In this document: positions 1-64,000 of the stretch, one piece after another | How the letters are laid out: every line of letters begins with the position of its first letter | Numbering within the stretch: position 1 is the first letter of the stretch | DNA from: Lachnospiraceae bacterium | GTDB taxonomy: Bacteria > Bacillota > Clostridia > Lachnospirales > Lachnospiraceae | Direction of reading: 5' to 3' | Assembly (NCBI GenBank): GCA_045531905.1 | Contig: JAZSEY010000020.1 | Span: forward strand, 82,020-146,019 | DNA length: 64,000 bases | Made by a program: the position numbers and the translations under genes | The notes under the pieces: generated by a model | Databases searched by the model: none | What the model was told of the DNA's origin: nothing | What the model saw: the letters and a program-made list of their open reading frames with translations, nothing else

Positions 1-1554
1 GACCCAGAGGGTACAATTATCACAGATGGTGTGGCCATTACCGGAGAGCCAACTTTCTCAAAAGAACCAGTAGACCAAAATGGTCAAACTGTAGTTATGG
101 TGCTGGTTACATTTACAGATGATACGGGAGCTTCCTTGACAAATGTTCAGGTGAAAAAAGGAGCTGATTTAAATCTTGCAGATGTTAAGATTTTAGCTGC
201 AGATGGTGTAACAGATTATGCTATATCAAAACCAGGGTATGTGCTTTCTTGGAAACACACTCAAACTACATATGCCACAACAGAAATAGTTGCAAACATA
301 ACAGATGCAATTACCTTGCAGGCTGTTTGGACATTCATTACTTATCCGATAGAACAGGCTGTGATTTCTGATATCGCAAACCAGACATATACAGGCGCCG
401 CATTGACACCTAAAGTTACTGTGACCTATGATAGTAAAACTTTGTTGCAGGATACTCATTATACTGTGACTTATAGTGACAACGTAAATGCAGGAACTGC
501 CACGGTTACTATTTCTGGCTTGGGAGCATATGTGGGAGCTGTTCAGAAGACCTTTGCAATTTTGCCAAAGAGCATTTCAAGCATGAACGCAAGTCTGTCT
601 GCTGACACATTTGCCTATACCGGATTGGAGATAAAGCCAGAGGTTACATTAACAGATGGAAACACTACATTGGTACGTGATGTGCATTATACTGTAATCT
701 ATACCAATAATATCAATGCAGGCACAGCAACAGCGGTGATTGTGGGTAAAGGAAATTATACAGGACAGATTACATTAGCATTTACAATTTATGAAGTGGT
801 TACAACGGTGGATATCGCTGATGTGGAGATTAGTGAAATTGCAGACCAGATTTATACAGGTAAACCGATAACACCATCACTTGTACTCTCATATAACGGT
901 ACTGTTTTGACACAGGGTGTGGATTATGATGTGCAGTATACAAACAACGTAAATGTTGGTGAGGCTACGGTAACAATTATTGGTAAGGGTGATTTTGTTG
1001 GCAGTACAGAGGAAACCTTTGACATCATCATCAAAAAGAATAAGAAGTATACAAAGGGTAACTATCAGTATCAGATTACCAGTGCAAAAACAAATGGCAA
1101 GGGGACGGTACAATTAGTAAAATGTGTGAAAAAGTCCAAGACTGCAAATATTGCAGCTACTGTCAATATTGGTGGTGTGAATTTTAAGATTACAAGTATA
1201 AAGGCAAATGCATTTAAGAATAATAAGACTATGACAAAACTTGTCATTGGAAAAAATGTAACCACGATCGGAGATAAGGCTTTCTATGGCTGTACAAAAC
1301 TAAAAAATGCAACCATTGGGTCTGGTGTGAAGAAGATTGGCAAGCAGGCATTTTACAATTGTAAGGCAATGAAGAATCTTGTGATTTCTACATCTAAATT
1401 GAAGACCTCTGCAATTGGTTCTAAGGCATTTACAAAGATGGGTGCAAGCAACTATAAGAAGTTAGTAGTGAAGGTGCCAAAGAAGCAACTGTCTGCATAT
1501 AAGAAGATGTTGAAGAAGAAAGGTTTATCATCCAAAGCCAAAATTAAAAAATAA
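1..1554 (+). CDS. Cell-surface protein, 5'-truncated at window edge. It has four or more tandem ~85-aa Ig-like repeats and a C-terminal BspA-type leucine-rich repeat region.
   Basis: The frame is open from nt 1 with no upstream stop. Repeated blocks of the form YTG..TP.VTV.Y..TL...DYTV.Y.NN.NAGTATV.I.G.GNY.G recur. The C-terminus has LRR_5-like repeats (KLVIGKNVTTIGDKAFYGC, ATIGSGVKKIGKQAFYNC). The tail is lysine-rich. Confidence 0.7.
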   Translation, partial: DPEGTIITDGVAITGEPTFSKEPVDQNGQTVVMVLVTFTDDTGASLTNVQVKKGADLNLADVKILAADGVTDYAISKPGYVLSWKHTQTTYATTEIVANITDAITLQAVWTFITYPIEQAVISDIANQTYTGAALTPKVTVTYDSKTLLQDTHYTVTYSDNVNAGTATVTISGLGAYVGAVQKTFAILPKSISSMNASLSADTFAYTGLEIKPEVTLTDGNTTLVRDVHYTVIYTNNINAGTATAVIVGKGNYTGQITLAFTIYEVVTTVDIADVEISEIADQIYTGKPITPSLVLSYNGTVLTQGVDYDVQYTNNVNVGEATVTIIGKGDFVGSTEETFDIIIKKNKKYTKGNYQYQITSAKTNGKGTVQLVKCVKKSKTANIAATVNIGGVNFKITSIKANAFKNNKTMTKLVIGKNVTTIGDKAFYGCTKLKNATIGSGVKKIGKQAFYNCKAMKNLVISTSKLKTSAIGSKAFTKMGASNYKKLVVKVPKKQLSAYKKMLKKKGLSSKAKIKK

Positions 1555-1566
1555 GAGTGTAATAAT

Positions 1567-2472
1567 ATGGATTACGAACTAAGGGAAGTAAAACTAGAAG
1601 ATTATGATATGTTAAAACGGTATTTTGCTTTGAGACGTCCGGGTACTTGCGAGAGTGTGGTTACGGACATCTATCTGTGGCAGATATATTATCGGGCAAA
1701 ATACTTTTTAACAGAGACAGGATTAATATGGATATATAAGACAGATACAGAGGTGTTCACAGTAACACCTCTGTGTAAGCGTGAGGATTTGCGTGAAAAT
1801 GTAGAGATTGCACGGAACTATTTTCAGAATGTGTTGCATGTACCATTTACCATGTATTTGGTAGACGAAGAAGCAATTGAAACGCTGAATTTGTCTGAGG
1901 AGGCGTATGCAGTGGAAGAAGAACGGAGCTATTTTGATTACGTCTATGATGCGAATGCTCTCCGTACACTTTCTGGCAAAAAGTATCACAAGAAGAAAAA
2001 TCATGTAAATGCTTTTTTGAAGGCTTATGAGGGGAGATATCAGTGTCGCATGTTAAACGGACACGATATTGAAACTGTAGTAGATTTTATTGAGCGTTGG
2101 CATGCCGGTCGCGAGATTGACGACCCATACCACCGTGATGAATACGAGATTAAGGGAATAGAGTATGTGCTTCGCAATTGCCGTCTGATAAAGTATCAAA
2201 TGTTTGGTGTGTTTATTGATGGACAAATGGAAGCATTTTCCTTGGGGACCTACGATAAGAAAATGAAGATTGCATATATTCATGTGGAGAAGGCAAATCC
2301 TGAAATCAGAGGGCTTTATCCATTTGTGAACCAGCAGTTTTTGATTCAGGGATTTCCCGAGGCGGAGCTTGTGAACAGAGAGGATGATATGGGATTGGAA
2401 GGGCTTCGCAAGGCAAAATTATCCTATCATCCGATTAGATTGGTTAAGAAATATACAGTGAAAGAGAAATAG
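1567..2472 (+). CDS. Hypothetical protein. It may have a DUF2156-like acyltransferase fold, but this is not certain.
   Basis: A 301-aa ORF packed 12 nt after the upstream gene. No diagnostic motif was recognised. The next gene is a GNAT. Confidence 0.55.
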   Translation: MDYELREVKLEDYDMLKRYFALRRPGTCESVVTDIYLWQIYYRAKYFLTETGLIWIYKTDTEVFTVTPLCKREDLRENVEIARNYFQNVLHVPFTMYLVDEEAIETLNLSEEAYAVEEERSYFDYVYDANALRTLSGKKYHKKKNHVNAFLKAYEGRYQCRMLNGHDIETVVDFIERWHAGREIDDPYHRDEYEIKGIEYVLRNCRLIKYQMFGVFIDGQMEAFSLGTYDKKMKIAYIHVEKANPEIRGLYPFVNQQFLIQGFPEAELVNREDDMGLEGLRKAKLSYHPIRLVKKYTVKEK

Positions 2473-2477
2473 ATTTC

Positions 2478-3167
2478 ATGATTCGATATTTGAATCCTGA
2501 TGAACGTCAGGATATTAGACAACTTTATGAGGAAGTCTTTCAAGATAGTAAAGCATTTGTGGACTATTATTTTGAAACTTATGTGAAGCAGCATACCCGT
2601 TGTTTGGTCTATGAACAGGATGGTCATATCTGTGGTATGATTTCTATTCATGAAAAGCAGTGGTGCTATCGGAAATTCGATGGCACTTATGAGTTGCGAC
2701 CTGCCTGGTATTTGTATGGAGTTGCAACGGTGCCGAATATGCGAAAACAAGGGATAATGGGAAAACTGTTAGCACGTATCATAGAGGATGCCACAGCAGA
2801 ACAGATACCGTATATTTATTTGATACCTGTGAATCCTGCCATATATGAAAAGCATGGCTTTCGATTGGTGAGTGGTATGGAAGGTGCGGGAACAGCGATG
2901 ACGATACCATTTGAAATGCCGAAGTTAGATATAAAAAATACATCTGAAAATGACTTGACAAAATTGGCAGAGAATTACCGAAGGTATTATGAAGAGCAAA
3001 ATGTGGATGCATTTCTCTATAAAGATGTAGATTGTTTTAGGGATTATATAACACAGCTTTTACTGGATGGTAACAGTGAGTTTACACTTTACGCTCATCC
3101 GGTAATGATTTATGACAACAAGTATGGGATGAAGATAGAAACACTTGGTCCCATGGACGAGGTATAG
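2478..3167 (+). CDS. GNAT family N-acetyltransferase
   Basis: An acetyl-CoA-binding-like motif is present (VPNMRKQGIMGKLLARIIEDA, matching the R/Q-x-x-G-x-G/A pattern). Confidence 0.6.
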   Translation: MIRYLNPDERQDIRQLYEEVFQDSKAFVDYYFETYVKQHTRCLVYEQDGHICGMISIHEKQWCYRKFDGTYELRPAWYLYGVATVPNMRKQGIMGKLLARIIEDATAEQIPYIYLIPVNPAIYEKHGFRLVSGMEGAGTAMTIPFEMPKLDIKNTSENDLTKLAENYRRYYEEQNVDAFLYKDVDCFRDYITQLLLDGNSEFTLYAHPVMIYDNKYGMKIETLGPMDEV

Positions 3168-3176
3168 AAAGGACGA

Positions 3177-3368
3177 ATGGATATGGCAAATATGTCGACA
3201 AATTGCGAGGATTGCATGTATTACGAGTATGATGAGGAATTTGAATATTATGTCTGTGGTATGGATTTAGACGAGGACGATACTGCCAGATTTTTGTCGG
3301 GACAACCATTTCAGTGTCCTTATTATAAATTTGGTGATGAGTACCAGATTGTAAAGCATCAGATGTAG
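3177..3368 (+). CDS. Small acidic cysteine-containing hypothetical protein (63 aa)
   Basis: A short ORF packed tightly between neighbouring genes. It contains the pairs C..C and VCG...QCP and is very acidic. Confidence 0.4.
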   Translation: MDMANMSTNCEDCMYYEYDEEFEYYVCGMDLDEDDTARFLSGQPFQCPYYKFGDEYQIVKHQM

Positions 3369-3370
3369 GA

Positions 3371-4543
3371 ATGGAGAATACTATGGCGAATCACAAGAAA
3401 AAAACATTATGCCCGATTGCATCAAAATGCGGTGGTTGTCAGTATCTGGATGTTCCTTACGAGGAGCAGTTGGCAAACAAGCAAAAGTATTTGCAAAAAC
3501 TGCTTGGTGCTTATGGCACAATTGAACCGATTATAGGGATGGAAAATCCATGGCATTATCGTCATAAGGTGCATGCTGTTTTTCACCACAACCGTAGAGG
3601 TGAAATCATATCCGGTGTCTATGAAGAGGGCACGCACCATGTGTTGTCGGTGGATACCTGTATGATTGAACATGAAAAGGCAGATGCCATTATTAGAACT
3701 ATTCGCAAACTGTTAAAGTCCTTTAAGATTACAGTACATAACGAGGATACGGGATATGGTATTTTAAGACATGTGCTAATTCGTATGGGACATAATAGTG
3801 GTGAGATTTTAGTGGTGCTTGTAACCTCTACACCGATGTTTCCATCTAAGAAGAACTTTGCAAAGGCATTGTTAAAGGAGCATCCGGAGATTACAACTGT
3901 GGTGCAGAATATTAACGAAAAGCGCACTAGTATAGTGTTAGGCACTCGCGACCAGGTTATTTATGGAAAGGGCTATATTGAGGATACCCTTTGTGGAAAG
4001 ACCTTCCGTATTTCGCCACAAAGTTTTTATCAGGTGAATCCGGAACAAACCGAGCATTTATACAATAAAGCAATTGCTTTTGCCAATCTAAAAGGGAATG
4101 AAGTGGTGCTGGATGCCTACTGTGGAACAGGTACAATCGGTATCATTGTAAGCGACCATGTGAAGGAAGTGATTGGCGTGGAGCTTAACAAGGATGCGGT
4201 AAAAGACGCCATTATCAACGCAAAACGAAATAATGCCAAGAACGTCACATTTTATAATCAGGATGCAGGAAAATTTATGTTGAATTTGGCTGCTCAAAAC
4301 AAATCTATTGACGTGGTAATTATGGACCCACCACGTTCCGGCAGCGATGAAGCTTTTCTAGGTTCTGTTCGAAAACTGGCACCGAAAAAGGTGGTATATG
4401 TATCTTGTGGACCGGAGTCACTGGCGCGGGACTTGAAGGTGTTGACAAAAGGTGACATGTATCGCGTAGAGAAAATGGGAGCAGTGGATATGTTTCCGAT
4501 GACCAGAGGGATAGAGACTGTGGTGTTGTTGGAGAAACAGTAA
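3371..4543 (+). CDS. 23S rRNA (uracil-C5)-methyltransferase, RlmD/RumA (TrmA) family
   Basis: There is an N-terminal Cys cluster (CPIASKCGGCQY). The SAM motif is DAYCGTGTIG, and the catalytic region contains DPPRSG and VSCGP. Confidence 0.85.
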   Translation: MENTMANHKKKTLCPIASKCGGCQYLDVPYEEQLANKQKYLQKLLGAYGTIEPIIGMENPWHYRHKVHAVFHHNRRGEIISGVYEEGTHHVLSVDTCMIEHEKADAIIRTIRKLLKSFKITVHNEDTGYGILRHVLIRMGHNSGEILVVLVTSTPMFPSKKNFAKALLKEHPEITTVVQNINEKRTSIVLGTRDQVIYGKGYIEDTLCGKTFRISPQSFYQVNPEQTEHLYNKAIAFANLKGNEVVLDAYCGTGTIGIIVSDHVKEVIGVELNKDAVKDAIINAKRNNAKNVTFYNQDAGKFMLNLAAQNKSIDVVIMDPPRSGSDEAFLGSVRKLAPKKVVYVSCGPESLARDLKVLTKGDMYRVEKMGAVDMFPMTRGIETVVLLEKQ

Positions 4544-4569
4544 ACTCTCTGAAAAAATGTTTATATGGT

Positions 4570-4608
4570 TAGGGGAATCATGGAGAAGATTTCTCTATGT
4601 CCCTAAGC
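4570..4608. terminator. Candidate bidirectional hairpin between convergent genes
   Basis: TTAGGG-GAAT-CATGGAGAA-gat-TTCTCTATG-T-CCCTAA forms an imperfect stem that overlaps the minus-strand stop codon. Confidence 0.35.
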
Positions 4609-5317
4609 CCTTATGCTGTGTATCCCATTTCATATATGCAATTTGGAATGCTTTCCAACGTCTTCTTGAGACTGGAATTTGTTCTCCATTCACCAATATC
4701 AGCTTTTGAGCTTCCATACGAACCACACACATAAGATTTACCAAATATTTGTGATGACAGCGAAAGAACACATCTGATGGTAGCTTCTTCTCCCAATGCA
4801 ATAAACTCTCCTCACAATAATAGGTATCCGTTTTGCTCCAAAGTTCACTTCCTCCACTATGCGCTGCAAGATAGCAAATATCTTGAATACGCACATGATA
4901 TGGTATCCCTCTACGCACCAATGAAACAGATTCGGCAAATACCAATTCCTCCATTCCAGATTCTAGATTTTCAAACAATTCTCTTTCTAAAATAGGTTTG
5001 GTCATAAATCGAAATGCCTTGACCTCATATCCTTCCTTATATCTCATTTCATAGGCTGTCAGAATAATCAATACAACATTTGGCCATTTTCTCTTTATCT
5101 TTCTGCTCCATTTAATTCCATCCTCTTCATCATCCATGAACTCCAAGTCCATAAATATAATATCTACCACGTTTTGCTCCATATACTCAAATAGCTTGGA
5201 AGGTTTCCTAAAATAGATAATATCACTATCTAGTGCTTTGTCTTTACAGAAATTATGAATCAAATTACGCATCTCATTTACTATGGCTTCATTGTCGTCA
5301 CATATTGCAATTTGCAT
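4595..5317 (-). CDS. LytTR-family response regulator (receiver domain plus LytTR DNA-binding domain)
   Basis: The N-terminal receiver is MQIAICDD...FMD. The C-terminal half has LytTR-like character. The gene lies downstream of the cognate GHKL kinase. Confidence 0.8.
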   Translation of the reverse strand: MQIAICDDNEAIVNEMRNLIHNFCKDKALDSDIIYFRKPSKLFEYMEQNVVDIIFMDLEFMDDEEDGIKWSRKIKRKWPNVVLIILTAYEMRYKEGYEVKAFRFMTKPILERELFENLESGMEELVFAESVSLVRRGIPYHVRIQDICYLAAHSGGSELWSKTDTYYCEESLLHWEKKLPSDVFFRCHHKYLVNLMCVVRMEAQKLILVNGEQIPVSRRRWKAFQIAYMKWDTQHKGLGT

Positions 5318-5334
5318 ATTTTGTCACCTCACAT

Positions 5335-6606
5335 TTAAATTGGTAAATACACATCAATATTTACCTTCATGTCTTTCATTGATTGCTCTAAATTGCCATT
5401 GTATTTTTGTACAATTTCTAATATCTTTTGTGTACCAAATCCGTGGTTTATGTCCTGTGATATATTTGTTGATTTCTTTATATTAAATTCTTCCAATGCA
5501 GTATTTATCATAGAAATCGAAAAATAATGCTGGCCAGTTGAAAAGTGAATAATTAGTACTGGTTTCATATCCTCGCTGCAACGATTTACTTCTTTTACTG
5601 CGTTGGATAACATATTAGAAAATAGCGTACACAAATCCATATCAGTCATAGTTTGCATTTTCGGCAATTCTCCATAAACCTCTACCTGAACATATTTTTC
5701 ACATTTATAGGACAAGTCACAATTCAAAATGGCATCCACGATTTCATTACCTGTAAAATATAAATTATCCTGAAATGAGAAAGCCGATTGTAACTCTCTA
5801 AAATAAAGTCGTAGCTTCTCTTCCTGTCCAACCTCCATGAGAGCTTCCATGCATATAAAATGATTTTTTATGTCATGGCGAAATCTGCGCAGTTCTCTGT
5901 CTAGAAACTCTACATCCTTATAGTATTTTACTTGCTTATGCAATAAATGTATATTTTCTCGATTTTGCTCCTGTGCCTGAATCAGAAATTTCTCTGCTAA
6001 AAATACAATCAAATAAATGCAAAAACCAGTTAATACCACCATAAAAATTCGATAGGATATAATTTCTGGTAGTTTTTTATCTGTCAAAGGCAAAAATCGT
6101 TCTGGCATTACGCAATGTGCAATTAATAGTGCGATGGCATAAGCGACCATATTCCAACGCATTAATTTTGAATCAAATAGCAGCGCAACCAGTGCAAAGA
6201 AAATAAACGTACATTCCCATACAAATAAAGAGGGAAACAAATACATAATAAAGTGATACTGAATGAATAAAGTGATTACAACGTATGCTTTTAGCTTTCT
6301 TAGGTGTTCAAATAGATACGCTACATTTTTTCTTATTTTACAGATGAAATAAATGGCAATACTCAAATAAATTAACTGACTAATATCAAACAGTATAAAA
6401 TAGTGCCAATCCAAATCTGGATATAATCCAAGTTGTTTATATACTGTCCAAATTAAGCCTGCACACATACACATACAAGGTGTAACTAATAATACATATA
6501 TATATGCAGAACTCCAATATTTTTTTATAACATCCATATGCTTCTCCCAATCAATTGCATTTTTCAGTATCATTTTACATATTTCCCATAGAAAAACAAG
6601 AACCAC
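5335..6606 (-). CDS. LytS/AgrC-type sensor histidine kinase with a multi-TM N-terminal sensor domain
   Basis: The N-terminus is polytopic and hydrophobic. The H-box is RFRHDIKNH. The GHKL ATP-lid motifs are NAVKE and GFGTQ. Confidence 0.8.
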   Translation of the reverse strand: MVLVFLWEICKMILKNAIDWEKHMDVIKKYWSSAYIYVLLVTPCMCMCAGLIWTVYKQLGLYPDLDWHYFILFDISQLIYLSIAIYFICKIRKNVAYLFEHLRKLKAYVVITLFIQYHFIMYLFPSLFVWECTFIFFALVALLFDSKLMRWNMVAYAIALLIAHCVMPERFLPLTDKKLPEIISYRIFMVVLTGFCIYLIVFLAEKFLIQAQEQNRENIHLLHKQVKYYKDVEFLDRELRRFRHDIKNHFICMEALMEVGQEEKLRLYFRELQSAFSFQDNLYFTGNEIVDAILNCDLSYKCEKYVQVEVYGELPKMQTMTDMDLCTLFSNMLSNAVKEVNRCSEDMKPVLIIHFSTGQHYFSISMINTALEEFNIKKSTNISQDINHGFGTQKILEIVQKYNGNLEQSMKDMKVNIDVYLPI

Positions 6607-6705
6607 TTAGCCAGAATTTCCGACCAGTTAATAACATTCTTCTTCAACTGAAATATGTTTATTTTATAATAATACAAATGATATAAAAATTAGGAGGAGA
6701 ATCAT

Positions 6706-8271
6706 ATGAATCATAACGAAAACATTGCTTCGAAAAAACAATTATCTGCACTCGATGAATATATTAATAATGTATATAAGCTAGTGCTTCTTTTGGTTCC
6801 AGGTGCTTGTCAATGTGCAGGATTACTCTATACCCTGGAAAAAATACTTGGGTGGCTTCCAAGTGTTGCATGGCCAACACTTATAATTTTTGATGTTAGT
6901 TGTTTTATTTATTTGATGATAGGTATCTATTTTGTGCGTACAGGACTTCCAAATGGTATTGTTTTGGCAAGTAAACTAAAAGGTGGCAAGTTTTTTCTTG
7001 TAATTATTATGCTTATCCAATTTAACTTCATTCTTTACATGATTCCTGCTACAGATTTTTGGGGATTTGCTTTCTTTTTTGTAATTCTAACCTCCTTTTT
7101 CCTAGACTATAAAATGGTGGCTATTACATCCGGAGAAATTGCAGGCTCAGTTGTTGTGTCGTGGTTTTTGTGGAGTGAAGTCCATCTTCCAGCAAAAAAT
7201 GATTATTTTATGGCCAATATGCTAGACCGTGCTGTATGTATTGCATTGTCCTTGCCGACAGTTATTTTATTGACTTATCTGATACAACGTTTTCTTGTAA
7301 ATGCCAAAAAAGATGAAATGGAACGCAACAATGAGCAGGTGCGAACCGTTCTCTTCTCTGTTCAGGGTTTGTCAGAAAAATTATATGCTGCTGGCACTAG
7401 TTTGTTTGAAATCTCAGAAAATGAAAGCGTTTCTGTAGAAGAGTTATCTGCCACCAGTGAGCAGCTTTTGGAAAGCAGTAATCTTCTTGGTGATAAGACA
7501 GAGGAAAGTATGTCTAATTTAACCGAACTCAGCGAATGGGAAAGTGTCGTTGCAAGCAATGTGGACAAGGTAGAGGAGAACTCTAAAAATCTGTTGAAAA
7601 AGTCGCAGGATAATGAGCATTTACTTGGGAATTTGCAGACCATAAATAGTGAGGTGTCCGATTCTATGCAAGCAACTATTCAGGTGGCAGAGAAGTTGTC
7701 TGAAGCGGTACAGGAAATCGGTGTAACCTTGAAGTTAATAAATTCTATTTCATCTTCCACAAATCTTTTGGCACTGAATGCTTCTATTGAAGCTGCCAGA
7801 GCTGGAGAAGCTGGAAGAGGATTTGCTGTAGTTGCGACAGAGGTTGGGAATCTTGCTAACAGCACCCATGAATCTTTAAAAGAGGTGGAAAGGGTTATCG
7901 CTCGCGTGCAGAATAATGTAAATGAGATTACATTACATATACAGGATAATTCACAAAAACTAGCCGAACAAAATCAATACTTTGGTCATGTGTTCCAAGG
8001 TGTTCAGGATATGTCAGAGCTTCTTCAAGTGTCTGTTGAAGCGGTAAAGACCATGGGAGATGCACATCACAAACAAGCGGAGGTTATTAAAAATACAGTT
8101 GCTATTAACAGAGATATAGCCGAAAGCATCCGCATAGAAAACGAACAGTTTATTTCCATCAATGGCATGGTAGAAAATAATGTAAATGATATCACAGGAA
8201 TGACGGAACAGGTGAACTCTTTAAATGAAATGGTAGAAGAAATTAGTGTGATTTTGAAGGGAAATGAGTGA
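6706..8271 (+). CDS. Methyl-accepting chemotaxis protein. The N-terminal multi-TM sensor domain is homologous to that of the divergent kinase.
   Basis: The MCP signalling signature is [32 protein letters not shown]. The N-terminal membrane domain aligns with kinase 5335-6606. Confidence 0.85.
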
Positions 8272-8305
8272 GTTCACTCTGCCATGGCGAACAAAAGATT
8301 TTACG

Positions 8306-8338
8306 GCGTAACAGATGCAACGTCTGTTACGCTTTTTT
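8306..8338 (+). terminator. Rho-independent terminator
   Basis: The stem is GCGTAACAGA / TCTGTTACGC with loop TGCAACG, followed by TTTTTT. Confidence 0.6.
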
Positions 8339-8459
8339 CATTTACCTAAACTAGATGTTTTGTGATATAATAAAATGTATATTTCTTAGAGTGTTTTGAA
8401 TTTTCATTAGGTGTGTTACGAAATGGTGAAAATGCCATAAATGAAAAGGAGGATGTCGT

Positions 8460-9179
8460 ATGGCTTTACAATTAAAAAACAATGATACAAACAAACCGTA
8501 TAATGAGGAACAAGAAGAATTTAGTGCAGATAGTTCTTGGAGCAATTCGCCTGTGCAGAATCGAAATGCAGCTACATATATACCTACAGAGGCGGAGTTA
8601 GCGGATTATCGGTCAAATAAAAAGCATGGCAACGCAGTTACCGATACGATCAAAAAACTTGTAGTTGCACTTGTGGTTGTGGCAATTATTGTGTTTGGCG
8701 GCAAATACATTAAAGGTATATTGATGCCTGATGGTATTGACCTTGCATCTGTAGTCATGAAGAGTTCTGAGGCAATGCAGGCAGAACTAGGGGAAAAGTT
8801 CACAGACAACCCATCTTGGGCTAAGCGTGTGTACGAATATGCAGAGGGTGATTTGACCTGTGAAGGCTCCGAGGATATCGGTATTTTGTATCTAAATGGA
8901 CGTCATATAGGAATTCACATTCCAACCAAGAAGTATACAATTTTTAATATCAGAGTAAATGATGGAGAGACATCAGTTTACAACAATACCACGTATCCAT
9001 TTGAAAATTTTTCTACTGTTATTGATACCATGGAGGGAAATTCCACACTGTACATATATTACAATAAGCAGAGAAATGATTGTATTTTCATCGTTCTTAA
9101 CAATACAACAAATCGTGTGCAGGGTATGACATATTATTATGATATGAAAACAATCATGGCAGAATTGGATTCTTTCTAA
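8460..9179 (+). CDS. Hypothetical single-pass membrane protein
   Basis: One TM segment (LVVALVVVAIIVFGG). The rest is an N/T/Y-rich ectodomain. Confidence 0.5.
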   Translation: MALQLKNNDTNKPYNEEQEEFSADSSWSNSPVQNRNAATYIPTEAELADYRSNKKHGNAVTDTIKKLVVALVVVAIIVFGGKYIKGILMPDGIDLASVVMKSSEAMQAELGEKFTDNPSWAKRVYEYAEGDLTCEGSEDIGILYLNGRHIGIHIPTKKYTIFNIRVNDGETSVYNNTTYPFENFSTVIDTMEGNSTLYIYYNKQRNDCIFIVLNNTTNRVQGMTYYYDMKTIMAELDSF

Positions 9180-9212
9180 GGATGCGATAACCGAAAGTGA
9201 GTGAGATAGAAT

Positions 9213-10484
9213 ATGGGCAATGATATTTCGTGGTCACTAAACAGCCGAAGTTTATTTGAACGTTTTGCCGTTGGATTACAGGAATATACAAATAATGGAA
9301 CACCACCTGTTATGGGAGACCAAGATATTCAATTTGGTTTAGAATTGCAAAAGAAGAGATTAGACAGCAAGGATTTATCCATGGAGTTGGAATTTGAGCC
9401 AAGAGGACATTTTCCAGATCAGAGTGGACCGGGAAAGAGCTGGAGTGATATGCGGTATGTCAGTACGATGGAATATCGTACCTGTAAAATGACAAGACGA
9501 TTTTATCGTGGTGGCGAAAAGGAATTTAGTGATAAGGATAATAAAGTTTTTTATCAGACGATTACCAATGTGCACAACCAAGAGATGGTGGCTGGTGACG
9601 TACATAGCTGTCCGGACTGTGGTGCTATTACGAAATTAGGAGAATTGCAAAAGGGATGTCCTTACTGTGGTGCATGTTTTAAGATAACAGACATTTTTCC
9701 GAAGGTAACGAATTACTATTATGTAAAAGATAGTGGATATACTGAAAAGGAAATTAAGAAAAGCATCGGGACATATATGCTTGTAGTTGGATTGATTTGT
9801 ACAATCGGTTTTCCTTTGTATTACTATATTACTGATCCTCAAAACACTTCCTCTTTGGTTGGTGCTATCCTCGGTAGCTTGCCTGCAGGTGTTTTTGGTG
9901 GCGTTGTACTTGGTTATATGGCATGGGCACTAGTTCATTTGGGTGTTATGGTGAAAGAGGCAGGAAAGACAGTACCGATGTTGTCGACCATTGGCTCAGA
10001 TAAACGTTTTGTGGCAGTTATGCAAAAATATAGTCCAGAGTTTTCTTTTATATATTTTTCAGATAAGATTGTATCTATGCTGAAGACGATTATGTATGCG
10101 GAAAACCCAGAGGAATTGCCGTTTTATGTTGGAGAACCATTACAGGACGTATTTCAGGATGTGGTAGATGTGGCACATGTTGGCCCTGTGGGATTTCAGG
10201 CATTTCAGATTAGTGGTAATTATTGCTTTGTTACTTTGGATGTCTTTTTGGATACGATGTATGACAAAGGCAACAGATTGGTTGAAAAACGGGAAAAATA
10301 TCGTGTGTATGTGAAGAAGAACATGACAGTGCCAATGAATTTGGGATTTTCAATCAGACACTTAGAATGTAAAAACTGTGGTACTAGTTTTGATGCTACA
10401 AAGCAAAAACTTTGTCCGGGATGTCAAAGTGAATATCCTGTAGCTGATGAGGACTGGGTAATCACAAGAATTGTGAAAAAATGA
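9213..10484 (+). CDS. Hypothetical membrane protein with N- and C-terminal zinc-ribbon motifs
   Basis: The N-terminal ribbon is CPDCG...CPYCG. The C-terminal ribbon is CKNCG...CPGCQ. Central TM helices are present. Confidence 0.5.
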   Translation: MGNDISWSLNSRSLFERFAVGLQEYTNNGTPPVMGDQDIQFGLELQKKRLDSKDLSMELEFEPRGHFPDQSGPGKSWSDMRYVSTMEYRTCKMTRRFYRGGEKEFSDKDNKVFYQTITNVHNQEMVAGDVHSCPDCGAITKLGELQKGCPYCGACFKITDIFPKVTNYYYVKDSGYTEKEIKKSIGTYMLVVGLICTIGFPLYYYITDPQNTSSLVGAILGSLPAGVFGGVVLGYMAWALVHLGVMVKEAGKTVPMLSTIGSDKRFVAVMQKYSPEFSFIYFSDKIVSMLKTIMYAENPEELPFYVGEPLQDVFQDVVDVAHVGPVGFQAFQISGNYCFVTLDVFLDTMYDKGNRLVEKREKYRVYVKKNMTVPMNLGFSIRHLECKNCGTSFDATKQKLCPGCQSEYPVADEDWVITRIVKK

Positions 10485-10503
10485 TAATAGTGGAGGCAGA
10501 AAT

Positions 10504-11295
10504 ATGAATTTCATAATATTATGTGTGATTACGTTAATCATTAGTTCAGTAGGATTTTACAAGTATGTGTATTTTATTTCTATTGGATATGGATTTTCAG
10601 TAGCGGGACTTGGAATTGGTATGTTGATTATGTTCCGCGAGCATTTATCTATTCCGATTGTTGTGGCGTTATTACTATTTGTGATATATGGATGCAGATT
10701 GGGAGGATATTTGTTGATAAGAGAATTAAAAAGTGCATCTTACCGAGATACTATGAAGCGAGAAATTAAAGATGGTTCCGGTATGAAAATGATTGCCAAA
10801 CTCAGTATCTGGATTAGTTGTTCTGTTCTATATGTCCTTCAGGTATCACCAGTTTTCTTCCGCTTAGCAAATGGTGGAAAAACAGATACTGTTATGATTG
10901 TCGGTGCAGTCATTATGGCATGTGGAATTATATTAGAGTCTTTGGCTGATATGCAGAAATCCAAAGCAAAGGCGAAGAATCCAAAGCGTTTTTGTGATAG
11001 TGGATTATATAAGATTGTACGTTGCCCAAATTATTTGGGAGAAGTGATATTTTGGACAGGTGTGTTGGTTTCAGGTATCAATGTATTAAGTGGAGTGTGG
11101 CAGTGGATTGCTGCTTTGACAGGATATATCTGTATTGTATACATTATGTTTGGTGGCGCACGCAGACTGGAGATTAGACAAAATAAGAATTATGGCGCAG
11201 ACCCTGAGTATCAGGAGTACGTAAAAAAGACACCGATATTACTTCCACTTGTACCACTATACAGTGTAGAAAAATACAAGTGGCTGGTTGGATAA
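10504..11295 (+). CDS. DUF1295/ICMT-like membrane methyltransferase family protein (steroid 5-alpha-reductase-like fold)
   Basis: A polytopic protein containing GLYKIVRCPNYLGEVIFWTG, which resembles the GxYxxxRHPxYxG motif. Confidence 0.55.
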   Translation: MNFIILCVITLIISSVGFYKYVYFISIGYGFSVAGLGIGMLIMFREHLSIPIVVALLLFVIYGCRLGGYLLIRELKSASYRDTMKREIKDGSGMKMIAKLSIWISCSVLYVLQVSPVFFRLANGGKTDTVMIVGAVIMACGIILESLADMQKSKAKAKNPKRFCDSGLYKIVRCPNYLGEVIFWTGVLVSGINVLSGVWQWIAALTGYICIVYIMFGGARRLEIRQNKNYGADPEYQEYVKKTPILLPLVPLYSVEKYKWLVG

Positions 11296-11313
11296 CATAA
11301 ATGCTTATGAAAG

Positions 11314-12645
11314 ATGAGGTTAATTATGCAAAAGGGGAATTTTAAGGCATTGCTCCCAATTGGAGTGTTTTTAGTATTATATTTGGGCTTAGGTATCTTA
11401 TTTGAGTATGTGTTGCATATTGAGATGGGATTTTACAAGATTCCAATCGTTGTTGTTTTCTTGATTGCGTTGATTGTTGCTTGTGTTCAAAATCCAAAGG
11501 CCACCTTTGACGAGAAACTAGATATCATGGCAAAGGGCGTAGGCGATAAAAATATCATCACCATGATTTTGATTTTTATGGCTGCCGGTGTATTTGTAGG
11601 TGTAGTAGGCAGAAGTAGTGCGGAAAGTGTAGCTTATTTCTTGCTCTCTGTAATTCCTGCTCAATTTGCGGTGTTAGTTTTATTTGTTGTTAGTGCATTT
11701 GTTTCTCTTGCAATGGGAACCTCGGTGGGTACGATTACATTGATTGCACCGATTGCAGTGGCTGTGGCAAATGGTTCCGGTTTCGCAGTACCGCTTTGTG
11801 TCGGTTCCGTAGTTGGTGGTGCTATGTTTGGTGATAATTTATCCTTTATTTCAGATACCACCATTGCAGCATGTAATGGTCAGGGCTGTGCGATGCAGGA
11901 TAAGTTTAAAGAGAATTTTGGAATTGCTCTTCCGGCAGCGTTATTGACTATGGTGATATTACTCGTTCAATCTATGGGGGCTGATGTGGGCTCTGCGGTT
12001 GTCAATGATTATAATCTGGTACAGATTATTCCATATATCGTTGTATTGGTTGGCGGTATTGCTGGTATGAATGTATTTTTAGTGTTGTTGATTGGTATTA
12101 TAGTTGGTTCTGTGATCATGTTGGTTACAGGTGCGACTCCGGCGACAGAACTGTTGGCTAATATGGGTAGTGGTGTATCTGGTATGTTTGAAACTTCCAT
12201 GGTTGCCATTTTAGTTTCAGCCATTTGTGCCTTGATTAATGAATATGGTGGTTTTGCAGCATTGCTTGCATTGATTAAGAAAGTGTTCAAGGGCACAAAG
12301 GGCGGTATGCTTGGTATGGGCTTGTTGGTAGGTGCCATGGATATTGCGACTGCAAATAATACCGTTGCTATCGTTATGGCAAATCCAATCGCGAAGGAAA
12401 TGGCTGACAATTATGACATTTCTCCAAGGAAGGCAGCATCTATTTTGGATACATTTTCATGTATTTTCCAAGGTGTGATTCCTTATGGTGCGCAGATGTT
12501 AGTTGCACTTTCTGTCTGTGCAGAGCTTGGATGCAGTGTAACTGCATTTGATATTTTGCCGAATCTTTGGTATCCGTTAATGCTGCTATTGAGTTCTTTG
12601 GTATTTGTGTTCCTTGTACCAAATCGCAAAAAAGAAAATGCATAA
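11314..12645 (+). CDS. NhaC-family Na+/H+ antiporter-like membrane transporter
   Basis: About 440 aa with multiple TM helices and Gly-rich re-entrant-like segments (GSVVGGAMFGDNLSFISDTT). The family assignment is by resemblance only. The true start is probably ATG 11326. Confidence 0.45.
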   Translation: MRLIMQKGNFKALLPIGVFLVLYLGLGILFEYVLHIEMGFYKIPIVVVFLIALIVACVQNPKATFDEKLDIMAKGVGDKNIITMILIFMAAGVFVGVVGRSSAESVAYFLLSVIPAQFAVLVLFVVSAFVSLAMGTSVGTITLIAPIAVAVANGSGFAVPLCVGSVVGGAMFGDNLSFISDTTIAACNGQGCAMQDKFKENFGIALPAALLTMVILLVQSMGADVGSAVVNDYNLVQIIPYIVVLVGGIAGMNVFLVLLIGIIVGSVIMLVTGATPATELLANMGSGVSGMFETSMVAILVSAICALINEYGGFAALLALIKKVFKGTKGGMLGMGLLVGAMDIATANNTVAIVMANPIAKEMADNYDISPRKAASILDTFSCIFQGVIPYGAQMLVALSVCAELGCSVTAFDILPNLWYPLMLLLSSLVFVFLVPNRKKENA

Positions 12646-12658
12646 TGGAGAACTGTTC

Positions 12659-13126
12659 ATGAAGATATTAGTTGATGCAGATGCCTGTCCGGTAGTTCGG
12701 ATTGTGGAGCGGGTTGCAAAGAATAATAAGAAACCTGTGATACTTTTGTGCGATACCAATCATGTGTTACAATCGGATTACAGTGAAGTAAAAGTGATTG
12801 GTGCCGGTGCAGATGCAGTTGATTTTGCTTTGGTTAATGTATGCAGTAAGGGAGATATCGTTGTTACCCAGGACTATGGTGTGGCAGCGATGATTTTGGG
12901 AAAAGGTGCATATGGTATTCATCAAAGCGGAAAGTGGTATACCAATGAAAATATTGACCAAATGCTTATGGAACGTCATATGGCAAAGAAAGCCAGAAGA
13001 TCAAAAAGTAAGCATCATTTGAAAGGTCCTGCTAAAAGAACGGAAGAGGATGATTTGCGGTTTGAATCGTCTTTTATAAGATTAATAGAAAAGGTGAGTG
13101 CGAATGAAGAAGAGAAGTGCATATAA
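12659..13126 (+). CDS. YaiI/YqgV family protein (UPF0178/DUF188)
   Basis: The N-terminus MKILVDADACPVV is typical of the family. Start adjusted to the internal ATG. Confidence 0.55.
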   Translation: MKILVDADACPVVRIVERVAKNNKKPVILLCDTNHVLQSDYSEVKVIGAGADAVDFALVNVCSKGDIVVTQDYGVAAMILGKGAYGIHQSGKWYTNENIDQMLMERHMAKKARRSKSKHHLKGPAKRTEEDDLRFESSFIRLIEKVSANEEEKCI

Positions 13127-13646
13127 ATGGAAAGTACCGTTGGTTTCATTATTGGTGAATTTAGTTGTCATGCTACTTGTGTTTTTACCACAGATTTGTT
13201 TTGTTGGTGGTCATGTGGGGTTGACAGAAAATTTAATAGATGAGATGGGACCGGGCTCAGTAGGTGGAGGTTGGTTAATTTTGCCGGCTATGATAGGAGA
13301 TTTTGGTATCGCAATGGTAGCAGTTTTTTTTGGTGCGATTTTAATTATGTATTCCATTGTTGCTGCTGTTATCACTATTTGGAATGTGATATGGAATTGC
13401 TGTAACAAAAAGGAAAAGAAGTGGATGCTTTTAGCTTCTTTGATTCCTGCCGGAATTGTTGCAGTTGTTTTTTTGGTTTGTGCCATTCGCTTGTTTATTG
13501 ATATACCGTATTTCGAGACGTTTCTCTTTGTGGTTCCTGCACTTATTATGTTGGCATCACAGATATGGCAATATAAGCTGTTTATGAAGGTAGAAGAAAC
13601 AGAAGCAGAAGTATCCCAAGTGGATGTAGATGGAGACTACATATAA
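13098..13646 (+). CDS. Hypothetical integral membrane protein
   Basis: Four or more hydrophobic helices. No recognised motif. Confidence 0.45.
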   Translation: MRMKKRSAYKWKVPLVSLLVNLVVMLLVFLPQICFVGGHVGLTENLIDEMGPGSVGGGWLILPAMIGDFGIAMVAVFFGAILIMYSIVAAVITIWNVIWNCCNKKEKKWMLLASLIPAGIVAVVFLVCAIRLFIDIPYFETFLFVVPALIMLASQIWQYKLFMKVEETEAEVSQVDVDGDYI

Positions 13647-14440
13647 AAAGTCTGTCCGTTTCTTGTGACTGGCATAATTGCATCTGCGTAAGCAGGGTGG
13701 TCTTTTATAAATGCAGGGATGATACTAAAATCCTCCCAGAAATGCATTGGGAATACGCAATTACACTGTGCGTGTTCCAAGAACAATTCTAAACCGAGAT
13801 AAGCATATTGATGTTGTCTGGTATCTAACGGTACAAAGGCAACATCAATTTTTTTGTCATCTAATTTCGTCATTTCTCGTAGATAATTGGCTTTCATATT
13901 ATTGTTATATTGCTTGGTTTCTCCTTCCCACATCCAACAATTCAAATCTCCCGCATGGTAAAAGGTCTGTTTTTTATAATTGAGTAAATAGGCTACGCCC
14001 TGGTCAGTAGATGCCAGCGTTTCTATTCCTAACATGTTCCCGTCAGACAAAATAATTGTATATTCAAGATTGCGCCGAACCAAGGTCACATTCCGTTCTG
14101 TATCAATTCCTTTCGTGCGCAACTCTTCGGCATGCTTATTCGTCAATACTCGCTTCCACAGAACATAATGTACATTTGGATAAGCCATTTGTAACTCCCA
14201 AATGGCAGGATTGTAGTGGTCACTGTGACTGTGACTTACAAAAACAACGATATCCTTTTCTACATTCATTGTGGGTATCTTACCTGTATAGTAGTCAAAT
14301 AGAAAATATGCAGTTTCTGTTTCTAAAATAAAGCCACTGTGGGCGATGTAAGTAACGTTCATGGGGCAACTCCTTTCTGGTACACTAGGTATTTTACTAT
14401 AAATAAATGAATAGTGAAATAACAAATGTAAAAAAGACAA
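13637..14440 (-). CDS. MBL-fold metallo-hydrolase
   Basis: The HxHxDH motif is present as VFVSHSHSDHY. Confidence 0.75.
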   Translation of the reverse strand: MSFLHLLFHYSFIYSKIPSVPERSCPMNVTYIAHSGFILETETAYFLFDYYTGKIPTMNVEKDIVVFVSHSHSDHYNPAIWELQMAYPNVHYVLWKRVLTNKHAEELRTKGIDTERNVTLVRRNLEYTIILSDGNMLGIETLASTDQGVAYLLNYKKQTFYHAGDLNCWMWEGETKQYNNNMKANYLREMTKLDDKKIDVAFVPLDTRQHQYAYLGLELFLEHAQCNCVFPMHFWEDFSIIPAFIKDHPAYADAIMPVTRNGQTFYM

Positions 14441-14508
14441 AAATAAACACTTGAAATGTGTAAAAAATTATGATACATTTATGTAGAATTCAAATTTGAC
14501 ATACCGGT

Positions 14509-15312
14509 ATGTCTCTGAAAGGAGACATGATGAAAAAGACAGGAAAGTTGGCATATACGTTAAAAAATAACTATCTGTTTTTAGCACTGATGAATAGTCA
14601 TCCTTACACGTTGAAAATGTTAGTGTGTTCTTTGCTTGCATTAGAATCAAGTGAGATAACCTCTATTACTATTCGTAATCCAATTAAGGTAGGAGAAGCA
14701 GTAACAGATAAGACATTCATTTTGGATTTAGATTTGATGCTTAATGGTGATACTTATATAAATATCGAATTACAAGTTGTGAACTATAACAACTGGCCGG
14801 AACGTTCTCTTGGGTATTTGTGTAGAACCTATGACAATCTTAATAAAGGCGAGGATTATATCGATACCAAGCCTGCAATTCATATTAGCATACTCGATTT
14901 CACATTATTTGAAGAATATGCTGAATTCTTTGCGACGTATCGGTTGTTGAACTGCAAGAAGCACTATGAATATACTAGCAAATTTTCACTGCATGTGTTA
15001 GACTTATCAAAGATAGATATGGCGACAAGCGAAGACAAGAGATACCATCGTGATGTGTGGAGTCGTATCTTTCAATCTACAACATGGGGTGATTTGATGG
15101 CAATTGCAGAGGAATACAAGGAATTTGAACCTGTAGTGGAACAGATTGATTTATTGAATGCAGACGAAGCAGTCAGATTACACTGCGAGGCACGAGAACG
15201 TGCAATTATTCATGAACAGGCTATGCAGAGAAAGTTAAGAAGTTTGGAGGATGCAGTACAGGAAAAAGATGCTGAAATTGCTCGTTTAAAGAATGAATTA
15301 GAGAAAAAATAA
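14509..15312 (+). CDS. Rpn/YhgA-like PD-(D/E)XK nuclease family putative transposase
   Basis: The D...E.Q core appears as LDLDLML....INIELQV. There is a C-terminal coiled coil. The protein resembles family members that are abundant in Clostridia. Confidence 0.5.
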   Translation: MSLKGDMMKKTGKLAYTLKNNYLFLALMNSHPYTLKMLVCSLLALESSEITSITIRNPIKVGEAVTDKTFILDLDLMLNGDTYINIELQVVNYNNWPERSLGYLCRTYDNLNKGEDYIDTKPAIHISILDFTLFEEYAEFFATYRLLNCKKHYEYTSKFSLHVLDLSKIDMATSEDKRYHRDVWSRIFQSTTWGDLMAIAEEYKEFEPVVEQIDLLNADEAVRLHCEARERAIIHEQAMQRKLRSLEDAVQEKDAEIARLKNELEKK

Positions 15313-15338
15313 TTATTAAAATGTAAGATAAAGAAAAT

Positions 15339-15411
15339 CAAGGTATGGTAAAGTATCATCTTTTTTTTTGAAATAGAAAAACGCAATGATACTTACCATA
15401 CCTTGTTTTTT
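15339..15411. terminator. Long hairpin terminator (~20-bp stem)
   Basis: AAGGTATGGTAAAGTATCAT pairs with ATGATACTTACCATACCTT. The hairpin is flanked by T9 inside the loop and T6 after it. Confidence 0.6.
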
Positions 15412-15496
15412 GTGTTTGACAACTTTTTTTGTCATTTTCTATTGACAAGTTTCCTTGTCAATGATATGATGCGTTTATGACAAGGATAGTTGTCAA
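15411..15496 (+). promoter_or_regulatory. Sigma-A promoter embedded in three TTGACAA/TTGTCAA inverted-repeat operators
   Basis: The -35 TTGACA is at 15442-15447, followed by a 17-nt spacer and the -10 TATGAT at 15465-15470. Palindromes are TTGACAA-N7-TTGTCA, TTGACAAG-N4-CTTGTCAA and GACAAGG-N5-TTGTCAA. Confidence 0.55.
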
Positions 15497-15537
15497 TTTG
15501 CGCAAAGAAAAAATGAATCAAAAAAGGAGTTGAATAC

Positions 15538-15744
15538 ATGCCATTATATAACCGGTTAAAAGAATTCCGGGCAAAGCTTGGAGTGAACCAGCAGGAGATG
15601 GGAGCGTTGGTACAGACATCAAGACAAACCATCAGCCAGATTGAACGAGGAGATTATTCGCCATCGGTGTCATTGGCATTAAAGATTGCAAAAGTATGTG
15701 GAGTTAGTGTAGAAGAGATTTTTCAATATGAGGAGGACGAATAG
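15538..15744 (+). CDS. XRE-family helix-turn-helix transcriptional regulator (68 aa)
   Basis: The HTH reads LGVNQQEMGALVQTSRQTISQIERGDYSPS. Confidence 0.8.
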   Translation: MPLYNRLKEFRAKLGVNQQEMGALVQTSRQTISQIERGDYSPSVSLALKIAKVCGVSVEEIFQYEEDE

Positions 15745-16515
15745 ATGAAAGAGAATAAGAAGAAGGATACAAAGATCGTACTTAAGTTTTTGGCATTTGT
15801 ATTTGCCAGTGGTGTGATTGGATATATTGTTGGAAGAGCTATGACGAGAGCCGAAAAGAATGGCCTTGATTTTTCAGCAGTTATAGATTCTATGGAGCCG
15901 GCTATGGTATACATTGTTCCGACAGTGGCTATTTTAATGAACGTGATTTTCTGTCTTATCAGCGTTGTGCGTCTTGCAAAAGTCAACAAAATGCTTGCAA
16001 GCACAGATGCTGAAGATGAGGAGTTAAATGATATTGAGAACAAATTGAATCTGCCGAATATTTTATCTTCTGTTAGCATGATTTTAAATATGTTGTTCTT
16101 TTCAGCCATGATACAGCTTGCTGAATTTGGCCCTATGATGAAGGATTCATCAAAAGTGTATTTTATAATGAATACTGTGGTGTTTGTTGCTAGCTACATA
16201 TGGGAAGTGTTAGTGCAAATGAAGACCGTTGCGCTTGTGAAAAAGATTAATCCTGAGAAAAAAGGAAATGTCCTAGATACTAAATTTATTGAGGATTGGG
16301 AAGCGAGCTGTGATGAGGCACAAAAAATGATTATTTACAAATCAGCGTATAGCGCATATCGTGTCAGTGCAACTGCATGTCTTACATTGTGGGTAATATC
16401 TCTTATAGGACAGCTATTCTTCAATACAGGTGTGTTCCCTGTAATCTGCATCTGTACCATCTGGCTAACCGGTACCTTAGCATACATGATTACTGCTGTT
16501 AAACTAGAGAAATAA
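15745..16515 (+). CDS. Membrane protein co-transcribed with the XRE regulator (DUF2975-like partner)
   Basis: A polytopic protein whose start abuts the regulator's stop. Confidence 0.5.
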   Translation: MKENKKKDTKIVLKFLAFVFASGVIGYIVGRAMTRAEKNGLDFSAVIDSMEPAMVYIVPTVAILMNVIFCLISVVRLAKVNKMLASTDAEDEELNDIENKLNLPNILSSVSMILNMLFFSAMIQLAEFGPMMKDSSKVYFIMNTVVFVASYIWEVLVQMKTVALVKKINPEKKGNVLDTKFIEDWEASCDEAQKMIIYKSAYSAYRVSATACLTLWVISLIGQLFFNTGVFPVICICTIWLTGTLAYMITAVKLEK

Positions 16516-16576
16516 TACCTTGTATTATTCTCTCGATTCATGTAGAATATGAACTGATTAAAGGAGAGTGATACGC

Positions 16577-17971
16577 GTGGATAAGGAACTTATGTTAGAA
16601 GAGGAAATATTGGAAGAAGAGGCAATGAATGTCTCCAATGATCAGTTTCATAAATTTGAACAGAAACTATTGAAAGGTCACCACATTGACCCAAATCTTT
16701 ATGATGAATATGACGTTAAGAGAGGACTTCGTGATGCCAATGGTAAAGGTGTATTGACAGGTCTTACAGAGATTTCAGATGTATGTGGATTTACTGTAGA
16801 GAATGGTCGTAAGATTCCTGCAGAGGGACGTTTATATTATCAGGGTATTGATGTGAATGACTTGGTAGACAATTTAGGTGATAGACGTTTTGGTTTTGAG
16901 GAAGTTACATATTTACTGATTTTTGGCTCTTTGCCAACACAAAAGGAATTAGACCATTTTGTTAAGAAGTTCCACAATTTACAGGAATTAAAGAGCCGTT
17001 TCTTGCGTGACGTGGTTATGAAGGCAACCAATGGAAATATTATGAATGCCATGCAGAGATGCGTTTTGACTATGTATACATATGACGATAAGCCAGAGGA
17101 TATTTCAGTGGTGAACGTGTTGCGTCAATGTTTGGATTTGACTGCAAAGATTCCATTGATTGCGGTAGACTCGTATCACGCATATCGTCATTTCCGTAAG
17201 GGTGAAAATCTGTTTATTTGTAATCCAAAAGAAGGCTTGTCCTTTGCTGAGAATTTATTAGTGATGTTAAGACCAAATGGCGAATATACAGAGTTAGAAG
17301 CAAAGGTATTGGACGTTGCTTTGATTTTACATGCAGAGCATGGTGGTGGTAACAATTCTACCTTTACAAATCATGTGGTAACCTCATCAGGTACAGATAC
17401 ATATTCTGCTATTGCAGCATCTATCGGTTCCTTAAAAGGTTTCCGCCATGGTGGTGCGAACCTTAAGGTACAGCAAATGTTTGCAGATATCAAGGCAAAT
17501 GTTAAGGACTGGACAAATGAAGCAGAGATTTCTGCATACTTACAGAAAATACTTTCTAAGGAAGCATTTGATGGTTCTGGTTTGATTTATGGTATGGGTC
17601 ATGCTGTTTATACCCTTTCAGATCCGCGTGAAGTGATTTTGAAAAAATACGCAAGGAGTCTTGCAGAAGAAAAAGGCTTAATGGATGAATTTAATCTCTA
17701 TGATACCGTAGAACGTTTGGCAGGACAGCTTATCATGGAGCAGAGAAAGATTTTCAAAAATGTATGTGCAAATGTAGACTTCTACAGTGGTTTTGTATAT
17801 ACCATGCTTGGCATTCCGGAAGAATTATTTACTCCAATATTTGCCATTGCAAGAATGTCTGGCTGGAGTGCACACCGCTTGGAGGAAATCATTAATACAA
17901 GCAAAATTATTCGTCCGGCATACAAGTATGTTGGTGAGCATTTTGACTTTACGCCAATAGAAGACAGATAG
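16577..17971 (+). CDS. Citrate synthase
   Basis: The signature GMGHAVYTLSDPR is present. Catalytic His residues are at LHAEHGGGN and GFRHGGANL. Confidence 0.9.
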   Translation: MDKELMLEEEILEEEAMNVSNDQFHKFEQKLLKGHHIDPNLYDEYDVKRGLRDANGKGVLTGLTEISDVCGFTVENGRKIPAEGRLYYQGIDVNDLVDNLGDRRFGFEEVTYLLIFGSLPTQKELDHFVKKFHNLQELKSRFLRDVVMKATNGNIMNAMQRCVLTMYTYDDKPEDISVVNVLRQCLDLTAKIPLIAVDSYHAYRHFRKGENLFICNPKEGLSFAENLLVMLRPNGEYTELEAKVLDVALILHAEHGGGNNSTFTNHVVTSSGTDTYSAIAASIGSLKGFRHGGANLKVQQMFADIKANVKDWTNEAEISAYLQKILSKEAFDGSGLIYGMGHAVYTLSDPREVILKKYARSLAEEKGLMDEFNLYDTVERLAGQLIMEQRKIFKNVCANVDFYSGFVYTMLGIPEELFTPIFAIARMSGWSAHRLEEIINTSKIIRPAYKYVGEHFDFTPIEDR

Positions 17972-17979
17972 TAGTGAAA

Positions 17980-18006
17980 AGGCACTGTAATACAGTGTCT
18001 TTTTTA
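17980..18006 (+). terminator. Rho-independent terminator
   Basis: GGCACTGTA-ata-CAGTGTCT followed by TTTTT. Confidence 0.5.
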
Positions 18007-18026
18007 TTGTCTTTCGATTGATATTG

Positions 18027-18369
18027 TGCAGTTATAAGCATACGCATCATTATATTTGTATCATTAAGTATGTATAAGTGCTACTTGTGTCATTTTTTAT
18101 TCATACCACACACAAAACTTCAACACAGAGAGGTAAATTGGCATGAGGCGTGCCTCAAAATACGTCGGCACTTATTGCACTATCACACAGTTCTGTGTGG
18201 TAGTGCAATTACGTACCGCTACGTATTTTGGGAGCGCAAGCGCTACGCTGATGTCAATTTACCTCCCTGTGTTGTTCAAACATTGTGTGTGATATGAAAA
18301 ATAACACAAGCAACACTAACACATACTAAATAATCCAAATAAGATGATACTTTATGCTTATAACTGCGC
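18027..18369. repeat. Long nested imperfect palindrome (element 1 of a 5-member family)
   Basis: The outer arms are GCAGTTATAAGCAT... and ...ATGCTTATAACTGCG. The inner arms are ACACACAAAACTTCAACACAGAGAGGTAAATTG and its reverse complement. The core carries CTCAAAATACGT...ACGTATTTTGGG units. Confidence 0.7.
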
Positions 18370-18567
18370 TATAACATATGAAAGACAATAAAATAGGCAA
18401 CTTTCACTATATAAAATAACACTGACTGCCGATATAATAGATGAAATCTAGTATTTTGCCCGAATTTAGCAGATTTCAAACATGTATAAAATGGATTTTA
18501 TGCGTGATAAGACAGGGCAACAAAAGTAACTATCGTTCATGTAGAGAAGATCAAGGAGGAGATTTCT

Positions 18568-19419
18568 ATGAACAATGTACAAATTAGCAGTTTTACTGCT
18601 ACTAGTGCCTATGAGGCACAAAAGACCTGGTCGAAGAAGACAGATGCTACTTCCAAGACTGGTAAGCCAGAACTACCGAATAAGCCAGGACAAAATGGCA
18701 AGGCGGACGCTTTACAGAGTGTGATGGCAAAGTACAACACGAAGTATGGTAACACCATCGGTGATGTGGAACTTTCAGAGTCAGCGGAGAAGTACTATGA
18801 GAAGCTGAAGGCAAAGTTTGGCAATATGGAATTCGTATTGGTTAGTTCGGATATGAAGGAACAGGTGCAGTCTCAGGCATCTAAGTTTGGAAATGCCAAT
18901 AAGATGGTAGTCTTGATTGACAATGAGAAGCTTGAGAAGATGGCCACTGATGAATCCTATCGCAATAAGTATGAAGGCATTATTGCTGCAGCGGGTCCTC
19001 AGTTAAGCAGTTTAAAGAATAGTCTTACTGCTACAGGAGCCAAGGTTACAAACTTTGGTATGCAGATAAATGATAATGGTCAGGCAGAATACTTTGCCGT
19101 AGTTGATAAGTCATTGGCTGCTCAGAAGGAAAGAATTGAAAAGGTCGCTGAGAAGAAAGCGGCAGAAAAGAAAGCCGCAAAGAAGGCAGAGGCTAAGGCT
19201 GCAAAAGAAGAAGCCATTGAGGAGAAAAAAGCAGAAGCAGCTGCTGAAAAGGCAAATCAAAAGGCAGGAAAAGCAGAAGCAGATACTGTGGTATTAAAGG
19301 CGACAACTGTAGATGAATTGGTGCAAAAGATTCAGGATACAGTTTATGCTGAAATGAGTGACAGTGTTCGTACCGAGGCAGAGATGAACGTAGGTCAGCA
19401 TATTGACTTTAAGTTCTAA
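18568..19419 (+). CDS. Hypothetical protein with a Lys/Ala-rich repetitive C-terminal region
   Basis: Contains EKKAAEKKAAKKAEAKAAKEEA repeats. No recognised domain. Confidence 0.5.
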   Translation: MNNVQISSFTATSAYEAQKTWSKKTDATSKTGKPELPNKPGQNGKADALQSVMAKYNTKYGNTIGDVELSESAEKYYEKLKAKFGNMEFVLVSSDMKEQVQSQASKFGNANKMVVLIDNEKLEKMATDESYRNKYEGIIAAAGPQLSSLKNSLTATGAKVTNFGMQINDNGQAEYFAVVDKSLAAQKERIEKVAEKKAAEKKAAKKAEAKAAKEEAIEEKKAEAAAEKANQKAGKAEADTVVLKATTVDELVQKIQDTVYAEMSDSVRTEAEMNVGQHIDFKF

Positions 19420-19440
19420 TTTGCGAAGGGAGGAATCTGT

Positions 19441-20301
19441 ATGTTAGATTTTTCGACTTTGTTAAAACCACAGAATCAAATCAATCTTGCATATACCTGG
19501 GATAAAAAATTAGAAGAAATGCGGAAACAGGAAAAGCAACAGGGGCTATCTGCGGAGATGCAACAGATTAAACTGTTTCATGAGAATATGCAGGATATGG
19601 ATAAAAGTAATCGCTTGCAAAGTATCGGCAGTAAGCTGAATGCGGGTTTAGATTTAACTGCCGATGAGTTGTCCTATTTGCAAAAGCATGCGCCTGAGCT
19701 CTATAAGGAATATGTAGATGCAAAACGGGAAGCAGAGAATTATAAACAGCAGTTAAAAAAGTGCAAAACAAAGGAAGATGTGCAAAAGATTAAACTGCAA
19801 AAACTAGGTTCTTTTATGGCTGAAGCTAAAAGCATTTCCAATAATCCTAATATTCCTAAAGGCAAGAAATTGGGAATGATGCAGGCAGTTTTGAAAAAGG
19901 TTATGTGTACGGAAGCGGCTCATCAGGAATTTACCCAGTCAGCAGCTTATGCTAATATGCCAACGGATGCAGAGGTTCGTGCAGAGGAAAAACGGGAAGC
20001 AGAAGCAACCAAAGCGGAATTAACAGGCGAGGAAAAAACACCTGCTACCGAAGAGGAAGTAGAAGCACCGGTTGTGTCTGAGGAGACAGAAGAGACTACC
20101 GGACAGTTTTCGGAAGCTGATGTGAAAGCAGACACAGAGGCATCTCGTGAGATAACACCAGATATTAAGCAAACAGATGTTACGAAAGAAAGACCAATGT
20201 TTGAGGGTGCAGATAGTTTTGAAACTGTTCGTAGAGAAGTGGTTGATTATCTAAAAAAGAATCGTGCCGTTGGTGGTGGATTGCATTTATTTGAATCATA
20301 A
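19441..20301 (+). CDS. Hypothetical protein with coiled coil and an acidic Glu/Thr-rich tail
   Basis: The ORF is tightly coupled to the previous gene. No recognised domain. Confidence 0.5.
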   Translation: MLDFSTLLKPQNQINLAYTWDKKLEEMRKQEKQQGLSAEMQQIKLFHENMQDMDKSNRLQSIGSKLNAGLDLTADELSYLQKHAPELYKEYVDAKREAENYKQQLKKCKTKEDVQKIKLQKLGSFMAEAKSISNNPNIPKGKKLGMMQAVLKKVMCTEAAHQEFTQSAAYANMPTDAEVRAEEKREAEATKAELTGEEKTPATEEEVEAPVVSEETEETTGQFSEADVKADTEASREITPDIKQTDVTKERPMFEGADSFETVRREVVDYLKKNRAVGGGLHLFES

Positions 20302-20305
20302 TAGT

Positions 20306-20348
20306 ACGCTTCTATGGGAATGATATGTTTCCATAGAAGCGTTTTTTC
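20306..20348 (+). terminator. Rho-independent terminator
   Basis: ACGCTTCTATGG...CCATAGAAGCGT followed by TTTTTT. Confidence 0.6.
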
Positions 20349-20430
20349 ATGCACTTTTCAATGATTAAAAAATGTGATAATATTAGCGATGGTGTTTTTC
20401 GCTAAGAGATACGTAGTTTAGGAGGCAGCA

Positions 20431-21786
20431 ATGCAAAGAGAACGTTTAGGTAGCCGATTAGGCTTCATTTTATTAAGTGCCGGATGTGCAATTGGAATTG
20501 GAAATGTATGGAAATTTCCATATATGGTAGGACAGTATGGCGGCGGCGCTTTTGTTCTGTTATATCTATTATTTCTAATTGTGCTTGGTGTTCCGGTTCT
20601 CACCATGGAGTTTTCTATGGGACGTGCCAGCCAGAAGAGTGTGGTCCGAATGTATGACCCCTTAGAGAAAAAGGGTAGTAAATGGCATTTGCATGGATAT
20701 GTTGGCATGATAGGAAGTTATTTGTTGATGATGTTTTACACAACAGTAGCTGGTTGGATGTTACGTTACTTTGTGGATACGGCAACGGGCAAATATGATG
20801 GTTTGGATGCAGCAGGTGTTAAATCGGCGTTTAATCAGTTACAGGCAGAACCAGTACCGATGATGTTATATACATTTATTGCTATTGCCATTGGATTTGG
20901 TGTTTGCTCTATCGGTGTGCAAAAAGGTTTGGAACGTGTTACGAAGGTTATGATGGTGGCCTTATTGGTTATCATGGTGGTGTTAGCAGTTAACAGTATC
21001 TTTTTAAAAGGCGGACAGGAAGGCCTTGCATTTTATCTATTACCTGACTTTGAGAGAATGAAGGCAATCGGTATAACAGAAGTCATTACAGGTGCTATGT
21101 GCCAGGCGTTCTTTACACTGAGCCTTGGTATGGGTAGCATGGCAATTTTTGGAAGTTATATCGACAAGGAACGCTCATTGATGGGAGAAGCTGTGAATGT
21201 GTCTTTGCTAGATACATTTGTTGCATTTACATCAGGCTTGATTATGTTTCCGGCATGCTTTGCCTACGGTGTTGAAGTAGATAGTGGTCCAAGTTTGATA
21301 TTCATTACGCTCCCAAATATCTTTAATAATCTATCCATGGGAAGACTTTGGGGAAGTTTGTTTTTTGTATTTATGTCCTTTGCGGCATTGTCCACAGTGT
21401 TGGCAGTATTTGAATTGATTATTGCCTGTTGTATGGATTTATTTGGCTGGAGTAGAAAGAAGGCTTGTTTGATGAATTTCATTTTGATGTGTATTCTTTC
21501 ATTGCCTTGTGTATTAGGCTTTAATGTATTAAGTGGTATCCATCCATTGGGCGGTTCCAGTACAATTTTGGATTTAGAGGATTATATTGTGTCTAATATC
21601 ATTCTGCCTGTTGGTTCGCTGATATTTGTATTATTCTGTACGAGCCGATATGGATGGGGATGGGACAAGTTTGTTGCTGAGGCAAATGAAGGAAAAGGGC
21701 TGAAAGTCGCAAAATGGATGCGCCCATATATGACCTATGTGTTACCTCTCATTGTAATTGGCGTGTTGATTGTAAGTTTATTCTAG
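20431..21786 (+). CDS. Sodium-dependent transporter, neurotransmitter:sodium symporter (SNF/NSS) family
   Basis: The N-terminus GFILLSAGCAIGIGNVWKFPYMVGQYGGGAFVLLYL is diagnostic for the family. Confidence 0.85.
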   Translation: MQRERLGSRLGFILLSAGCAIGIGNVWKFPYMVGQYGGGAFVLLYLLFLIVLGVPVLTMEFSMGRASQKSVVRMYDPLEKKGSKWHLHGYVGMIGSYLLMMFYTTVAGWMLRYFVDTATGKYDGLDAAGVKSAFNQLQAEPVPMMLYTFIAIAIGFGVCSIGVQKGLERVTKVMMVALLVIMVVLAVNSIFLKGGQEGLAFYLLPDFERMKAIGITEVITGAMCQAFFTLSLGMGSMAIFGSYIDKERSLMGEAVNVSLLDTFVAFTSGLIMFPACFAYGVEVDSGPSLIFITLPNIFNNLSMGRLWGSLFFVFMSFAALSTVLAVFELIIACCMDLFGWSRKKACLMNFILMCILSLPCVLGFNVLSGIHPLGGSSTILDLEDYIVSNIILPVGSLIFVLFCTSRYGWGWDKFVAEANEGKGLKVAKWMRPYMTYVLPLIVIGVLIVSLF

Positions 21787-21790
21787 AGAT

Positions 21791-22291
21791 TTGAGGGATA
21801 GAAATATGCAAGCAGATAAAATGTTGATTAGACGGGCAGAGAAGAAGGATATTTCAGGCATTAATAACTTGTTGTATCAGGTGCTTATGGTACACCATAA
21901 CGGAAGACCGGATTTATTTAAGGCTGGTGGAAAGAAGTATACAGATGAACAGTTAGCTGCCATCATTGCAGATGATACAAAGCCCATATTTGTTTGTGTA
22001 GATGATGAGAACACTGTGTTAGGTTATGCCTTTTGCATTTACCAACAGAATGTGAATGATGAAATTTTAACAGACATCAAGACTTTATACATTGATGACT
22101 TGTGTGTAGACGAAAAACTACGGGGAAAGCATATTGGGAAAATGCTCTATGAACATGTGCTTCATTTTGCAAAACAGGAGCAGTTCTACAATGTTACTTT
22201 AAATGTGTGGGCTTGTAATGAAAGTGCCATGAAGTTCTATGAAGCATGTGGATTGGTTCCGCAAAAGATAGGTATGGAAAAAGTATTGTAG
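21791..22291 (+). CDS. GNAT family N-acetyltransferase
   Basis: CoA-binding motif LCVDEKLRGKHIGKMLYEHV. Confidence 0.7.
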   Translation: MRDRNMQADKMLIRRAEKKDISGINNLLYQVLMVHHNGRPDLFKAGGKKYTDEQLAAIIADDTKPIFVCVDDENTVLGYAFCIYQQNVNDEILTDIKTLYIDDLCVDEKLRGKHIGKMLYEHVLHFAKQEQFYNVTLNVWACNESAMKFYEACGLVPQKIGMEKVL

Positions 22292-22294
22292 CAA

Positions 22295-22342
22295 AAATAT
22301 AAAGGGATAGATTTACAAAGGTAAATCTATCCCTATTTTTTA
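22295..22342. terminator. Bidirectional terminator between convergent genes
   Basis: AGGGATAGATTTAC-aaag-GTAAATCTATCCCT is flanked by an A-run upstream and a T-run downstream. The minus-strand gene's stop codon abuts it. Confidence 0.6.
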
Positions 22343-24244
22343 GCGTTTCTTCTTTACCACACTGCTGAATTTTCCAGCATATGTTTTGTCAGATTTCCAA
22401 AATGCTCTTACTTTATAGTAGTATGTCTTTCCTTTTTTTGCCTTTTTGTCGGTGTAGGTGAGTTTTCCATTTTTGACGGTGCCAATCTTTTTGTATGTTC
22501 CATTTTTGGATTCTGCACGATATACTTGATAACCGTCAGCACCAAAGGTAGCAGACCAGGTAAGCTTAAGACCACCACTTGCTTTCTTGACTTTCAAACC
22601 AGTAACATTGTTGTTGGTTGGTCTGGCAATCATGACATTTCCCATCTGCCAACCAAAGTATTTATTCCTAGCTACGGTTACGCAGGTGGCATTACCCTGA
22701 TACATATCTACATGATAAATACCCATAAAACGACCATTATTCGCACCAGTTTCAAATACTAAATCACCCGGCAACAATTTGCTGGTATCCACGGTTCCAG
22801 AGTAAATCATATATCCGTTTTCTACACACCATTTTGCCATGTCGGCAGCAGTAGGTGCCCAATTTTTGTTTGGTCCCACATAAGTTTTTCCAGATGCATA
22901 AGAACGCCATACAAAAGAACTACAATCATAATATCCATCTTGCATACGTTTAGCCTGAGAGTATGTAGAATCAAAATGCTTTCTTGCGTAAAGTAAAGCT
23001 GTTACGGCTTTTTTACTGGTAACACCCACGCGGTAGGTCAGTACTACATCTCCGACAGTTGCTGTAATGTTAGTTTCGCCAAGCCCCTTGGCTTTAATTT
23101 TGCCAGACTTGCTAACAGTAGCAACCTTTTTATCATCTGTGACATACTTAACAGTATCTGTTGACTTCACACCTTTGATGGTTAGTGTAACCGTTTCCCC
23201 TTTTGCCATGACAATCATACTGTTACTGCACCAGGTTTTCATGCTTTCATCGCAAATAGAGCGTTTGTGTCGCTTAAAATACAACTTGCGGACATCTACG
23301 GAAATGGTCATCGTTTTGCCATCCACAATTAGTGTGATGGTATAGTTACCGGTTTTCTTTGGATATAAATACAATGTAGCGGAGGTTTCTCCGTACCAAA
23401 TACTTGGTTCGTTGCACAATAAGTTTTCACTGGATGAGGTTAACTGAATTGTAGAGTCATCACAAATTCCTGAAAGTGTAATGGAATTATTATCGCAACT
23501 ATAACTACCATCTTCCATTTCCCAGGCGTTATAAATGTTTAAGCCAATTACAGATTTGTCCAAAACTGGATCTGTGATTGTATAATGTGCCGTTCCAGTT
23601 GCAGTTCCGCCATAAATATCTGTAATGGTTGCCGTAATGGTTACTTCTCCAGTGCTGATACCAACAATATTTCCCATGGCATCAACAGATGCGATTGTTG
23701 GATCTGAACTAGTCCACTGTACCGCGGAGATACGAGTAGGATCTGTGAAAGGTAATGTAGTCGTTATATCCTTTGCAATAATGTAGGATGATTCATTCCA
23801 TGTGATTAAGTCGCTACAATCTAGAGTTAGCATGAAAGTAACATCGATAGGGTAGTACTCATTATTTTGGAAAGTATAAGCATAAGTTTGTCCTGCTGTC
23901 AATTCATAGGTCATAGTCATAGAATAATCAATAGAGTTGCTACAGTTAGAGCCGACGTAGAATTCCTGACCAGTTGTGGTATCTACTAAGTCCAAGTAGC
24001 CCCAAACCTCACCAGTTGCGGTAGCGTTTAATATGTAAGTTCCGGTTGCTGTAGGGGTAAAGTAGTAGGTTTTTGAATCATAGGAATAGGTTTCATAATC
24101 ATACCCTGTGAGAGTGATGGTATGAGTTTGTCCAAGTACCAGATATTCCATTGCCTCTCCTTCAGCAAAGGCATAGGAAAACGTACTCATAACAAGCAGT
24201 AATGTAAGAAAAAATGTTTTCAAAACTCGTTTCATTCTGTTCAC
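22340..24244 (-). CDS. Secreted multidomain cell-wall hydrolase carrying Big_2 Ig-like domains, an NlpC/P60 catalytic domain and a C-terminal Fn3-like domain
   Basis: A signal peptide is present. The Big_2 motif is SAVQWTSSDPTIASVDAMGNIVGISTGEVTITATI. The NlpC/P60 catalytic Cys sits in YYDCSSFVWRSY, with His in IYHVDMY. Confidence 0.7.
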   Translation of the reverse strand: MNRMKRVLKTFFLTLLLVMSTFSYAFAEGEAMEYLVLGQTHTITLTGYDYETYSYDSKTYYFTPTATGTYILNATATGEVWGYLDLVDTTTGQEFYVGSNCSNSIDYSMTMTYELTAGQTYAYTFQNNEYYPIDVTFMLTLDCSDLITWNESSYIIAKDITTTLPFTDPTRISAVQWTSSDPTIASVDAMGNIVGISTGEVTITATITDIYGGTATGTAHYTITDPVLDKSVIGLNIYNAWEMEDGSYSCDNNSITLSGICDDSTIQLTSSSENLLCNEPSIWYGETSATLYLYPKKTGNYTITLIVDGKTMTISVDVRKLYFKRHKRSICDESMKTWCSNSMIVMAKGETVTLTIKGVKSTDTVKYVTDDKKVATVSKSGKIKAKGLGETNITATVGDVVLTYRVGVTSKKAVTALLYARKHFDSTYSQAKRMQDGYYDCSSFVWRSYASGKTYVGPNKNWAPTAADMAKWCVENGYMIYSGTVDTSKLLPGDLVFETGANNGRFMGIYHVDMYQGNATCVTVARNKYFGWQMGNVMIARPTNNNVTGLKVKKASGGLKLTWSATFGADGYQVYRAESKNGTYKKIGTVKNGKLTYTDKKAKKGKTYYYKVRAFWKSDKTYAGKFSSVVKKKR

Positions 24245-24410
24245 CTCATATCTTTCGTAAGCATATACATATTATGCTAAAATTAACAAATATCGTCAAG
24301 AATTATTGTAATGGAAACAGATAAAAAGGCGTGCAAATACAGTCATTATATAGTATAATAGAACACAGTAGTGACATATAAATTGTCACAATCATAATAA
24401 CGAAAGGATA

Positions 24411-25247
24411 ATGCATATGAACAAGCTAGATTTACAGAAAAAAGCTGTTGAAGTTCGCAAGGGTATCGTTTCTTCTGTACACAGTGCAAAGGCAGGACAT
24501 CCAGGTGGCTCTTTATCGGCAGCTGACATTTTTACTTATTTATACTTTGAAGAGATGAATATTGACCCTGCGAATCCTAAGGACGAGAATCGCGACAGAT
24601 TCGTGTTATCTAAAGGACATACAGCGCCAGGCTTATATTCGGCTTTAGCCAATCGTGGATTTTTCCCAGTAGAGGATTTGTTGACACTTCGTCATACCGG
24701 TTCTTATTTACAGGGACATCCGGATATGAAGCACATTCCAGGTGTGGATATGTCATCAGGTTCGTTAGGACAGGGCTTATCTGTGGCAGTCGGTATGGCA
24801 CTTGCTGCAAAGATGTCTGGTAAGGATTACAGAACTTATTGTCTTTGCGGTGATGGTGAGATTCAGGAAGGACAGATTTGGGAAGCAGCGATGTTTGCCG
24901 GTCACAGAAAGTTAGATAATTTAGTAGTCATTGTAGATAACAACAATTTACAGATTGATGGAACTGTAGAAGAAGTATGTTCTCCATATCCAATCGATGA
25001 AAAGTTTACTGCATTTGGTTTCCATGTGATTAATATCAATGGCAATGATTTCGATGAGATTGACAAAGCGTTTGCAGAGGCTAAGGCAACCAAGGGTATG
25101 CCGACAGCGATTGTTGCTCATACTGTTAAGGGTAAGGGCGTTTCCTTCATGGAGAATCAGGCAAGCTGGCATGGTACAGCGCCAAATGATGAGCAGTATG
25201 CTATTGCAATGGAAGAGTTAGGAAAGGTAGGTGACGCATTATGTTAG
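24411..25247 (+). CDS. Transketolase, N-terminal (TPP-binding) subunit
   Basis: Contains GHPGGSLSAADIF, GHTAPGLY and the GDGE..EG motif typical of split transketolases. Confidence 0.9.
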   Translation: MHMNKLDLQKKAVEVRKGIVSSVHSAKAGHPGGSLSAADIFTYLYFEEMNIDPANPKDENRDRFVLSKGHTAPGLYSALANRGFFPVEDLLTLRHTGSYLQGHPDMKHIPGVDMSSGSLGQGLSVAVGMALAAKMSGKDYRTYCLCGDGEIQEGQIWEAAMFAGHRKLDNLVVIVDNNNLQIDGTVEEVCSPYPIDEKFTAFGFHVININGNDFDEIDKAFAEAKATKGMPTAIVAHTVKGKGVSFMENQASWHGTAPNDEQYAIAMEELGKVGDALC

Positions 25248-26176
25248 GAGATAAGATTGCAACAAGAGACAGTTATGGTAATGCGTTAGTAGCTTTAGGT
25301 CAGGAACATGACAATTTAGTTGTGTTAGATGCAGACCTTGCAGCAGCCACAAAGACTGGTATTTTTAAGAAAGCATTTCCAGAAAGACATATTGATTGTG
25401 GTATCGCCGAGGCGAATATGACAGGTATTGCAGCCGGTTTGGCTACTTGTGGTTATGTTCCATTTGCAAGTTCATTTGCTATGTTCTCAGCTGGACGAGC
25501 ATTTGAGCAGGTAAGAAATGCCATCGGTTATCCAAAGTTGAATGTAAAGATTGGTGCAACACATGCAGGTATTTCAGTAGGTGAGGACGGCGCAACGCAT
25601 CAGTGTAACGAGGATATCGCTTTGATGAGAACCATCCCTGGCATGGTGATTATCAATCCTAGCGATGATGTAGAAGCAAAGGCTGCAGTAAAGGCGGCAT
25701 ACGAGCATGTTGGACCTTGCTATTTGAGATTTGGTCGTCTCGCAGTGCCTGTTATCAATGATGAGACAACATATAAGTTTGAGATTGGTAAAGGCGTAGA
25801 GCTTCGCGATGGTAAGGACTTGACAATTATTGCAACAGGTCTTCCAGTGTCTGAGTCATTAGAGGCTGCTAAGATGTTGGCGGCTGACGGTATTGAAGCA
25901 CAGGTTATCAATATTCATACCATCAAACCTTTAGATGAGGAAATTGTAGTCGCTGCAGCAAAGAAGACTGGTAAGATTTTCACTGTAGAGGAACATTCTA
26001 TTATCGGTGGACTTGGTAGTGCCGTATCAGAAGTGTTAGCAGAGAAGTGCCCAACAAAGGTTACTCGTATTGGTGTAAGAGATACCTTTGGTGAGTCTGG
26101 TCCAGCAAAAGAGTTGTTGCACAAGTATGAATTAGATGCAGAGGGCATTTATAAGCAGATTAAGGCAGCACTTTAA
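25241..26176 (+). CDS. Transketolase, C-terminal (pyrimidine-binding) subunit
   Basis: Contains IAEANMTGIAAGLA and FSAGRAFEQVRNAIGYP. The start overlaps the N-terminal subunit's stop. Confidence 0.9.
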   Translation: MLGDKIATRDSYGNALVALGQEHDNLVVLDADLAAATKTGIFKKAFPERHIDCGIAEANMTGIAAGLATCGYVPFASSFAMFSAGRAFEQVRNAIGYPKLNVKIGATHAGISVGEDGATHQCNEDIALMRTIPGMVIINPSDDVEAKAAVKAAYEHVGPCYLRFGRLAVPVINDETTYKFEIGKGVELRDGKDLTIIATGLPVSESLEAAKMLAADGIEAQVINIHTIKPLDEEIVVAAAKKTGKIFTVEEHSIIGGLGSAVSEVLAEKCPTKVTRIGVRDTFGESGPAKELLHKYELDAEGIYKQIKAAL

Positions 26177-26183
26177 AATTTGA

Positions 26184-26212
26184 TTGACAAACATTTCCCT
26201 TGCAGTTACAAT
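26184..26212 (+). promoter_or_regulatory. Sigma-A promoter for the mntP leader
   Basis: TTGACA (26184-26189), a 17-nt spacer, then TACAAT (26207-26212). Confidence 0.5.
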
Positions 26213-26221
26213 GAACATACT

Positions 26222-26360
26222 GTTTACGAGGGAGTAGTCGGTACATTTTTTAGGAATGTATAATATTATCGACATACTGGTGGTTAGGCACCCGGTAATA
26301 TTTTAAATGATGAGACTTGAAGACGGCTTATTTTGGCTGTCTTTAGGTCTCTTTTTCTTT
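26222..26360 (+). ncRNA. Candidate yybP-ykoY (Mn2+) riboswitch in the mntP leader
   Basis: GAGGGAGTAG (26228-26237) and CGACATAC (26270-26277) resemble conserved yybP-ykoY blocks. A terminator-like hairpin GACGGC-ttattttg-GCTGTC plus a T-run precedes the mntP RBS. Confidence 0.45.
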
Positions 26361-26428
26361 GCAATGTAGGACAACATGTGAACAATGCTTATTCGTGACA
26401 GGATTTGTGAACATAGGAGGCAAAATAA

Positions 26429-26991
26429 TGAATGTATTTGAATTGTTCGTGTTAGCGATTGGGCTGGCCATGGACGCATTTGCTGTGTCCATTTGTAAGG
26501 GATTATCCTTGGGAGAGATTAACAAAAAGCATATGTGCATCGCTGGAGCATGGTTTGGTGGATTTCAGGCCTTGATGCCTGCAATAGGCTTTTTCTTGGG
26601 TAGTTTTTTTGCGAATATCATCACGAAGATAGATCATTGGATTGCATTTGGCTTGCTCACTATTATTGGTGGGAATATGTTGCTGGAATCATTAGGAAAA
26701 GAAGAAGAGGAACTTGATAGTTCCATGACAGCAAAGACCATGTTTGTATTGGCAATCGCCACTAGTATTGATGCTTTAGCAGTGGGAGTTACCTTTGCAT
26801 TTATGAAGGTGAATATCTGGATTGCGGTAACCTTTATCGGTGTGGTTACCTTCATTTGTTCCGCAGTAGGTGTGAAGATAGGCAGCGTCTTTGGTGCGAA
26901 ATACAAGTCTAAAGCAGAGTTCTTTGGTGGCGTGGTGCTTATTATTATTGGTGCGAAGATATTGCTGGAAGGACTGGGCGTAATAGCATAA
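26429..26991 (+). CDS. mntP: Manganese efflux pump MntP
   Basis: The N-terminus is MNVFELFVLAIGLAMDAFAVSICKGLSL, and the duplicated DUF204 half also contains an LAVG-type motif. Start adjusted to the ATG carrying an AGGAGG ribosome-binding site. Confidence 0.85.
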
Positions 26992-27215
26992 AAAGAGTAC
27001 AAGCGTTACGGCGAGATGCTTTCGCTCGCAAAATACGTAACGGTACATAATTGGTCTGTCACACAAATTTTGTGTGGCAGACCAATAAGTACCGACGTAT
27101 TTTGAGGCTCGCCTCTAACACTTGTACTCTTTTTGTTAGTTGTGCGTGGAATGCATAATTAGCACATGAAACACTAATACATTCTATACAACAAAAATAA
27201 GATGATGTTGCATGA
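26991..27215. repeat. Palindromic intergenic element 2. It is a perfect ~140-bp palindrome carrying the CAAAATACGT unit, joined to the family's right terminal module.
   Basis: AAAAGAGTACAAGCGTTACGG...CTAACACTTGTACTCTTTTT with centre GGTCTGTCACACAAATTTTGTGTGGCAGACC. It is followed by CACTAATACATTCTATACAACAAAAATAAGATGATGTTGCATGAAC. Confidence 0.6.
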
Positions 27216-27279
27216 ACTATATCCCTTTCAGATAACCGTACACACTCTATAAAATATGTATTAACACACATCTTCCTAG

Positions 27280-28239
27280 CTATATAAATAGGTGCTTCTG
27301 CCTCCGCAATCGCATTTTTACCTGTTCTAGGAACCGTTCATTGCCGAGTACCTCTATCATAGGTCCGAAGGCGAGTATTTCGATTAGGAGTTCTGTTTCC
27401 ATTTTCTGATTATAGTAGATGAGACACTCATAAGTGTTGTCATCTATTTTTTTTGTGTTCTTTTCGTAATTGGCAAATTGGAGCATGGCACGTTCTAATG
27501 CATTTCTATCGTTGTGGATTAGGAGTCTGACTGGCTCCTTATAGTAACTTTCTCGAATACTTTTATTGATGTCCGGTAATTTGTCAACGTATTCTTCTAG
27601 TAGGGCAACTTCTTTCATGCGGTCGAGATTGAGAATTTCAACCCGTGCTAAATTGTCTCCCTTTACTGTGCCAAGCAGACGGAACTTGTCATTTTTGATG
27701 GAATATTCTAACCGGCATGGCAGATAATGATGATGTACCCGATGATGTAGTTTTGACTCATACGAAATATCAAGATATTCACGCTTTTCGATTGCTGTTA
27801 TAATGGTGCGAAAATGCCGAATATAGTCAGCGTCCTCGTAAGGGTCTCTATTGGTGTAACGGTCATAATAGTAAAAGTCCCCAGTTTGCCATAAAGGCAC
27901 GACATCTTGAAATATCTGCAACAACGCTTCTATATCTGCTGTATCTAGGAATAATGGCATTTTGGAATCTAGAAGAATTGTTTTTATATATGCTTGTTGT
28001 AACTTAGTAAGTGGTACATAAAAGTTCTCGGACAGCTTGGAAACATAAATATCATCATCCCGGTGAAAGAAATCCCATTCACCCTGAGTTAATTTTGGAA
28101 TCAGGTAAAGCAGGCTTTCTTCGTAGCCATCATTCTCAATCCGAAGGCGCAAATCTTCCAAAGAGATGGCAGAGTTATCCTGTAATATGTGTTTCATAAT
28201 CTGATAATAGCAATTATAGATTTCTGAGAATAATTCCAT
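27280..28239 (-). CDS. Hypothetical protein that may contain a WYL domain
   Basis: A 319-aa protein. The segment PCRLEYSIKNDKFRLLG....ARVEILNLDRM loosely resembles the WYL core (WYL...R.FRLDRI). Confidence 0.4.
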   Translation of the reverse strand: MELFSEIYNCYYQIMKHILQDNSAISLEDLRLRIENDGYEESLLYLIPKLTQGEWDFFHRDDDIYVSKLSENFYVPLTKLQQAYIKTILLDSKMPLFLDTADIEALLQIFQDVVPLWQTGDFYYYDRYTNRDPYEDADYIRHFRTIITAIEKREYLDISYESKLHHRVHHHYLPCRLEYSIKNDKFRLLGTVKGDNLARVEILNLDRMKEVALLEEYVDKLPDINKSIRESYYKEPVRLLIHNDRNALERAMLQFANYEKNTKKIDDNTYECLIYYNQKMETELLIEILAFGPMIEVLGNERFLEQVKMRLRRQKHLFI

Positions 28240-28256
28240 TCTGTGTTCCTTTCCAG

Positions 28257-29489
28257 TTAGATGTCATACATGGCAAACATCGTTTCCATATCATGATTAA
28301 AGGTTTTTTCTAAACACTTAGAATCACATTCCAATTTGAGAATGCGTCCTGTAAATGTCCGAATCCACGGAAGCATTTCGCCACTGTCAAAAACTTCCGT
28401 CTCAAAGGTGTAGGTGTCAGGGGCAATTTTGGTAATCCTGCCACCCTTTCCTTCCCGTTCTAATCGCTCAACAATGTGCATTTCTGAGGATTCCCGTATA
28501 TGTAATGTCAGTTTGATTTTTTCTGTGTGAGTATTTCCGCTGTTTTGAAAAGTAACGCCCCATAAATATCTATGGTTTCTATGTAGAGACTCTCTAAGTT
28601 CGTCATAGTTTTCCGAAACTTCCAGCATAATAACCTCTTTGACGGCATCTAGACGAAGACAGGTGAAATGTCTGGTGGTTGTCAGATACATACATAAAAA
28701 ACGTCTTCCGGTTCTGGTGCTGGTAAATATTTGAAGTGGAACGCCCATCATCGTGCTTTCCTGCCCACTCTTTGAACCGCGAATCATGGTACGGATATAC
28801 CTCTTTTTTTGTATGGCTTCCAAAATAACAAGTAATACCTCGTCCTCCAGAGTATGAGCAAAGAAGCTATGTTTTACCCGAAAAGTATCATTTTGGGCAG
28901 AAAGATTATCTAAAATCGTGTTGCCAATGATACCAAAGGGCGCACTGATTTGATAGTGCTTGAGGGCGGCAATCAGCATAGGATATTTCGCTGCCACATC
29001 TGCAAAGTCAGACTCTTTAAAGTAAAGCAAATCTTTTCCGGACTTTTCTTTTCTTAGAAGTCCTTCTTTCGCATAGGCATTGCATTTTCGGCGAACGGTC
29101 TGCACATCAAATACCACATCGTAAGTATTCAAGATTCCATCCGTCAGTTCTTCTGCTGTGAAACCTTCATCATAAGACAGATAATCCAGAATATAAAAAT
29201 GCAATAGGATATCATTGTCTGTAAAACTTTTCGTCTTCCATACGCGATATAAGGGATTGGTGTCTAATAAGTTGCTGTCGATGGCAAGAGAAATGTTTTT
29301 TCCTTTTTCGGTGTAGTCCTGTTGCACAAATTCACCGAGCCAACTTTCCAAACGGCGACGTTCGTTGTCGTAGGTTCTGGCACTTTTTCCTTTGAATTCA
29401 TCTCGTGTCTTAAATCCATATACAAAGAAGTCACGGACATATTCTCTTGTTTTTGGGAAACTTTTAATTAGTTCTTTAAATTCAGACAT
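28257..29489 (-). CDS. Hypothetical protein that may be an HTH-WYL-type regulator. It is divergent from rtcB.
   Basis: A 410-aa protein. The N-terminal region has HTH-like character (KSARTYDNERRRLESWL). A central segment, GRRFLCMYLTTTRHFTCLRLDAVKEV, resembles the WYL motif. Confidence 0.4.
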   Translation of the reverse strand: MSEFKELIKSFPKTREYVRDFFVYGFKTRDEFKGKSARTYDNERRRLESWLGEFVQQDYTEKGKNISLAIDSNLLDTNPLYRVWKTKSFTDNDILLHFYILDYLSYDEGFTAEELTDGILNTYDVVFDVQTVRRKCNAYAKEGLLRKEKSGKDLLYFKESDFADVAAKYPMLIAALKHYQISAPFGIIGNTILDNLSAQNDTFRVKHSFFAHTLEDEVLLVILEAIQKKRYIRTMIRGSKSGQESTMMGVPLQIFTSTRTGRRFLCMYLTTTRHFTCLRLDAVKEVIMLEVSENYDELRESLHRNHRYLWGVTFQNSGNTHTEKIKLTLHIRESSEMHIVERLEREGKGGRITKIAPDTYTFETEVFDSGEMLPWIRTFTGRILKLECDSKCLEKTFNHDMETMFAMYDI

Positions 29490-29690
29490 ATGGGACTCCT
29501 TTCATTGGTATTGCTTCATTATAACACAAATGTGCAAAAAACAAAGAAACAACCATTTCGATATTTTTTGTGTTCGCAACTTTTTTGAAATGCAAATTTT
29601 TCCAATAAGGATTATGATGACAACATCACAGAGAACAACTGTGAAAGCAACACGAACATTGCACACGTAAAAAGAAGGAGGGAGAAGACA

Positions 29691-38175: not shown

Positions 38176-40104
38176 ATGAGTGGTTTAGTTTATACTAATG
38201 ATTCTTGTATTGGTTGCAACAAGTGTATCCGAGCATGTAGTTGCGATGGGGCCAACATTGCAAAAGAAGTGGATGGAAGGAATTACATCGAGGTAGATGC
38301 TGAGAAATGTATTGCATGTGGAGCATGCTTTGACGTGTGTGAGCATCATGCCCGTTCTTTTATGGATGACACAGAGAGATTCTTTGCGGATTTGGCAAAG
38401 GGTGAGCGTATCTCTATCATTTTAGCACCTGCATTTAAGGCAAATTACTATAGTGAATATGAGAAGATTTTGGGTGGTTTAAAGAAGTGTGGTGTTAACC
38501 AGATTATTAGTGCTTCCTTTGGTGCAGATATTACTACATGGGCTTATATTAAGTATATTACTGAGAATAACTTTATGGGCGGAATTTCTCAGCCATGTCC
38601 AGCGGTAGTAGGTTATATTGAAAAGTATATTCCAGAGTTAATTGACAAGCTGATGCCTGTACATAGTCCAATGATGTGTAGTGCTATTTATGCTAAGAAG
38701 TATATGGGTATTACAGATAAATTGGCATTTATCAGTCCATGTATTGCAAAGAAGAATGAGATTGATGATCCGAATACGGATGGTTATATTTCATACAATG
38801 TTACCTTTGATCATTTGATGAAGTATGTGAGAGAGCATAATGTATATGGTCCTGCAGTTTCAGATGATGTACCATATGGTTTAGGTTCAATTTACCCAAT
38901 GCCGGGTGGTTTGAAGGAGAATGTATACTGGTTATTAGGTCAGGATGCATTTGTTCGTCAGATGGAAGGCGAGCAGCATATGTACCATTATCTGGAGAAG
39001 ATGAAGGGTAAGATTAAGGCAAATATGACACCATTCCTCTTCATTGACGCCTTGAATTGTAGCGGTGGTTGTCTCTATGGTACAGCCATTGAAGAGAAGA
39101 TGAATCAGGCAGATGATGTTATCTGTAATTTACAGAAGATTAAGGAAGTTAGCGATAAGCAGGGTAAGAAGAGTGCTTGGGAAGAGACTCTAACACCAGC
39201 AAAACGTTTGCAGAAGCTCAACAAACAGTTTGAGAATTTGAGTCTGATGGATTTCATTCGCAGATACACAGATAAGAGTGCCGGATGTAGAATCAATCAT
39301 CCTTCTGATGAAGAATTAGATGAGATTTTCATGACCATGAATAAGGATACCAGAGACAAGCGCAATATCAATTGTAGTTGTTGTGGTTATCAGACATGCA
39401 CAGATATGGCGGTTGCCATTCACAATGGTTTCAATCATAAAGAGAATTGTATTCACTATGTAAAGGATTTAGCCATTGAAGAGAAGGAATACATTGATGG
39501 TCTCATGCAAGATATGAATGAAAAGAACGAGCGTGAGCAGGAGCAAAAGCAGATTATCTTCGATATCATTAATGAGAACTTTGCTGACTTGTCCAATTCC
39601 GTTGCAAGTGTAGAGAGTAGTAGTAATGCTAACGCAGAGAACAGCGGCGAGATTTCAGATGCCATGTCAAATGTGCGTGATTTTGCTGCGAAACTTAGAA
39701 GTTCATTAGAGCATATCCGTAGTTATTTGGAAGCTTTGGAAGAGAATAACAATGACGTTATCAATATTGCCAGTCAGACTAACCTCCTAGCATTGAATGC
39801 TTCTATTGAGGCTGCTAGAGCGGGTGAAGCAGGAAGAGGCTTCTCTGTAGTAGCTGAGCAGATTAAGGTTTTGGCTGAGAGTTCAAAGGAAACTGTTACA
39901 GAAAGTAGTCAGACAAAGTCGGATATAGAAAACAACGTTAATACTATCTTACAGGAGGCAGACCAGTTGCTTGAGATTTTGCATACTGTAGATGACAAGA
40001 CACAGAATTTGGCAGCATCTTCAGAAGAGATTGCAAGTTCTATTCAGTTGATTTCGGACATCACATCGGATGTAACTGAGAAACTTGAACAAATTACATT
40101 GTAA
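38176..40104 (+). CDS. Cytoplasmic chemoreceptor in which a ferredoxin-like domain and a [FeFe]-hydrogenase-like H-cluster domain are fused to an MCP signalling domain
   Basis: 4Fe-4S motifs [13 protein letters not shown] and [14 protein letters not shown] are present. The hydrogenase L1-like loop is SQPCPAV (one Cys lost), L2 is SPCIAKKNE and L3 is [10 protein letters not shown]. An extra CSCCGYQTC cluster follows. The MCP signature is [27 protein letters not shown]. No TM helices. Confidence 0.75.
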
Positions 40105-40316
40105 ATGATACAGGGGAATTTGTGCATGGCATTTACTCGTTAAGAATGTCTAAGCATATTCTGTGAAATATATTGCTCACACATAAAACTCGCGTAGAGA
40201 GCAGCTTGCAGGTTGCTCTCTAGCGAGTTTTATGTGTGAGCTTATATTTTGCACAGAACATGCTAATACCTTCTAAACAAGTAACTGATATGCCGAGAAT
40301 TCCCCTGTATCATTTA
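40104..40316. repeat. Palindromic intergenic element 3, filling the whole convergent intergenic gap
   Basis: The arms AATGATACAGGGGAATT and AATTCCCCTGTATCATT enclose the family modules TAAGAATGTCTAAG..CTGTGAAATATATTGCTCACACATAAAACTCGC and its inverse. Confidence 0.7.
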
Positions 40317-41146
40317 TTAGTAATTGTTGTCGGAAGGATTCCAAATCCATATACATTTTTTCCCCTATATTGAAACACTTCATAATATTCATCTTCATCT
40401 CCTGAATCGGACAGGGTTAATTGGTAGTTGTTGTAAAACTCTACATCTGTCAGATTTAATCCCGGATAAGGAACTTCAATGTTCTTGGCTGATATTTTTT
40501 TGCCTTCGATTAATCGTATATAAATGGTTTCAGAGAGGGCAAATTGCAGTTTTTCTTCTGAATATATATTATAAATTGGGGCGCAATCATCCACAACTTC
40601 ATTGACTTCTGCTGCCAGGATAGTTCCCTTTTCTGTCATTAGAATCGTGTGTTGTAATGAATTATCAAATTTATAAAAGCGAATGACCCATAAATAACAG
40701 GAATAGGTATGAAAAGAAGTATCTGTGTATCGATAAATCTCTGTATCCCAGGAATACCAGTTATTGTATGAAGAAGAAAGTGAATAAGGATAAACTCCGG
40801 CATTGTAAAAAACATCTAGTGATTTCTTTGCTTTTTCGATTGCCTGCATTTCTGTGAGAAACGTCTCGGATTCTGATGCAATGTCTACAGTGCTTTGCCA
40901 AGTTCCAGCAATTAACTTCATTCGGTCTAAGGTAGAAAGCTGTTCAGAAGCAATGCGTGCCATGGCAGTATTTGATGCCAGATAGTAATCCTCCGGTGCA
41001 GTAGAGACCGTATTCAAATTGCTCTTGCTAGTAATTTCCATAGCTATTTGCGGGATAAATAATCCGCACAATATAGAAGTGATTGTGAGCATAACACCAA
41101 GTGTTGTCGACATATGTAATTTAGGATTTTTGAAATGTCGTAACAT
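40310..41146 (-). CDS. Hypothetical secreted/membrane-anchored protein, last gene of the RR-HK operon
   Basis: N-terminal signal/anchor followed by a Tyr/Asn-rich domain. Confidence 0.5.
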   Translation of the reverse strand: MLRHFKNPKLHMSTTLGVMLTITSILCGLFIPQIAMEITSKSNLNTVSTAPEDYYLASNTAMARIASEQLSTLDRMKLIAGTWQSTVDIASESETFLTEMQAIEKAKKSLDVFYNAGVYPYSLSSSYNNWYSWDTEIYRYTDTSFHTYSCYLWVIRFYKFDNSLQHTILMTEKGTILAAEVNEVVDDCAPIYNIYSEEKLQFALSETIYIRLIEGKKISAKNIEVPYPGLNLTDVEFYNNYQLTLSDSGDEDEYYEVFQYRGKNVYGFGILPTTITNK

Positions 41147-41149
41147 ACA

Positions 41150-42574
41150 TTAGCATCCTTTCTCTTTTGAGTCTGAAAAGAAAATGGTTATGGTTGTGCC
41201 TTCTCCAGGGCTACTTACAATATCCATTTTTGCGTTATGACTTTGGAATATCAGTGAAGCGAGTGATAGACCAAGTCCAGCCCCTCCCTCTTTTCGGGAA
41301 CGGGATTTGTCAACCATATAAAATTCATCACAAATTCGTTTTAAGTGTTCTTCCGGAATTCCTACGCCAAAGTCCTGTACAGTAAAGAGGTATCCAGCCT
41401 CGATTTTTTGTCCTGAGAATGTTATATGAGCCCCTTCTGTGGACGCCTTTCTGGCGTTATCAATTAAATTGATAAAGGCTGAGGTTAAAAGTGCCATATC
41501 CCCTTTCATAATGTGCTCATCACAGGTATGTTCCAACGTGATGTTCTTCATATTGAGGGAAGGGCTTACGCTGTTGATGATATTGTCCATCAATCGCTTT
41601 GTAGAGAGTTCCATTTTCTCAATCTCATGTTGCTTCGTATAGATAAAATCGAACAGTTTCATAGACATGGCTTCCAGACGTTTTCCTTCGCTGAAAATGT
41701 AGGAGGATGCTGTCATCAGTGTGTCTTTAGATAACTCTTTGGAACGAATCATATCTGCATAACCGATGATGGTTGTCATAGGTGTTTTCATTTCATGAGT
41801 AAAGTCTGCCACAAACTGTTCCTGACGAATTACCATCTGTTTTAATTCTTCAATGTGCGCGGCTACCTCGCCTGCCATTTGGTTATAGGTAAGTGCCAAG
41901 TCTTCTATCTCGTCACCGGTATGAATATCTGCTCTGGCAGAATAATCACCTTTTCCAAAACTAGCAGACACCTGGCTTAGTTGCTCTAGCGGTTTTGTAA
42001 GCAATAGACTAATAACGTACATGCCCACAGAACAAATCAAGATAACAAAAAGCAAAAGAATTCGAAAATAGTTTTGCTGTGCCATCATCATGTCATAGAT
42101 GGAAGAAATGTTTCTCTTATTGATAATGTTTAAGTTCTTTTCCTGAATTGTGTTGCAGGAAGTGACATAAATGAAATGTTCCTGTCCTTCCTCTAAAATG
42201 ACGTAATGCTTTTTCCCCATCTGTGCATTTGTAATCAGTTCCTCAGGATAGGAGTTTTCAGTAGAACTATTCGTCGCGTATAAGTCACCATTATATATCA
42301 CATATATGTCAGACTGGTTTGCAGACATACCGGCTATGACATTTTGGCTAATTCCTTCGAGTTGTGAAGTCAAGTCTCGAAAATTGCTGTTTAACACATC
42401 GAGAAGTTCATATTCTATCGCTGATTGCACCATATTATTTTCTTCGATAGCATTTCTCACCTGTGCTTCCAGTGCCAGAGAAAAATTGTTGCGAATCATA
42501 AGATATCCGACTACACCGATACCAAGGGATAACAATATGATATTTATAAATAAAACCTTATAACGAAATTTCAT
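41150..42574 (-). CDS. Sensor histidine kinase (HisKA plus HATPase_c) with an extracytoplasmic sensor domain
   Basis: Two TMs flank a ~140-aa loop. The H-box is FTHEMKTPMTTIIGYADMI. The N-box is IDNARKAS, and G-boxes DFGVGIP and GGAGLGLSLA follow. Confidence 0.85.
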   Translation of the reverse strand: MKFRYKVLFINIILLSLGIGVVGYLMIRNNFSLALEAQVRNAIEENNMVQSAIEYELLDVLNSNFRDLTSQLEGISQNVIAGMSANQSDIYVIYNGDLYATNSSTENSYPEELITNAQMGKKHYVILEEGQEHFIYVTSCNTIQEKNLNIINKRNISSIYDMMMAQQNYFRILLLFVILICSVGMYVISLLLTKPLEQLSQVSASFGKGDYSARADIHTGDEIEDLALTYNQMAGEVAAHIEELKQMVIRQEQFVADFTHEMKTPMTTIIGYADMIRSKELSKDTLMTASSYIFSEGKRLEAMSMKLFDFIYTKQHEIEKMELSTKRLMDNIINSVSPSLNMKNITLEHTCDEHIMKGDMALLTSAFINLIDNARKASTEGAHITFSGQKIEAGYLFTVQDFGVGIPEEHLKRICDEFYMVDKSRSRKEGGAGLGLSLASLIFQSHNAKMDIVSSPGEGTTITIFFSDSKEKGC

Positions 42575-42581
42575 ATATGAG

Positions 42582-43235
42582 TTATTGCTCCAATCGATAG
42601 CCTGTTTTGTAGACTGTTTTAATCTTTTTTTCTAATCCTGTTTTCTTTCGTAGACGTTGAATATGTAAATCCAATGTTCTAGTGTGGTCTGCTAAATCAC
42701 TGCCCCAAAGCTCTTCATAAATGCGCTCTCGAAACAGCGTAATGTTTACATTGCGAACTAACAATACCAAAAGTTCAAATTCCTTTGGAGTTAAATCCAG
42801 TGCGGAGTTGTTTTTTGTGGCAGTTTGATTCTCCAAGTCCAGTGTTAGGTCCTCAAATTGCAAGGTGGTAGCAGACTTATTGTAGCGTCGAAGTACCACA
42901 TTGACTCTTGCAAGCAATTCTACAATTTCAAACGGTTTGACTATGTAGTCCTCAGCACCTAAGGTTAGTCCTTTCACACGGTCGTTGATATTGGCTTTTG
43001 CGGTCAAGAATATAACAGGAATATCTAGCGGTTTGATATATTCAAGCAATTCATAACCGTCAATTTCAGGCAACATGATATCTAGTAAGACTAGGTCGAA
43101 ATTTTCCTGTTCAATTATGTTGGCAGCTTCCAGTCCATCATATGCACAGGTGCATTGAAACCCGGCATCCTCTAGATTCATTTTAATTAAGTCTGAGATT
43201 GGACGTTCGTCCTCTACTATTAGAATTTTTATCAT
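42582..43235 (-). CDS. OmpR-family response regulator
   Basis: The receiver is MIKILIVEDE...D52. The winged-helix domain contains LTPKEFELL...YKTGYRL. Confidence 0.9.
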   Translation of the reverse strand: MIKILIVEDERPISDLIKMNLEDAGFQCTCAYDGLEAANIIEQENFDLVLLDIMLPEIDGYELLEYIKPLDIPVIFLTAKANINDRVKGLTLGAEDYIVKPFEIVELLARVNVVLRRYNKSATTLQFEDLTLDLENQTATKNNSALDLTPKEFELLVLLVRNVNITLFRERIYEELWGSDLADHTRTLDLHIQRLRKKTGLEKKIKTVYKTGYRLEQ

Positions 43236-43372
43236 AGTCGCATCCTCATCAATTCAGTGGTTTAATAATAATCAAAATACACCATTACTATCATAACATA
43301 GAAATGTATCTGAAATGTATCTAAAATGAAAATGTTGTGATATATTAGTCTCATAATGGATGGGGGGATTAG

Positions 43373-44407
43373 ATGCCTGAAAATAAAGAAATAAACAATG
43401 ATAATAGAAAGAAAAAGTGGCATAAAGTGTTGTATGTGCTGTGTTTACTGAGTTTTATTCCGTATTTTTTGACCGCCTTAGCTGGTATGTTTGGGATAGA
43501 ATTTGGTTTTTTTGGAAATTCAGAGATGTATTATGGTTTTGAGGCAGTCGCTTTAATCGTTGCAATATTTACCACAATAATTCCAGTGTATCCGGTTTTG
43601 CTGGTGTTACAGATAATTTACTGTCTTTGGTACTGGAAGTCATTATTAAAGAAACAGAAGAAACTGTTGATTGGTATCTTGATATCCATTGCAGTGATGG
43701 CTGTTGTACCGGGTGCATTTCATTATGTCAGACAGGAAATATCTATCAGCCTGGCATATAATAAAAGTATTGATGTGATAGAAGATTATTTGATAGAACG
43801 ATTTGGTGAAGAGCATGCAGCAAAAATGCAAGTAAGGCGTCCGAATGAGGATTCATTGTGGTACTATGTGAACACTCCGCTGATGTCCAATGATATCAGC
43901 TTACTTATGAATGAAACATTGACTGAGGTGCAAAACGATGATTTTTGTAGCAGATTTATGGAGTCGCATGATTTTCAGAATAAGTTTGATATGCACTTAA
44001 CAAAGGAATGGAAATTGCCAATCAATACTTATGTGAATAGTCTGGTTACCAATATTGATATTCGGAATTACCGTGAGGGTGATGCCATAGAAACATTGTT
44101 TGATGATTGTACTTATCGGATTGCAAGTATTACGATTTATCATTTGTCCTATGACAAAAATGAGATTATGGAATGGATTAGAGAAATCTACATCAACAAT
44201 GCTGAAGCTCTTAAGGATTGTTGTGATGACAATTCTATCAACGTATATGTGAAAGTGAATGACCAATATTATGCCAGCATACACATTGGGCGCTCTTCAA
44301 CGGATATGAATCGTTTGAAATTGTGGTTTTCCGGTTATTCAGACGGCAATGGTAAAACGATAGAGTATTCAGAGGAAGAGATAGATTTATTGCAATCATA
44401 CAAATAA
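43373..44407 (+). CDS. Hypothetical membrane protein
   Basis: Three or four N-terminal TMs followed by a soluble domain. Confidence 0.5.
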   Translation: MPENKEINNDNRKKKWHKVLYVLCLLSFIPYFLTALAGMFGIEFGFFGNSEMYYGFEAVALIVAIFTTIIPVYPVLLVLQIIYCLWYWKSLLKKQKKLLIGILISIAVMAVVPGAFHYVRQEISISLAYNKSIDVIEDYLIERFGEEHAAKMQVRRPNEDSLWYYVNTPLMSNDISLLMNETLTEVQNDDFCSRFMESHDFQNKFDMHLTKEWKLPINTYVNSLVTNIDIRNYREGDAIETLFDDCTYRIASITIYHLSYDKNEIMEWIREIYINNAEALKDCCDDNSINVYVKVNDQYYASIHIGRSSTDMNRLKLWFSGYSDGNGKTIEYSEEEIDLLQSYK

Positions 44408-44513
44408 CAGAGTAGGAAATTGTTGTGACAGACAATTTCCTATTTTTTCATTCAGATACATTTTAGATACAATTGTGGTTTATGATAGGGATATGTTGGA
44501 AGGAGGAATAGCC

Positions 44514-45710
44514 ATGAAAATACGTTTTTTAATATTTGTAGCATCCTTGTGCATTTGCCTTTCCGGATGTCAGACATCAGGTGATATGAAGGTTGATAAG
44601 GAGAGTGAGAATGCAGGGAATCATTTGCAGAATACATTGTGTGAGCAATTAAAGGCAGACGAGACATGGACAGAAGTAATCAATACACCAGATGGAAAAT
44701 CAATCGAAATAGATGTGCGTGTTCAGGTGCCTTCGGTGAAATCATTAAATGTTTATGCTGCAAAGAAAAAGAAAATAGACACGGCTACGCGAAAGTCATA
44801 TTTAGAAAAGTATAATACAGGAACGTTACTTGCTTGTAAAAATGATGACCCTTATAGTGCAGGTTTGGGAGATCCGGAGTTGGTGCCAAATTGGGAAGAG
44901 CACACTGGTGATTACACAGATAATTATTATGGTGTGGAATATCGGGATAGAGAATACTTCATGTATTTCAATGACGCAGATGATTTTAAATGGGGGAATA
45001 TGATGACGCTGTTACCAATGGATAAGATAACTGGAAACGGCTCTGATTATTTTATTACGTTGAATTTTGATGCATCTGTCACAGAAAATGTTTGTGCTTT
45101 AGGTCAGGAGGATGCAATTTCTCAGGCAGTTGCCTTTGCCAATGAACTGACAGGTCAATCGTTTGATGTGATAAATACATATCCTCTTGTGTGGGGAGAT
45201 GATACTAAAGCAAATGGATATGAGATTTATCTGAGAAGAACTATAGATGGGGTGCCATTAGATGGAAATTATTATTATTGGGTGAATTATATGATGCATA
45301 GGTATTATGACGTATATCCTAATGCCTATGGCAGTTTGGAAAAAATGCATGTATATATCAATGATGATGGCATCTTGGGATTTCAATATATCGGAATGCG
45401 TGAAGAGGGAGAACTTGTTGCTGAAGATGTAAAACTATTGGACTTTGAGAAGGTAAAGGAAAGTCTTCGGATTGCATTGATTGAAAATGTGGATGGAATG
45501 TTTTCTGATTTGTATTTGGGAACTTTAGAATTATTATATTTTCCATTGTGGGATACGGAAGAACCGGAAAGGTTTACAATTATCCCAGTGTGGCGATTAC
45601 TAGCAGATGAGGATGCGGATAAAGCGGAGAGCGTGGTTATGATAAATGCCATGGATGGTTCATTGATTGATATTGAGTCCAATATTTTTTTAGAACCGGA
45701 AGGGGAATAG
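44514..45710 (+). CDS. Hypothetical lipoprotein, paralog A
   Basis: Lipobox LSGC. The C-terminal block LELLYFPLWDTEEPERFTIIPVWRLLADED is shared with the next gene. Confidence 0.55.
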   Translation: MKIRFLIFVASLCICLSGCQTSGDMKVDKESENAGNHLQNTLCEQLKADETWTEVINTPDGKSIEIDVRVQVPSVKSLNVYAAKKKKIDTATRKSYLEKYNTGTLLACKNDDPYSAGLGDPELVPNWEEHTGDYTDNYYGVEYRDREYFMYFNDADDFKWGNMMTLLPMDKITGNGSDYFITLNFDASVTENVCALGQEDAISQAVAFANELTGQSFDVINTYPLVWGDDTKANGYEIYLRRTIDGVPLDGNYYYWVNYMMHRYYDVYPNAYGSLEKMHVYINDDGILGFQYIGMREEGELVAEDVKLLDFEKVKESLRIALIENVDGMFSDLYLGTLELLYFPLWDTEEPERFTIIPVWRLLADEDADKAESVVMINAMDGSLIDIESNIFLEPEGE

Positions 45711-45719
45711 GAGAAAAAG

Positions 45720-46889
45720 ATGAAAGCGAAATTTAGATTATTCATAATCGGTAGCCTCATAACAATTTCTTTTGTAGGCTGTGGCGAAAAGAAAATAGAA
45801 ACACATGAAGTGCCTGATACACAGGCGTCGGCGCTCACAGATGATTTAACAGAGTCGTTGCAGGTTACAGAAGATGTTTGGAAAGATGAGATTAGCATTG
45901 AAGGCTCGCAGTATACGGTAAAGGTGCATGCCGAGGTTATGGTGCCGGATGTGAACTATATGCATAAAATTGCCTATAAGCAGAAGGTGTTTTCTGCGCA
46001 GGATAAAGAGCGAATTATCTCTGAATTAGCAGAAGGAGATGTGTATGATGGAGCTATGCTGATAGCAAATCCTGATGAAACTGCTGATGTAGAATCAACA
46101 TGGGAAAAGATAGATAACTACGAAGGGGAGCATTATATCTTTTCCTATCTGGGACAGGATTATGTGTTGACTATGGCAAATGACACAGCATTAGAACAAT
46201 ACGGTGGAACATACATGCGTTTTGAACCAGTAAGTAATGTGTATAACTACGGTAAGCAATATAGTTATGGGAATTTCACAAATACGCCAAGTGAAAATCA
46301 GTGTGAGATTTCGAAGGACGAGGCTTGTCAAACTGCAGTGGAATTTGTGAAGAAAATGGAACAAGAAGAGTTTTGTGTGGTATCGTCATATCCATTGCAA
46401 TGGTATGAAACGGAGAAGAATCATGAAGAGAGTTATGTCGAGTGGTTGGATGGATATGAAGTGGTCTTATATAGACAAGTGGATGGCGTGTTAGTAGATG
46501 GATGCATGCCTGCTGACTTTCTCGTGTCAGATATAGAAGGACCATATGCCAGAAACCGTATGGAAAGTGTACATGTATTTGTTACGGATAGTGGTGTTGT
46601 AGGATATGAGCACAATGGTGCGCGTGCAGTAGGGGAAGTTGTGGAATCTAAGGTGTCGTTAAAACCGTATTCTACAATTTTGGATGAGATGAAAACGCAG
46701 GTTGTGCAGACGGATTTTTACGGAGATTATTCTCCATATAGAGGGAAATTGGAATTGTTATATTTCCCAGTATATCCAGAACAAAATACTGACACATGTG
46801 TGCTATGTCCTTATTGGAAATTGACAGATGACGATGATGATCAGTTAAGTAATTTTTCCAAGATAGTAGACGCGTGTGATGTGAAATGA
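45720..46889 (+). CDS. Hypothetical lipoprotein, paralog B
   Basis: Lipobox FVGC. The C-terminal block LELLYFPVYPEQNTDTCVLCPYWKLTDDDD matches paralog A. Confidence 0.55.
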   Translation: MKAKFRLFIIGSLITISFVGCGEKKIETHEVPDTQASALTDDLTESLQVTEDVWKDEISIEGSQYTVKVHAEVMVPDVNYMHKIAYKQKVFSAQDKERIISELAEGDVYDGAMLIANPDETADVESTWEKIDNYEGEHYIFSYLGQDYVLTMANDTALEQYGGTYMRFEPVSNVYNYGKQYSYGNFTNTPSENQCEISKDEACQTAVEFVKKMEQEEFCVVSSYPLQWYETEKNHEESYVEWLDGYEVVLYRQVDGVLVDGCMPADFLVSDIEGPYARNRMESVHVFVTDSGVVGYEHNGARAVGEVVESKVSLKPYSTILDEMKTQVVQTDFYGDYSPYRGKLELLYFPVYPEQNTDTCVLCPYWKLTDDDDDQLSNFSKIVDACDVK

Positions 46890-46912
46890 AACAGCAAGGA
46901 AAGGAACAGAGC

Positions 46913-47917
46913 ATGAAACATAGGAAAGAAAAGTGTTTATTACTGGGGATTTCTATAGTGTGGTTTTTGGGGATGACAGGGTGTTCTGGTTCCTTTACCT
47001 CTCCCCTTATGGAAATTACAATTGAGCCTTATGAAAAGGTAGTGTATAACACAGCGGATGTAGTGAAAGGGGATATACACCCTGAATTACGGCTGAAATT
47101 GGTTACGGATGAATTCAGAAGAGTCAATTACTACCCTGTTCACGATGAAATGGAAGTGGACCAGGTATATGTGCAGGATGGTGATATTGTCACAAAAGGG
47201 GATTTGTTAGTAACCTTCAAATCGGCTGACATAGAGGAGCAGTTAACGACTTATCGAAATGAATTAGAAGAAAATAAACTTTTAATCAAACACTACAAAA
47301 AACTCATGAAGATTGACAAAAATCAAGATTATAGTCAGGATATTATTTCTCTGGAAGAAGATGCAGAAGTGATAGAGATGCGAATTCATGAGTTAACAAA
47401 AAAACTGGAGAACTATCACATAAAGGCAGAGGGATTGGGCGTTGTTTCTAATGTATCAGATATGTTGGCTTACGGCGTGGTTGGCGTACAGGATATGCTG
47501 ATGAATGTGACCTATGGTTCTGGGGATTATTATGTGTCAACCGAAGATGATTATGCATTTCAGATAGGTGACATTTATGAGGCAAGCTTTGGTGTTGCTG
47601 TTTATCAAATGGAGTTGAAAGAAATCACAGAAAACACAACTGGAGAAAGAGAACTTCGTTTTGCTATGGCAGAAGGCGAAAAGGTGATTACGGACCAGAA
47701 ATCATTAGATATGGTAATCCGAAAAACAGTTATGAAAAATGTGCTTTATGTACCCAAGAAGGCTGTTTTTAAAAATGACGTTGAAACCTATGTTTATCTA
47801 ATGGATGGGGATGGCTATAGAAAGGCTGTGCCGGTAACAATTGGGGCTACAGTAGACGGAGTTACAGTGATTACTGCCGGTGTAAAAGAAGGCGACAAGG
47901 TGGTGGTGGACAAATGA
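46913..47917 (+). CDS. Membrane-fusion (periplasmic adaptor, HlyD-like) lipoprotein
   Basis: Lipobox MTGC. There is a biotin-lipoyl-like hairpin (GDLLVTFKS) and a C-terminal beta-barrel block (KVITDQKSLDMVIRKTVMKNVLYVPKKAV). Start set to the second ATG, which has the better ribosome-binding site. Confidence 0.6.
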   Translation: MKHRKEKCLLLGISIVWFLGMTGCSGSFTSPLMEITIEPYEKVVYNTADVVKGDIHPELRLKLVTDEFRRVNYYPVHDEMEVDQVYVQDGDIVTKGDLLVTFKSADIEEQLTTYRNELEENKLLIKHYKKLMKIDKNQDYSQDIISLEEDAEVIEMRIHELTKKLENYHIKAEGLGVVSNVSDMLAYGVVGVQDMLMNVTYGSGDYYVSTEDDYAFQIGDIYEASFGVAVYQMELKEITENTTGERELRFAMAEGEKVITDQKSLDMVIRKTVMKNVLYVPKKAVFKNDVETYVYLMDGDGYRKAVPVTIGATVDGVTVITAGVKEGDKVVVDK

Positions 47918-50166
47918 GAAAAGAACGTGAGCGGGTTTTCGCAACACTTTTAGTTGGAATGATGCTACTTACCGGTTGTCAGTCTGCCGCACAGGTTGTT
48001 CCAGAACTGTTAGAGCCATTGGCGGTAAATGATGCATACAGACCTGTAGAGTATGGGGATGTAGGAACCGTGGATGTGCAGTTTGGGGTGATGCACCCAC
48101 AGGACATATGTCATTTTTGGCAGGTTTCTATTGAAGTGTCTGAAATTAAAGTGGATGTTGGAGAATACGTGGAACAGGGACAAGTATTGGCGTTGGCAGA
48201 TATGACTGGGCTAGAGGAGCAAATTGCAGATGCGAATGCGGCAATCACATTAGAGAAAAAATTGCATGAGCAGAAGGTGATTAGAAGAGAAGCAGAAGTA
48301 CAGGAATTGCAATATAAGCTGAAGGGAGCAAAGCAGAAAAAAGATAAAAAAGCAATTAAGGAATACAAAACAGCGTTGCAGGTGATGCAGGAAAATAATA
48401 GTTACGATGAGCGATTGTACAAAAAAATGCTAAAGACGTTGCAGGCTGATTTAAAAGAACTAGAACAGGCAAAAGCAGAGGGGACACTAATTGCCAGAAC
48501 TTCAGGGTATGTAACATATGTGAAGGATATATCGGAAAATAATATGACAGGACCTTCTGAAAATGTGGTAGTTATTTCAGATTATGAGAAAAGTTATATT
48601 GAATTAAATTCGGTAACAATAGACCAGAACCCATTCAATAAATATGCCGGTTGTTTTACTTATTACGATGGGAAAAAAGTTGTCTTGGAGGAATATGCAT
48701 ACAGTGAATCTGCTATGCTTACGATTCAAGCAAAGCAGCAATATCCCAATGTGCGACTCCGATTTGCTGAGCCAGAGAGCATAACAACGGGATTTGAAAT
48801 CGGTAGCAATGTGCCGGTATTTTTTTACCAAAACTTAAAAGAACATGTATTGGTTGTGGGAAATGATTCATTATATGAAGATGAAGTGGGCTTTTTTGTA
48901 TATGTAATGAAAGGGCAGGAAAAACAGCAAAGATACATTGAAATTGGCAACCAGGATGCCGCCAATACAGAAGTCATTTCTGGGTTAGAGGAAGGCGAAC
49001 TTGTGCATTATAGTTCGGAATCAGTATTGCCAGCGAGCTTCACTCCGTATACTGTGACAACTGCGGATTTTACTTTGAGTGAAACATCTAAGAACTATAA
49101 GGTACAGGATTACGAAACAAACTGTGTTTATTCAGAAGTAGAAGGTAGGATAAAAGAAGTATTTGTAACAGAAAGAGATTTGGTGAAAACAGGAGACTTG
49201 ATTTGTACGATTGAAACAAATGAAGGTGGGGCTGATATCAAAGCGCTTTCTAACCAAATCAAGCATTTGAAAAAAAGTCATCAGGAAGCCGTGTCCGATT
49301 ACGAAGCACAAATTGCAGATTTGAAACAACAGATGAAGCAGGCAAAAAAGGATGATAAGCAGAAAGAGGCATCCGAGATAGATGAAGAACAAGAACCGTA
49401 TCTTTATCAGCAGCTATCCTGTCAGATAGATATGGTGGAAGCAGATTTAAAAAACTGCGAAATCCAGTATGCATATGATTTGAGAAAACTACAGACAGAG
49501 TACAAAAAAATGACAGCTAACAACAATGGAAATGGTGTTGTAAAGGTGTTTGCACAGTGTGATGGCGAAATTGCCAATATGCGGATAAAGGTAGGGAAGA
49601 ATTATACTTATGGTGAGCGTTTGTTCAATATTCGCATACCGGCTACTAAGAGAATACTGTTGGGAGTTGTGGGAATTGGACCACAGTTGAATCAAGAGGT
49701 CCGTTTTATCAATCAAGATGGTGTTAGCTATACTGGAACCGTAACTGGTACTACAGGTGGCTTAGAAAATGATAGTCGTATATATGTGACGGAACTGAAT
49801 AACCAGATTTTTGTTACACAAAATGTAAATGATACCGGCAACTCTTACTATGTGGTACAAGCAGATGATTATGGCATTTTCGAAGAAGAAGGAATGGAAG
49901 CAGAATATGTCTACGGAAAAGTGGTGAATGCCGTTGTGGTACCAAGAAAGAGTGTTTTCACAGAAGAGGATTTGAAACAGCAGACATTGTACTATGTGTT
50001 CAGAATTCAAAACGACCAACTGGTAAAACAGTATGTGAAAATATTGGATAAAGCATCCTTGGGTAACACTACAGATAAAACGATTCAGGAAACAATGTGT
50101 GTGATCAGTGGGCTTCATGAAGGGGATGTGATAGCAGGCCCGGTTGAAGATAAGGAAGAAAAGTAG
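47914..50166 (+). CDS. Large tandem-duplicated membrane-fusion-like lipoprotein
   Basis: Lipobox LTGC. It has two coiled-coil hairpins and two lipoyl-like motifs (GQVLALADMTG and GDLICTIETNEG). Confidence 0.55.
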   Translation: MRKERERVFATLLVGMMLLTGCQSAAQVVPELLEPLAVNDAYRPVEYGDVGTVDVQFGVMHPQDICHFWQVSIEVSEIKVDVGEYVEQGQVLALADMTGLEEQIADANAAITLEKKLHEQKVIRREAEVQELQYKLKGAKQKKDKKAIKEYKTALQVMQENNSYDERLYKKMLKTLQADLKELEQAKAEGTLIARTSGYVTYVKDISENNMTGPSENVVVISDYEKSYIELNSVTIDQNPFNKYAGCFTYYDGKKVVLEEYAYSESAMLTIQAKQQYPNVRLRFAEPESITTGFEIGSNVPVFFYQNLKEHVLVVGNDSLYEDEVGFFVYVMKGQEKQQRYIEIGNQDAANTEVISGLEEGELVHYSSESVLPASFTPYTVTTADFTLSETSKNYKVQDYETNCVYSEVEGRIKEVFVTERDLVKTGDLICTIETNEGGADIKALSNQIKHLKKSHQEAVSDYEAQIADLKQQMKQAKKDDKQKEASEIDEEQEPYLYQQLSCQIDMVEADLKNCEIQYAYDLRKLQTEYKKMTANNNGNGVVKVFAQCDGEIANMRIKVGKNYTYGERLFNIRIPATKRILLGVVGIGPQLNQEVRFINQDGVSYTGTVTGTTGGLENDSRIYVTELNNQIFVTQNVNDTGNSYYVVQADDYGIFEEEGMEAEYVYGKVVNAVVVPRKSVFTEEDLKQQTLYYVFRIQNDQLVKQYVKILDKASLGNTTDKTIQETMCVISGLHEGDVIAGPVEDKEEK

Positions 50167-50185
50167 CATCTGACTAGGAGGATTT

Positions 50186-52990
50186 ATGTTTCACTTTATA
50201 ATACAAAAAATGAAAAACAAAGGTTGGATGACGATTTGCCAGTTGATGGGTATGGCATTTTTAGTAGCGTCATTAAGCTGTCTTCCTATGTTTCAGGCAG
50301 GGGCCTCGGATAAATTGTTACGGACAACCTTTGAAAAATACATAGAAGAGAATAATCAGTATCCAACCGTAATTGGTCGCAGTGGAGTATGCGATACCGA
50401 AAAATCCTCAGAGGCAGAACAGGTAATTCGGCAAATTCAGGAGTATGAAAATACATGGAAGCGATACCTATTAGACCTGACCCCATTGACAACACAGACA
50501 AGACTGACCTTGGGAGAAGAAAAGAGTCGGGGAACTTATGACAGTAAAAATAGTTATCTGTCTATCAGTTATATACCGGACATGATGGAACATAGTCAGA
50601 TAGTATATGGAGAAGGATTTGATATGGAAAATGCTGATGGTGACTGCTATCCATGCATCATTTCTGAAGGGGTAATGGACAGTTATCAACTAGTTGTAGG
50701 TGAGACAATTTCCCTTGGTCTGGAAGACGAGGATGCAAAGCAGATTCAACTTGTAGTAGCAGGTATTTTCAAGGAAAAAGAGAATAAGGATTTATTCTGG
50801 TATGTGGAACCGAATGAATTCGAAAAAGAGATATTTGTCAGTGAAGAACACTTCAATGACATTGTCAAGCGTTACGATAAAGCGAGTATTACCTATCATC
50901 ATTTTATGTTGTTGGATTATCGTGATATCAATCACCGTAATGTTGATGATGTTATGTACTATTTGGAACAGTTTCACCTAAAGGATGCAAATTTGGAGGA
51001 GACAATCTACCGCTTCTATGCTCCTTACTTAGAGGGAAAAAAGTCGATAGAAATTACGCTTTGGGTGTTGGAGCTTCCTTTGCTTGGAATGGTTCTTGCT
51101 TTCATTTATATGGTATCAGGTCAGTTGGTCAGGGCAGAATTAAATGAAATTGCTATGCTGAAAAGTCGAGGGATTAAGAGGAAACAAGTAATATTTCTTT
51201 ATCTGTTACAGGCAGGTATCACATCTGTGCTTGCATTGGCGGTGGGATTTCCTTTTGGCTGGTTGCTGTGCAAGATTGGAGGCGGAACGGTTGCATTTTT
51301 GAAGGTATCCACAGGTAGTATGCATCTGTATCATCCGGTATGGCAGATGTTGCCATATGGATTATTAGCTGTGATTGTAGGTAGTATTTTTCTTTTGATA
51401 CCGGTTATACAAAACTCTCACGTGTCTATTGTGGAGCGAATAGGTGGAGACAATCGCAATCAGAAAATGCTATGGGAAAAATACTATCTGGATGTGCTAT
51501 TGTTCCTAGGTTCCATTTATCTGTTTTATAATTTTAACAAACAACAAGACTCTATACGATTACATGCACTGGCAGGGAATACTATGGATCCGTTTATCTT
51601 CTTGGATACCATACTGTTTATTGTGGGATTTGGCTTGATTACCTTGCGACTCATCCATTGTCTGGTGCGAAGAGTGTATACACTTGGAAAGAAAAAATGG
51701 AATCCGGTCATGTACGCATCCTTTTTGCAAATTACAAGAAGCTTTTCGAAACAGGGATTTATTTCTGTGTTTATGATACTGACAGTTGCGTTGGGGATTT
51801 TTTACGCGAATACAGCCAGAACCATTAACCAAAACAACATAAATCGTGTGGAGTATGACAATGGTGCAGATGTGGTCATAGAGGAATATTGGAAGAAAAA
51901 AATCTATGAGAACAATCAGGGTGTGAAGGATTTTATTTATTTGGAACCGGATTATGGGAAATATGAAATGTTGGTACAAGAGGGGCTATTATCCAATGTT
52001 ACCAGAGTCATTTCAGATCCTTATGCATTGGCCATTGCAGGCAGTACCCAAATGGAAAATTGTTTGATGCTAGGTATTCATACAAAGAATCTGGGAGAGA
52101 CCTCGGATTTGAATGTTTCGATGATGGATGATGTACATTGGTATGAGCATTTAAATGCGTTGGCGAAGGAACCATATGGTTTCATTATTTCCAGAAATCT
52201 GGCGGAGGAAATGGAGCTTGCTGTGGGAGACAGTCTGGGGGTACAACGAGAAAGCCACGAGGCCATTTCTAAGGTTTTCGGAAGAATGAATGGAACGGTG
52301 GTTGCCATTGTAGATGGTTGGCCGGGTTTTTCTCAGTACTATATGGCTGAGGGAGAGCAAAAAGAGCGATATCTGATTATTGGTAACTATGCAACCATGG
52401 TACAGACCTATAAGGTAACGCCGTATAGTATATGGGGAAGGCTGGCAAAGGGGGTAACCAGTGATGATGTGTATCAGGCACTACTGGATCAACATGTGGA
52501 AATAGATAGTTTCGCCAGCATGGCGGATGATATAGAAGAAAAAATGCAATCGGCATTGGTTCAGATTACAAATGGAATGTTCACCTTGAGCTTTGTCATT
52601 GCGTTATTACTTTGCGGAGTCGGATATTTGATTTATTGGGTTTCCTCTATCCGCCAAAGGGAGTTGCTATTTGGAGTTTACCGTGCTATGGGTTTGTCGG
52701 TGAATCATATCAATCGCATGCTTGTAAATGAGCATATATTCAGTACCTTGTTATCTATTGTGGCGGGCTGTATCGTTGGCATGGTGGCAACCTTCCTGTT
52801 TACAAAACTGTTTTGTCTCATTTATTTGCCGGAGAAGCACAATCTTCCACTTTCCATTTTCTTTGAAGGTATGGACATTGCAAAACTGTTATTGATTGTG
52901 TTGGCAATGATTGTAGTTTGTGCGTTGGTGCTTCGGAAACTGGTTAGAACATTGAATATTACGCAAGCATTAAAGATGGGGGAGGAGTAG
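50186..52990 (+). CDS. Fused double FtsX-type ABC permease (MacB-like, 934 aa)
   Basis: Two 4-TM FtsX bundles, each preceded by a large extracytoplasmic domain. Confidence 0.7.
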   Translation: MFHFIIQKMKNKGWMTICQLMGMAFLVASLSCLPMFQAGASDKLLRTTFEKYIEENNQYPTVIGRSGVCDTEKSSEAEQVIRQIQEYENTWKRYLLDLTPLTTQTRLTLGEEKSRGTYDSKNSYLSISYIPDMMEHSQIVYGEGFDMENADGDCYPCIISEGVMDSYQLVVGETISLGLEDEDAKQIQLVVAGIFKEKENKDLFWYVEPNEFEKEIFVSEEHFNDIVKRYDKASITYHHFMLLDYRDINHRNVDDVMYYLEQFHLKDANLEETIYRFYAPYLEGKKSIEITLWVLELPLLGMVLAFIYMVSGQLVRAELNEIAMLKSRGIKRKQVIFLYLLQAGITSVLALAVGFPFGWLLCKIGGGTVAFLKVSTGSMHLYHPVWQMLPYGLLAVIVGSIFLLIPVIQNSHVSIVERIGGDNRNQKMLWEKYYLDVLLFLGSIYLFYNFNKQQDSIRLHALAGNTMDPFIFLDTILFIVGFGLITLRLIHCLVRRVYTLGKKKWNPVMYASFLQITRSFSKQGFISVFMILTVALGIFYANTARTINQNNINRVEYDNGADVVIEEYWKKKIYENNQGVKDFIYLEPDYGKYEMLVQEGLLSNVTRVISDPYALAIAGSTQMENCLMLGIHTKNLGETSDLNVSMMDDVHWYEHLNALAKEPYGFIISRNLAEEMELAVGDSLGVQRESHEAISKVFGRMNGTVVAIVDGWPGFSQYYMAEGEQKERYLIIGNYATMVQTYKVTPYSIWGRLAKGVTSDDVYQALLDQHVEIDSFASMADDIEEKMQSALVQITNGMFTLSFVIALLLCGVGYLIYWVSSIRQRELLFGVYRAMGLSVNHINRMLVNEHIFSTLLSIVAGCIVGMVATFLFTKLFCLIYLPEKHNLPLSIFFEGMDIAKLLLIVLAMIVVCALVLRKLVRTLNITQALKMGEE

Positions 52991-52992
52991 CA

Positions 52993-53718
52993 ATGGAGCA
53001 AAAAAACATGATTGTTGCAAAGGGCATTGAAAAAGCCTTTCCCATGGGAGATGGCGGGCAGTTTTACGCATTAAAAGGGATAGATGTTGAAATTCCGAAA
53101 GGGAAGCTGATCATATTGAAGGGGCGTTCCGGTTCAGGGAAAACCACACTGCTTAATATGCTCAGTACGCTAGATACCCCGACGGAAGGGGAAATATATC
53201 TGGATGGAGAAAACATGTCAGGGCTTTCTGAGACGAAAAAGGAATATCTTAGAAGAGCAAAACTAGGGTTTGTCTTTCAGTCAGTGGCATTGATTCCGGT
53301 TATGAATGCCTATGAGAATGTGGATTTTTCCTTGCGGTTATCTACATTTGAAGCAGAAGAACATTTAGACGATGTAGTAGTTCTTTCAGAGGAAGACAGA
53401 CATAATCGGATTATGGATGTGCTTTCCTTAGTTGGAATGGAAGAAAGATGTTTGCATATGCCGGGACAAATGTCAGGTGGAGAACAGCAGCGTATTGCAA
53501 TTGCCAGGGCCATTGTCCATAAACCTAAGGTGTTATTTGCAGATGAGCCTACAGGTGCTTTAGATACAGAAATGGGACTCAAAATTGTGAAACTCTTTCG
53601 GTTATTAGTGGAGAAAGAGGGGATTACCATCATAATGACTACCCATGATCCAGGATTGATGGAATTGGGAGATGTTGTTTTTGAGATGGAGGACGGTGAG
53701 ATTATTGATAGAATGTGA
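52993..53718 (+). CDS. ABC transporter ATP-binding protein (MacB/LolD type)
   Basis: Walker A GRSGSGKTT, signature MSGGEQQRIAIARA and Walker B VLFADEPTGALD. Confidence 0.9.
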   Translation: MEQKNMIVAKGIEKAFPMGDGGQFYALKGIDVEIPKGKLIILKGRSGSGKTTLLNMLSTLDTPTEGEIYLDGENMSGLSETKKEYLRRAKLGFVFQSVALIPVMNAYENVDFSLRLSTFEAEEHLDDVVVLSEEDRHNRIMDVLSLVGMEERCLHMPGQMSGGEQQRIAIARAIVHKPKVLFADEPTGALDTEMGLKIVKLFRLLVEKEGITIIMTTHDPGLMELGDVVFEMEDGEIIDRM

Positions 53719-54571
53719 CGGCTTGGTAAAGATATATAAAACAGATGAAATAGAGGTTATGGCATTACAGGGCTTAGATTTGACCGTGGAGTCAGGAGAA
53801 CTCATGGCAGTGATTGGGAAAAGTGGCAGTGGAAAGAGCACGCTGATGAATATGATTGGTGGTCTGGAGAAACCTTCTGCAGGCAGAATCATTGTAGACG
53901 ACAAAAATCTTGCTGACATGTCGGAAGAGGAAATGGATATTTATCGAAAGCAAAAGATAGGTTTTGTTTGGCAAAAGAGTGCCAGAAATCTCTTCAACTA
54001 TTTGACGGCGGTAGAAAATATAGAAGCTGCCATGCAGTTTTCAGATATCACAAAACAAGAGAAAAGAACTAGAGCAGAATCCTTGTTAGATAAGGTGGGG
54101 ATGTCCCATAAAAAAGATGCTTATCCTCCGCAGATGTCTGGTGGTGAACAGCAGAGAGTTGCCATTGCAGTGGCGTTGGCAAATTTACCGGATATTTTGT
54201 TGGCAGATGAGCCCACCGGAGCAGTGGATAGTAAAACCTCTGCTATGATTCAGGATTTGTTTCGCCAATTAAATCAAGAGCTTGGAATCACCATTATTAT
54301 CGTTACCCACGACCCTAAACTTGCTGATAAGGTGGACCGAGTAGTGATGATTTCTGATGGTAAAATCAGTACAGAAAAAATTGTGACAGAGCATACCCAT
54401 GATGAGTTTACGGTGATGGATAAGGCGCATCGATTACAGCTTAGCGAAGATATGCTGGCAGCCGCAGGTATTGACAGTAACAAGGTGCGCATCAGCATGG
54501 AAGATGGTAGACTCATCATTACCGGTGAAAGTGTAAACAACCTCCCAAATTGTGAGAATTCAGTGATATAA
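53705..54571 (+). CDS. Second ABC ATP-binding protein (MacB/LolD type) with a ~70-aa C-terminal extension
   Basis: Walker A GKSGSGKST, signature MSGGEQQRVAIAVA and Walker B ILLADEPTGAVD. The likely start is TTG 53705 (or ATG 53672), overlapping the upstream stop. Confidence 0.8.
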   Translation: MIECDGLVKIYKTDEIEVMALQGLDLTVESGELMAVIGKSGSGKSTLMNMIGGLEKPSAGRIIVDDKNLADMSEEEMDIYRKQKIGFVWQKSARNLFNYLTAVENIEAAMQFSDITKQEKRTRAESLLDKVGMSHKKDAYPPQMSGGEQQRVAIAVALANLPDILLADEPTGAVDSKTSAMIQDLFRQLNQELGITIIIVTHDPKLADKVDRVVMISDGKISTEKIVTEHTHDEFTVMDKAHRLQLSEDMLAAAGIDSNKVRISMEDGRLIITGESVNNLPNCENSVI

Positions 54572-54587
54572 ATTGTCCAAATTGTGA

Positions 54588-56060
<1,473 letters not shown>

Positions 56061-56063
<3 letters not shown>

Positions 56064-56303
56064 CAGCGGATACTTTGCACAGAGAGTGGGTATTCATTCT
56101 TCATCACTATATTTGTGTTGTTATGAATGTCTAAGTATATCCTGTGAAATATAATTGCCCACACATAAAACTCTACTCCCTACTGCTCAAACAGTTATGT
56201 GTGGGTATATATTTTGCACAGGATACACTAACACATTCTATAACAAACAAATAATGTGATGTTTCATGAATACCCACTCTCTGTATATGACTATCCGCTG
56301 TTA
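56061..56303. repeat. Palindromic intergenic element 4, the simplest unit of the family. Both convergent stop codons lie in its arms.
   Basis: TAACAGCGGATACTT...AGAGAGTGGGTATTCAT mirrors ATGAATACCCACTCTCTG...TATCCGCTGTTA. Internal modules are ATGAATGTCTAAGTATATCCTGTGAAATATAATTGCCCACACATAAAACTC and its inverse. Confidence 0.7.
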
Positions 56304-57671
56304 TTGATATAACTTACGCCGTAGTCTTTTCATGACATATAGATAGGCTGGTATTAGGAAACAGTCTGCTGCCAGCCATGCTAATGGTCCTTCAAATGGA
56401 ACCAAGAGAAAACCAAAGGTTGGTACTAGATACACGCCGGAAAAACTTCTTGCAATCATCTCACAGATACCAGCGATAATCGCAAAGGTGGAATAACCAA
56501 GCCCTTGAATTGTAAAGCGTACAGTGTTGACAAATGCTAATAAAAAATAGAACATAGAACTACCACACAAGAATTTATAAATTAGTTCTATGATATAGAT
56601 TTCGTCAGCATCCACAAACAGTAAAGCAAACTGTTTGCCAAAACTTACCATAATTAAGAAGATTATCAGTCCATAACCAATACCTAGCTTTAAGCAGTCT
56701 TTTAAACCTTGGTCTATTCTGTCTAATTTTCCGGCACCAACATTTTGACCACTGTAAGTTGCCATAGTAGTACCCATGGCTTCATACGGACAGGTTGCAA
56801 ATATGCCAATTCTGTTGGCTGCGGTAACTGCAGCCACAACTGTTTCGCCAAGAGCATTGATAGAGGTCTGCAAAATGACGCTTCCGATGCCGGTGACGGA
56901 ATATTGTAATCCCATAGGGATGCCTATGCCACAAAGCTTTAACACATGAATTTTTCTAATGATCCAGTCCTCATTTTTAAAATGCAAATAACTATATTTT
57001 TTAATAAAGTAAAATAGACAGATAATACCAGCGATACCTTGGGCTGTGATAGTGGCAATAGCAGCACCAGCAACTCCCATAGGCTTTATCATTAACAAAT
57101 CCAAAACAATATTTAGTAGTGAAGAGAATACCAAAAAAATTACAGGTATAACACTGTTGCCCATGGAACGAAGAATTCCAGAGACCATGTTATATAGAAG
57201 AATGGCGGGCGTGCCCAGAAATATAATCAAAATATATGTGTAGGCATCCTGGAAAATGGTATCAGGCGTCTTCATCATAATCAAAATGTCTTTTGTCAAC
57301 AGACAAACCACAGTGGTAAATATTGTCGCAAAGATAATGGATACCCACACACAATTGGTAATGTACCGTTTTAGATTGGTTGTATCCTTTGCACCAAAGG
57401 CCTGAGCTACAGGTATTGCAAATCCATTGCAAACACCAATACAAAATCCCATAATCATAAAATTAATTGAACTGGTAGAACCTACAGCAGCTAGGGCATT
57501 TACACCTAATACTTGACCGACAATAATTGAGTCTACCATATTATACAATTGTTGAAAGATTAAACCAAATAATAGAGGAAGTCCAAAACTCAGTATCAAT
57601 TGCATTGGTTTTCCTTCTGTTAAATCTTTCGTGCCGGATGATGTGTTTTTAAAGAGTTTCATTTTTAACAT
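56301..57671 (-). CDS. MATE family efflux transporter
   Basis: 12 TMs. Start set to ATG 57671 (MLKMKLFKN), which carries a GGAGGAAG ribosome-binding site. The longer ORF extension lacks a ribosome-binding site. Confidence 0.85.
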   Translation of the reverse strand: MLKMKLFKNTSSGTKDLTEGKPMQLILSFGLPLLFGLIFQQLYNMVDSIIVGQVLGVNALAAVGSTSSINFMIMGFCIGVCNGFAIPVAQAFGAKDTTNLKRYITNCVWVSIIFATIFTTVVCLLTKDILIMMKTPDTIFQDAYTYILIIFLGTPAILLYNMVSGILRSMGNSVIPVIFLVFSSLLNIVLDLLMIKPMGVAGAAIATITAQGIAGIICLFYFIKKYSYLHFKNEDWIIRKIHVLKLCGIGIPMGLQYSVTGIGSVILQTSINALGETVVAAVTAANRIGIFATCPYEAMGTTMATYSGQNVGAGKLDRIDQGLKDCLKLGIGYGLIIFLIMVSFGKQFALLFVDADEIYIIELIYKFLCGSSMFYFLLAFVNTVRFTIQGLGYSTFAIIAGICEMIARSFSGVYLVPTFGFLLVPFEGPLAWLAADCFLIPAYLYVMKRLRRKLYQ

Positions 57672-57849
57672 AATACTTCCTCCTCTCAAAAATTGGTGAA
57701 ATGTTAATATCACCCTAATTTGAGAATAAACTGAGCAAGGAAAATGCGATATCACTTTATGGTTTGTTTTTATAACAATCGTACATTTTGTAAATAGAAG
57801 GCTTTGTGTTATAATACGTGGAAGATATGAAAAACAGGAGGGAATATAC

Positions 57850-58641
57850 ATGACTCCATTAGAGCAGTATTACAATAAATTCAATGAAGAGAAAAGATTA
57901 TTAAGCAGGCATGGTCAGGTGGAATATGCAGTAACCATGAAGTACATACATAAGTATTTGCAGAAATTGAAGGCTCGAGGCGTGGAACAACCACTGAAGA
58001 TTTTGGATGTGGGAGCAGGAACCGGTCGATATTCCGTTGCCCTTGCAGAAGAAGGATATGATGTCACTGCGGTGGAATTGGTGAAATACAATTTGGGAAT
58101 TTTGAAGAAAAAGAATAGTGCAGTGAAAGCTTATCAAGGGAATGCTCTCAAATTGAAGCGTTTCGAGGATCATACTTTTGATGTGACTTTGATGTTTGGT
58201 CCCATGTATCATTTACTGACCTTTGAAGAAAAATGTCAGGCACTGTCCGAAGCAAAACGTGTGACAAAGCCAGGTGGCTATATCTTGGTAGCTTACTGCA
58301 TGAATGATTACAGTATCCTGACATATGGTTTTAAAGAAAATCATATGAAGGAATGTGTGGAGAATGGGAGCATTCATCCTGAGACCTTCCGGGTAAATCC
58401 ATCTACGGAGGATTTATATGATTATGTCAGACTAGAAGATATAGATGCAGTCAATGCTCATGTGGGTATGAAACGAGTTCAAATCATTGCACCGGATGGC
58501 GCAGCAGATTATATGCGTCAGACCCTAAATGCCATGGATGAAGAGACTTTTGATTTGTTCATTTCTTATCAAATGTCAATCTGCGAACGTCCGGAATTAT
58601 TGGGTGCAAGCTCACATACCGTAGATATTTTAGAAAATTAA
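57850..58641 (+). CDS. Class I SAM-dependent methyltransferase
   Basis: Motif I is ILDVGAGTGRYSVALAEEGYDVTAVE. Confidence 0.8.
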   Translation: MTPLEQYYNKFNEEKRLLSRHGQVEYAVTMKYIHKYLQKLKARGVEQPLKILDVGAGTGRYSVALAEEGYDVTAVELVKYNLGILKKKNSAVKAYQGNALKLKRFEDHTFDVTLMFGPMYHLLTFEEKCQALSEAKRVTKPGGYILVAYCMNDYSILTYGFKENHMKECVENGSIHPETFRVNPSTEDLYDYVRLEDIDAVNAHVGMKRVQIIAPDGAADYMRQTLNAMDEETFDLFISYQMSICERPELLGASSHTVDILEN

Positions 58642-58702
58642 ATTAAAAATATCATTTCTCGTCCAAGGTGTGATATAATGTATTTAAGACTGGAAAAGGT
58701 AG

Positions 58703-59938
58703 GTGCTGTGTGTGTCATACAAATATCATATGTCATGGACTGAAAAAGTATATTGTAGGCTGTATCAGAAGAAACAGCGAATAAAACTAGTGCGTGCACC
58801 ATATCGTAAACCGGAGATATTAAGGCAGTGGGATGATTGTGTACATTTGTTGTCGGAGAATAACGTAAAGAGAGTGTTGTTGATTACAGAACAGTCTGTT
58901 TCTGTGAATACATGTGCTGAAGTGATAAAGAATGCATTCGATGAAATTGGACTTCAATATTCTCTCTATATTTGCGCAAATCGGAATAATCGCATCAGTG
59001 ATGTGGAAAAAGCGAGTGCACTCTACCTGCAGGATAATTGCGATGGCATTATGGCTGTTGGTGGAAGTATGATTATGGATTGTGCAAAGTTGAGTGCCGC
59101 CAAAATTGTAAGGCAGGATTTAACTGTCAGAGGTTTATGTGGTGTGATGCAAATTCAATCGCAGTTGCCAATGCTGATTGCTGTTCCTACGGTAGCAGGG
59201 ACTGGTTGTGAAGCTGCGACAATTACAGGAGCGGTTAGTGATAAGTTAAAACTCAAATGGTTAGCTTATGATACTTCATTGATTCCGGATTATGTACTCA
59301 TGATGCCGGAATGGATGACAGATCTTTCATCGTGCATGCTGGCTGCATGTGGAATGTCCACATTGGCACAAGCGATAGAAGCATATATAGGACGTGATGG
59401 AACCGAGCAATGCAAACAGTATGCGAAGACATCCGTTAGTGTGCTACATAAGTATTTGAAATATGCTTGCCGGCATTCTGAGAATGTGGAAGCGAGAGAA
59501 AAAATGCTACTGGCTTCTCACTATGCCGATTTATCGCATTTACAAGCTTTTCCTGGATATGTGTATGCTATGGCAAATGCATTTAGTATGCAGTGTGACA
59601 TTTCGCTGGAAATGGCACAAGCAATGGTACTTCCTGTTATATTGCAACATTATGGAAAAAGTTGTTATAAGGAATTGGCACAATTAGCGAAGGACATAGG
59701 TATCGTTAATGAAAAAATAAGTGCAGCCAAGGCTGCACAGAAATTTATAGATTGGATTTATGCTTTCAATAGGGACATGGGTATTCCAAGTAAATATTTA
59801 CTTTCGGAAGTGGATATTGCGTATATTATCATGCATACTTTGCATGAGGCAAATCCTTTATACCCAGTGCCAAAACTGATGGGATACGATGAATTAGAGT
59901 TAATACTGCGAGCGATTAGTCAGGATGTGGTTACATGA
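58703..59938 (+). CDS. Iron-containing alcohol dehydrogenase family protein
   Basis: Contains GGSMIMDCAKL, which matches GGGSxxDxAK, plus a later His cluster. Confidence 0.7.
   Translation: MLCVSYKYHMSWTEKVYCRLYQKKQRIKLVRAPYRKPEILRQWDDCVHLLSENNVKRVLLITEQSVSVNTCAEVIKNAFDEIGLQYSLYICANRNNRISDVEKASALYLQDNCDGIMAVGGSMIMDCAKLSAAKIVRQDLTVRGLCGVMQIQSQLPMLIAVPTVAGTGCEAATITGAVSDKLKLKWLAYDTSLIPDYVLMMPEWMTDLSSCMLAACGMSTLAQAIEAYIGRDGTEQCKQYAKTSVSVLHKYLKYACRHSENVEAREKMLLASHYADLSHLQAFPGYVYAMANAFSMQCDISLEMAQAMVLPVILQHYGKSCYKELAQLAKDIGIVNEKISAAKAAQKFIDWIYAFNRDMGIPSKYLLSEVDIAYIIMHTLHEANPLYPVPKLMGYDELELILRAISQDVVT

Positions 59939-64000: not shown

Follow-up and report, generated by a model that had tools for sequence, protein, structure and literature searches.

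A conserved pair of predicted wHTH-WYL-WCX proteins and an associated 21-nt promoter box at RtcB RNA-repair operons of Lachnospiraceae

The window, that is the whole 64-kb stretch of Lachnospiraceae DNA analysed here, contains two consecutive minus-strand ORFs (genes A and B), which are separated by 17 nt and transcribed divergently from rtcB (Table 1). Their coordinates in the ORF listing agree with the initial annotation, which had described two minus-strand genes encoding proteins of 410 and 319 aa divergent from rtcB. At E ≤ 1e-3 there were 2330 homologues of A and 2093 of B. The best 120 homologues of each protein were 58-97% identical to it, and some homologues of B carry the name 'WYL domain-containing protein'. 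Judging from the number of homologues A and B are real genes, and chance ORFs can be excluded. On the other side of the intergenic region rtcB is followed by a tRNA-like RNA and by a gene for an SPFH/Band-7 protein, which probably starts with the ATG at position 31453, behind a GGAGGA ribosome-binding site. The tRNA-like RNA was seen only by an E-value threshold; Rfam at its gathering threshold and ARAGORN returned nothing in the 64-kb window. No CARF/AAA+ gene of the RtcR type adjoins rtcB at this locus.

Table 1. Features of the A/B-rtcB region (window coordinates; domain boundaries and functions are predictions)
Feature	Position	Strand	Basis or remark
Gene B	27280-28239	-	ORF, 319 aa; putative regulator subunit with wHTH, WYL and WCX domains
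B 224-318, WCX domain	27286-27570	-	most conserved B domain (0.79)
B 137-217, WYL domain	27589-27831	-	AF2 helix + 5 strands, pLDDT 80-97
B 6-67, wHTH, moderate confidence	28039-28224	-	AF2 pLDDT 58-73
Gene A	28257-29489	-	ORF, 410 aa; putative regulator subunit with N-terminal extension, wHTH, WYL and WCX domains
A 295-407, WCX domain (ferredoxin-like)	28269-28607	-	AF2 pLDDT 84-96; full-length structural matches to HTH-WYL-WCX proteins
A 214-291, WYL domain (Sm-like)	28617-28850	-	AF2 helix + 5 strands, pLDDT 79-92
A 91-158, winged helix-turn-helix	29016-29219	-	AF2 H-H-H-beta-beta, pLDDT ~85
A 1-90, N-terminal extension with KSARTYDNERRRLESWL	29220-29489	-	absent from canonical WYL regulators
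Asymmetric 21-nt box, TTCGCAACTTTTTTGAAATGA / TTCGCAACTTTTTTGAAATGC (family consensus ends in A)	29573-29593	+	candidate A/B operator
-10 hexamer TATGAT of the rtcB promoter	29613-29618	+	predicted transcription start near 29625
rtcB, RNA ligase, 410 aa, operon gene 1	29691-30923	+	Pfam RtcB PF01139, E 3e-110
Conserved non-coding RNA region	30946-31183	+	nhmmer, conserved in 31 loci
tRNA-like (YrlA-like) core	31046-31143	+	Rfam YrlA 38.4 bits, E 5.5e-6; gathering score of 69 not reached
SPFH/Band-7 gene, last of the operon	31453-32551	+	Pfam Band_7, E 1e-28
Bidirectional terminator hairpin, 13-bp stem, operon end	32563-32594		terminator scan

The gene neighbourhood was compared in 80 species-level loci of Lachnospiraceae. 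A and B were adjacent in 76 of them, and in 59 of these an rtcB orthologue (72-83% identity) was found divergent from the pair at a distance of up to 10 kb. The association with rtcB, which had been suggested from the window alone, is thus conserved. In most of the remaining 17 pair loci other components of this RNA-repair module were present. Immediately next to the pair, in divergent orientation, lay rtcB or a DUF2828 gene in 50 of the 76 pair loci, and an SPFH gene followed rtcB in 29. In the relatives the predicted regulon comprises one or more tRNA-like RNAs, a DUF2828/vWA gene and rtcB. The DUF2828 protein gave a weak match to VWA_2 and, when compared with PDB sequences, none to Ro60/TROVE; from background literature and the weak VWA_2 match we take this protein to be putatively Ro-like. 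The four loci without pairing contained B alone, and were devoid of A, the box described below and rtcB. Across the loci there was no regulator other than A/B that was consistently present.

The fold of the two proteins was addressed by profile searches and structure prediction. The peptides on which the proposal of WYL-like domains had been based were all located in the translations (GRRFLCMYLTTTRHFTCLRLDAVKEV at A 261-286, PCRLEYSIKNDKFRLLG at B 174-190 and ARVEILNLDRM at B 198-208), and the WYL-like blocks fall inside the predicted WYL domains (Pfam WYL at A 217-286 and B 142-212). These Pfam matches covered 68-69 of the 70 profile positions (positions 1-68 in A) and were below threshold (E 0.14 for A and 0.12 for B; 12.6-12.8 bits vs a cutoff of 21.8), as was the match of A residues 324-380 to Pfam WCX (E 0.25). 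The PADLOC WYL model, which spans WYL and WCX, was significant for both proteins (3.7e-6 for A, 9.6e-11 for B). In Pfam and NCBIfam no curated family was reached at threshold by A or B, and NCBIfam gave no family at all. Searches of all PDB chains with A and B (phmmer and profile hmmsearch) yielded no match at E ≤ 10, WYL proteins such as PafB/PafC (9fnd, 6sj9) included. The alignments were shallow (Neff ~2.2), which explains the empty PDB sequence searches and why the structure route was the only one to succeed.

The AlphaFold2 (AF2) models of A and B had mean pLDDT values of 73.9 and 82.4, respectively. All Foldseek matches of the two models at E ≤ 1e-3 but one were DriD, PafB/PafC, BrxR, CapW and WYL1. 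The best matches of A were DriD and PafBC (E 1e-11 to 1e-9), with which the models of both A and B aligned over their full length; A also matched the winged helices of MecI/BlaI/F93. By model and profile, A and B are wHTH-WYL-WCX proteins (class A WYL) whose WYL signature is degenerate: the consensus FRLDRI is replaced by LRLDAV in A, where STRTGRRF, R279, D281 and K284 are conserved, and by LNLDRM in B. The WYL/HTH fold assumed in the initial annotation was accordingly recovered, with one correction. The segment of A that had been called HTH-like is present at residues 35-51, but the wHTH of A is modelled elsewhere, at residues 91-158, where residues 130-153 weakly match MarR_2 in Pfam (E 0.024). 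Residues 35-51 belong to a separate N-terminal extension, and the label 'HTH-like' is unproven. No other part of A or B is as conserved as this extension (A 1-90; mean column identity 0.91 vs 0.69-0.76 elsewhere), which was modelled poorly (AF2 pLDDT 33-64). The wHTH of B (AF2 secondary structure H6-20, H27-36, H40-51, E58-61, E64-67) is the least conserved B domain (0.66). Pfam searches with the isolated segments A 1-90 and B 1-80 gave no match.

BLASTP detected no significant similarity between A and B, and hhalign gave a weak alignment (E 0.013) that was confined to the WYL blocks; the two proteins are very divergent paralogues. Full A-B fusions were found in 9 of the best 150 clusters at 50% identity and in at least 22 clusters at 90% identity. 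The fusions came from several sources and contigs, and their loci keep the box and the same gene context. The tandem arrangement of the genes, the fusions and the asymmetry of the box suggest that A and B may form a heteromer.

The intergenic region upstream of rtcB contains a 21-nt box, which occurs once in the window, against a chance expectation of 0.03 copies. With up to two mismatches the box was found in 73 of the 76 pair loci and in none of the four B-only loci. It is always oriented toward rtcB or toward the tRNA-like RNA plus DUF2828 gene, and its only symmetry is TTC-N11-GAA. Roughly a dozen loci have 1.5-6.6 kb of unrelated genes inserted between pair and box. Despite such insertions of up to 6.6 kb, or where the targets are located on the other side of the pair, the box keeps its association with rtcB or DUF2828, and the exact sequence is kept even where A and B are just 35-38% identical to the window proteins. 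A box-first scan of metagenomes gave 71 exact copies, nearly all in the same context, and recovered the same operons and the pair. The first gene downstream of the metagenomic boxes was rtcB in 29, DUF2828 in 25 and SPFH in six cases. A or B was present in 50 of the 56 box stretches with enough flank; six box stretches whose upstream sequence extended over 1.5 kb or more were without A or B. On the strength of this co-occurrence we propose that the box is the operator of the A/B regulator, although a factor encoded elsewhere could bind it. For box positions 1, 7 and 15, mutual information with A and B residues yielded scattered signals that were confounded by phylogeny and carry no weight in this proposal.

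Ungapped per-column conservation across 79 stacked promoters was used to define the -10 element. Counted from the start of the box, T41, A42 and T46 were conserved in 100% and A53 in 91% of the promoters. The spacing between the box and the TAnnnT element is exactly 19 nt, so that the box extends from about -52 to -32 and covers the -35 position. The element itself is of the standard TAnnnT, sigma-A type, unlike an ECF-type element, and the hexamer found at 17-nt spacing is ATGAT(A/T). No canonical -35/-10 pair was detected on the plus strand at the rtcB promoter. TTGAAA within the box was rejected as a -35 candidate, being 22 nt from the -10. The idea that the box belongs to an RNA leader was also rejected: the box precedes the -10, and it accompanies the target genes, not gene A.

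The initial annotation had likened the two genes to PafB/PafC, and the likeness is strengthened by the natural A-B fusions and by a promoter box that is non-palindromic and linked to the target operons. PafBC, the heterodimeric activator of the mycobacterial DNA-damage response, is encoded, like A/B, by tandem paralogous wHTH-WYL-WCX genes and occurs in some lineages as a natural single-chain fusion (e.g. Arthrobacter PafBC); its structures 9fnd and 6sj9 were among the top matches of the A and B models. The PafBC site is asymmetric (PMC6789036), as is the box described here, and in PafBC-dependent promoters a factor-specific motif replaces the -35 (PMC11804915). The differences are nevertheless considerable. 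No sequence relationship or orthology between PafBC and A/B was detectable, A/B occur in Firmicutes (Lachnospiraceae) and not in Actinobacteria, and their neighbours are RNA-repair genes (rtcB, tRNA-like RNA, SPFH, DUF2828) instead of pup-proteasome or DNA-repair genes. The sequence and the position of the box differ from those of the -26 RecA-NDp motif, A has the additional conserved 90-aa extension, and the divergence between A and B far exceeds that between the PafBC subunits, as the hhalign comparison indicates. DriD, a WYL activator from Caulobacter crescentus that is itself activated by ssDNA, was the best Foldseek match of both A and B (E ~1e-11). At DriD promoters the site overlaps the would-be -35 at a fixed distance from the -10, and there is no -35 (PMC13004042); the layout is the same here. 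DriD, in contrast to the unlike pair with its asymmetric box and RNA-repair genes, is a homodimer that controls an SOS-independent DNA-damage regulon.

The computational results on folds, pairing, fusions and synteny, and on the geometry and specificity of the box, can be combined into a model that we consider probable: A/B would act as a heteromeric, ligand-activated activator of the rtcB/tRNA-like RNA/SPFH regulon, and thus as a functional analogue of RtcR. A and B would be the two unlike subunits of one wHTH-WYL-WCX transcription factor of PafB/PafC-like build. The factor would recognise the non-palindromic 21-bp box upstream of a sigma-A-type promoter that has an invariant -10 and lacks a proper -35. 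A nucleic-acid-derived ligand, perhaps signalling RNA damage, would bind to the WYL/WCX module, upon which A/B would recruit or adapt RNA polymerase and switch on a small RNA-repair regulon, in the window rtcB, the tRNA-like RNA and the SPFH gene. Activation is favoured over repression because the box lies over the -35 position, 19 nt from the invariant -10, and no canonical promoter was detected there. Gene order and the box indicate that the A/B pair most likely switches on the RtcB operon in gut Lachnospiraceae. The four B-only loci, the poor model of A 1-90, the lack of a Pfam or NCBIfam family at threshold and the empty PDB sequence searches were counted against this explanation.

In such a role A/B would correspond, in Lachnospiraceae, to the sigma54/CARF activator RtcR, which in Proteobacteria controls rtcBA; both would be nucleic-acid sensors encoded divergently from an rtcB RNA-repair operon. 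The RtcR-controlled operon of Salmonella also has tRNA-like Y RNAs (PMC7790460, PMC4012209). The means differ: A/B have neither CARF nor AAA+ domains (Pfam and NCBIfam found no CARF or Sigma54_activat in A or B), and in place of a sigma54 promoter there is the sigma-A type TAnnnT element.

Alternatively, A/B could be a repressor of the BrxR/CapW type that holds the RNA-repair operon off from the -35 region until a ligand bound at the WYL domains releases it. BrxR and CapW were among the structural matches, have the same three-domain fold as A/B and are encoded beside the genes they control, and a protein bound over the -35 position could block RNA polymerase. We regard this as unlikely. The rtcB promoter has no usable -35, and no canonical promoter was detected, as is usual where transcription depends on an activator, for example at DriD promoters; the nearest structural matches, DriD and PafBC, are activators. 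BrxR and CapW, moreover, are homodimeric repressors of phage-defence systems (BREX and CBASS, respectively) with palindromic operators, whereas here an unlike pair is found with an asymmetric box in an activator-type position at an RNA ligase module. That these WYL regulators, which adjoin their targets, are repressors was noted as a point against the activator reading. Repression is common among WYL proteins encoded beside stress or defence genes (PMC11888443), and CapW is reported to sense ssDNA and to leave its DNA upon binding it (PMC11662680).

It is very improbable that the box belongs to an unlinked regulator or a specialised sigma factor and that the WYL pair controls only itself or other genes, having come to lie beside rtcB by a lineage-specific accident. 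Box and pair are linked by correlation, and both the loci with 1.5-6.6 kb between them and the six metagenomic stretches without A or B would fit such an arrangement. It is opposed by the distribution of the box among pair loci, B-only loci and metagenomic stretches with flank, by the survival of the link through rearrangements, fusions and divergence of the proteins to 35-38% identity, and by the standard -10 without an ECF-type element and the absence of another regulator consistently present across the loci. We see hardly any chance that A/B are RNA-binding accessory proteins which, like WYL1 of type VI-D CRISPR, bind tRNA-like or damaged RNA and modulate RtcB directly: the Sm-like WYL and ferredoxin-like WCX folds are typical of RNA-binding proteins (PMC6789036), WYL1, which is reported to bind ssRNA (PMC6547453), was among the structural matches and tRNA-like RNAs are encoded in the regulon, but both A and B have predicted winged-helix domains, they are transcribed divergently from the module and outside it, an invariant DNA box at a fixed promoter geometry needs a DNA-binding factor, and WYL1 matched at E 1e-5 to 1e-3 vs 1e-11 for the transcription factors.

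The 21-nt box is newly found here. To our knowledge, control of an RNA-repair operon is known just for the proteobacterial RtcR. A literature search, from whose reach the 2016 work of Burroughs and Aravind was excluded, gave no paper tying WYL regulators to RtcB operons. That work reportedly described RtcB/tRNA-like RNA/SPFH modules and Ro-like (TROVE)/Y-RNA modules. The genes found here fit these modules, either as RtcB with a tRNA-like RNA and SPFH/Band-7 or as tRNA-like RNAs with the vWA-containing DUF2828; the present finding differs in that it concerns a putative regulator and its operator. The comparator WYL transcription factors control DNA-damage responses or phage defence, and the only heterodimer among them is the actinobacterial PafBC, to which A/B would add a second, independent heteromeric WYL factor. 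The locus offers testable handles in the essentially invariant 21-bp proposed operator, the promoter geometry and the compact predicted regulon (RtcB, tRNA-like RNAs, SPFH/vWA scaffolds). Since the carriers, Enterocloster and Schaedlerella strains among them, are abundant in the gut, the trigger of RNA repair in Firmicutes and the reading of RNA by the WYL domain of a transcription factor become testable questions.

ssDNA, but not ssRNA, activates PafBC (PMC11804915), and an RNA ligand would therefore be without precedent among WYL transcription factors. As a speculative and rather doubtful extension of the activator model, A/B could sense RNA damage instead of ssDNA, as the first WYL transcription factor to do so. 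The trigger might be cleaved tRNA or fragments of the regulon's own tRNA-like decoy RNA, perhaps with 2',3'-cyclic-phosphate ends; one half of a re-tooled ligand site might come from each subunit (LRLDAV from A, LNLDRM from B), and the invariant N-terminal extension of A might read the box or contact RNA polymerase. Gram-positive gut bacteria would in that case have evolved, independently, a sigma-A-dependent equivalent of RtcR. In PafB/PafC an RxxR pair of the WYL domain (R211/R214 in PafB) is needed for ssDNA binding, a ligand mode shared by DriD and CapW. In the motif alignment one Arg of the pair is kept in each A/B subunit: the equivalent positions are R279 followed by Ala in A, and Asn followed by R207 in B.

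The initial annotation had described two adjacent minus-strand ORFs, here called genes A and B, divergent from rtcB; their coordinates were exact and all quoted peptides were found. In the ORF listing of the window the two genes are separated by 17 nt, and both point away from rtcB. At E ≤ 1e-3 A had 2330 and B 2093 homologues, and they were therefore regarded as real genes. The named homologues belong to Lachnospiraceae, and some are annotated as 'WYL domain-containing protein'. Pfam matches to WYL (A 217-286, B 142-212), spanning nearly the full profile, and to WCX (A 324-380) were all sub-threshold (E 0.12-0.25). NCBIfam gave no match for either protein, nor did PDB sequence searches, those with family profiles included. 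The PADLOC WYL model (WYL + WCX) was significant for both (A 3.7e-6, B 9.6e-11). AlphaFold2 predictions from 120-sequence alignments yielded usable models (pLDDT 82.4 for B, 73.9 for A). Foldseek matched each model to 32 PDB entries at E ≤ 1e-3, beyond which the scores fell abruptly into noise. Of these 64 matches, 63 were full-length wHTH-WYL-WCX regulators, namely DriD (E about 1e-11), PafB/PafC, BrxR, CapW and WYL1; the sole exception was the weakest match of A, a human RNA polymerase III complex chain (9fso_F, E 7e-4). The earlier WYL assignment was therefore right and, as modelled, both proteins fit the structural definition of class A WYL regulators. The peptide previously called 'HTH-like' (A 35-51) falls in an N-terminal extension, outside the winged helix-turn-helix (wHTH). 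This extension had low pLDDT (33-64) and no Pfam match, and is the best-conserved part of the two proteins (mean column identity 0.91; the remaining domains of A reach 0.69-0.76).

Features of the A/B locus and of related loci (Lnnn, compared loci or metagenome stretches)
Feature	Position	Strand	Remark
Gene A	28257-29489	-	410-aa ORF
A N-terminal extension	residues 1-90
A wHTH	residues 91-158
A WYL	residues 214-291
A WCX	residues 295-407
Gene B	27280-28239	-	319-aa ORF
B wHTH	residues 6-67
B WYL	residues 137-217
B WCX	residues 224-318
Box, window copy	29573-29593	+	TTCGCAACTTTTTTGAAATGC
rtcB	29691-30923	+	410-aa ORF; Pfam RtcB, E 3e-110
Non-coding RNA, rtcB-SPFH interval	30946-31183, core 31046-31143	+	kept in 31 related loci (nhmmer)
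tRNA-like RNAs, DUF2828-type operons	L021 8343-8455; L026 4437-4550; L040 8398-8510; L023, five copies; L133 3914-3986		Rfam tRNA gathering score passed
Type IA topoisomerase, L023	1300-3486	-	Toprim + Topoisom_bac, E 4e-98

A and B are very divergent paralogues; BLASTP detected no similarity between them, and hhalign paired the WYL blocks only (E 0.013). Among the 80 species-representative loci retrieved by the B profile, A was directly upstream of B in 76. The A profile retrieved 1599 clusters from 1.8 billion cluster representatives; of the best 150, nine (728-855 aa) proved by hmmsearch to comprise complete A and B sequences in that order. At least 22 further fusion clusters at 90% identity (769-898 aa) were found with one fusion as query. 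These further clusters derive from NCBI, ENA and Logan assemblies, some of them being present on many contigs. The fusions are uninterrupted ORFs in the standard code. In Arthrobacter, Kocuria and Thermobifida the tandem WYL paralogues PafB and PafC are likewise naturally fused (PMC6789036). The A-B fusions provide good, though indirect, support for A and B acting as a single heteromer. In four species (L009 4622-5602, L031, L057, L081) a B orthologue (52-66% identity) was found without A, the promoter box described below or a nearby rtcB; in L009 the gene preceding it encodes an unrelated protein of 441 aa.

Synteny with rtcB was conserved in relatives. An rtcB orthologue (72-83% identity) was divergent within 10 kb in 59 of the 76 pair loci. 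Eight more had only a divergent DUF2828/DUF7788 gene, whose product carries a vWA-type C-terminal domain, two only an SPFH gene, and four had DUF2828 or rtcB beyond the other side of the pair; in the remaining three the flanks were too short for judging the neighbours. The immediate divergent neighbour was rtcB or DUF2828 in 50 of the 76, and in some loci PadR-like regulators, membrane proteins or a large surface protein, all unrelated, separate the pair from rtcB. Two operon types were seen: rtcB, tRNA-like RNA and SPFH, as in the window, and tRNA-like RNA(s), DUF2828 and rtcB. The RNA of the window has a tRNA-like core (T-arm GGTTCGATTCC, D-arm GTAGCTCAGTGGGTAGAGC); ARAGORN called no tRNA there, and the core scored 38.4 bits (E 5.5e-6) against Rfam YrlA, short of the gathering score of 69. 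The SPFH/Band-7 ORF is listed as 31322-32551 (+), but the ATG at 31453, behind GGAGGA, is a more plausible start, and this would leave extra room for the RNA. DUF2828-type operons contain one or two tRNA-like RNAs of 107-120 nt (73 nt in L133) directly after the box promoter, about 30 nt downstream of the predicted transcript start.

A near-invariant 21-mer emerged from k-mer counts in the 300-nt region upstream of A; read toward the target gene it is [T/C]TCGCAACTTTTTTGAAATGA. In an ungapped stack of 79 promoters 14 box positions were 100% identical. A TAnnnT hexamer, mostly TATAAT, TATATT or TAGAAT, followed exactly 19 nt past the box, with T, A and T at positions 1, 2 and 6 in 79/79. The A located 7 nt beyond the hexamer, conserved in 91%, is the likely transcription start. 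Given this fixed spacing, the box would lie at about -52 to -32, overlapping the -35 position. At canonical spacing there is only ATGAT(A/T), the box-internal TTGAAA lies 22 nt away from the -10, and a consensus scan found no plus-strand promoter at the box site. The dyad symmetry of the box is limited to TTC-N11-GAA.

This layout matches the one reported from cryo-EM for DriD-dependent promoters, in which the -35 is missing, a conserved site overlaps its place, and a good -10 lies at constant distance (PMC13004042). It also recalls PafBC-dependent promoters, where recognition of a factor-specific motif falls to PafB and contact with sigma region 4 to PafC; the difference between the subunits makes the site non-palindromic (PMC11804915, PMC6789036). 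The main rival reading, that A and B form a BrxR/CapW-like repressor, fits poorly with the weak -35 of the box promoter. Only a consensus match, not kept in relatives, points to a promoter for gene A (29596-29623, minus strand, TTGTCA-16-AAAAAT with TG), in overlap with the -10 region of rtcB. The start from this site would fall inside the box, which hints at autoregulation.

With up to two mismatches the box was present in 73 of the 76 pair loci; all four B-only loci lacked it, and in the 64 kb window it is single (chance expectation 0.03 copies). In every case it faced either rtcB, with a median of 80 nt to the start codon, or the tRNA-like RNA and DUF2828 (median 360 nt). The box travels with the targets, not with the regulator genes: it stays beside rtcB despite insertions, up to 6.6 kb from A; where the targets lie beyond B it sits there too, in reverse orientation; and where a locus has two or three target units, the number of boxes is the same. 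In the reverse approach the exact 20-mer of the box was found in 71 stretches of a metagenome collection. The first downstream gene was rtcB in 29, DUF2828 in 25 and SPFH in six, and in ten of the remaining 11 the downstream sequence was shorter than 1.5 kb. Of the 71 stretches 50 contained A or B, and 15 of the other 21 had less than 1.5 kb upstream. Box reading by an unlinked factor is hard to square with these co-occurrence statistics. The exact box was kept even in L133 and L151, whose A and B share only 35-38% identity with the window proteins, and fusion loci carry it ahead of rtcB or the RNA-SPFH unit; covariation between box variants and A/B residues was uninformative. That A and B are WYL1-like RNA-accessory proteins is disfavoured by the winged helices in both and by the dedicated DNA box.

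In L023 one of three box promoters (box 4153-4173) precedes two tRNA-like RNAs and then a type IA topoisomerase, which suggests that the putative regulon can include a topoisomerase. Five loci (L008, L058, L085, L116, L143) kept box, tRNA-like RNA and SPFH with no rtcB detected, so that the conserved core may be an RNA-plus-scaffold unit rather than the ligase. In L001-L004 and L021 the putatively WYL-controlled DUF2828-rtcB operon adjoins an RtcB2-PrfH ribosome-repair module (e.g. L001 1375-3101), in which a PrfH-type release factor (RF-1 domain) is coupled with a second, distinct RtcB paralogue of 377 aa that shares 28-31% identity with the window RtcB.

The best explanation of these computational results is that A and B would form a heteromeric transcription factor which a ligand would turn into an activator, switching on a small RNA-repair regulon. 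The pair would thus take the functional place of RtcR, the sigma54/CARF protein of Proteobacteria (PMC4012209, PMC7790460), without being RtcR. Neither are A and B orthologues of PafB/PafC: no sequence relationship is detectable, and phylum, regulon and motif differ. In PafBC an arginine pair is needed for ssDNA binding (PafB R211/R214, PafC R201/R204; PMC11804915). This pair is contained in the WYL signature FRLDRI; motif alignment showed that the second arginine is gone from A (LRLDAV) and the first from B (LNLDRM). The complementary loss would fit a ligand site that is shared between the subunits or altered. Other conserved basic residues are R259, R262 and R263 in A and R167, R176 and R187 in B. 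RNA damage is an attractive candidate signal by analogy with RtcR, but PafBC is not activated by ssRNA (PMC11804915).

A literature search found no paper connecting WYL regulators to RtcB operons, but an earlier mention may exist in the 2016 survey of RNA-repair systems by Burroughs and Aravind, which reportedly described RtcB/SPFH/tRNA-like and Ro-like/Y-RNA modules. The A/B locus offers a concrete candidate operator, promoter and regulon for testing how RNA repair is switched on in Gram-positive bacteria, and if RNA sensing by a WYL transcription factor is possible.

Elsewhere in the window, the translation of 22340-24244 (-), judged by eye, is a secreted protein of 634 aa in which a signal peptide and repeated Ig-like segments precede a C-terminal NlpC/P60-like region; it has no bearing on the finding. 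A perfect 13-bp-stem hairpin with a terminator score on both strands (32563-32594) lies between SPFH and a downstream 420-aa ORF (32574-33836), whose product resembles by eye an iron-containing alcohol dehydrogenase.

Follow-up and report, generated by a model that had tools for sequence, protein, structure and literature searches.

Fusions of a [FeFe]-hydrogenase homologue with a chemoreceptor are a catalogued protein class. HydDB (2016) names the class '[FeFe] Group C2, chemotactic (putative)', with a proposed role in H2 sensing via methyl-accepting chemotaxis proteins (MCPs) (PMC5037454). Clostridium autoethanogenum harbours the same fusion in CLAU_RS00565 (WP_013238691), which was classed as FeFe_C2 (PMC9431212 supplement) and was left 'unvalidated' as a hydrogenase by a published motif check (PMC9431212). 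Metagenomic surveys already count the class as 'sensory Group C2', which has been reported as depleted in Crohn's disease stool and as higher in Holstein than in Jersey rumen. The literature search found no published test or purification of an MCP-fused member of the class.

The two characterised sensory enzymes, TmHydS and TamHydS, have been shown in vitro to bind [2Fe]adt and to react with H2 (PMC8163306, PMC13104023, PMC10407848). Hallmarks of the sensory Groups C and D are two N-terminal [4Fe-4S] motifs, the loss of C299, and a C-terminal Cx2Cx4Cx16C motif (PMC8163306). The residue replacing C299 in sensory [FeFe] hydrogenases is mostly Ala (PMC10407848), and the replacement of M353 by a hydroxyl residue (Ser/Thr) is the criterion of Group D (M2e) (PMC8163306).

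The 64-kb stretch of DNA analysed here, called the window, belongs to a Lachnospiraceae lineage and contains a gene of this kind. Its product carries a Group C-type hydrogenase homologue and an MCPsignal domain (1.4e-21) in the same polypeptide, which is the criterion of Group C2, and all published hallmarks of the sensory Groups C and D are present. Judged by its domain set, the chemoreceptor is a typical member of HydDB Group C2, and the idea of H2 taxis is not new. The best reading of the sequence is a putative H2/redox-sensing chemoreceptor related to HydS, and the analogy to HydS drawn in the preliminary description holds exactly for these hallmarks.

Gene structure and genomic surroundings

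Two candidate starts, at 38149 and 38176, were found for the open reading frame that ends at 40104 on the forward strand. The start at 38176, giving a product of 642 aa, is favoured because a Shine-Dalgarno sequence lies 6 nt before its ATG, and the starts of homologues coincide with the equivalent Met. The protein lacks any hydrophobic segment, its highest 19-residue Kyte-Doolittle window scoring 1.24. The reading frame of a soluble chemoreceptor given in the preliminary description is real. The coordinates of the gene and its features are given in Table 1.

Table 1. Features of the chemoreceptor gene and its flanks, in window coordinates
Feature	Coordinates	Strand	Evidence
Promoter-like site, extended -10 (TAGAAA-17 nt-TATAAT, TG before -10)	38104..38132	+	Consensus match only
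Shine-Dalgarno GGGGAGG	38163..38169	+	Read from the sequence, 6 nt upstream of ATG 38176
CDS, 642-aa soluble chemoreceptor with hydrogenase-type sensor	38176..40104	+	ORF and profile searches, HydDB [FeFe] Group C2-type architecture
N-terminal 2x[4Fe-4S] ferredoxin-like domain, aa 8-59	38197..38352	+	Pfam Fer4, Fer4_6, Fer4_7
[FeFe]-hydrogenase H-domain, aa 81-302	38416..39081	+	Fe_hyd_lg_C, phmmer, Foldseek
Accessory cluster motif C400-x2-C403-x4-C408-x16-C425	39373..39450	+	Exact regular-expression match to Cx2Cx4Cx16C
MCP signalling hairpin (N-arm aa 426-548, tip ~549, C-arm aa 550-641)	39451..40098	+	Pfam, structure model
Near-perfect palindrome, 220 nt	40100..40320		Inverted repeats; fills the spacer up to the convergent gene

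The promoter-like site is the top sigma-70-like match within 37800-40400 (10/12 positions), and the total number of such matches in this region was not above the shuffled expectation. The palindrome downstream of the gene folds as RNA with -120.9 kcal/mol (z = -16.3) and is probably a bidirectional terminator. Whether it belongs to the chemoreceptor gene unit is uncertain. Neither a riboswitch nor any other known RNA was recognised by Rfam in leader and terminator, the only hits being sub-threshold look-alikes of miRNA hairpins, located on the palindrome.

Neighbouring genes encode an ABC-2 exporter, a small XRE regulator, an OmpR/histidine kinase pair, and metabolic enzymes. A conserved operon context was considered and rejected, as the neighbourhoods of homologues are entirely different. 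The chemoreceptor gene is a stand-alone unit, and its context therefore gives no functional clue. The Pfam scan of the window genes could not detect hydEFG, che, or flagellar genes, and none were found beside homologues. Hydrogenase and maturase genes usually lie apart in the genome, so the absence of hydEFG from the window is not very informative. [FeFe] hydrogenase genes and their transcripts have been reported in the gut for Roseburia and related Clostridia (PMC12578642), and maturases would thus be expected.

The hydrogenase-type sensor

The ferredoxin-like domain contains the motifs C11-x2-C14-x2-C17-x3-C21 and C45-x2-C48-x2-C51-x3-C55 (642-aa numbering). These eight cysteines are invariant among relatives, and the Fer4 profile of Pfam matches at 5e-08, in agreement with the two ferredoxin-type 4Fe-4S motifs described before. 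The H-domain matches the Fe_hyd_lg_C profile at 1.9e-31 (110 bits, Pfam cut-off 22.1), which bears out the [FeFe]-hydrogenase domain that had been proposed from its H-cluster loops. The search with phmmer against solved [FeFe] hydrogenases gave 1e-16. Foldseek with the predicted structure detected HydA, CpI, CbA5H, and DdH with a probability of 1.00 (E 4e-14 to 4e-11), and the alignments with HydA and CpI span about 440 columns. The predicted structure is of moderate confidence, with a pLDDT of 75.6 that falls under 50 in the loops 238-245 and 296-316, both of which line the active site.

The H-domain possesses the loops L1 (I-S-Q-P140-C141-P-A-V), L2 (S187-P-C189-I-A-K192-K-N-E195), and L3 (D291-A-L293-N-C295-S-G-G-C299). 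All four H-cluster ligands are present, C141, C189, C295, and C299 corresponding to C300, C355, C499, and C503 of CpI, and they are kept in 135-137 of the 137 representative sensor modules. The canonical L1 sequence of the catalytic Groups A and B, TSCCPxW, is absent, and the sensor reads ISQPCPAV. Cys299 (CpI numbering), the proton-relay residue, has given way to Pro140, with Pro found in 107 of the 137 relatives. The preliminary description was thus correct in reporting the loss of the proton-transfer Cys along with retained ligands. The M353 position is occupied by S187 (Ser in 115/137 relatives) and the M497 position by L293. L246 aligns by motif with V423 of CpI and is followed two residues on by a conserved E248.

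Residues framing the [2Fe] site are nearly as constant. Among the 137 modules, K358 is present in 129, E361 in 135, S323 and P324 in 133 and 132, P231 in 131, and the GG pair in 132 and 131. The additional C-terminal cluster had also been recognised before; its cysteine motif is exact and occurs in 137 of 150 representative relatives, and PF04060 'FeS' scores 1.4e-4 there, just under its cut-off. All 20 cofactor cysteines are invariant among relatives of 47-90% identity. The H-domain had been called degenerate. The term is overstated, since the sensor domain has its own strongly conserved signature and not one of decay. A decayed pseudo-hydrogenase was rejected because the variant residues themselves are strongly conserved among hundreds of diverged relatives.

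The complete H-domain fold, the cluster ligands, and the N-terminal electron-transfer domain are what a catalytically competent hydrogenase would have, in which case the MCP-like coiled coil would merely serve dimerisation or localisation. This is very improbable, as Cys299 is absent and no canonical proton-transfer residues were found at the aligned positions of the sensor. Characterised enzymes without C299 are very low in activity; TamHydS reaches about 0.1 umol H2 per mg per min (PMC10407848). In addition, the MCP tip is as well conserved as CheA/CheW binding requires, and sister proteins bear kinase or cyclase outputs.

Another explanation is an Fe-S sensor of redox state or oxidants that lacks the [2Fe] subsite. 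The H-domain of such a protein would carry only its [4Fe-4S] cubane, similar to Nar1-like proteins, and the four cubanes would report the redox state of ferredoxin or of the cell, or suffer damage by O2, NO, or ROS, leading to energy taxis or oxidant avoidance and not to H2 taxis. Conserved ligands are no proof of [2Fe] occupancy; eukaryotic Nar1/NARFL proteins share many of these motifs and are not known to contain an H-cluster. The missing proton relay, with a Pro at C299 unlike any characterised hydrogenase, is consistent with this explanation, as are scores far under the NCBIfam hydrogenase cut-offs (TIGR04105, 132.5 bits vs 450; TIGR02512, 86.6 bits vs 405.95), the failed motif check of the C. 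autoethanogenum homologue, and the lack of maturase genes in the window or beside homologues. In an obligate anaerobe, four clusters of low potential would also be intrinsically sensitive to redox and O2. Nonetheless, we consider a [2Fe]-free sensor rather unlikely. The bridging C503 together with K358, E361, and P324 is nearly invariant over the 137 diverged modules, the closest characterised relatives by hallmark, TmHydS and TamHydS, bind [2Fe] and respond to H2, and the usual separation of maturase genes weakens the argument from the window.

The MCP hairpin and its predicted output

The MCP part is a hairpin of 217 aa that opens one residue past the last cluster cysteine. In the structure model, its N-arm is one unbroken helix of 123 residues (426-548) beginning directly after C425. 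MCPsignal (PF00015) matches aa 492-637 with 77.5 bits (cut-off 34.6), and solved T. maritima MCPs match by sequence at 6e-14. The profile search of the 642-aa protein could not detect HAMP or PAS at E<=1. A genuine MCP signalling domain without transmembrane segment or HAMP, as described before, is thereby confirmed. The tip sequence comprises the residues 536-556, and its core is invariant among relatives. One match to the methylation consensus [ASTG]xx[EQ][EQ]xx[ASTG] was found in the C-arm (ASSEEIAS, aa 614-621), where the family consensus is AASTEEIA.

We lean towards a cytoplasmic, probably homodimeric MCP with a complete sensory-type [FeFe]-hydrogenase input, participating in H2/redox taxis. 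H2 is the putative ligand, with redox state or O2/CO as further candidates. The predicted H-cluster would consist of a [4Fe-4S] cubane on C141, C189, C295, and C299, bridged via C299 to a [2Fe] subsite. With Pro in place of the relay Cys299 (CpI numbering), H2 turnover would be slow, and the redox state of the cluster could track ambient H2. The two N-terminal [4Fe-4S] clusters may link the H-cluster to the ferredoxin pool. The change would then pass to the C-terminal Cx2Cx4Cx16C domain, where C425 heads the N-arm helix, and from there along the coiled coil as far as the tip, which would modulate CheA/CheW and in this way flagellar rotation, resulting in taxis, of either sign, along gradients of H2 or of the H2/ferredoxin redox state. 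The C-terminal cluster of TamHydS stays unreduced under 1 atm H2 (PMC13104023). A redox relay via this cluster is therefore doubtful, and the transmission may be purely conformational. The H-cluster chemistry may also differ from that of HydS, since the C299 position holds Pro and not the Ala of both characterised HydS enzymes.

A second MCP gene is located in the window at 6706..8271, and its product is membrane-bound. The MCP domains of the two receptors are 39% identical over 139 aa. Their tips are nearly identical, which suggests common CheA/CheW partners; S557 is replaced by Ala in the second MCP, and the only other difference lies immediately ahead of the stretch that both share. However, the C-arm of the soluble receptor comprises 92 aa (~13 heptads) vs 154 aa in the membrane MCP, and therefore the two could not be in register over their full length in one array. 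This unusually short hairpin might indicate that the sensor operates as described while its MCP feeds a Che-like pathway unrelated to swimming, such as biofilm formation, development, or gene expression, or that it resides in separate cytoplasmic clusters. The lack of adjacent che genes and the use of the same sensor for c-di-GMP and two-component outputs in relatives agree with such a function. Apart from the common tip, the conserved methylation-consensus site argues for an ordinary chemotaxis output, and Roseburia and similar carriers are flagellated, motile bacteria. A non-swimming output is accordingly judged unlikely, and taxis remains our preferred reading.

Modular reuse of the sensor and comparison with known systems

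The family includes >6,000 database proteins, mostly from gut and rumen Lachnospiraceae. Near-identical copies of the 440-aa sensor are joined to histidine kinases, GGDEF/EAL proteins, and MCPs, directly and without PAS. Among 55 sensor modules, the outputs were HisKA/HATPase (23), GGDEF (12), MCP (12), EAL (6), SpoIIE (2), and HD (1). These outputs begin directly after the last Cys; the H-box of the histidine kinases lies 30-44 residues downstream in many relatives, and the MCP tip lies ~115 residues past the last Cys in 7-8 of 15 MCP-type relatives. As the same module is fused to varied outputs, the sensor looks like a dedicated signal-input domain. Its portability as an input module is newly recognised here. 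A single clade of MCP-fused sensors was unsupported, given that a neighbour-joining tree, crude in that it was built from BLOSUM distances without support values and with output labels assigned by regular expression, interleaves them with histidine kinase-, GGDEF-, and EAL-fused members.

Also new here is the signature [S/A/T]QPCP with Met353→Ser and Met497→Leu, which, by the residues compared, differs from both characterised HydS enzymes. We tentatively suggest that the PAS-less sensor with Pro/Ser/Leu, whose output helix begins at the last cluster cysteine, may constitute a biochemically distinct and as yet uncharacterised lineage of H-cluster sensors, serving chemotaxis, two-component, and c-di-GMP systems of Clostridia as a general H2 input, and that its MCP version could mediate H2 chemotaxis in motile gut Lachnospiraceae, in which case it would be the first demonstrated gas taxis receptor based on a hydrogenase. 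Fermentation in gut and rumen revolves around H2, and little is known of how fermenters sense it. If the class does sense H2, Roseburia and other motile butyrate producers could adjust their location with respect to H2 sources and sinks, and interspecies hydrogen transfer would gain a spatial, behavioural dimension. The helix-to-helix portability of the module and its distinct active-site signature are useful for the design of experiments and leave the category of the finding unchanged.

Compared by description, the window protein possesses the same domain set as the C2 protein of C. autoethanogenum and does not differ from it in kind, although the latter originates from Clostridium. Similar to TmHydS of Thermotoga maritima (Group C / M2f), it harbours two N-terminal [4Fe-4S] motifs, has lost C299, and carries the C-terminal four-Cys cluster; this comparison and that with TamHydS rest on published residues and on the TmHydS mutagenesis primers, with the S267 primer left out for want of a clean translation. 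The loops are closely similar, with ITT-A-CPVVV in L1 of TmHydS vs ISQ-P-CPAVV here and G-PCIAKK vs S-PCIAKK in L2, and the F417 position is Tyr in both (Y223 in TmHydS, Y240 in the window protein). However, the C299, M353, and M497 positions are Ala, Gly, and Ser in TmHydS and Pro, Ser, and Leu in the window protein. In TmHydS, moreover, the C-terminal cluster is followed by a PAS domain (M2f), whereas in the window protein the MCP hairpin comes next.

TamHydS of Thermoanaerobacter mathranii (Group D / M2e) has the M353→Ser and M497→Leu replacements and the C-terminal cluster in common with the window protein. The spacing is also almost the same, with 152 residues from A137 to E289 in TamHydS and 151 from P140 to D291 here. 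Unlike the window protein with its 217-aa MCP hairpin and its Pro, TamHydS has no fused output domain and possesses Ala at C299. The Group-D-specific proton path of TamHydS includes E252 and E289; by motif alignment, the window protein has D291 at the E289/E495 position and L246 at that of CpI V423, and no counterpart of E252 was recognised.

The regulatory [NiFe] hydrogenase HoxBC-HoxJ (HydDB Group 2b) follows the same logic, in which a slow, non-metabolic hydrogenase is the H2 sensor coupled to a signalling protein. However, its metal site and fold are unrelated, and it is a multi-subunit system whose histidine kinase output acts on transcription and not on chemotaxis. Like the window protein, Aer, Aer2, HemAT, and T. 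maritima TM14 are MCPs that lie in the cytoplasm or sense its state, with a redox cofactor or a gas-binding one as input. The MCP domain of the window protein gave matches of 6.4e-14 to TM14 and of about 1e-8 to Aer-type receptors. These receptors use FAD-PAS, haem-PAS, or globin sensors, whereas the window protein possesses a four-cluster hydrogenase module.

Gene, domain layout and surroundings of the receptor

The ORF listing of the window gives the receptor gene as 38149..40104 on the + strand (651 aa). A GGGGAGG Shine-Dalgarno sequence is located 6 nt upstream of the second ATG, and receptor homologues begin at the equivalent Met; therefore the receptor starts at 38176 and has 642 aa, as in the preliminary description. 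That description also quoted ferredoxin-type cysteines, three H-cluster loops (L1-L3), an extra cluster and an MCP tip, all of which are present in the sequence. The profile search that it proposed placed Fe_hyd_lg_C (1.9e-31, 110 bits, cut-off 22.1) and MCPsignal (1.4e-21, 77.5 bits, cut-off 34.6) above cut-off, confirming the observed architecture, and PF04060 ('putative Fe-S cluster') slightly below its own (1.4e-4). Neither HAMP nor PAS was matched by Pfam in the receptor, which lacks a hydrophobic segment (highest 19-residue Kyte-Doolittle mean, 1.24), in agreement with its description as free of TM segments and HAMP.

Features of the receptor and of the window
Feature	Position	Strand	Remark
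Second MCP	6706..8271	+	521 aa; MCPsignal at aa 319-464
PD-(D/E)XK 'transposase' family gene	14509-15312	+	PF12784; sole mobile-element-like gene seen in window
DUF6033 gene	18568-19419		unknown function
ABC-2 exporter pair	35113..37289		upstream of receptor gene
Membrane protein	37294..37875		193 aa; no Pfam match; upstream of receptor gene
XRE-type HTH ORF	37879..38073	+	64 aa; between membrane protein and receptor gene
Promoter-like site	38104-38132		extended -10; upstream of receptor gene
Receptor gene	38176..40104	+	642 aa
Palindrome	40100-40320		220 nt, near-perfect; whole spacer between receptor and convergent genes
Palindrome outer 19-nt arms	40102-40120 / 40298-40316		100% complementary; overlap both stop codons
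Convergent gene	40310..41146	-	
DUF6034 genes	44475-46889		two, adjoining; unknown function
MacB/FtsX-type ABC system	47914..54571		large; includes 750-aa protein with biotin-lipoyl-like (HlyD-type) motif
Fer4-type motifs	aa 8-59		Pfam
Ferredoxin-type Cys	C11/14/17/21, C45/48/51/55		from sequence
Fe_hyd_lg_C	aa 81-302		Pfam
L1	I-S-Q-P140-C141-P-A-V		from sequence
L2	S187-P-C189-I-A-K192-K-N-E195		from sequence
L3	D291-A-L293-N-C295-S-G-G-C299		from sequence
PF04060	aa 398-426		Pfam
Extra C-terminal cluster motif	C400-x2-C403-x4-C408-x16-C425		from sequence
MCPsignal	aa 492-637		Pfam
MCP tip	aa 536-556		from sequence

The receptor gene stands alone, followed by the palindrome-filled spacer, the convergent gene and an OmpR/histidine kinase pair; the large ABC system lies further downstream of the DUF6034 genes. 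Upstream, the XRE-type ORF and the membrane protein resemble a small regulator/membrane-protein pair and have no evident link to the receptor. At its centre the palindrome has an inner pair of 19 nt and another of 14 nt, and its predicted RNA fold is at -120.9 kcal/mol (z = -16.3). Its terminal repeat has no other copy in the window, and the Rfam matches were limited to miRNA hairpins scoring below threshold. Possible explanations of the palindrome are a bidirectional terminator of unusual length and the insertion of a palindromic element.

At E<=1e-10, 6,054 proteins match the receptor; the best 120 all have 637-672 aa, 59-100% identity, PF02906 and PF00015. Homologues occupy unrelated gene neighbourhoods. 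Species-representative genomes yielded 38 loci. Most belong to Lachnospiraceae, Roseburia and Acetatifactor sampled from humans, mice, rabbits and the rumen, and the isolate Roseburia yibonii BX0805 is among them; Lachnospiraceae bacterium XBB1006 also possesses a homologue. Among relatives at 47-90% identity, all 20 cofactor cysteines are invariant, as are P140, S187, K192, E195, L293, the PGGLKENV stretch and the MCP tip.

Hydrogenase-type half and proposed signal path

Sequence searches related the N-terminal half to solved [FeFe] hydrogenases (1e-16) and the C-terminal part to Thermotoga MCPs (6e-14). An AlphaFold2 model from 34 family members (mean pLDDT 75.6, pTM 0.60; weak in loops 238-245 and 296-316) aligned by Foldseek over ~440 columns with HydA of the T. 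kivui HydABC complex, CbA5H, CpI and DdH (probability 1.00, E 4e-14 to 4e-11). Past residue 425 the model folds into one hairpin, whose long helices span 426-548 and 550-641.

Canonical loops read TSCCPxW (L1), MPCxxKxxE (L2) and ExMxCxxGCxxG (L3). In this register the receptor retains the four H-cluster cubane ligands and the L2 Lys/Glu pair, and carries Tyr at F417 (CpI numbering here and below), Ser at M353 and Leu at M497. The reported loss of the proton-transfer Cys holds, Pro140 standing at C299. TIGR04105 (132.5 bits, cut-off 450) and TIGR02512 (86.6 bits, cut-off 405.95) from NCBIfam score far under true-hydrogenase level. A catalytic enzyme is a highly improbable reading.

The best-supported reading, held with moderate confidence, is an H-cluster sensor wired to ferredoxin that signals via the C-terminal cluster to the CheA-controlling MCP tip. 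The H-cluster, in a proton-path-deficient pocket, would be a slow H2-equilibrating sensor, connected to ferredoxin by the N-terminal clusters. Its state would be relayed through the C-terminal cluster domain, whose fourth ligand would cap the MCP N-arm helix and so pass the signal to the tip. H2 does not reduce the C-terminal cluster of TamHydS, a putative sensory hydrogenase of Thermoanaerobacter mathranii (PMC13104023), which argues for a relay through this domain in the receptor that would be conformational, not redox. For the receptor we infer cofactor occupancy, ligand and behavioural output. A redox or oxidant sensor using Fe-S clusters only is a less probable alternative.

Since the window holds a second MCP gene, the organism has more than one chemoreceptor. 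The second MCP has a polytopic, membrane-bound N-terminus without recognised sensor domain, and its C-arm is 154 aa long, that of the receptor 92 aa. The hairpin tips are almost identical (domains 39% identical over 139 aa), and both proteins probably share CheA/CheW. No che, flagellar, hydrogenase or maturase genes were found across the 64-kb window. That a Che-like pathway here controls something other than motility is a rather unlikely reading. H2 taxis, the output of the favoured H-cluster reading, is a hypothesis open to experiment.

Sensor module and its outputs

When only aa 1-440 served as query, exhaustive searching retrieved 3,342 proteins, each representing a 50%-identity cluster; 788 of them reach E<=1e-30. 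Among the best 150, lengths run from 445 to 1,693 aa, the match is mostly N-terminal, and 137 contain the Cx2Cx4Cx16C motif. A Pfam scan of 55 among these 150 detected HisKA + HATPase_c (23), Response_reg (22), GGDEF (12), MCPsignal (12), PAS types (~10), EAL (6), Hpt (4), SpoIIE (2) and HD (1). All four H-cluster Cys positions are kept in 135-137 of 137 aligned modules, K358 as Lys in 129, E361 as Glu in 135, S323/P324 in 133/132 and P231 in 131. The C299 position is Pro in 107 and Ala in just 8; M353 to Ser (115/137), M497 to Leu (123/137) and V423 to Leu (120/137) complete the signature.

In a tree built by simple neighbour joining, modules fused to MCPs intermingle with those fused to kinases and cyclases (HK, GGDEF, EAL), and the receptor's sensor is 59-60% identical to modules bearing HK or EAL outputs; repeated exchange of outputs therefore appears to have taken place. 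Together with an internal module (residues 777-1207) in one relative (P0128, 1,495 aa), the interleaving suggests frequent swapping, and the HydDB C1/C2/C3 split may partly mirror output domains, not sensor phylogeny.

Cluster and output are joined directly, through a conserved sequence (NC-[IV]-x-[YF]-x-[KR]), and this junction is reused with DHp helices and GGDEF linkers. Past the last cysteine, the H-box follows after just 30-44 residues in many kinase relatives, the GGDEF motif after 85-110 in cyclase relatives, and the MCP tip after ~115 in 7-8/15 (105-115 in 12/15) MCP relatives.

Comparison with sensory hydrogenases

The reading in which an H-cluster-like cofactor is coupled to chemotaxis is supported, but by its architecture the receptor is a standard representative of a class already on record, which HydDB names [FeFe] Group C2, 'chemotactic (putative)' (PMC5037454). 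Given the class description and the FeFe_C2 entry of C. autoethanogenum CLAU_RS00565 / WP_013238691 (supplement of PMC9431212), architecture and H2-taxis hypothesis are already published. Two incremental points are added: the module is portable and PAS-less, its last cysteine leading directly into the output helix, and its active site has a distinct signature (QPCP/Ser/Leu). Gut and rumen surveys routinely count C2 genes, and our literature search found no paper in which a C2 member had been purified or studied by spectroscopy or genetics. In Clostridium acetogens, 42 of 444 HydDB-BLAST 'catalytic subunit' hits were validated, those discarded being chiefly Group 4f and Group C2, and some kinase, GAF or PAS proteins without hydrogenase domain were labelled FeFe_C2 (PMC9431212). 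Therefore, homology-based 'C2' metagenome counts may be inflated through matches to fused signalling domains.

For Land et al. (PMC8163306), three features mark a putative sensory enzyme of type M2f (Group C) or M2e (Group D): it carries two [4Fe-4S] motifs in its N-terminal part, it has lost C299 together with the remainder of the Group A proton path, and it has a Cx2Cx4Cx16C motif in its C-terminal part. M2f enzymes possess a PAS domain as well. The receptor shows each of these except PAS. No counterpart of the Group-D-specific E252 of TamHydS was identified in it. Where the receptor has Pro at C299, both TamHydS and TmHydS of Thermotoga maritima have Ala. Similar to TamHydS, it carries Ser at M353 and Leu at M497, which are Gly and Ser in TmHydS; Tyr at F417 is shared with TmHydS. 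The C299 position and the L3 acid are 151 residues apart in the receptor and 152 in TamHydS.

Follow-up and report, generated by a model that had tools for sequence, protein, structure and literature searches.

Results

Five related palindromes at the 3' ends of genes

The DNA analysed in this study is a stretch of 64,000 nucleotides (the window), in which five intergenic palindromes, designated E1 to E5, were found. All of them lie downstream of a stop codon: E1 next to the citrate-synthase terminator, E2 behind the MntP gene, E3 between an Fe-hydrogenase-like/MCP gene and a minus-strand gene of 278 aa, E4 between the GH1 and MatE genes, and E5 behind the GH25 gene. Three of eight convergent junctions and two tandem junctions are occupied, and no divergent one. 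The host chromosome is that of a gut-type Lachnospiraceae.

When each element was compared with the window by blastn, exactly five related loci and no others were detected (E1, 17996-18399; E2, 26989-27217; E3, 40102-40316; E4, 56048-56316; E5, 63395-63870), in agreement with the initial annotation, which had described five related imperfect palindromes, each downstream of a gene. The hairpin-forming elements range from 215 to 480 bp. They have blocks of 50-120 nt in common with 70-91% identity (E-values down to 1e-25), and the mutual identity of the paralogous copies is 67-90%. Furthermore, a left-module pattern with 22 specified bases gave three exact matches, against 0.00 expected from shuffled sequences. 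The copies are small, non-coding and dispersed, with 8-16 kb of unrelated housekeeping genes between them and a density of about one per 13 kb (five in 64 kb). Local duplication, or chance hairpins having no family relationship, can be given next to no probability: in its favour is only that all known copies share one 46-kb stretch, and it is refuted by the unrelated genes between the copies, the identity of the common blocks, the excess of pattern matches and the orthologous copies in a sister lineage described below.

Modular organisation of the elements

The features of the five elements are as follows (window coordinates; strand, where assigned, in parentheses).

17996-18045: E1 outer left arm, copy-specific; inverted repeat I6 (17996-18042 with 18353-18399, 83% complementarity); shares bases with the end of the citrate-synthase terminator (17976-18004); flank kept in sister contig L013
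18046-18120 (+): E1 module A, diverged subtype; begins ATCATTATATTT
18140-18257 (+): E1 module B, subtype B1; R1 covariance model and alignment
18281-18348 (+): E1 module A'; ends AAATAAGATGAT; direct repeat D1
18349-18399: E1 outer right arm; 18349 to about 18379 repeats, in inverted and long-diverged form, the about 27 nt on the left side of the core
26989-27009: E2, left half of a terminator-like stem (TAAAAAGAGTACAAGCGTTA), including the MntP stop TAA at 26989-26991
27002-27120 (-): E2 module B, subtype B2, in the orientation opposite to that in E1 and E5; R1 model; inverted repeats I3 and I7
27116-27134: E2, right half of the terminator-like stem, then a T-run (TAACACTTGTACTCTTTTT)
27135-27217 (+): E2 module A' only; ends AAATAAGATGAT plus GTTGCATGAAC; direct repeat D1
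40102-40138: E3 outer left arm; begins with the stop TAA of the Fe-hydrogenase-like/MCP gene
40139-40193 (+): E3 module A; direct repeat D3
40194-40222: E3 centre, a short linker hairpin lacking B; the sister lineage has B here
40223-40281 (+): E3 module A'; direct repeat D5
40282-40316: E3 outer right arm; provides the minus-strand 278-aa gene with its stop (40310-40312) and a portion of its tail
56048-56102: E4 outer left arm; last codons and stop of GH1, which ends at 56063; inverted repeat I10, 96% complementary
56103-56173 (+): E4 module A; direct repeats D2 and D3
56174-56194: E4 centre, what remains of the linker stem (its right half)
56195-56260 (+): E4 module A'; direct repeats D4 and D5
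56261-56316: E4 outer right arm; last codons of MatE and its stop at 56301-56303; inverted repeat I10
63395-63480: E5 outer left arm; starts 17 nt inside the GH25 gene (stop 63409-63411); inverted repeat I5
63481-63551 (+): E5 module A; direct repeats D2 and D3
63572-63689 (+): E5 module B, subtype B3; linkers that pair with each other on either side (63552-63571 and 63690-63719)
63720-63786 (+): E5 module A'; direct repeat D4
63787-63870: E5 outer right arm; ends TTACTGCAAAAACTATA, the inverted last 17 nt of GH25; inverted repeat I5

The full-length unit, represented by E1 and E5, is about 300 nt long and has the order ATCAT-A-linker-B-linker'-A'-GATGAT inside copy-specific outer arms. Terminal inverted repeats of the form ATCAT(T/C)..ATTT / AAAT..GATGAT delimit the conserved core in E1, E4 and E5 as well as in the sister copies. 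From these repeats the pairing of A with A' runs inward, and a mismatch bubble of 3-5 nt lies directly outside the conserved ends. The outer 35-85 nt of each palindrome is copy-specific and is not family sequence. The initial annotation had placed the left module in all five copies; it is present in E3, E4 and E5 and in a diverged form in E1, whose left and right modules are only about 67-73% identical to the other copies, and E2 has none.

We also identified a second conserved inner module, B, which the initial annotation had not described. This module of 118 nt occurs in E1, E2 and E5 and is absent from E3 and E4. It consists of a hairpin with a 32-bp stem between AAAA and TTTT(T), followed by a small second hairpin on the 3' side, and folds alone with 43 pairs, 11 of which show compensatory double changes. 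Its three subtypes are 70-75% alike; the apical stems are unrelated in sequence, yet always paired. The covariance model of B (R1) detected exactly seven copies in the window and sister lineage combined, and assigned them clearly to a strand: E1 scored 116.4 bits on the plus strand against 43.2 on the minus strand, E2 scored 111.7 on the minus strand against 49.3 on the plus strand, and the E5 module scored 134.9 on the plus strand. Each element has either no B or one, never a tandem array (nine of nine copies examined). E3 and E4, which lack B, are internal-deletion derivatives, and E2 consists of a terminator-like stem around an inverted B, followed by A' and lacking the partner A. The modules are 70-120 nt long with 38-50% G+C and carry no terminal tag; CGTC and GTAG are found within the stem or bulge of B, the latter without conservation (it reads GTAA in E2 and S4).

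A small protein encoded by the sole recurrent small ORF, which starts at the ATG of GGCATGAG in B (63575-63727 in E5, 18143-18292 in E1), was considered and rejected, since this ATG is ATA in the sister copy S5, E2 has no ATG, and the C-terminal halves are unrelated.

Overlap with coding sequence and terminators

As annotated initially, E2, E3 and E4 lie between convergent genes and the E4 arms incorporate both TAA stops. Moreover, the E4 arms hold identical last codons of both genes, TTA TAT CAA TAA (LYQ*), so that GH1 and MatE both end in TTATATCAATAA; orthologous tails elsewhere differ (MatE, ...RKLVTI and ...RKLAVSQL; GH1, ...GACIQ). The far arm of E5 includes the end of the GH25 gene in inverted form. 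The tail and stop of the minus-strand gene at the E3 site are supplied by the element, and the lineages differ there, the sister-divergent tail of the 278-aa gene extending to about 40330. The claim that every copy starts at or within a stop codon does not hold for E1, which starts 25 nt past the stop and overlaps the 3' end of a canonical terminator (17976-18004).

Inspection by eye of E2 revealed a stem, AAAAAGAGTACAAG.../...CTTGTACTCTTTTT, followed by TTTTT; it is the only copy so built, and B2 sits within this typical A-tract/stem/T-tract terminator. No canonical terminator was found in E4 or E5 by a scan whose stem and loop limits exclude hairpins this long, and E3, read by eye, has neither a T-run nor a canonical terminator. 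In a more distant relative, the GH1/MatE spacer has no element and contains an ordinary bidirectional terminator instead. The ordinary terminators of the host genome have unusually long stems of 14-36 bp. Termination or stabilisation of the 3' UTR would be the most plausible function of E1 to E5.

Folding and RNA-level signals

The minimum free energy of E4 was -133 kcal/mol on the plus strand and -142.5 kcal/mol on the minus strand, against about -52 and -61 kcal/mol for shuffled sequences (z about -18). All copies folded far below their own shuffles, confirming the long-hairpin folding proposed initially.

The elements may alternatively be functional structured RNAs, that is, long 3'-UTR hairpins or independent sRNAs whose conserved internal loops (GAAUGUCUAAG opposite CUAAYACAUUC) would be bound by a protein or RNase, with the pairing of the variable stems kept by selection. 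The alternation of conserved blocks with variable but always-paired stems and the 11 compensatory pairs in B agree with this reading, as do the asymmetric bulges and mismatches kept in E3, E4, E5 and the sister copies. ERIC and Correia elements offer an analogy, since their effects at the RNA level depend on orientation (PMC2229807, PMC3049150). Nevertheless, we consider this reading quite unlikely. Rfam 15 gave no match for the elements at the gathering score over the whole window, and at E<=1 on E5 and E1 only two sub-threshold miRNA-precursor matches appeared. The two strands are also nearly equal, in folding energy, in G.U pairs (26 on the plus strand and 24 on the minus strand) and in the arm mismatches of the window copies (17 of the G.T type and 21 of the A.C type), and many arm mismatches are non-pairing transversions. 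Furthermore, an entire module can be dispensed with, as B is in E3 and E4 and A is in E2, and elements flip in place between 98%-identical strains, as shown below. The structured small RNA suggested by the initial annotation is weakened accordingly.

Promoter-like sequences were seen in E4 (TAGACA-16-TATAGT and CTAACA-16-AATAAT), with a similar match in E1. Outward promoters in A and A' were rejected, since they are not kept in E3 or E5 and the total number of promoter-like matches equals the shuffle expectation; the lack of a conserved promoter is a further point against the structured RNAs.

Flips between close relatives

The comparative sample consisted of three related lineages, and copies of the source genome were counted within the 64-kb window. 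In the sister lineage, which has 92-99% DNA identity to the window, E1 is absent, E2 is unchanged, the E3 site holds a different derivative, E4 is flipped in some strains, and E5 is flipped. Polymorphism between relatives, a check set beforehand, was thus observed at E1, E3, E4 and E5.

The cores of E4 and E5 match the sister contig L002 with 93-96% identity on the strand opposite to that of the flanking genes. In contigs L021 and L002, which are 98.2% identical over 7.3 kb, the sole difference is a flip of the element at the E4 site: L021 7243-7373 equals the reverse complement of L002 11770-11640 with 97.7% identity. Of the four sites that the window shares with the sister lineage, two are flipped, and B has flipped independently in E2. 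The breakpoints of the flips lie inside perfect 25-nt arms. A common orientation of the copies had been claimed; the five A' modules are indeed co-oriented in the window, for which the chance is about 1 in 16, but this is not conserved in close relatives. A global orientation switch was rejected, since the sister E2 and the E3-site copy keep the orientation of the window, E5 is flipped and E4 is polymorphic.

These flips could be the work of programmed invertons, in which a site-specific recombinase flips the element between its perfect outer arms and alters 3'-end or antisense regulation of the convergent genes. The orientation polymorphism at the GH1/MatE site among 98.2%-identical strains, the two flipped sites, the independent flip of B, the breakpoints in the 25-nt arms and the weak outward promoter-like hexamers in A and A' of E4 and A of E1 are all in line with this idea. 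We regard it as very unlikely, because no recombinase or invertase gene is present in the window or in the syntenic relatives, and the promoter-like matches vary between copies and do not exceed the shuffle expectation. As the element is palindromic, its inversion alters only scattered mismatches. In independent assemblies the outer arms are read without interruption and breaks occur only at the repeated B module, inside which contigs L003, L021 and L022 end; this repeat disrupts short-read assemblies of the host lineage, and the unbroken outer arms argue against mixed orientations within samples. Finally, inversion is an expected by-product of template switching at inverted repeats (PMC8604942).

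The arms also carry mirrored changes. Among 339 stem pairs compared between orthologues, five changed on both sides, where 0.77 would be expected (P about 0.001), and pairing is preserved in four of the five. Selection to keep a functional RNA or DNA structure paired would produce such mirrored changes and covariation too, and the mirrored changes count among the points for structured RNAs as well.

Deletions, empty sites and the question of transposition

E4 corresponds to the sister copy minus 146 nt, comprising B and the left half-stem, and the E3-site copy of the sister lineage carries B. At the E1 site, the sister contig L013 keeps the left flank and lacks the E1 core with the inverted flank copy, leaving a junction with CATA microhomology. 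The flanks of E1 itself have only imperfect TATAAGCATAC / TATAA-CATAT microhomology, consistent with a deletion junction. The E1 arms are only about 80% complementary and are therefore old. As both the arms and the inverted flank copy are old, the absence of E1 from the sister lineage is probably due to deletion and not to insertion in the window.

The initial annotation had suggested a mobile MITE-like or REP-like element that targets gene 3' ends. A dispersed, non-coding hairpin family at that position, polymorphic between relatives, was indeed found. An active MITE would be an ATCAT.../...GATGAT unit mobilised in trans by a transposase encoded elsewhere, with a preference for hairpin loops at gene 3' ends. 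The dispersion of the copies at about one per 13 kb fits this proposal, as do the conserved ends with the 3-5-nt bubble just outside them. Placement fits as well: B2 lies within the E2 terminator, the sister E5-site copy lies inside AAAGGGGCAGT.../...ACTGCCCTTTA, and E1 lies at the 3' loop edge of a hairpin with a 20-bp stem that is intact in the sister lineage. In addition, the E2, E4 and E1 sites are empty in GCA_965330485.1, a genome 72-80% identical and too diverged for the junctions to be read.

We nonetheless judge active transposition to be unlikely. No direct repeats flank the copies, the flanks being inverted instead, and no target-site duplication was seen at any copy. The paralogues, at 67-90% identity, include no recent copies, no donor copy was seen, and the one presence/absence difference on a short timescale, that at E1, is better explained by deletion, given the old inverted flank copy. 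A search of the 64-kb window revealed no transposase, about 150 kb of relatives yielded none with matching ends, and no RAYT (Y1 transposase) gene was seen in the window. The sole transposase in the relatives, of the IS110 family on the sister contig L016, has no sequence in common with the element and is not inserted in one; a link between the two was rejected, and the insertion site of this gene is an ordinary 5' region at window position ~44501. About 86 kb of sister-lineage DNA outside the orthologous sites contained no additional copies. Active targeting of 3' ends by transposition is accordingly not upheld.

Distribution outside the window

No true copy was found with the module-A pattern in GTDB representative genomes (one chance match, in a Mariprofundaceae MAG) or in JGI metagenomes (seven chance matches, all in coding DNA). 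IMG/VR gave no match to the A and B patterns, and neither did PLSDB plasmids and INPHARED phages by blastn. A contig of a more distant Lachnospiraceae (L019) comprises 21 kb free of long palindromes. A long palindrome at the orthologous GH25 site of GCA_965330485.1 (L004 5871-6215) was examined as a further relative and set aside: its homology is unproven, its short motif matches reach z <= 4, and the covariance model of B does not detect it. A full-text literature search returned no paper describing such elements in Lachnospiraceae. The repeat family is previously undescribed; it belongs to the known class of bacterial palindromic repeats and is not a new system.

Discussion

Taken together, these findings suggest that E1 to E5 are probably an old, lineage-specific family of modular foldback repeats of the BOX/ERIC/MITE-like kind, located in the terminator position and now evolving through template switching or recombination between inverted repeats. 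The ancestral unit would be the full-length ATCAT-A-linker-B-linker'-A'-GATGAT, from which B was presumably lost in E3 and E4, and in E2 A would have been lost and B flipped. Template switching between the arms of an imperfect inverted repeat is known to make the arms alike, turn the spacer around and enlarge the repeat (PMC8604942, PMC13100816, PMC7202029). This process would explain the mirrored substitutions, the inversion of the spacer or whole core and the outward growth of the arms in our copies. The comparison with relatives indicates that arm-to-arm recombination or replication template switching inverts an element in place, and that the same processes transfer changes between the arms, extend the palindrome into the stops and dispensable last codons of the neighbours, and delete internal or lateral parts.

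The family may have been dispersed at first as a non-autonomous mobile element, perhaps by entering loops of terminator hairpins. The signs of such past mobility in the sequences are two, the dispersion of the copies and the empty orthologous sites in the 72-80% identical genome. The elements may have persisted because a very stable hairpin at a gene 3' end does no harm or brings a benefit, by terminating transcription, insulating convergent genes from each other or protecting the 3' end of the mRNA.

A bolder possibility, to which we assign a low probability, is that the elements are maintained as fast-flipping 3'-end switches, inverted by a dedicated recombinase or by a favoured template-switch reaction directed by the hairpin or cruciform. 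Since A and A' differ at conserved bulges, a flip would then swap the version of the 3' hairpin between the convergent genes. If this were true, inversion would be frequent enough to be polymorphic within a species, the swap would alter the termination or mRNA-stability behaviour of each gene, and through this activity the neighbouring genes would also receive stop codons and C-terminal residues from the palindrome.

This study adds a well-resolved repeat family from the under-studied Lachnospiraceae. It also offers a natural example of the evolution of long quasi-palindromes, including flips within a species, mirror-image changes, outward growth over stops and tail codons, and loss of modules. 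Because naturally flipped alleles exist in strains otherwise 98% identical, orientation-dependent effects of the 3' hairpin are open to experiment.

Comparison with known systems

BOX elements have terminal inverted repeats and cause target-site duplications; no such duplications are seen here, and the comparison with BOX rests on anatomy, not on sequence. The streptococcal BOX elements likewise occur in Firmicutes and are intergenic, strain-variable, modular composites, whose paired terminal modules form a long stem around an optional, self-folding inner module (PMC3049150). They range from 67 to 637 bp, with the order boxA-boxB(n)-boxC in S. pneumoniae, and the boxE/boxF-flanked types of S. 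suis have terminal modules of 115-133 nt (PMC3049150), similar in size to A plus an arm here. In contrast to BOX, the inner module is present once or not at all and never as a tandem array, the terminal modules are near-inverse copies, making the whole element a quasi-palindrome, and the outer arms are copy-specific and extend into coding sequence.

ERIC/IRU of the Enterobacteria, and also YPAL, resemble our elements in being imperfect palindromes in transcribed intergenic regions. Wilson and Sharp reportedly described in 2006 that ERIC elements form shorter and longer variants through internal deletions or insertions, which would be a further likeness. We know of no dedicated transposase for ERIC, another point in common; to our knowledge, in-place flipping and arm growth into genes have not been described for them. 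In ERIC, orientation affects the outcome for the mRNA (PMC2229807). The element is 127 bp long with 7-bp contiguous terminal inverted repeats and TA termini/target-site duplication (Table 1 of PMC2229807), whereas the present elements are 215-480 bp, show no TA duplication and occur in Clostridia (Lachnospiraceae).

REP/BIME/REPIN sequences are extragenic palindromes found mostly downstream of genes, between unidirectional and convergent ORFs, and inverted REP pairs form larger hairpins and mosaics with units in alternating orientation (PMC3733652, PMC2817692). The position at gene 3' ends, the hairpin-forming inverted pairs and the mosaic build are all similar here. The REP unit, however, is 20-40 bp long and has an unpaired GTAG or CGTC tag at one end (PMC3733652). 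REPs are usually G+C-rich, and GTAG occurs here only as a bulge in some B copies. Hence the REP reading was rejected on anatomy, given the length, G+C content and untagged ends of the modules.

Integron attC sites have R''/L''-L'/R' core sites (RYYYAAC / GTTRRRY) at their outer ends and a variable centre, measure 57-141 bp, and stand in cassette arrays beside an integrase. This reading was also rejected: here the centre is conserved and the ends are variable, the reverse of attC, the spacing is 8-16 kb, and there is no integrase. With MITEs, the family shares terminal inverted repeats and dispersed, small, non-coding copies, and differs in having no target-site duplication at any copy. Invertons likewise occur in both orientations between inverted repeats, as seen at the E4 site in 98.2%-identical strains and at the E5 site relative to the sister lineage; unlike them, the elements have no conserved promoter cargo and no invertase nearby, and assemblies pass unbroken through the arms.

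The intrinsic (bidirectional) terminators of the host also lie downstream of stops, and the E2 stem and the AAAA-stem-TTTT of B are similar to them. The elements differ from these terminators in being 5-10 times longer, in having family sequence in common, and in the lack of a T-run in E3 to E5. Quasipalindrome template switching, for its part, is a mutational process and not an element family. Most documented cases concern short inverted repeats of E. coli and yeast, whereas here it would act repeatedly on arms of 100-240 bp at several chromosomal sites.

A family of five foldback repeats

Mechanical repeat finding and blastn against the window located five imperfect-palindrome repeats in gene-end spacers, E1 to E5, and blastn of each candidate revealed no further related loci in the 64 kb. 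They combine terminal modules A and A', which pair with each other, and an inner self-folding module, B:

E1, 17996-18399: full-length unit
E2, 26989-27217: terminator-like stem (AAAAAGAGTACAAG.../...CTTGTACTCTTTTT) enclosing B, which a covariance model called on the strand opposite to B of E1 and E5, then A' alone
E3, 40102-40316: A, short centre, A'; without B
E4, 56048-56316: A, half linker, A'; without B
E5, 63395-63870: full-length unit

The left-module pattern (22 specified bases) occurred three times in the window, against 0.00 expected in shuffles. The predicted fold of E4 had -133 kcal/mol on the + strand and -142.5 kcal/mol on the - strand (shuffles, about -52 and -61; z about -18), and every copy was 2-3 times as stable as its own shuffles. 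As blastn, pattern counts and folding energies agreed, the core of the five-member intergenic palindrome family proposed in the initial annotation proved real. Chance hairpins and local duplication were excluded by the pattern counts against shuffles, blastn in the window and the copies in a sister lineage.

The gene content is that of an ordinary Lachnospiraceae chromosome (citrate synthase, MntP, GH1 glycosidase, MatE transporter, GH25 muramidase, RtcB, ABC transporters and two-component systems). Assignment to this family follows the source names attached to homologues. Neither transposase nor recombinase genes were found in the 64 kb. The gene adjoining E3 (38149-40104; 651 aa) fuses 4Fe-4S and Fe-only-hydrogenase large-subunit domains to a methyl-accepting chemotaxis signalling domain. 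Its product, which has thousands of homologues at E<=1e-100 and is widespread in Lachnospiraceae, presumably acts as a chemoreceptor that senses redox state or H2.

Modular structure

The full-length unit, found in E1, E5 and two sister-lineage copies, runs ATCAT-A-linker-B-linker'-A'-GATGAT (about 300 nt) inside copy-specific outer arms. No two copies share their outer 35-85 nt, a point on which the initial annotation needed correction. The shared modules are present as described, but those of E1 are a diverged subtype, E2 lacks the left module attributed to every copy, and the second conserved inner module, B, had been overlooked.

A and A' are imperfect inverses whose asymmetries are conserved: GAATGTCTAAG stands opposite CTAAYACATTC, CTGTG-AAATATAA stands opposite TATATTTTGCACAG, and a 3-5-nt bubble lies immediately outside ATCAT/GATGAT. 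Module B (118 nt) consists of a 32-pair stem between AAAA and TTTT and a second hairpin at the 3' side. It occurs in three subtypes with 70-75% similarity to one another. The sequences of the apical stems show no relationship between subtypes, yet pairing is always kept, and compensatory double changes were observed in 11 of 43 pairs. In 194 kb of the window and relatives, the B covariance model detected only the seven known copies.

Covariation and conserved bulges favour a functional structured RNA. Nevertheless, this reading is quite improbable: a strand signal was lacking, with equal MFE on the two strands, 26 versus 24 G.U pairs, and 17 G.T-type versus 21 A.C-type arm mismatches; Rfam gave no match; and module loss and flips are tolerated.

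The 64 nt from E2 to the stop codon of the minus-strand gene (27280-27282; window 27217-27282) include GTATTAACACACATCTTCCTAG, which by eye resembles the CTAACACATTCTA part of A' at a level below blastn significance. This stretch is possibly the decayed remnant of another A', from which that stop codon would then come.

Comparison with relatives

Syntenic contigs of relatives were found via flanking proteins. The sister lineage, sampled as ENA and Logan metagenome contigs (L002, L003, L013, L016-L018, L021 and L022), showed 92-99% DNA identity to the window, and GCA_965330485.1 (contigs L004 and L012) 71-81%. Sister-lineage elements occupied orthologous sites only, with none at non-orthologous sites. 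No elements were found in 21 kb of a Lachnospiraceae with about 70% MatE identity, and the element pattern gave only chance matches in GTDB representative genomes, JGI metagenomes, IMG/VR, plasmids and phages.

At the E1 site, the sister lacks the core and the inverted copy of about 27 nt left of it, and a 20-bp-stem hairpin is left, with CATA microhomology at the junction. Complementarity between the E1 arms is down to about 80%, against a divergence of 2-5% between the lineages; hence the inverted flank copy is old, and E1 has probably been lost from the sister rather than newly inserted in the window. E2 is present in the sister, collinear and in the same orientation. The E3 site, whose flanks are 98% identical, carries a different derivative in which A is reduced, B is complete and the outer arms are missing; it begins at TAAGAAT, the TAA being the stop codon of the upstream gene. 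At the E4 site, the core of the sister copy, which retains B, is inverted with respect to the genes; E4 of the window equals this copy minus 146 nt. The E5-site copy has an inverted core, and its two outer arms differ from those of the window by symmetric replacement of about 47 nt each.

In GCA_965330485.1, MntP and the convergent gene overlap by 11 nt at the E2 site (L012 7475-7485), with no intergenic DNA; this junction spans 288 nt in the window. The GH1/MatE spacer (E4 site) contains a bidirectional terminator of the ordinary type, a different gene occupies the E1 site, and the GH25 site has a 345-nt palindrome not established as a homologue of the family. Dispersed copies, conserved ends and the sites unoccupied in this distant genome would suit a still active MITE, a non-autonomous transposon. 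However, target-site duplications (TSDs), recent copies, lineage-specific new sites and, in the window and about 150 kb of relatives, a transposase with matching ends were not found, and active transposition is unlikely.

Two separate gene-end spacers of GCA_965330485.1 also share a short motif, TAGAGCTnTnGCTCTAAAnTGTC (L004 6078-6100 and 11465-11487), which lies immediately 5' of a hairpin in each; one copy falls within the 345-nt palindrome. The B covariance model did not detect this motif, which may be a functional analogue of B.

A 1.7-kb insertion is present in the sister, but not in the window, at window ~44501/44502, between genes 43373-44407 and 44475-45710 (L016 16332-18058; flanks 98.6-99.1% identical to the window). 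It codes for a 408-aa IS110-family transposase (DEDD_Tnp_IS110 and Transposase_20), shows no similarity to the palindromic elements and interrupts none of them. Normal terminator stems in this genome are unusually long (14-36 bp). A very long but ordinary bidirectional terminator lies at window 15334-15410; its sister counterpart (L013 18492-18568) is a perfect 36-bp-stem palindrome, and in the window version a T-run replaces the inner part of the left arm.

Modes of change

The E4-site element has the window orientation in L021 and is flipped in L002, L003 and L022; L021 and L002, both of the sister lineage, are 98.2% identical over 7.3 kb. The breakpoints of in-place inversion lie within the perfect outer arms. 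Orientation polymorphism within a species favours a programmed inverton, yet neither an invertase gene (in the window or syntenic relatives) nor a conserved promoter was found and the arms are read through unbroken in assemblies, so that such a system is very improbable. We also consider it quite improbable that the family is a maintained, fast-flipping 3'-end switch exchanging asymmetric hairpin versions between convergent genes.

Two-sided (mirrored) substitutions between orthologues numbered 5 in 339 stem pairs versus 0.77 expected (P ~0.001), and pairing was kept in four of the five. Furthermore, the palindromes have grown into genes at three sites. In E4, TTA TAT CAA TAA ends both convergent genes, unlike orthologous tails elsewhere (MatE ...RKLVTI and ...RKLAVSQL; GH1 ...GACIQ). 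The far arm of E5 carries the last 17 nt of the GH25 gene as an inverted copy. At the E3 site, the element supplies the last codons and stop of the minus-strand gene, whose product ends in ...PTTITNK in the window versus ...PTEIH in the sister. A deletion in E4 removed B and a half-stem. PMC8604942, PMC13100816 and PMC7202029 describe how imperfect inverted repeats, through template switching or recombination of one arm with the other, homogenise their arms, invert their spacer and expand; the changes seen here match these documented outcomes.

The MatE gene (56301-57851) shows 77.8% DNA and 83% protein identity to the sister, within surroundings of 98% identity leftward and a block averaging 92% rightward. 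Identity steps at elements (97.95% / E4 / 92.2%; 97.6% / E1 / 94.8% / E2 / 96.8%), which suggests imported alleles with putative recombination tract ends at or near palindromes. In addition, the sister-lineage contigs L003, L021 and L022 (Logan, 7.37-7.42 kb), which come from three independent short-read assemblies, break at both ends within the E4- and E5-site elements, inside or at the edge of B; the repeat family thus fragments assemblies of this organism.

Origin and persistence

The family nature, modularity and dynamics of the repeats are established. E1-E5 are most likely an old, lineage-specific modular foldback repeat family, comparable in kind to BOX, ERIC and other bacterial MITE-like repeats, and its present evolution would be mainly rearrangement driven by inverted repeats, not transposition. 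Its copies may once have been dispersed as a non-autonomous mobile element, with hairpin loops as possible landing sites: B of E2 is set into the stem of a typical terminator, the E5-site copy of the sister is enclosed by AAAGGGGCAGT.../...ACTGCCCTTTA, and E1 is located at a hairpin-loop edge.

A stop codon precedes all five copies (three of eight convergent junctions, two tandem and no divergent ones). The annotated start of every copy at or within a stop codon did not hold for E1, which starts 25 nt past its stop, behind a canonical terminator. No other terminator was found within E3-E5 by a terminator scan (the E3 region by reading). On these positional grounds, including the plain terminator at the E4 site of the distant relative, the family might persist as a very stable 3'-end hairpin that is harmless or useful, for which terminator, insulator between convergent genes and 3' protector are candidate roles.

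Comparison with known repeat families

Neither sequence nor model searches matched the elements to a described family, and a full-text literature search returned no description of such elements in Lachnospiraceae, the three papers retrieved being unrelated as judged by title and abstract; the family appears to be undescribed. In attC sites the ends are conserved and the centre is variable, the reverse of the present pattern. The closest architecture is that of the BOX-type composite repeats of streptococci, which share mutually pairing terminal modules and an optional, self-folding inner module; BOX elements range from 67 to 637 bp, with terminal modules of 115-133 nt in S. suis (PMC3049150). 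Unlike BOX, the E1-E5 elements are quasi-palindromic over their whole length, never carry B in tandem array and show no TSD. ERIC is likewise an imperfect palindrome, located in 3'-UTRs and orientation-sensitive, but measures 127 bp and has TA termini (PMC2229807). REP/BIME/REPIN sequences share the niche downstream of genes, between unidirectional or convergent ORFs (PMC3733652), whereas REP units are 20-40 bp, tagged and linked to RAYTs. Dispersed palindromic intergenic repeats are a known class, and quasi-palindrome template switching is a known process; unusually clear here are the within-species flip polymorphism, the mirrored evolution of the arms, and arms that provide the genes on both sides with their stop and tail codons.
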